Part shown: piece after piece, positions 1 through 25,878 of the stretch | Layout: every line of letters starts with the position of its first letter | How positions within the stretch are numbered: the stretch's first letter is position 1 | DNA from: an uncultured cyanobacterium | GTDB lineage: Bacteria > Cyanobacteriota > Cyanobacteriia > CAKZMO01 | Direction: 5' to 3' | Assembly (NCBI GenBank): GCA_963719515.1 | Contig: CAVRCJ010000021.1 | Location: 1-25,878 of the forward strand | Length of the DNA stretch: 25,878 nucleotides | Program-made: the position numbers and the translations under genes | The notes under the pieces: model-generated | Told to the model about the DNA's origin: nothing | The model's input: the letters and a program-made list of their open reading frames with translations, nothing else | The model's database searches: none

Positions 1-3
1 TCT

Positions 4-954
4 ATGATCAATCGACAAAATTGCGCCGCCATCTTGAGCACAGCGATAGTGCTGTTGTTTCTCCTGACGGGAGCGCCCGCGAAAGCTGAGACTGCTCTAA
101 GCCAATTCGATCAGGGCGTCGAAGCATATCAACAGCACGACTATTCCCGCGCGATCGCTGCCTTCACGCAGGTTATCGAGCGGAGCGGCGAGCAGGACCG
201 GGGGCCCTCAAAGCCGCTGGCCGCTGCCTATGGTAACCGCTGCTTGATCGAGCTAGAGCTTGCAGCCTACCGGCAGGCAATCGCCGACTGTACCCATGGT
301 CTCCAGCTTAGTCCCGCCAATACCGAGGCGTACCTCAACCGGGGGCTTGCCTACTACCGAGTCAACGACTATACCGCCGCCATCGGAGACTACAATGAAT
401 AGCCCAATCGAGAAGCTGGGGGTAGGGCCATCAACGGCTCAACCAGGTTTCCAGGCGACTACCGCGCCCTTTACAACCGCGGGCTCGCGCAGGCGGGACT
501 GCACCGCTATTCACAGGCGATCGCAGACTATACCCAGTCGATAGAACTGACCCCCGATATCCAGCCGGTCCATAGAGCCCAGGTCTACGCCGACCGGGGC
601 CTGATTCATCTACAGCTTGAGCGCTACGATGAAGCGGTTTCGGACTTTTCCCAGGCGATTGGCTACGACGATGCGGCCATTGAAGCTTACTGCAACCGGG
701 CCTACGCGCTGCATGGGCTGCACAACGATACTGCCGCGCTCAAAGACCTGCACCGAGTTTTGGCCCTCGATCCCACCCACGCCAAAACCTACTTCAATCT
801 GGGAATACTGCGCTATCACATTGGTCAGAGAGAGGCCGCGATCGCCAGTTTTGAGCAAGCGGCCTATCACTTCTTTAGCCAAAATGACGACAGCGGCTAT
901 GCTAAAGCGATGACAATTCTCAATCAGCTACAGCTTTCCACTGCCCTTGGCTAG
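4..954 (+). pseudogene. TPR-repeat protein with N-terminal signal peptide, interrupted by an in-frame TAG (400-402) and about 36 extra nt
   Basis: ORFs 4..402 and 760..954 are in the same frame. Translating past TAG 400-402 gives continuous TPR units (RALYNRGLAQ..AIADYTQSIELTP, QVYADRGLIHLQLERYDEAVSDFSQAI, EAYCNRAYA..ALKDLHRVLALDP, KTYFNLG). The N-terminus is hydrophobic with an AKA-E cleavage-like site. Confidence 0.8.
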
Positions 955-991
955 CTCGCTTCTTCATTCCCGGCTCTGCCGCCGCTTTCTT

Positions 992-1001
992 CACAGTTGT
1001 C
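992..1001. promoter_or_regulatory. Candidate BlaI/CopY-type operator (cACA-gt-TGTc) upstream of petR
   Basis: ACA-N2-TGT palindromic core resembling the TACA-N2-TGTA box of BlaI/CopY repressors, about 40 nt before the ATG. The motif is short and could be chance. Confidence 0.3.
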
Positions 1002-1038
1002 TCACTAAGTTCGGTTTGCCGCCCGGACCTGCCGCCTC

Positions 1039-1464
1039 ATGTCTCCCTTACCGCACTATCAGCCCAAACAGCTCTCTCTAGGGACCCTAGAAGCCGAGAT
1101 TGTAGAAATCCTCTGGTCTTTGGGCTCTGCCACCGCTCAACAGGTTCATCGTCACATTTTGTCTGACCCCTCCAGGGAGCTGGCTTATGGGTCGGTCATG
1201 ACGGTTTTGGGACGTCTGGAGAAAAAGGGCTGGCTGGCCTGCGATCGCGAAGGGCGGGCCTTTGTATGGACACCTCTCGTCTCTCAGCAAGCGGCCCAAA
1301 TTTTGGAAACCCACAATCGCCTGCAGACCTTTTTAGCGGTCGGAAATCCTGACGTTGTTGCGGCCTTTGCAGACAGCCTAGATACCGATAGCATTGAACA
1401 ACTTGAAGCAATCGCGGAGCGCCTCAAGGCGGTGCGAGAAAATCGGGGGGAACCATGCACTTAG
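1039..1464 (+). CDS. petR: BlaI/MecI/CopY-family transcriptional regulator, cyanobacterial PetR-like
   Basis: LSLGTLEAEIVEILW, ELAYGSVMTVLGRLEKKGWLAC (wHTH) and the conserved cyanobacterial FLAVGNPDVVAAFADSLD segment. It overlaps the downstream M56 peptidase gene. Confidence 0.85.
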   Translation: MSPLPHYQPKQLSLGTLEAEIVEILWSLGSATAQQVHRHILSDPSRELAYGSVMTVLGRLEKKGWLACDREGRAFVWTPLVSQQAAQILETHNRLQTFLAVGNPDVVAAFADSLDTDSIEQLEAIAERLKAVRENRGEPCT

Positions 1465-2315
1465 CCCTATTCGTCGTGGTCATCGGCACAACCGTTGCCG
1501 GTAGGCTACGGTGGCACCAGCACAACGCGGATCACCGGTGGCAGATAGCCCTCGCGACATTCTTGCTGCCGCCCCTCTGTCTGATGACGACAGCGGGGGC
1601 CGTGCTTTTTATGGGCAACAATGGTCAGATGCTGGGTCACCCTGTGGGAAATCTAGGCTACCTGACGGCAGCTGGTTTCTTTAGCCTTGCTGTGGGGCAA
1701 TTAGGGCTGTCTGCCTGGCAGGGATGGCGATCGCTGCGAACGGTGCGATCGCTGCCCCAGATGACGCTTGAGGGCTATGTCTGTCGTCAGCTCGACATCG
1801 AGATTCCGTTTGCGGCGCAAATCGGCTTTTGGACCCCAACTTTAGTGGTCAGTCGAGGGCTGGTAGAGACGCTTACCCCCCAACACCTCAGGGCTGTGCT
1901 CATCCACGAGCAGGCCCATGCGCTTCACCGCGATACTTTCTGGTTCTTTTGTTTAGGATGGCTGCGGCAGGTGACGCGCTGGCTCCCCCAAACCGCTGGC
2001 CTTTGGCAAGAGCTACTTCTGCTTCGGGAGCTGCGAGCCGATGCCTGGGCCGCTCGCCGCGTCGACGCCATTTTGCTAGCGGAAGCGCTGCTAACCGTGG
2101 TTCAGCATCACGCCGCTAGCAGCTCCCCCAAAATGCCTGATAGCTTTTGTGCCCCATTCGATGCTCCTGAGCCGAGCCGATTAGCAGAGCGGATTGCGGC
2201 GCTGATCGACCAAGCTGAAGCATCAGAGCGGCGCTCTTGGGTCAGAGCCTGGACTCCTTACGGAATTGCGGCAGCGGCACTGATGCCCGTTTTGACAATT
2301 TTTCTACACCGCTAA
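1455..2315 (+). CDS. petP: M56 (BlaR1-like) membrane zinc metallopeptidase, PetP-like
   Basis: N-terminal TM helices, FAAQIGFWTP, HExxH motif (LIHEQAH), and RELRADAWA carrying the third ligand E. The start overlaps the end of the BlaI-type gene. Confidence 0.85.
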   Translation: MHLALFVVVIGTTVAGRLRWHQHNADHRWQIALATFLLPPLCLMTTAGAVLFMGNNGQMLGHPVGNLGYLTAAGFFSLAVGQLGLSAWQGWRSLRTVRSLPQMTLEGYVCRQLDIEIPFAAQIGFWTPTLVVSRGLVETLTPQHLRAVLIHEQAHALHRDTFWFFCLGWLRQVTRWLPQTAGLWQELLLLRELRADAWAARRVDAILLAEALLTVVQHHAASSSPKMPDSFCAPFDAPEPSRLAERIAALIDQAEASERRSWVRAWTPYGIAAAALMPVLTIFLHR

Positions 2316-2401
2316 GCTTTCGGTGGCCCCGAACTTTCTGTCTCTCGGGAGATAGCTACTTTTCACATTGTTGCTGATGGGGCGAGAGGGGATGTGTTGG
2401 G

Positions 2402-2457
2402 CGCGGGCCTGTTGAGAGCCCGCGTGCTAGGAGCAGACGTGTTGGTAGGAGCAGACG
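2402..2457. repeat. Short inverted repeat plus 12-bp direct repeat downstream of petP
   Basis: cgcgggc (2402-2408) pairs with gcccgcg (2418-2424). taggagcagacg occurs at 2428-2439 and 2446-2457. Confidence 0.55.
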
Positions 2458-2690
2458 ACAAAGGGCGATCGCTATAGAAAGTGACCGTCATCGTGCGATA
2501 TCAAGGGTCGCTGACTCAGAGCAGCATTCTTGCTTAAAAACGCTTGAGTAACCTACCGGTTGAGCCTACAAATAACCAATAGCGTATTACATGCAAACCA
2601 CGCGCCGATGCCGACAAGTAAAGGGCCGTAAGCAATGTGGCTGGAAGCCGCGCTTCATGTAGGAGCGTCCGGTCTGGAATTGGATTTTCT

Positions 2691-2893
2691 GGGACCATGT
2701 CACTTTTGAGCCCACTTGCAGAGAAGCCGCTACGCGTCTACACCCTCAGTCCCTCTCTGCAGAATTGGGAGAGGACCTTGAATTCCTTGCTCCCCCTTCT
2801 CCCAAAGCTGAGAAAAGGGGCTGGGGGATGTAGAGCTTTGCTCTCCTCGAAGAGTAGGATTTTCTGCGTCATTTGCGAAAGTGACGTGCTCCC
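2691..2893. mobile_element. MITE (203 bp) with 18-bp imperfect TIRs and 8-bp flanking direct repeat
   Basis: Left end GGGACCATGTCACTTTTG versus reverse complement of the right end GGGAGCACGTCACTTTCG (15/18 identical). GATTTTCT abuts both ends (2683-2690, 2894-2901). No transposase is encoded. Confidence 0.75.
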
Positions 2894-3055
2894 GATTTTC
2901 TCGTGGTCACCCAGTTATGTACTAAGATTAAATATCAAAGAAGGATGGCAATTATCCTTTTCCTGGTATCGGTTTAAAACTATCATTTTAGACAAGATCC
3001 TCTTTTGCGCATAGCGCTCAGATCTTATACATATTAAAAGGGGCTCAAGAGAGAC

Positions 3056-3406
3056 ATGACTAAACCTCTAACCGGCAAAGCATTACTTCAAAAAGTAGAA
3101 ACGCTGTCGCATCTATCCAAACGAGAGACCGCCCGCGAATGTGGCTACACCAGCATTAACGGCCGTGGCCAAGAAAAGACAAATCTGTCTGAATTCTACG
3201 ATGCTTTATTAGAAGCAAAGGGAATTCAGCTAGAGCCCGACAAGCAGGCTGACAAACGCGGTCGTGAGGCGGATTTTCGCGCCAGGGTGCAGAAGAATGG
3301 TCAGATTGTAATCGGCTCGTCCTACACTGAGAAAATGAATCTCAATCCTGGTGATGAGTTTGAGGTCAAGCTGGGATACAAACACATTCACCTCAACGCA
3401 CTCTAA
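3056..3406 (+). CDS. abrB: Cyanobacterial AbrB-like transcriptional regulator (cyAbrB, CalB/cyAbrB2-like clade)
   Basis: PLTGKALLQKV N-terminus, ARECGY, FYDALLEAKG, and C-terminal AbrB-like domain NGQIVIGSSYT..LNPGDEFEVKLGYKHIHL. Confidence 0.9.
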   Translation: MTKPLTGKALLQKVETLSHLSKRETARECGYTSINGRGQEKTNLSEFYDALLEAKGIQLEPDKQADKRGREADFRARVQKNGQIVIGSSYTEKMNLNPGDEFEVKLGYKHIHLNAL

Positions 3407-3553
3407 GGCTATTCGCCGGATCTACAGCCTCCAATCGTTTCGGGTGACCGGAGTTTTCCTTAAGCGAAGATTCTTGCCGCCCGAAGCCAGACCTTTTTTG
3501 ATACGGTGCGGCTTTATTGCGTAAGATATAGGCACTGAACTCGACCTTTATCT

Positions 3554-3781
3554 ATGGATCCTCTAACCCTGACGTTTGATCTCGCCGCTGCGATCGGCGG
3601 GCTCTATCTAGCTATTGGGCTTGCTCTACACCTCATTTCTGCCTGGAAGGACTGTGCCCTTACTTCAGCTGCCGCAGTTCCCGTTGCAGCTTCTCGCGCT
3701 TCTGATGAGTCTGCACCTTTGCGAAGCCGGCAGCGCGGGCGCTCCTTGCCTGAGTGGGACCAAAGCTTAGGGCTGACCTAG
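3554..3781 (+). CDS. Small hypothetical single-pass membrane protein (75 aa)
   Basis: ATG start, hydrophobic helix LAAAIGGLYLAIGLALHLISAW, and it fills the gap up to the convergent stop at 3784. Confidence 0.5.
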   Translation: MDPLTLTFDLAAAIGGLYLAIGLALHLISAWKDCALTSAAAVPVAASRASDESAPLRSRQRGRSLPEWDQSLGLT

Positions 3782-3783
3782 GA

Positions 3784-6129
3784 CTAAGAGCGAGCGATCG
3801 TCTCTAATATAGGGTCTTCGGTATCGCGATCGCTTTCGGAGGGTTGGAGGTCTGTGCCATAGCGGCTGCACAGGAGCTCTGTAGGGTTCCATGGGCTAAA
3901 CCAGTAGAGATCATGGGCGATCGCTGTCGGCGGGTCGTCTCCTTCAGGAAAGCTCACCATGCCCATATTGTTGACGCCAACGACCTCAGCGCCATTTTGA
4001 ACCCACCGCGATCGCAGAAGCCGCTGCCACAAACTTAGCGCCCAGCGTCGCCACGCTCCCACGTTGAGGTCAGGGTTTCTGAAGTCATCTACTTTACAAC
4101 TAACCTGACGAACCTGCTGCCGCGACAGCCACTCGAGGTGGCACCACCAGTCAGGCTGTTGTCGTGACGCCAGATCTGGGGTTGACTCTAAGAGTCGATG
4201 CAGAGGGCTACGCTTGATCTCAGTCATTGTTTTGGGGTGATTCCACCCTGCCCAGTGACGATCGCGCTCTGGCAGAAGCCAAGACTTTAGCCGGCTTTGA
4301 ACGAGGCGGGTCTGGGCTTCTTCGTTCTTAAAGCTGCTGCAGGTCAGCTGCACCAGGAGGCTAGGACGGTGGGCAGCGGCAGCAGGTTGATAGGTCAGGC
4401 GCACCGATGAACTGTAGTGAATGTCGCCGGAGAGAATGACCACCTGCTGTCGGTGCTCCGCTAGGGTCGTTATCAGCTTGGCGAGTGCTTCCATGTTGAC
4501 GGTCCAAGCGTCTCCCACATCGGTATTGAACACCCTATGGTTATTCAGCTGCCGGTGATGAACCCAGTCGATTACCTTTAGGTGAAACAGGTTAGTGGGA
4601 GCGACGACAAAGGTCACCTTTGAGGTGCAGCGCGCCAGCGGACGCGCCAGCTGCTCCTCGAAAGCCGCCGGGCTCAGCAGCTGGGTTGGGGTGATGGGAG
4701 ATTCGTCTATTAAAAACCCGCGATACAGCCGCGTGTCCAAGAGGATAACGGTGTGGCTATGGCTCTCGATGACGGTGTACCAATCAATCGCTTCGGGCGA
4801 TCGCTCAAGGCACTGCAGCCCCTCTCCCACCTCTATGAAATGGGGCAGCCCTGTCTCTGGATCATAGGCGGGCATGCCCACATAGCGAGCGATCGCTTCA
4901 TGGACCTCTAGGTCTTGTCCTTCAGACTGGGTCCAGTCTTCTGTGGCCTTCAGCAAAGCGTGGGCGGGCCCCCACTCAAACTGCGCCGGACAGTTTCCCC
5001 AACCCTGAAATAGAGCGTAGGCATGGAGAGCGTTTTGTACCGTCCACCGGCCTAGAGGTTTACTGAGCGCTCGCACACACCACGCCTGGTTCAAGTTCCA
5101 GTCATCACTGACGTCGTGGTCATCAAAAATCATATAGCTGGCTACATTCGCCAGCGCTCGCTGAACCCGCCACAGCGTAGCCCTGAACTGCTGGAGGGAT
5201 TGAGTATCCCGCTGCCAGCGGCGAACCTCGCTGCGATCTAGGCCGTCGTGGGGCAGCGGCAGGCTAGCGGGCCAGCAGTTGGGAGACCACATCATTAGGT
5301 ACAGCGCACAAAACTCCCCCAAACTAAAGAGGTGGCTGGTCACCCGAGGGCGCTTTTCCCGGAGCCCACCGGTAAAGCCCGCCGTCCGCGTTGCCGTCTC
5401 GGCCCGCCGCCCCGGCAGCAGCGCCTCAGGCGAGTAGTAGTCTACATCAGACGCTTGGGGTCCCAACGGCAGCGCCTCCGTCCAGCCCAGCAGGGCGTTG
5501 CCAAAGGGGCTGCACATTGCCAGCATGACGTCTGCCACGTCATCCGCGTAGATCTGGTCCCCGGTGTGAAAAAGCTGGTGGGGCCGGTGGTAAGGAGACG
5601 CGGCGGTTTTCTCAATCAGCTGGTCGAGTATAGGCAGCGTGTCGAGGCCCTCTCCGTGGGCCTTACGGCAAGACCCATGGGCAATTTGCAGGTGATTGAG
5701 CTGGCTTGGCGACAGGGCAAACGTGGGGCGCTGATGGTCGAAGTAGCTAATAGTCTTCCCAGCGCCTAGGGCCTGGAGCAAAGACTGGGGAGGGTGGCCA
5801 TCTTGGGGAATGAACCGCAGATCGTAGGCGTAGAGGCGATCGCTCTGCAGTGAGGCGGTAAGAGGATGGGCGGTGATCACGGCCATATGGAGCGATCGCC
5901 CGACTTGCCTCGTGGTTGCCTGACCCGCCATTTGTGGTTCACCGACCCGAGCGCCGCGATTGGCCGTTGTATAGATAGTTAGCTCTACCGTGCAGGGGCG
6001 CTTGAGAGCAACCCAGACTGAAACCGTTTCAAACGCAGCGTGCCGTAGAATTGGCCCCGCCAAGACCAGCGGACAAGTTTGAAGATGCTGGTACCAGTCA
6101 AAATAGGTCATCGCTTCAGGCTTCGCCAC
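3784..6129 (-). CDS. PhoD-like phosphatase / metallophosphoesterase family protein
   Basis: LVLAGPILR, HGSCRK, GDQIYADD, IFDDHDVSDDWN, LLDTR and LSGDIHYS metal-binding motifs. GTG start preceded by AAGGTG. Alternative ATG at 6111. Confidence 0.85.
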   Translation of the reverse strand: MAKPEAMTYFDWYQHLQTCPLVLAGPILRHAAFETVSVWVALKRPCTVELTIYTTANRGARVGEPQMAGQATTRQVGRSLHMAVITAHPLTASLQSDRLYAYDLRFIPQDGHPPQSLLQALGAGKTISYFDHQRPTFALSPSQLNHLQIAHGSCRKAHGEGLDTLPILDQLIEKTAASPYHRPHQLFHTGDQIYADDVADVMLAMCSPFGNALLGWTEALPLGPQASDVDYYSPEALLPGRRAETATRTAGFTGGLREKRPRVTSHLFSLGEFCALYLMMWSPNCWPASLPLPHDGLDRSEVRRWQRDTQSLQQFRATLWRVQRALANVASYMIFDDHDVSDDWNLNQAWCVRALSKPLGRWTVQNALHAYALFQGWGNCPAQFEWGPAHALLKATEDWTQSEGQDLEVHEAIARYVGMPAYDPETGLPHFIEVGEGLQCLERSPEAIDWYTVIESHSHTVILLDTRLYRGFLIDESPITPTQLLSPAAFEEQLARPLARCTSKVTFVVAPTNLFHLKVIDWVHHRQLNNHRVFNTDVGDAWTVNMEALAKLITTLAEHRQQVVILSGDIHYSSSVRLTYQPAAAAHRPSLLVQLTCSSFKNEEAQTRLVQSRLKSWLLPERDRHWAGWNHPKTMTEIKRSPLHRLLESTPDLASRQQPDWWCHLEWLSRQQVRQVSCKVDDFRNPDLNVGAWRRWALSLWQRLLRSRWVQNGAEVVGVNNMGMVSFPEGDDPPTAIAHDLYWFSPWNPTELLCSRYGTDLQPSESDRDTEDPILETIARS

Positions 6130-6508
6130 GGATTAACACCTTAGCGAACTTTGAGGAAAGATGCCGCCTCCGCCCGATGGGACCTGCTCCAGCTGAAGTC
6201 CAGCATTCATAGGTCAGAAGAGCCGATTCAACAATCTGGCCTAGGGCACCGCCCTATTTCTGAAAATTCGTGGTTAAATGTGTCATGAATTGCGCATCAT
6301 CCCAGTTCCTCTGGCCGCCTTCGTGGTGCTTGGATTAGTGAGAAGGGTTCAGATTAAGGGTCGCGCCTTTGGCGACTCAACTTGGGTTCTTTACCGCGGA
6401 AAGGCGTCTGCTCTTTTGGCACGACCGCCGCTCTCCTGACGCTACTTCCCTGCTTGTTCCCAAACAAGATTGCGCTAGTCTGATTTAACCCAATCCGTCA
6501 CCCTGCTC

Positions 6509-8752
6509 ATGAGCCAGCTCGATCCCTCACTTTCTCCTAATCTTGGTCGCGCCGATCTTGTGCCTGTTCCCAAGGTCGGTCGCTCGCTCGCGTCTTGGCG
6601 GTGGCTTGCTGTAGCCTCTGCCCTTTGTATGGCTATGGGCGCAGCCGCCGTGAGCGCCTTTCTGTGGCTGCTGTCGGTACCCACCGCTCCAGACTGTCAG
6701 CGGTTGTCGTCCCTGTCCCCTGATATCGATCGCCTCTACTGCTCTCAAATCGCCGCCTCATCGGGGAACGTCGACGATCTGCTGTCTGGGCTAGCGCTAA
6801 TGGCCAGCTGGGATGAGACCCATCCTCTCTATGCTGAAGCTCAGAACTGGATGGAAGAGTGGTCTTCCTCAATTTTAGAGATTGCTCGCGACGCCGTACG
6901 GCAGGGAGATCTAGAGCGGGGTCGACAGCTCTCTCAGCAAATTCCAGCCAGCAGCCCGTCCTACGACGATGCTGTGGCAGCTTTAGCCCAGTGGGATGAA
7001 ACCTGGACTTGGGGCGAAGACCTAATGCAGCAAGCTCAAGAGGCGATCAAGGCGAGCAACTGGGGTGAAGTGACCGCTATTGTGCAGGTGCTGCGGCGTT
7101 CGGAATATCGCTATTGGCGGCTCCAGCAGCCCCAGATGCTGAACGAGCAGGTGACCTTAGAGAAGGCAGCTCAGCGACAGCGGGCTGACGTTCTCCGTCT
7201 GGCCCGGCCTGGAAGCCTGGAGGCGCTTCGTCAGGCGATCGCCCTTGCTCAGCAAGTTGACCCAGACACCTACGCCTGGGCTCAGCTCCAGCCTAGCTTG
7301 AACCAGTGGGGCAATCGCCTGCTAGATCAAGGTCTCAAAGACTGGTACGCCACGCGGTTGCCAGAGGCGATCGCCGGGGGATCGCTGGTGACCGATATTC
7401 CCGATCTGGCGATCGATGCCCACGACCTGATGATTCTGAGCCGTGCTCGGCAGCGGGCCATGGACAGCTTTACCCACTGGGCGCCGACCGTTTCTCACCT
7501 GTGGGAGCTCAACCGCGCCATTGCTACAGCAAAAGCAATTACGCCAGGGAGCCGATTCTATCCTCAGGCGGCAGCGAGCATCGTCAGCTGGGAGCGCCAG
7601 CTTCTAGACCTGAGTCAGCTTTATCAGGCGCGGCTAGCGGCAGATGGTCAGCAAATTTCCTCTTACCAAGCGGCCATTTCTAGCGCGGCTGTTGTCGAGG
7701 CAGGGCGGATGCGGCGGATGCAGGCTCAAACCCTGGCAGCCCATTGGCAGCAGGAGATTGAGCGGATTGAAGATGCGCCTCGACTGCAGGCTGCTCGACA
7801 GCTCGCCAAGCCAGGTGCTGTAGAGGATTTGCGGTCTGCGATCGCCCGCGCTGGCCAAATCGAGTCCGACCGAGCCCTCTACCCAGAGGCCCAAGGGGCA
7901 ATCGCCCAGTGGACGAATCAAATTCAGACCATTGAAGATCAGCCTATTCTCGATAGAGCTAGACGCTACGCCAGTCAGGGACGCCTCCGCCAGGCGGTTC
8001 AAGAGGTCTCAGCCGTTCGGGGCGGACGGGCGCTGTCTGGAGAAGCCACTGCCCTAAGGCGGCAGTGGCAGGCCCGGCTCAACGCCGCTGCCCGCCCCGC
8101 CCGGCCCCCGTCGACATCATCGCCCAAAGCCGTAACGCCGACTCCGGAGCCAGCGCCTCCTCCGGTGCGGCAGCCCAAAGTGCAGCGGCCTGCAGCCACC
8201 CTTCCCCCACAGTCTGTACCACCAGTCTTGCGGCCCGCTCCCCAGGACATCGTTCCCCCCGAACCCGAGGCGAGTCCATCTCAACCCCCGTTGTTCAATC
8301 AATCTCCTGCGTCCGGCCTCTATCCTTCCGAAATGCCGACGCGGCTAACCCCAGCGCCCCCCCGTTTTTCCAACGAGTTTGTGGACGAGACCGGCAGCGT
8401 GGCTGAACCCGTCACTGGCGCTCCCCCCCTTGTTGAGCCGCCAGCGCCTCCCCCGGCTCCCCCCCCGGCTCCCCCCCGGGCAGCGCCTAGCCCAGCTGCA
8501 CCTGCTCCGGTCTTGGAGCGCTCCGCCTTGCCTGAGCTGGCCCCAGAGACAGGCGATGCCCTAGAGCCCCAATCGCGCGCGCTTCCCTCCCCCCAAGCTG
8601 CGCCGGCTTTGGCAGACGCTCAGCTAAAGGCCAGCTCGATTGTCGCGCCGCCAGAGCTGGTAGACCTGCTGCCAGAAACCGCCTCAGCTCGATTCTTGGG
8701 CGATAGTGAGGCATTTCCGCTGCTCTACGCAGCTCCGCTGTTTGTGATGTAG
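6509..8752 (+). CDS. Membrane-anchored alpha-helical repeat protein with long Pro-rich C-terminal tail (cyanobacterial family often loosely annotated 'chromosome segregation ATPase')
   Basis: One N-terminal TM (WRWLAVASALCMAMGAAAVSAFLWLL), repeated W..QI..IED.P.L..AR..A units, then about 220 aa rich in Pro/Ala/Ser. No Walker A seen. Confidence 0.75.
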   Translation: MSQLDPSLSPNLGRADLVPVPKVGRSLASWRWLAVASALCMAMGAAAVSAFLWLLSVPTAPDCQRLSSLSPDIDRLYCSQIAASSGNVDDLLSGLALMASWDETHPLYAEAQNWMEEWSSSILEIARDAVRQGDLERGRQLSQQIPASSPSYDDAVAALAQWDETWTWGEDLMQQAQEAIKASNWGEVTAIVQVLRRSEYRYWRLQQPQMLNEQVTLEKAAQRQRADVLRLARPGSLEALRQAIALAQQVDPDTYAWAQLQPSLNQWGNRLLDQGLKDWYATRLPEAIAGGSLVTDIPDLAIDAHDLMILSRARQRAMDSFTHWAPTVSHLWELNRAIATAKAITPGSRFYPQAAASIVSWERQLLDLSQLYQARLAADGQQISSYQAAISSAAVVEAGRMRRMQAQTLAAHWQQEIERIEDAPRLQAARQLAKPGAVEDLRSAIARAGQIESDRALYPEAQGAIAQWTNQIQTIEDQPILDRARRYASQGRLRQAVQEVSAVRGGRALSGEATALRRQWQARLNAAARPARPPSTSSPKAVTPTPEPAPPPVRQPKVQRPAATLPPQSVPPVLRPAPQDIVPPEPEASPSQPPLFNQSPASGLYPSEMPTRLTPAPPRFSNEFVDETGSVAEPVTGAPPLVEPPAPPPAPPPAPPRAAPSPAAPAPVLERSALPELAPETGDALEPQSRALPSPQAAPALADAQLKASSIVAPPELVDLLPETASARFLGDSEAFPLLYAAPLFVM

Positions 8753-8775
8753 CGCCGTGGATTTACCGTAGCTTT

Positions 8776-9435
8776 ATGGATCGCAATAGCCTTGAACGCC
8801 AGTACGCTCCTGCCACTGAGCGTAACCGAGACCCAATTCTCACCGTACTTCAGCGAGTTCTCCCCCCGACGGGCACGGTGCTTGAGGTCTCTAGCGGTAC
8901 CGGGCAGCACGCCGCCTATTTTGCGCCACGCCTCCAGCCTCGGCGGTGGCTGCCCTCTGACTATGACCAGCAGGCCCTCAGCAGCATCGCGGCGTGGCGA
9001 CAGCACCAGCCCGCCGAGACTCTTTGCCCTCCGCTACAGCTCGATGCTCAAGCCCCAGTCTGGCCGGTCGAGTCCGCTTTGGCCGCTGACCTAGATCCCA
9101 CCATTGCCAGCGAAATTTCCGCTCACCCCATCACCGCTATTGTCAACATCAACATGCTGCATATTTCCCCCTGGGAAGCCGGTTTAGGGCTATTTGCCGG
9201 GGCAGGTCGTCTGCTTCCGGCAGGCGGAGCGCTGTATCTCTACGGTCCGTTCCGCGCCCAGGGGCAGCTCGTTCCGAGCAATGCGGCCTTTGATGAAACG
9301 CTTCAAAGCCGAAACCCGCTCTGGGGGGTGCGGGATCTCGAGGCGGTCGTGGCGGCAGCGCAGACTCAGGGCCTAAGCCTAGTTGAGCAGGTGGCTATGC
9401 CTGCCAACAACCTGTCCCTCGTATTTGAGGCTTGA
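8776..9435 (+). CDS. DUF938 family SAM-dependent methyltransferase (METTL26-like)
   Basis: APATERNRDPIL, VLEVSSGTGQHA, WLPSD, INMLHISPW, LYLYGPF, SNAAFD..L.SRNP.WGVRD and MPANNLSLVF. Confidence 0.92.
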   Translation: MDRNSLERQYAPATERNRDPILTVLQRVLPPTGTVLEVSSGTGQHAAYFAPRLQPRRWLPSDYDQQALSSIAAWRQHQPAETLCPPLQLDAQAPVWPVESALAADLDPTIASEISAHPITAIVNINMLHISPWEAGLGLFAGAGRLLPAGGALYLYGPFRAQGQLVPSNAAFDETLQSRNPLWGVRDLEAVVAAAQTQGLSLVEQVAMPANNLSLVFEA

Positions 9436-10437
9436 GCATAGTGCCCTTCGTCTGCTGGCCTCGGTCCGAGGAATACCCTGCCAATGGGCGGCCAGAGGGC
9501 TCTCCTCTAAAATCGACTCAACCCAGTCATTCTGCTGGGAAGACAGCTTATCTTTCCAGGCTGAGGCGATCGCCTCGGAGGAGCCTACAGGCTTTTGAAT
9601 TTTCGCTTCAATCTCCTGGGTCCACGGCAGCCCAGATGCAGCGTAGATCCGCTTCATCACGCCGACCGGGTTGTGCACCAGATCCTCGTAGATCACCAGC
9701 ACGTAGTTTGCACTCCCCTGCCCCGCCTGGTAGATTATCTCATTGGCGTAGCGCCAGTACCACAGCTCGAGTTCATCGACAGACAGGGCCTCTAGGCTGC
9801 CCATACGCTGGGACCAGGCGGGACTAGCGGCCGCTAAAGGCTTGAGGCGATCGATGTTGGCCTGCTTCACCTGTTCGAGCGCGCGACTGTCAACGTAGCG
9901 ATTGCGCCAGGAGTTTAGGAATCCGCCGGGGTGTCTGATGATGTGGACTACTGAGCTTTGAGGGCGGTGCTTTAAGACCCAGGTTGCCCACCCGGGAGCC
10001 TGATTAATCTTGAGGACGGGGCGGGCCTGCTGGAGGCGCTGCCTGCTGGCGAACCAAGCGGGTACAGACCACTGCTCTCCGGCAATTCCGGGAATGAGAC
10101 GGGAGGCTATCTGCCGCCGCCGCTGTCCTCTCAGGAGGTATGCCCCCCCAAAGCGGCTGACAAGCGATCGCAGGTGGGCTTTTTGGGGGGGCGCAATCCG
10201 GTCCCGCGCTCCCATCTGCATCTGGGCTGTGGCGATCGCCTCGTCCCAAGCTGGAGCAAAGTTTGGGCCGTAAGCCTCTTGGAGCGTGGGGGGCGGAAGA
10301 GCCGCGAAGGGTGAGCCAGACAGCTCGTTGGGTTCGTTGCGGCAGTGAGTATGGGGGCTGAGGTCTAAAAGGTCTAAAAGCCAGTTGGTCCCTGAACGAC
10401 CTTGTCCAAGGATAAAAGTGCAGTTGCTATGAGCCAT
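9379..10437 (-). CDS. Sulfotransferase family protein
   Basis: 5'-PSB motif FILGQGRSGTNWL, then NEP, the 3'-PB region VVHIIRHPGGFLNSW, and VIYEDLVHNP. ATG at 10437 is preferred over CTG at 10464. Confidence 0.85.
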   Translation of the reverse strand: MAHSNCTFILGQGRSGTNWLLDLLDLSPHTHCRNEPNELSGSPFAALPPPTLQEAYGPNFAPAWDEAIATAQMQMGARDRIAPPQKAHLRSLVSRFGGAYLLRGQRRRQIASRLIPGIAGEQWSVPAWFASRQRLQQARPVLKINQAPGWATWVLKHRPQSSVVHIIRHPGGFLNSWRNRYVDSRALEQVKQANIDRLKPLAAASPAWSQRMGSLEALSVDELELWYWRYANEIIYQAGQGSANYVLVIYEDLVHNPVGVMKRIYAASGLPWTQEIEAKIQKPVGSSEAIASAWKDKLSSQQNDWVESILEESPLAAHWQGIPRTEASRRRALCSSLKYEGQVVGRHSHLLN

Positions 10438-10697
10438 GAATTCTCTGGGGGTGGTAGTCAGCACCAGCGGGCATCACACCAATGTCAATACATCAGCGAA
10501 AAGGGCTGGTCGGCAAGATGTGCCTTTGAAACGGTAGTTCTGACGATGCGACCCTAAAGGCGTATAGACGTAGGAATCAACAGCTTTGTTCCCTTGCCTT
10601 CACGGTCGACTCTATTGCACCCAGACGATGCTTTATGGTAACGGGTCTACAGCAGCAGACGCACTGCGTGACATCACACCCTGAGGTTGATCCGACG

Positions 10698-12602
10698 CTA
10701 ACAGGCCGTCACGCTAGCGGCAGGGGCAAGAATACTAAGCACTTGCTCTACCGGGACGGGCGGGCTGAACAGATAGCCCTGCATGAGATGACAGCCTAGC
10801 GATCGCAAAATATCTGCCTGAGCCTGGGTTTCCACGCCCTCGGCTACCACCTTCAGGTTTAAGCCTTTAGATAGCGCAACGATTGCCGCAACGATGGCCC
10901 GATCTGGGGAGTTTTGCTCAAGATCTATCAGTAGAGAGCGATCGATCTTGAGCTTGTGGAGCGGCAGCTGCTTGAGCCGCGCCAAGGAGGAGTAGCCCGT
11001 GCCAAAATCGTCTAGGCTAATGCTTACCCCCGCATCAGTCAGATCTAGAATGCTGTGCTGGCCTATTTTGAGCTGGCTGATGGCGGTTGTTTCAGTCATC
11101 TCTAGCTCTAGGAAATTTGGGTCATAGTTCACAGACCGCAATGTGCTGCGAATTAGGTCCGCTAGCTCTGGCTGCTGGAGCTGCCGGGGTGAGACGTTGA
11201 CTGCAAGAGTGATGTCAGAGAAACCGGCGGCGTGCCACCGCTGGGCCTGACGAATACCCTCTTGAAGAACCCACTCCCCTAGCGGAAAAATCAGATCCCC
11301 GGTTTCAGCCAGTTCAAGAAACGCGGCGGGAGAGAGCAGGCCCAAGCGCGGATGCTGCCAGCGCACTAGCGCCTCCATAGCAACGACAGTTTGACTTTGG
11401 CAATCGACCTGGGGCTGAAAGTATAGCCTCAGGTCATAGTTGTCGATGGCGTGACGCAGCTCTTGCTCTAGGCCTAGGCCGTCTACTCTGAGGTTGGCAG
11501 TGGCCTTGCCGCGAATGGAGTAGGTGTTGCGACCCTGCCGCTTGGCCTGGTAGAGCGCCTCGTCCGCGCAGTGCAGCGCGGAGCGGCTGTCGTGCATACT
11601 GGCTGTGCAGAGCGTTACGCCGACGCTTCCACTGATGTGCAGCTTGTAGTTTTCGACATAAAAGGGCTGTCTCAGCTGAGATAGTATTTGCTCACAGAGG
11701 GTTTCGACCTCACGAACTGAGCTTGAATAGTTCAAAATCAGGGCAAATTCGTCCCCCCCCCACCGGCTCAGCGTATCCTCAGCGCGAAGGCAGCGGTTTA
11801 TTCTTTGAGCGGCGCACTTGAGCAACTCGTCGCCCACAACGTGACCGTACGTGTCGTTGATCTGCTTGAATCGATCGAGGTCTAGCAGCACAACCGCAGT
11901 CTTCAAGCGCTCCGTAGGGTGGCGGAGGCGATCGCTGAGGCGTTGGTCAAAGACCTCTCGATTAGGAAGCTCGGTCAACCCGTCATAGAGGGCTCGGCGG
12001 CGCATCTGTCGTTCCATCTGCTTTTGCTGGGTCACATCTCGGATTGACCAGAGAAGCGCGACGCTGGTTTTGTGCTGAAGCAACGCGCGGCTGATTGAGA
12101 GAAAGACGGCGGCCTCAAAGGGCGCTTTGTTGCGAGGAGAGAGCGCTATGTTCCATTCGTGAGGCTCCAATTTGGCGAGGGGATCAGAGATATTGAGCTG
12201 CGCTAACCGGGTGAAGAGGGTGATGCGCGACGGCGCTGGAACAAACAGGGCTAGCGGTTTCCCGATAAGATAGTCTGGGTGAACGTTTAGCATTGAGGCA
12301 ATCGTCCGGTTGGCAAACAAAACCTGCCCCACCGAATCTGTGATCAGATATCCCCCCGGCAGGAGCTTAAATAGGGTTTGATGATGATGGTTTTCAGCAC
12401 ATAAAGTCTGGTTTGAGCGCCGTAGCTCCTGGTTTTGATGCTGCAATTCCTCGCTCAAACTCTCTAGCTGATCCAGCGAGTCGTGAAGGCGATTGAGAGT
12501 GTCAGAGAGCTGTGGCGACTGGAGTAAGTGGGCCGTATTCCCCTCCTGAAGCCGCTGTAGCTGCTCCTGAATGGCGATGATGAGCGAAGAAGGCGCTTCC
12601 AT
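10698..12602 (-). CDS. Coiled coil-PAS-GGDEF-EAL diguanylate cyclase/phosphodiesterase
   Basis: YDGLTELPNR, LDLDRFKQINDTYGH, RAED I-site plus RWGGDEF, MEALVRW, ELEMTE, LDDFGTGYSSL, KIDRS, AEGVET and QGY. Confidence 0.95.
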   Translation of the reverse strand: MEAPSSLIIAIQEQLQRLQEGNTAHLLQSPQLSDTLNRLHDSLDQLESLSEELQHQNQELRRSNQTLCAENHHHQTLFKLLPGGYLITDSVGQVLFANRTIASMLNVHPDYLIGKPLALFVPAPSRITLFTRLAQLNISDPLAKLEPHEWNIALSPRNKAPFEAAVFLSISRALLQHKTSVALLWSIRDVTQQKQMERQMRRRALYDGLTELPNREVFDQRLSDRLRHPTERLKTAVVLLDLDRFKQINDTYGHVVGDELLKCAAQRINRCLRAEDTLSRWGGDEFALILNYSSSVREVETLCEQILSQLRQPFYVENYKLHISGSVGVTLCTASMHDSRSALHCADEALYQAKRQGRNTYSIRGKATANLRVDGLGLEQELRHAIDNYDLRLYFQPQVDCQSQTVVAMEALVRWQHPRLGLLSPAAFLELAETGDLIFPLGEWVLQEGIRQAQRWHAAGFSDITLAVNVSPRQLQQPELADLIRSTLRSVNYDPNFLELEMTETTAISQLKIGQHSILDLTDAGVSISLDDFGTGYSSLARLKQLPLHKLKIDRSLLIDLEQNSPDRAIVAAIVALSKGLNLKVVAEGVETQAQADILRSLGCHLMQGYLFSPPVPVEQVLSILAPAASVTAC

Positions 12603-12638
12603 ATGGCGTCAAGAAACAGGGAAACAGCTGATGCAGCG

Positions 12639-12691
12639 AGAGGCTTCTAGCGCTGTCAGTTTCGCTGAAATGGCGCTAGAAGCGAGCCTCT
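12639..12691 (-). other. Long imperfect hairpin in the leader of the PAS-GGDEF-EAL gene
   Basis: gcttctagcgc (12643-12653) pairs perfectly with gcgctagaagc (12673-12683). There is an inner tcag/ctga stem and an outer agagg/cctct stem. Confidence 0.5.
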
Positions 12692-12711
12692 GTCTATGAG
12701 CTTCTGGCAAT

Positions 12712-12758
12712 AGTAATATGATTGAATATGATTAAGGCACTGCTTTAATCATATTACT
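12712..12758. promoter_or_regulatory. AT-rich palindromic candidate protein-binding site with extra tandem half-site
   Basis: AATATGATTAA (12725-12735), N9, TTAATCATATT (12745-12755). An extra AGTAATATGATT at 12712-12723 is the exact inverse of AATCATATTACT at 12747-12758. Confidence 0.55.
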
Positions 12759-12862
12759 TCAGCGGTTGAGAGCAGGCTTGATATGGACATCACGACAACA
12801 AGTTCACGGTAGCTTACGATTCGCGCGGTAGGCCGTGGGGACTGATACCGTATCTTTACCGA

Positions 12863-15800
12863 TCATTCGCCCCCAGCGGCCTCCCTCGCCCCCGCTCCGG
12901 TCAAGTCGACTATCTTCAGCAAAATTAGCGGCTGGCCCATCTGAGTCATTTTGCGAGCGCTCAGCTGCATCTGCCGCTGTCCGATGGCCTCAAAGGTGTG
13001 GTCTATGAAAAAGTTCGTTATCTCAGTATCCTTCGCCAGTAGATCGACGAGCCGCGATCGCAGTTCGGAGATATTCCACTGACCATTACCTAGGCTAAAA
13101 ATGGAGCTCCCTTTGATGCTGCTGGGAGACACCTGAAACATATCGTAAAAGTGTCGGGTGGCGACCACCACTCGTAGCTCTTCGTCTAGCACTACCAAAG
13201 ACTCCTGTACCGTTTGAATAATGGCGTCGGCGTAGGTTTGTGCGGCTTCGAGCTGAGCGGCGTTGCGCTTAAAGGCATCAATGGCGAACACGACGACAAC
13301 AGCGCCATCAATGCGGTTGTCTAGGGTACGGTAGGGACGAATTCGCAGGTCGTACCAGCATCCATTTTTGTTCTGAACTTCCTGACTGCTCTGATTTAGA
13401 GTGCGAATTACCGTCAAAATTTGCGACTCCAAGTCCTCGACGAGCAGGTTGTGGCGAATGTCGTTCAGGGGCCGTCCCACGTCCGTTGGAATGAGGTTAA
13501 ACAGGTCAGCCGCCGTTGGGGTAAAGCGGCGGATACGCAGGCCGTTTTCCTCAACCATTAAAATGGGAATGTTTGTGCTGCCCAATAGATTTTGAAGATC
13601 ATTGCTGATGCAGGTGGTCTCGATATTGCGCTGATAAAGCTCCTCATTGATAGTGCTCAACTCCTCGTTGGTGGCCTGGATTTCTTCTTTCGCCGTTTGC
13701 AGCTCTTCGTTGGTGCTCTGCAGCTCTTCATTACTCGACAAAATCTCTTCGTTGGCGGCCCTCAGGTCTTGATTGGTGCCTTCTTGCTCCTCAATGATTG
13801 ACTGCAGATGGCTTTTACTCTGGTCTAATTCCTGCTGTAGTCGCTGAATAATTTGCTCGGCGGTGGAAGGAATAGCGGTTAAATCAAGCCTGTCGACGCT
13901 GACGCTGTCGCTCACCTGGGGCTTACCGTCCTCTTCAAAAATAACCATGAAGACCTCGTCAGCGGTGCTGGACCCAAGGGAAACGACGGTGAGTTTGGTT
14001 TGCTGCTTCACCCGACGGTCGCCAGCGGCCTCTCTCAGATAGATGTTGGCCTTGCTGATGGATTTACCGGTCTCCTGAGCCTGATAGATAGCGCTGCGCA
14101 GGGCTATCTGCAGTTCGGGCCGCGCAAGCCTTAACAGATTGAGGCTCGCGCGGCCCGGTGCCGGGTCTAAGTAAGCGCCCGTCTGTCCCAAAAACTGCCT
14201 CACCTCAAGCTGCTGATCGATGATGACGGCGGCGGCATCGTAATGCTTCAGCAGCGCCAGCTCAATGGCTCTATTCAGCGTAGTGCCGGCTTGGGAGAGT
14301 TCGGTCGATGGATCCAGAGTGGGCATAAAACCGGCTTGCGGGGAGAGAGACTCAACTAAGTTGAGGCCATACCCGGCGCTGGAGGCCTGTTTAACATAGA
14401 CCTTGTGCTTCGAATTCACCAGTCTAAAGAGGTCAAACGAGCTTCCCACCGCTTCAGATGCCCCCAGCATCAAAAAGCGGGCAGGTTTGAGACCGTAGTG
14501 AATCGTCGACAATATTTTCGCTTGCGCCGCTGGTTTGAGATAGATCAGCACGTTGCGGCAGGTCACGAGGTCGAGACGAGAGAAAGGGGGATCTCCCAAC
14601 AAATTTTGTTGAGCAAAAATGCACAGTTCGCGCACGGCTTTATTGATTTGGTATCCCCTCTCCACCGGCACAAAGTAGCGCTGTAGCCGTTCGGGGGAGA
14701 CCCCCGTTAGCCTATCGGCAAGATAAATGCCCTGGCGCGCTGCATCAATTGCCGCCGCACTGAGATCGGTGGCAAAAATCTGAATGGAAGGTCTGGCCAG
14801 ATGCTCAGGCAAAAACTCCAGCAAGCAGATTGCCAGAGAATAGGCTTCTTCTCCCGTAGAGCATCCCGCGACCCAAATGCGGATGGGACGCAGTGGACGG
14901 CTCTCTAAAAGCTCGGGAAAGACCTCCTGCTTTAAAGCTTCGAATGCAGACGAATCGCGGAAAAAGCTTGTTACAGTGATCAAAACCTCTTGGTACAGCT
15001 TTTCAACCTCTGCAGCGTTTTTCTTTAAATAGTCGACATAGTCTTCCACCCGGTCTAGCCGCTTCAAAGACATCCGCCTTAAGATGCGCCGCTTTAGCGT
15101 CGTCTCCTTATAGAGGCTAAAGTCGACCCCCGTCGCTGTCCGCAGCAGGGCAAAAATGGCGGCTATGCCTGCGCTTCCGGTGTCGTCGAGGCCGTCTGAG
15201 TCGGGGCTGTACCGCTCCGGATAACGGCCAATGCGGACGATCTCTTGGGCGATCTCTGCTGGGGTACCTGTAAAGTCGACCTGTCCGGTGGCGATCGCGG
15301 CGTTGGGCATGGTTTGTACCTGGGCTGAGATGTCCGACTGGGCAAACGTCCTGCCGCCAGCGGCTTTAATGTCCTCTAGTCCCTGGGTGCCATCGTCGTT
15401 CCCCCCCGACAGGACGACGGCGATCGCCTGATCCTGGCAGTCGTTAGCCAGCGACTCAAAAAAAATGTCAATACTTTTGTGGGGCCGCGGTGATCCCCCG
15501 TTTCGGGGCGCTAGGCAAAGCCGCCCGTCGGCGATGGTCATACTAACGTTGGGCGGAATTACATAGACCCGGTTTGGCTCTACCGCCATTCCCTCCTCAG
15601 CCTCGTGAACCGGCATCTGAGTATCGTGGGACATAATCGATCTGAGCCGGCTCTCTTGGTCGGGAGCCAGGTGAAGCACCAACACAAAGGCCATGCCGGT
15701 GTCAGCGGGCAAATGGTTGAGCAGCTCTGTAAACGCCGCTAGACCACCCGCTGATGCCCCCACCCCGACGACGGGAAAGTCTGGGCCTCTGTCTTGCAGC

Positions 15801-15913
15801 CTGTCGGGAGCTGGAAATGGGTCAGGCGCTTGAGTATTCACCTCTGAACCTGCAGCGGGAGACGGCGCTGTCCTCCGCTGAGAGTCGGGGCGATCAGGCT
15901 GGTCAGGGGGCAT
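12863..15913 (-). CDS. cheBR: CheB methylesterase-CheR methyltransferase fusion with coiled coil and PAS domains, no kinase/output domain
   Basis: CheB S-H-D triad (GASAGG, LHLAP, SGGNDDG). CheR motifs VTSFFRD, IWVAGCSTGEEAYS, FATDL and CRNVLIY. NEELQSTNEELQTAKEE heptads, a PAS_10-like IRRFTP segment and a terminal PAS. Confidence 0.93.
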   Translation of the reverse strand: MPPDQPDRPDSQRRTAPSPAAGSEVNTQAPDPFPAPDRLQDRGPDFPVVGVGASAGGLAAFTELLNHLPADTGMAFVLVLHLAPDQESRLRSIMSHDTQMPVHEAEEGMAVEPNRVYVIPPNVSMTIADGRLCLAPRNGGSPRPHKSIDIFFESLANDCQDQAIAVVLSGGNDDGTQGLEDIKAAGGRTFAQSDISAQVQTMPNAAIATGQVDFTGTPAEIAQEIVRIGRYPERYSPDSDGLDDTGSAGIAAIFALLRTATGVDFSLYKETTLKRRILRRMSLKRLDRVEDYVDYLKKNAAEVEKLYQEVLITVTSFFRDSSAFEALKQEVFPELLESRPLRPIRIWVAGCSTGEEAYSLAICLLEFLPEHLARPSIQIFATDLSAAAIDAARQGIYLADRLTGVSPERLQRYFVPVERGYQINKAVRELCIFAQQNLLGDPPFSRLDLVTCRNVLIYLKPAAQAKILSTIHYGLKPARFLMLGASEAVGSSFDLFRLVNSKHKVYVKQASSAGYGLNLVESLSPQAGFMPTLDPSTELSQAGTTLNRAIELALLKHYDAAAVIIDQQLEVRQFLGQTGAYLDPAPGRASLNLLRLARPELQIALRSAIYQAQETGKSISKANIYLREAAGDRRVKQQTKLTVVSLGSSTADEVFMVIFEEDGKPQVSDSVSVDRLDLTAIPSTAEQIIQRLQQELDQSKSHLQSIIEEQEGTNQDLRAANEEILSSNEELQSTNEELQTAKEEIQATNEELSTINEELYQRNIETTCISNDLQNLLGSTNIPILMVEENGLRIRRFTPTAADLFNLIPTDVGRPLNDIRHNLLVEDLESQILTVIRTLNQSSQEVQNKNGCWYDLRIRPYRTLDNRIDGAVVVVFAIDAFKRNAAQLEAAQTYADAIIQTVQESLVVLDEELRVVVATRHFYDMFQVSPSSIKGSSIFSLGNGQWNISELRSRLVDLLAKDTEITNFFIDHTFEAIGQRQMQLSARKMTQMGQPLILLKIVDLTGAGAREAAGGE

Positions 15914-16180
15914 AAGCGCAGGTGTAGAGTCCTGCTTCTTAATTTACTGTAGATCTGGGCTTAAACCTGCTGCTCTGGCGTGGGTGGAGACACCGCATGC
16001 CGCGCCCCGAAAAATTCATGCTGCTCTTCCCCCATCAGCTCCAATTCTTTCAGCAATCTCACTGAAATTACCGCCCATTTCCGGAGCAACACCCGTAGAT
16101 TCCTTGGCGATCGCGCTTAAAAACTACCAATACTATTGATTGAATAGGCTCGCCCTGTTCTGACGTCAGCAGAGTACTCG

Positions 16181-19100
16181 ATGGCTAAGGTTCTCTTGAA
16201 TGATGACAATACCGACAAAGAGGCGGCTTTACAGCAGTTGGCGGAGAAAGATCGGCAAATTCGGCTGCTCCGGGCCCAGCTCAACCAAGAAATTGAGCGC
16301 TGCCGCCGCATCGAGCAAAACTGCGTCCAGGACATTCAGGACCACACGGAAGAGCTAGAAGCCGAAATTGTGCAGCGCCGACGTGTTGAAAAGCAGCTGC
16401 ACCACCAGGTTACCAATCTGGAAATTATTTTTAGAGCCTTTCCCGACGCCATCATCTTTTTAGATAGCAACTGCTGCATCCGCAAGGTTAGCTCAGCGCT
16501 GACTAAACTATTTGGCTATCGGCCTGAAGAAATCTTGGGTAAGTCGATAGACGTCCTCTATCACAACCTCGACGACGGCTTAATTCTTGAGGATCAGCAC
16601 TTTAGCCTCTTTGCTGAAGAAACCTTCGAGCCCTACAATATCTACTACCAGCGCCAGGACCAATCTACCTTCATCGGCGAAACCATCGGCACCATTGTTA
16701 AAGACTCTTTGGGGCATGTGATCGGTTTTTTGGGCATTATTCGCGATGTTACCCAGCGGCAGCAGCTGATGCAGGAGCGGGACAGGGCCCAGGCTGAGCT
16801 AGCCTGTCGGGAAGCGCAGCTCAGACAGTTTGTGAAGCATATGCCTGCGGCGATCGCCATGTTTGACACGCAGATGCGCCATTTGTTTCATAGCGATCGC
16901 TGGCTTAAAGATCACGATCTCTGCGGCACAGAAATCACTGGAAAGCATCATTACGACGTCTTTCCCGCCATTGCCGACTGCTGGAAAGAACGCCATCGAC
17001 AGTGCCTTGAGGGTCGGGTGCTGGAGTGCGAAGAGGAGGTATTTTTTCAGGCCGATGGCGCGCGGGAGTGGCTCAAATGGGAGCTGCGGCCCTGGTACCA
17101 GGCTTCTGGAGAAATCGGGGGCGTCCTCGCGCTCACAGAGACCGTTACCGCCCGCAAAAACGCTCGGCTAAAGCTAGAGGAAAGTGAGGCTCGCTTTCGG
17201 GCCTTCATGAACAACAATCTGGCGATCGCCTTTATGAAGGACGATACCGGTCGCTATCTCTACGTCAACAAGCCCTTTGAAAAATTTGCGGGCCGGGCGG
17301 CGACTGAGCTAGTGGGCAAGACGGGACACGATTGGCTTCCGCCTGCGATCGCGCGTCAGCTGAGCAAGCACGACTCCCAGGTGCTGACCAGCGGGCAAGC
17401 GAGCCAGCGGCTAGAGATTATGCCGACCGCCGACGGAACCTTGAGCTACTGGATGGTGTGTAAGTTTCCCTGCTCCAACGCCCGAGGCGCGGCGCTAGGG
17501 GGCGTCGCCTTCAATATCACTGAGCAAAAGCAAATCGAGCAAGAGCTATTTCGCGAAAAGGAGCTCGCTCAAGTCACCCTGCAGTCCATTGGCGATGCCG
17601 TGATTACCACCGACGCCCAGGGAAAGATCACCTATCTCAACTCCGCCGCCGAGCGCCTGACGGCTTGGTCCCTCAGGGAAGCCAGCGGGCTCCCCCTATC
17701 CCACGTCTTTCACGTTGTCGATGAAGTCACACGGGTGCTGGCGCAAAATCCGGTGGAGCGCGTCCTCAGCACTGGCGAGGTGGCTGGCTTTTCCAACAAC
17801 GTCGCCCTGATTAGCCGCAGCGGCACCGAATACAGCATCGTCGACTCAGCAGCGCCCATTAAAGACCGGGAGGGCGACGCCGTAGGCGTAGTGCTTGTCT
17901 TTCACGATGTGACAGAGTCTCGGGCGCTGTCGCAACAGCTGGTGTGGCAGGCGTCTCACGATACGTTGACCAGCTTAAAGAACCGCCGCTACTTTGAGCT
18001 AGAACTCAACTCGGTGCTAGAGCAGACCCAGCGGCAGCACGTTCTGTGCTACCTCGACCTCGACCAGTTCAAGATTGTCAACGATACGGGGGGCCATGCC
18101 GCTGGGGACGAGCTGCTGCGGCAGATCGGCGCTATGCTGACCCAAAATACCCGCTCAGCCGACGTTGTGGCCCGGCTGGGGGGGGATGAGTTTGGCGTTT
18201 TGCTGAAGCGATGCTCACTAGAAAACGCGCGGCGCGTCATGGATCTGGTTCGGCAGATGGTCAAAGACTTTCGCTTCGTCTGGGAGGACAACACCTTCAG
18301 CGTTGGCGTCAGCATCGGGATGGTCGAGATCAACGATACGCTGCAAAACTTGGCCGATGCCCTAGGCGCTGCCGATGCCGCCTGCTACGCCGCCAAAGAG
18401 CGGGGACGCAACCGACTCTATCTCTACCGCGCTGACGATCAAGAGCTGACCCGACAGCGCAAAGAACAGCAGTGGATCTCCCGCATCCAGCAGGCCCTGG
18501 ACCAAAATCAGTTCCAGCTCTACCGCCAGCCCATTGCGCCAACAGCGCTGGCCTGCGGCGATGTAACCACCAAGGCCGTGCACCATTACGAAATTTTGCT
18601 GCGGCTCGTCAGCGCCGAGGGCAAGATCATTCCACCGATGGCGTTTATTCCGGCGGCAGAGCGCTACGGCCTCATGCCCGCCATCGATCGCTGGGTTGTG
18701 GAGGCGTTTTTCGACCAAATCGATGCCCTGCAAGCCTTGGCCGCCTGTAATACCGGCAGCGAGACGGCAACGGGGTTCTATACGCTCAACCTATCGGGAG
18801 CCAGCATCAATGACGAGCAGTTTTTGCCGTTCTTAACGGACAAAATCACCCGCAGCGCCCTCTCCCCCAAATTGCTGTGTTTTGAAATTACCGAAACCGT
18901 CGCCGTTTCTAACCTCAATCGGGCGAGGGCATTTATCCAGGAAATTAAGGCGCTGGGCTGCTCTTTTGCCCTCGACGACTTTGGCAGCGGCATGTCGTCG
19001 TTTGGCTATTTAAAGCATTTGGCCGTCAACTATATCAAAATTGACGGCTCCTTTGTGCGCAACCTGCTGGAAGACAATATCAGCACCTCCATCGTAGAGG

Positions 19101-19297
19101 CGATTACCAAGATCGCTCACTCCATGGGGCTCGAAGCGATCGCCGAGCGCGTAGAAAATATCGAGACCCAGCGGAAGCTGCTAGAGCTAAACGTAGACTA
19201 CGTTCAGGGCTACGGCATCGGCAGACCGGCTCCGCTGCCTACTGCCTCTGGGCATAGGGCGTTGGCGCCCTGTGAATCCGCCATCGGCCAGCTGTGA
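16181..19297 (+). CDS. Multi-PAS GGDEF-EAL diguanylate cyclase/phosphodiesterase
   Basis: About four PAS domains, TLQSIGDAVITTD, HDTLTSLKNR, RSAD I-site plus RLGGDEF, YEILLRL, FEITET, LDDFGSGMSSF, IKIDGSFV, AERVE and QGY. Confidence 0.95.
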   Translation: MAKVLLNDDNTDKEAALQQLAEKDRQIRLLRAQLNQEIERCRRIEQNCVQDIQDHTEELEAEIVQRRRVEKQLHHQVTNLEIIFRAFPDAIIFLDSNCCIRKVSSALTKLFGYRPEEILGKSIDVLYHNLDDGLILEDQHFSLFAEETFEPYNIYYQRQDQSTFIGETIGTIVKDSLGHVIGFLGIIRDVTQRQQLMQERDRAQAELACREAQLRQFVKHMPAAIAMFDTQMRHLFHSDRWLKDHDLCGTEITGKHHYDVFPAIADCWKERHRQCLEGRVLECEEEVFFQADGAREWLKWELRPWYQASGEIGGVLALTETVTARKNARLKLEESEARFRAFMNNNLAIAFMKDDTGRYLYVNKPFEKFAGRAATELVGKTGHDWLPPAIARQLSKHDSQVLTSGQASQRLEIMPTADGTLSYWMVCKFPCSNARGAALGGVAFNITEQKQIEQELFREKELAQVTLQSIGDAVITTDAQGKITYLNSAAERLTAWSLREASGLPLSHVFHVVDEVTRVLAQNPVERVLSTGEVAGFSNNVALISRSGTEYSIVDSAAPIKDREGDAVGVVLVFHDVTESRALSQQLVWQASHDTLTSLKNRRYFELELNSVLEQTQRQHVLCYLDLDQFKIVNDTGGHAAGDELLRQIGAMLTQNTRSADVVARLGGDEFGVLLKRCSLENARRVMDLVRQMVKDFRFVWEDNTFSVGVSIGMVEINDTLQNLADALGAADAACYAAKERGRNRLYLYRADDQELTRQRKEQQWISRIQQALDQNQFQLYRQPIAPTALACGDVTTKAVHHYEILLRLVSAEGKIIPPMAFIPAAERYGLMPAIDRWVVEAFFDQIDALQALAACNTGSETATGFYTLNLSGASINDEQFLPFLTDKITRSALSPKLLCFEITETVAVSNLNRARAFIQEIKALGCSFALDDFGSGMSSFGYLKHLAVNYIKIDGSFVRNLLEDNISTSIVEAITKIAHSMGLEAIAERVENIETQRKLLELNVDYVQGYGIGRPAPLPTASGHRALAPCESAIGQL

Positions 19298-19355
19298 GAC
19301 CCTACGCCGGCTGTAGATGACTTTAGGCGATCGCTTTCGATTAGGGATTGGTTGA

Positions 19356-19393
19356 CTGTCGTCCTGTCGCCGCCCTGTCGCCGCCCTGTCGCC
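19356..19393. repeat. Short tandem repeat, 11-bp unit CCTGTCGCCGC, about 2.8 copies plus a partial unit
   Basis: ctgtcgt cctgtcgccgc cctgtcgccgc cctgtcgcc, read directly from the sequence. Confidence 0.7.
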
Positions 19394-19568
19394 CTTTGAC
19401 TGCGCCTGTTGCCAGAGACTAAGGACCGCGAACGCCAGCGGTGGGTTTGCTCACTTGGGAAAAAAGTTTCACCAAACGCTTTGACGGCCAGAATTCCGGG
19501 GCTGAGAGAGCTTGCGCTGCTACCGATGGTCTGATCTGAGCGGACAGAGGACTAGAAGCACCTGTACT

Positions 19569-19955
19569 ATGGATTTTGATGCTTTTACTTCTAACCTGAT
19601 GGCAATCCTAACCGCACCTACAACGCCCCCAGCCACCACCACAGCCGACGAAAACGTACAGACCCCTGATAATATTAATGAGGCCATTCAAACGCTGCAA
19701 AACCTGGCAAACATTCAGCTAAAGTTGCAGAAAGAGCGCAGCGCCATTGAGAATCTAGAGCTGATTCACAATATGCTTGACGGCGAACTGCTCTCCGAAG
19801 ACGAACTCATCGTCGTTAAGCGATCGCTAAAGGGATTGAGCAAATACGCTGAGCTTCACGCCGCTTACAAAGCCGCTCTGGAGGCTGCACAGCAGGCGCG
19901 GGATCTGATCGACCAAATTATTGGGTATTCTGTGTCAGGTAAATCCATCTCATAA
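19569..19955 (+). CDS. Hypothetical soluble helical protein (128 aa)
   Basis: ATG at 19569 (MDFDAF..) is preferred over TTG at 19512. A Thr/Pro linker is followed by amphipathic coiled-coil-like helices. Contains a HIP1 site. Confidence 0.7.
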   Translation: MDFDAFTSNLMAILTAPTTPPATTTADENVQTPDNINEAIQTLQNLANIQLKLQKERSAIENLELIHNMLDGELLSEDELIVVKRSLKGLSKYAELHAAYKAALEAAQQARDLIDQIIGYSVSGKSIS

Positions 19956-20142
19956 AAGTGCACCCCAAAGAGCAGATAGTGCGCTTGGTTAATCCCCTAA
20001 CCTGTAGGCTATCTTGGTCTAACTGGGGTGCTTTGTTCTCAAGGGGTTCACAACAGAATAACTTTACAGGCCTCTATAGGCTAGGTTGTCTAAGAAGATT
20101 TGTCTTTGTCTGTCTACCCGCGTTAGCAAAGTACGTCGAGCC

Positions 20143-21114
20143 ATGACCAAGCTATTAAAACAACTTAGGAAGAACCGCGCCTTTCGGCTGTGCTTAACGG
20201 GAGTGAAGCTCTTCACCCTGTTCCTCTTCGGCATCTGCCTGGTCAGCTTTCTCTCCGCCCTGACCCAGCTCTTCAATATCAGAGATCTATACGTCAAGAA
20301 ACTCATGTTTTGGGGCATGAGTCTCATCTTGGCCGGATTCGCGGTGCTCTGCATCGTCATCCTTGCGATCGCCCTGTACGAGTATATGAAGACCGCAAAG
20401 CAGCGCCGAAAGCAGGACAAAAGCGAGGCTCAAGTCGAAGCCTTTGAGCAGGCCAAAGCTCAAAAGGAAGCCCACGGGGACATAGAGACCCATTATCCAG
20501 GCTACTTGGGGGCGCAAGATACCCTGCATGTGAGCGACATTGCGGGCATTGGCGATATCTATCAGCAGACCTTCGTTGATACCTACACCCGCGTCGCCAT
20601 CATCAAGATCTACGACAGTAAAACAGCGCTACTCGCGGCAGACTTGCTCAACGACCGAGTTCTCCCCTTCTTTCGGGGGCAGGGCGTGCGACTGCTCAAA
20701 ATACTCACGGACTGGGGTCCGGAATACTGCGGTAGTCCTGAGCAGCACGAGTACCAAAGATACTTAGCCATTGAGGCGATCGACCATGCTCAGACCAAGG
20801 TTCCCTCGCCGCCGCAGGGAAATGGGGTCTGCGAGCGCTTCCACCAGGAAATGGTTGCAGAGTTTTATGAAGCGGTCTGTCGCCAAACGAGGTATCAGAG
20901 CCTAAATGAGCTTCAGCGCGGCGCCGATCGTTGGGTAGAGTACTACAACTGGGAGCGATCGCACTCGGGGCGATACTGCTACGGCAAAACGCCAATGCAG
21001 ACGTTTGTAGACAGTCTGCCGTTGGCCAAAGGTGAGTCTCCGGTCGCTCAGACCTCAGACGAGGTGAGCCAGTCTCGAATGCCGTCTTCTAGCGGTTCTT
21101 TTGGCGTCAAGTAA
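20143..21114 (+). CDS. Two-TM membrane anchor fused to IS481-family (ISSod13-like) DDE integrase core; HTH absent
   Basis: TM1 about 20209-20274 and TM2 about 20302-20379. Then EAQVEAFEQAKAQKEAHGDIETHYPGYLGAQD, IYQQTFVDTY, AADLLNDRVLPFF, ILTD, NGVCERFH and YYNWERSHSGRYCYGKTPMQTF, all typical of IS481 transposases. D/D/E codons at 20518, 20710 and 20833. Confidence 0.85.
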   Translation: MTKLLKQLRKNRAFRLCLTGVKLFTLFLFGICLVSFLSALTQLFNIRDLYVKKLMFWGMSLILAGFAVLCIVILAIALYEYMKTAKQRRKQDKSEAQVEAFEQAKAQKEAHGDIETHYPGYLGAQDTLHVSDIAGIGDIYQQTFVDTYTRVAIIKIYDSKTALLAADLLNDRVLPFFRGQGVRLLKILTDWGPEYCGSPEQHEYQRYLAIEAIDHAQTKVPSPPQGNGVCERFHQEMVAEFYEAVCRQTRYQSLNELQRGADRWVEYYNWERSHSGRYCYGKTPMQTFVDSLPLAKGESPVAQTSDEVSQSRMPSSSGSFGVK

Positions 21115-21130
21115 GCCTGTAATGCAGGCT
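21114..21130. terminator. Possible small terminator hairpin between convergent genes
   Basis: agcctg-taatg-caggct immediately after the TAA. No U-tract. Confidence 0.25.
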
Positions 21131-21159
21131 GTGGCCCTGCGACCGGTAATCCAATCAGG

Positions 21160-21939
21160 CTAAAGGCCAGTCCGAGACTGCTGGTACGCCAGGTAAACGG
21201 CCTCTAGAAATTGGTCGGCGCCGTGCTCCCACGGAATTGATGCCATGCTAATGGTGGCTTTCATCTGTTCTGCAAGCTGCGCACTGAACCTGGAGCGGGC
21301 GGCTGCTCCCATATGCGATCGCCGCTCTAAATATTCCTTAACGATGGCAAAGTCGTCCGGCAGCAGCTGGGAGATATTGGCCTCCGTAAGCAGCTGCTGT
21401 GATAGCGCTTGGGCAGAGTCGGACAGCCTGAGGCGTTTGTCCGTGGAGTCCGCCTGAACCACCAGCGTTCCGGCGAGCCAGTCTCCCAGACGCTTCTCCT
21501 GCTTGCTGAACACAATAAATAGAAACCCGATAAACAAAATGTCGTCCACGGGGCGCAGTAGGGCTCGCAGCGTCGCCTGAAATAGCCCTACTGACTGACC
21601 GTTATCGCGAATGACGCGAATGTTGACTCGGCGCTTACCCGGCGTCTGCCCCTGCTTCAGGGTCTCAAAGCCCACAAAATAGCCCACGTACAGCCCGTAA
21701 ATCACTAAAGCCATCACCGCGACCACCCACTGAGGGCCAATCACAGTGCTCCAAGCCGCGCCGTCGAGTTCGAGGGCGTAAAGCAAAAATAGCGTCAGCG
21801 CTGCTAGAGACAGCAGCGACAGATTGAGAATAATGTAGTCTATCAGCAGCGCAAACGCCCGGTTGCCCACCCCCGCTAAAGTCAGCTCTAGCTCGACGCT
21901 TTCTGGCGTTTGAATGCGAACAGTGTTGAAAAGTTGCAT
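21160..21939 (-). CDS. RDD family protein
   Basis: IQTPESVELELTLAGVGNRAFALLID, FETLKQGQTPGKR, RVIRDNG, LRALLRPVD and KRLGDWLAGTLVV. Confidence 0.93.
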   Translation of the reverse strand: MQLFNTVRIQTPESVELELTLAGVGNRAFALLIDYIILNLSLLSLAALTLFLLYALELDGAAWSTVIGPQWVVAVMALVIYGLYVGYFVGFETLKQGQTPGKRRVNIRVIRDNGQSVGLFQATLRALLRPVDDILFIGFLFIVFSKQEKRLGDWLAGTLVVQADSTDKRLRLSDSAQALSQQLLTEANISQLLPDDFAIVKEYLERRSHMGAAARSRFSAQLAEQMKATISMASIPWEHGADQFLEAVYLAYQQSRTGL

Positions 21940-21961
21940 GCTTGTTGTGTGCTAGCCCCAG

Positions 21962-22765
21962 CTAGGCGCGGCGGTTGCGTAGCTCCAGGTCAAGGCCTTC
22001 TTGACGGCTCCGTAGGTCATAGTAGACGACCGCTTTGATGATTTGCCAAAAGGGCATCACCAGGATTGCCCCTGCCAAGCTAAGCACAAGCGAGAGCAAG
22101 TTGGCGATACCGACAAAGCTAGAGTCGGGGGGCAGCAGCAAGATCAAAATACTAGGGAGATAGCCCGTCAAAAGGGCGAGGGGAAACGTCACTAGGAACC
22201 CGATAAAGACAACAATTTGAACACGTCCCACGGACTTTTCGGTTAGCTTCCAGCTTCTCTCGACGCTTTGAGTGCCGTTAATGCCGCTCTCGACAGCCAG
22301 CGGCACTTCAACCACAAACCACCGAGAGAACAGGCGAATTAGCAGGACAACAAAAGCAATGACCATCAGGATAATGGCAATGATAGCCATGGGGGGAAGC
22401 ACTGCCATCAAGAGCGCGCCGACAATCGCGATCAAAAATGCTCCGGCAATGTAGACCAGAACTAGCCGAATTCCCACCTGTAGCCCTGCGCTCAAAAACG
22501 ACCAAAGTTTCGACTTCACTTTGCCCCGCGCTTCAGGTACTGTCTCAGGCTGTTTGGTCAGTTCCCCAAAGGCCAGACGAGACATGAGGCCAGAAATCAT
22601 GGCGTACTTTGCCCACCCATAGACAGGCACGAAGATCCACAGGTAGGCCACCAAGGACAGAGGAAGATAGGTTCCTAAACTGTTGCGGTAGAGCTGCACA
22701 CCTGAGCTGACAACGTTTCCCACGCTTAAAGGACGCAGCGTCTTCGCATTTGAGGGGTTAGCCAT
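21962..22765 (-). CDS. Integral membrane protein (GDPD-membrane-domain/DUF975-like), typical neighbour of RDD/SpoIIM/MoxR clusters
   Basis: LRPLSVGNVVS N-terminus, multiple TM helices, SVERSWKLT, and C-terminal YYDLRSRQEGLDL. Confidence 0.8.
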   Translation of the reverse strand: MANPSNAKTLRPLSVGNVVSSGVQLYRNSLGTYLPLSLVAYLWIFVPVYGWAKYAMISGLMSRLAFGELTKQPETVPEARGKVKSKLWSFLSAGLQVGIRLVLVYIAGAFLIAIVGALLMAVLPPMAIIAIILMVIAFVVLLIRLFSRWFVVEVPLAVESGINGTQSVERSWKLTEKSVGRVQIVVFIGFLVTFPLALLTGYLPSILILLLPPDSSFVGIANLLSLVLSLAGAILVMPFWQIIKAVVYYDLRSRQEGLDLELRNRRA

Positions 22766-22906
22766 GGTGCAATCCTTTGGAAAAACAATCTTGACGTTGT
22801 CAAGCAGTGACGGTTGCAGAGGATGCTGCAGGATCTATCCAGCTAGCTCCAAGTCAAGAGTATCCTAGACTCAGAGAAAAGGCACCCTGCGGGTTCGTCA
22901 AAGTTA

Positions 22907-23898
22907 ATGAATATTCGACGCTGGATTGCTCGTCGAGAAGCGAGCTGGCAACAGTTAAATATACTGCTCTCCCAGGTCGAGAAGCGGGGCTTAAAGTCTC
23001 TCTCCTCTGAGCAGATTCAGCAGCTCGCCAGCCTGTACCGCTCTGCGTCGGCGGACTTGGCCCGCGCCAAAACCCATCCGGTGGGCGATGCCATCACAGG
23101 CGAACTGCAGCGGCTCGTCTCCCGCAGCTACGGCCTAATCTACCAGGGGTCTCGCCGTCAAGACTGGCGGGCGATCGCCCAGTTTTACCGCACAGAGCTG
23201 CCGCAGACGATTCAGCAGTCGCGGGGCTACATTGCCCTAGCCACCCTGCTGTTTTTGGGGGGGCGGGCATCGGCTGGTGGTTCTCCTGGCGAGACCCCGA
23301 ATTCTTGGCGCTGGTGGTGCCCGCCGAGCTGATCAGGATGGTGCGGGATGAAGGGCAGCTGTGGATGGGGTCGATTGTGGGGGTAGAGCCCCTGGCCTCC
23401 AGCGCGATCGCCATCAACAACCTCACCGTATCCCTCTACGCCATCATCGGCGGGGTGACCATGTTCCTGCAAGAGATTCCGGCCATCACGCCGCCGGGGG
23501 CGTTTACGGTCTATTTGATGGCCTACAACGGGCTGTCCATCGGCGCGATTTCGGCGCTGGTGAGCCAGAATAACCTGGCCTATCCCTTCTGGGCCTTTGT
23601 GCTGCCCCATGGCTCCCTAGAGCTGCCCGCTATTTTCTTTGCGGGGGGCGCAGGGCTGCTGCTCGCCAGGGCGATTTTGTTTCCCGGTCGCTACTCCCGC
23701 AGAGACGCCCTCAGGGTCTATGGCACTCAGGCGGCGAAGCTGGTCTATGGCATCGCCCCCATGCTGCTAATCTCTGGGCTGATTGAGGGCTTCTTTTCCC
23801 CCAACCCGGCTATCCCCAACCTCTTGAAGTACGTCGTCGGCGTGGCGCTGTTTTTGCTGCTGGTGGCCTACTGCAGCCGCAGGCCCGCTCACAGCTGA
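22907..23898 (+). CDS. spoIIM: Stage II sporulation protein M (SpoIIM/DUF95) family membrane protein, with one frameshift at G-run 23257-23263
   Basis: MNIRRWIARREASWQQL and LYRSASADLARA in the first part. Adding one G to the G7 run gives LFLGGAGIGWWFSWRDPEFLALV, joining ORF 23305..23898 (INNL, LPHGSLELPAI, IEGFFSP). Confidence 0.88.
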
Positions 23899-25277
23899 TT
23901 TTTAGCTTTGATTTGTAGGTAGCGGTCCAGTAGCTGCTCCGAAATCACGTCGACGGGGGCGTCGAGTACCATCACCCCCTTTTGGCGCAGTTTGGCAAAC
24001 GCCACCTGGCGCTGGTTGAGCAAGTCTAGGGCAACGGCGCGGGTGTAGGCCGCCTGAATGGCGGCGTCTTGGGAGGGGCTGTTTTCGTTAGCGCTTTGAG
24101 CCACCTCATCATCAGCCAGCGCGCTCGCCTGCTGCTGAATATAGGGGTCCTGCAGAGCCACGCACAGGGGCAAATAGCGGGGCCTGAGGCGGGCCAGGGC
24201 AGACAGCAGCTCCACGGAGGCCGTGGCGTCGACAATATCGGTGATCAAGACCACTAGGGCGCGGCGGTGCTGCCGCTTGATCAGCATGGACACGGCGCTC
24301 AGGTAGTCAGACTCTACGAGCGCGGGCTGAATCGGCGTCAGTCGCTCGATGAGCTGGGCGAAATGGGGCTGCCCCCGGTTGGGCGGTATCCAGCTGTGGA
24401 CCTGGCTGTCGAATACCCCGACCCCGACGCGATCGCCTCGCCTTATTCCTGCTAGCGCTAGGGACAGCGTGGCGTTCAGCCCCCAGTCAAAGCGGGACAG
24501 CCCGCCAATCTGAGCAGTCATCAGCCGCCCCCGGTCCAAGAGCACAATTAGGGTTTGCTCCTGTTCAGGCTCCATCACCTTTACCCTCGGCTGGCCCACG
24601 CGGGCCGTGGCCTTCCAGTCAATCAGGCGGGGATCGTCCCCCGTGGCGTAGTCCCGCAGCTCGGCAAACTCCGTGCCCACCCCCATCAGCCGCCGCTGAC
24701 GCATCGTGCCCGACGACTGCAGCGCCAGCCGCACCGACAGCGCCCTTAGCCCGACTAAATCGGGATAAACCGCCACGGTAGCGGGCTGGGGCACCCTCCA
24801 TTGGTGCCAGGCGAGCTTCCAGGGGCCAAGCTGACGCAGGTGAACGCTGCCCCAGGTGAACGCGCCGCGCTGGCTGGGATGCACGCTGTAGGTGAGGTGG
24901 GGCTCGCTGCCGGAGACCCGCAGCGGCATCGCCGTCCCGGCCATTTCGGCTGGGTAGGTGTCGTAAATCTCGACGGTCTTAGGCGCTGGCCCCGCCTTCG
25001 GTGAGGGCTGCACCGCCAGCGTCACAACGTTATCGCGACCCACCGACAAACGCTCTAGGGGCAGACGGGTAACCGACACCCGCCGCCGCCGCGCCTGCAG
25101 CCCGTCCCAAATTGCCAGCGCGATCAGGCCGCCGTCTAAAAGCAGCAGCCCCTGCAGGGCAAAAGACAGCCCCGAGGTTTGGGGCAGGGGGGTAAAGGGA
25201 AGCGCTGCAAAACCGGTGGCGATCGCCCCAATCAAAACGAGGAGGCCGTAAAACCGGGGGCTGGGGACGATGGGCAT
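23889..25277 (-). CDS. DUF58 domain protein (MoxR-associated, vWA-like)
   Basis: VYPDL, GTEFAELRDYATGDDPRLIDWKATAR, LLDRGRLM, GDRVGVGVF and ALVVLITD. Confidence 0.93.
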   Translation of the reverse strand: MPIVPSPRFYGLLVLIGAIATGFAALPFTPLPQTSGLSFALQGLLLLDGGLIALAIWDGLQARRRRVSVTRLPLERLSVGRDNVVTLAVQPSPKAGPAPKTVEIYDTYPAEMAGTAMPLRVSGSEPHLTYSVHPSQRGAFTWGSVHLRQLGPWKLAWHQWRVPQPATVAVYPDLVGLRALSVRLALQSSGTMRQRRLMGVGTEFAELRDYATGDDPRLIDWKATARVGQPRVKVMEPEQEQTLIVLLDRGRLMTAQIGGLSRFDWGLNATLSLALAGIRRGDRVGVGVFDSQVHSWIPPNRGQPHFAQLIERLTPIQPALVESDYLSAVSMLIKRQHRRALVVLITDIVDATASVELLSALARLRPRYLPLCVALQDPYIQQQASALADDEVAQSANENSPSQDAAIQAAYTRAVALDLLNQRQVAFAKLRQKGVMVLDAPVDVISEQLLDRYLQIKAKNQL

Positions 25278-25283
25278 ACGGCG

Positions 25284-25878
25284 TTAGGGGCTGAGCGGGG
25301 CACGGGCACTTGGTCGAGAAGCGCGGTGATCAGCGCGTCGATTTGAATGCCGTCGAGCTGGGCCTCTGGGTTGAGAATCAGGCGGTGCCGCAGCAGGGGC
25401 AGGGCCACCCCGCGCAGGTCGTCCGGGGTGACGTAGCTGCGCTGCCGAGCCAGGCGGTGGCCTGGCCGCCTCAGCCAGGCCACCGCCGGAGCGGGAGATG
25501 AGCCCCCGAAAGCAGGTCTGGATGGCGGCGGTTTTGTGAACTAGGGCCGAAGGTAGTCTATCAGCACCTCCTTGACGGCGATTGCCGCTACAGCCTGCGC
25601 GCCGCGCGCACGGTCTCCACCGTCGCCAGGGCCTTGAGCCGCGATAGGTCTAGGCGGTTGGCCTCAAAGCCCACCTCGGCGTCTCAGTGAATCTGCTTTT
25701 CCCGCCTTTCCTCCGGATAGTCGACCACCAGCTCAACAGAGACCGGTGAGCTCGGCCTCGGCAGGGGGTAGGTGCCTCAGTTTCCAGGGAGTTTTGCGTG
25801 GCGATTACCCGAACAGGTCGGGCAGCGGTTGGCTCTTCGCCGTCTAGGGTCACCCTGCTGCTCTTCCATGGCCTCCAG
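25284..25878 (-). CDS. moxR: MoxR family AAA+ ATPase, C-terminal part (truncated by the window edge, several indels)
   Basis: Fragments in shifting frames: LEAMEEQQ/VTLDG, VIATQNSLE, TYPL, and YVTPDDLRGVALPLLRHRLILNPEAQLDG..VPVPR. The stop at 25284-25286 assumes one missing base in a homopolymer run. Confidence 0.85.

Follow-up and report, generated by a model that had tools for sequence, protein, structure and literature searches.

The window, by which we mean the whole 25,878-nucleotide stretch of DNA analysed, belongs to the genome of an uncultured cyanobacterium (G000, 5.28 Mb). It carries an open reading frame in which a two-helix membrane hairpin is joined in frame to the DDE core of an IS481 transposase, without an internal stop. 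The fusion ORF, its parts and its neighbours are as follows:

19599..19955 (+): gene for a 118-aa helical protein that matches no known family; retained as a neighbour at locus A (synteny)
19997..20022 (+): place where relatives have the SigG-type motif; the -10 part is present and the -35 part unmatched (motif comparison)
20121..20128 (+): conserved 8-base upstream motif, 22-23 nt ahead of the start codon (4 of 7 loci)
20143..21114 (+): fusion ORF, 323 aa (P0001), single copy in the genome
20143..20187 (+): basic N-terminal helix, residues 1-15, predicted cytoplasmic (charge counts; helix in a low-confidence model)
20188..20268 (+): TM1, residues about 16-42 (hydropathy; invariant alignment run)
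20305..20382 (+): TM2, residues about 55-80 (hydropathy 2.96)
20389..20421 (+): basic stretch behind TM2, residues 83-93, where the host-derived part ends (alignment, charge counts)
20422..21033 (+): IS481-derived linker helix and RNase H-fold DDE core, residues 94-297 (profiles, core model, Foldseek)
20518..20520 (+): D126, first catalytic residue (retained in 5/5 fused proteins; alignment with MMTV integrase)
20710..20712 (+): D190, second catalytic residue (same evidence)
20833..20835 (+): E231, third catalytic residue (same evidence)
21034..21114 (+): C-terminal tail and stop, poorly conserved (19-31% identity between fusions; pLDDT about 32)
21160..21939 (-): convergent RDD-family gene, downstream synteny marker (Pfam, synteny)

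The first-pass annotation had described one uninterrupted ORF with two hydrophobic helices between basic clusters, and this was borne out by the ORF itself, by Kyte-Doolittle 19-residue means of 2.26 (residues 16-34) and 2.96 (residues 61-79) and by the charges, with 7 basic and 0 acidic residues before the TM segments and 6 basic and 2 acidic behind them. The match of P0001 to IS481 transposases starts at residue 94-95 (20422-20425) and runs on at 61-68% identity, and D126, D190 and E231 are aligned with the D-D-E of MMTV integrase, which bears out the claimed join near 20422 to a core with the complete triad. In P0001, about 135 residues at the N-terminus of the nearest transposase (P0006) are replaced, and the HTH Pfam domains of the full-length parents are absent from P0001 and P0003-P0005, in agreement with the earlier view that the N-terminal HTH region had been exchanged. 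Pfam rve_3 was detected on P0001 at E 1.3e-9, and NCBIfam IS481 (NF033577) scored 152.5 bits against a cut-off of 224, falling short as the N-terminal part is absent. The AlphaFold model of the entire protein was of low quality (pLDDT 60, with parents misaligned), so a model of the core only was used (pLDDT 86.6), and its Foldseek matches were retroviral integrases and IstA (best E 9e-10). Profiles, alignment and Foldseek thus place the core among DDE transposases with an RNase H fold. The pocket residues Q125, T189, Q225, N227 and H234 were retained in 5/5 fusions, and as modelled the core retains an integrase-type fold with an intact metal pocket.

Two compositional signs put forward earlier were correct as observations and lost their weight as special signs. 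HIP1 sites do lie at 20365 and 20955, but the window holds 40 of them in 25.9 kb, so that two per kb is the host average. The TM part is rich in C/G-ending codons here (GC3 0.76-0.79), but this is not special, as it overlaps the values of orthologs and flanking genes (0.52-0.73 and 0.56-0.79, respectively). Support over the junction was supplied by contigs from three of the four sequencing runs (one study, possibly of the source sample), which bridge it without a difference. With these contigs and an identical junction in independent genomes, an assembly chimera is hardly credible, even though one probable homopolymer frameshift lies elsewhere in the window.

TM1 is the most conserved part of the membrane domain in the alignment, and 5-9 basic residues precede it in 7/7 loci. 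This charge pattern, present in all 7 loci, backs the proposed positive-inside topology with the core in the cytoplasm, and the fusion protein would accordingly be seated in the membrane with both termini cytoplasmic. The hairpin domain had no Pfam or NCBIfam family above cut-off and no usable match in the Atlas search, and a profile search of 1.84 billion representatives returned four proteins, all members of the hairpin family. In 12 genomes drawn from four further genera of this taxonomic family, the N-terminal part had no match at E 0.001. As matches were confined to one genus in the genome, protein and profile searches, the hairpin family appears, as far as these data reach, to be an orphan at genus level. 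A sister genus encodes a 78-aa two-TM protein without an assigned family (L022 1489-1725; L023 1471-1707); it weakly resembles the hairpin (E 0.003-0.009; hhalign probability 63.5), and its standing as a distant relative is doubtful.

Matches were found in five of the 41 genomes searched (G000, G002, G003, G004 and G029). The full fusion was encoded in G000, G002 and G003, the hairpin alone in G004 and at a second place in G003, and an IS fragment in G029. Two metagenome loci, one with a fused copy (L015) and the other with the hairpin alone (L016), probably come from one organism. The same in-frame junction therefore recurs in four lineages (G000, G002, G003 and L015), with core identities of 58-66%, and the fusion is not unique to this assembly, a possibility the first-pass annotation had allowed for. 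It was also present in strain variants (P0003, P0190, P0004 and P0191). Two protein searches, which covered lengths of 169-590 aa and scored 8000 candidates each, gave at least four full-coverage matches (P0002-P0005) and otherwise ordinary transposases. An Atlas search with P0005 gave solely ordinary IS481 or rve clusters aligned across the core. The fusion was not found in G001 (80% complete) or G004 (93% complete), nor among 77 viral-contig loci, where the match began only from residue 74 and mostly from 94.

These genes occupy two chromosomal sites. At locus A the order is a PAS-GGDEF-EAL gene, the 118-aa helical gene and the hairpin gene; the last carries the core in G000 and G002, while in G003, G004 and L016 it is short. 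Locus B lies downstream of DUF2157 and GDYXXLXY genes and upstream of a small protein and serS; it is occupied by the fusion in G003 and L015 and empty in G000 and G002, and in G004 the contig end is reached. The fusion is thus fixed at orthologous loci in several species. Stand-alone hairpin genes are known from G004, L016, P0123 and P0124, the first two at the same locus as the fusion, so the join involved a pre-existing host gene to which transposase sequence was added in frame. Such a stand-alone orphan gene is, from the sequences, the likely ancestor of the membrane part. On one point the earlier interpretation needs correcting: the N-terminus goes back to a gene that already existed on its own and was captured nearly whole, long ago.

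Several minor features accompany the two sites. The 118-aa helical protein (19599-19955) had no Pfam family above cut-off, and its homologs were present in 16 of 21 genomes, often two per genome. A DJ-1/PfpI gene is absent from window positions 19298-19598 and present at that place in G002, G003 and L016; no match to it was found in G000 at E below 1e-30. An 11-bp direct repeat lies at 19356-19398. The empty locus B of G000 holds an unrelated element of ~397 bp (L074, G000:C15 about 20884-21280), which presumably is a non-autonomous IS200/IS605-type element and which has dozens of 98-100% identical copies across G000.

To place the fusion among its relatives, 10 of 116 homologs were dropped (<340 aa or without the anchor motif), leaving 106 parents, of which the trees drew on subsets of 39 and 18; the phylogenetic comparison covers four independent lineages. 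The fused cores formed one clade (98/95) among 18 IS481s, and the group nearest to it comprised cyanobacterial IS481s including Leptothoe, Adonisia and Leptolyngbya members. Terminal or stem branches of the fused cores were 0.38-0.61 against a median of 0.15. In single-gene host trees, G000, G002 and G003 were separated with modest support from G004 and the L015/L016 organism, with a SerS identity of 86-87% across this split. The locus-B cores of G003 and L015 were sisters (100/96) across the same split. The hairpin tree was divided (99/98) into a short clade (G004, L016, P0123 and P0124) and a fused clade. The locus-A copy of G003, which has no core, fell within the fused clade, and its tail still resembles the IS helix, which together indicate that its core was lost secondarily. 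The alternative that different IS481s were captured independently was rejected on account of the same junction, the monophyly and a shared Q217, found in 5/5 fusions and 0/106 parent transposases.

The simplest reading of these sequences is a single fusion before the host split, followed by duplication and reciprocal loss. In this reading, an orphan two-helix membrane gene acquired 200 C-terminal residues from a cyanobacterial IS481 transposase, in a single event that predates the deepest split sampled within the genus. Comparison with the parents shows that the HTH region and the left end of the element were lost in the join, presumably through a deletion. The fused gene would then have been duplicated to the second locus, with lineages tending toward one fused copy. 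The birth and partial loss of this gene can be traced, as its ancestor, its donor subfamily, its duplicate and a re-truncated copy are all visible.

The occupation of two different loci and the intact DDE triad could also be expected of a still mobile element, or of an IS481 that recently inserted itself in a neighbouring gene. The fusion is nevertheless single-copy in G000, though another element is resolved dozens of times in the G000 assembly, and with no other IS481 core in that assembly a recent hit by a multi-copy IS481, as had been contemplated, does not apply. Neither the HTH nor a flanking inverted-repeat pair with IS481-type ends was found around the fusion, and the locus-B copies are orthologous across two host subclades. 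A right-end motif built from L057, L058 and L005 scored at shuffle level in three of four fusions (P 0.85-0.98) and weakly at locus B of G003 (P 0.016); an apparent right-end remnant at 21098-21127 was rejected because shuffles score as well. Target-site duplications of IS481 are mostly 6 bp, according to the accessible part of PMC10045372. A sample of 400 genomes from the phylum yielded no full-length parent transposase, though some could be concealed in repeats that were not assembled. In place of several copies or variable insertion sites, we found one copy in G000 and two fixed orthologous loci. A mobile or recently inserted element is therefore very improbable.

The selection pressure on the core was estimated with our own GY94 codon-model code. 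Over 194 codons in four lineages, omega of the core was 0.062 (about 0.03-0.09; p 1.7e-71 against 1), that of the hairpin 0.19 and that of four flanking genes 0.07-0.14, all rough values as synonymous sites are near saturation. Four-fold-site divergence was 0.63-0.72 in the core, level with or a little higher than the 0.46-0.70 of the flanking genes. The dN/dS of about 0.06 is thus far from the value of about 1 that would have spoken against domestication. By branch, omega was 0.16 in G000 (p 0.03 against 1) and 0.04-0.06 in the other three lineages. The GC3 of the core tracks each host. Columns invariant in all four fusions made up 72/123 of the parent-conserved and 10/56 of the parent-variable ones. 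Retention of the D, D and E residues is in itself weak evidence, as 59% of the parent-conserved columns are invariant anyway and the chance that three such residues stay so is about 0.2. In neutral simulations, the frame was left open in 3-7% of 400 runs per lineage. Two strain variants in the window ORF, seen in one shallow contig, were both synonymous, and in P0002 (99% identical, in another assembly) the frame is shifted beyond about residue 266, through a possible sequencing error or true decay. By these comparisons the core is kept intact under purifying selection, weaker in G000.

The same data bear on the alternative that only the hairpin is under selection, the core being a jobless tail that stays folded and in frame since misfolding harms, and that is now being lost. 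The stand-alone hairpins, the P0002 frameshift, the weaker constraint in G000 and the empty locus B of G000 and G002 agree with this, as does the re-truncation at locus A of G003, which signifies that the core can be lost. Yet a tail of no use could be shed free of cost by a premature stop codon, and four lineages have kept the core to near synonymous saturation. The core is also more constrained than the hairpin, and G003, which lost it at locus A, kept it at locus B, as would be expected if selection maintains one fused copy. We consider such a tolerated tail distinctly unlikely. With four lineages, a bridged junction, a low dN/dS and a single copy, the proposal of a candidate domesticated transposase was supported, and the fusion agrees with the sequence-based criteria that section 7 of PMC8700633 gives for domestication. 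It is very probably a domesticated host-transposase gene.

What this gene has given up became apparent from comparison with 42 distinct intact IS481 cores, the remainder of the 77 viral loci after removal of 20 without an intact full-length ORF and 15 duplicates. Conserved basic positions were retained at 12-14 of 23 in the five fusions against 18-23 of 23 in these controls. Among near-invariant columns, which are not independent of one another, 10/22 basic ones were lost in at least three of the four fusions, against 1/20 acidic and 10/108 non-basic ones. Positions 134, 191, 217, 232, 235, 247 and 248 are basic in 41-42 of the 42 controls and in at most one of the four fusions, while positions 150, 155, 160, 186, 219, 272 and 277 are basic in all four lineages and in 42/42 controls. 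Acidic positions were also eroded in three fusions (14-15 of 20 retained). As the controls, which are interrelated, lie nearer to the parent consensus (similarity 0.67-0.81) than the fusions (0.58-0.66), the control match is best for G000 (0.66), whose retained non-basic conserved positions (94/108) are level with those of the least similar controls. The lost basic residues are, from what is known of integrases, presumably DNA contacts. Since the basic residues that transposases keep have been shed, the fusion core would not move DNA any more, and we infer that transposition has been lost.

The exapted functions suggested at first, a nuclease, a sensor or an oligomerisation module, came out with unequal standing, and the DNA-processing nuclease lost ground as the basic residues were lost selectively. 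A domesticated protein might still be enzymatic, as a membrane-tethered RNase H-fold metallo-nuclease or phosphotransferase that would act, close to the membrane, on nucleotides or on nucleic acid that is short or single-stranded; such an enzyme would need the DDE pocket and could dispense with the grip on transposon ends. The triad and its pocket neighbours, retained in 5/5 fusions, and the seven basic positions kept throughout would suit it, and MMTV integrase carries P and Q at two of the changed positions, so that catalysis could survive those two changes. Partial processing and disintegration activity is retained by a foamy-virus integrase truncated at its N-terminus, as given in the available portion of PMC9728412, although an integrase core alone does not recognise donor DNA (same portion). 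Against an enzyme stand the seven positions at which the basic residue was given up, the replacement of Gly by Glu after D190-x in the locus-B copies, the one-residue insertion in the catalytic loop ahead of E231 in G000 and the want of a PADLOC match. On balance we judge a domesticated enzyme unlikely. Its particular form, a DDE core acting as a membrane-tethered metalloenzyme on nucleic acid or nucleotides at the membrane under envelope-stress sigma control, is rather unlikely; if true, it would reveal a domestication route that trades the DNA-binding domain for a membrane anchor and turns the catalytic pocket to a new substrate.

Given domestication, a non-nucleolytic job is somewhat favoured, and its setting is suggested by the upstream DNA. 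A GGAAC-N17/18-GTC motif was found 147-207 nt upstream of four of the five fusion-clade loci (G002 A, G003 A, G003 B and L015) and of neither of the two short-clade loci (G004 A and L016), against a background of 0.67% of 1933 upstream regions. It was first noticed by eye in the two locus-B copies, and the two locus-A matches form an independent test. In G000 the motif is absent; the lack of the -35 part in the window copy is in line with its weaker constraint. Motifs of the GGAAC -35 / GTC -10 type have been predicted for SigG (accessible part of PMC8155712), whose anti-sigma factor has been linked to envelope stress (accessible part of PMC11345509). Of 23 SigG-type intergenic sites listed in G000, one lies ahead of an ECF sigma gene. 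The 8-base motif (20121-20128) occurs at both chromosomal sites, with a background of 0.1% of 1933 upstream regions. A sigma-70 scan gave 1 site against 1.1 expected.

The core may therewith cluster or regulate the membrane hairpin within an ECF-sigma (SigG) envelope-stress response. Stated as a role, the core would be a non-nucleolytic cytoplasmic scaffold that binds metal or associates with itself, carried by a membrane protein of the envelope-stress response; among the readings considered this candidate is the most likely, and we hold it to be an even call. Dimer interfaces between catalytic core domains (CCD-CCD) are known in integrases, according to the part of PMC9728412 available; a homodimer prediction for residues 1-297 scored 0.00 and gave no evidence either way.

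In anti-phage systems, a hairpin anchor combined with an effector domain is a known two-TM-plus-domain design. The fusion shares the hairpin anchor and cytoplasmic domain with such effectors, a resemblance remarked on earlier. Unlike them, it sits at stable loci among signalling and membrane genes with no defence island, and PADLOC assigned 0 families to three family members, so the likeness to an anti-phage effector was not sustained.

Domesticated DDE transposases are well known from eukaryotes, with a thin record in bacteria, and vertebrate host-transposase fusions such as SETMAR and the KRAB fusions mostly exploit the DNA-binding domain of the transposase. The present gene resembles the vertebrate fusions (PMC8700633) in its in-frame join, fixation, purifying selection and long branches, and differs in being bacterial and unspliced, in keeping the catalytic and discarding the DNA-binding domain, and in having a membrane anchor as its host part. 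With TnpB-derived RNA-guided transcription factors it shares the recruitment of an IS-encoded protein as a host gene; those factors derive from an accessory nuclease and bind nucleic acid, whereas the fusion derives from a DDE transposase and its DNA grip is apparently lost (compared with the accessible part of PMC10705468). From the IS481 transposases of the P0126 cluster (Leptothoe, Adonisia turfae and Leptolyngbya sp.), it has kept a 61-68% identical core, the linker helix, D-D-E and fold. Unlike them, it has two TM helices in place of about 135 HTH-bearing N-terminal residues, stands single-copy at fixed loci without element ends and on long branches, and has lost 9-11 of 23 conserved basic residues. 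The literature searched, which covered few subscription papers, yielded no bacterial protein that derives from a DDE transposase and is anchored in a membrane. The fusion reverses the usual pattern, in that the DNA-binding part was dropped and the catalytic fold kept on a membrane, a switch marked by the loss of seven named residues. It also signifies that the annotation 'integrase core domain' does not always mean mobile-element debris, with a reach of one little-studied cyanobacterial genus.

Apart from these, the window held a few further features. Its PAS-GGDEF-EAL protein (16181-19297, +) is short by about 130 N-terminal residues compared with the 1160-aa ortholog of G003, and in the region 10698-19297 two GGDEF-EAL genes surround a gene for a 1016-aa protein that by eye is CheB/CheR-fusion-like. 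A SigG-type motif lies at about 10566-10592 (-), 129 nt upstream of a sulfotransferase gene. A membrane-protein gene at 22907-23898 (+), a single 335-aa ORF in G003, is split here over two frames at a seven-G run near 23256-23262, either by a homopolymer error or by a real frameshift.
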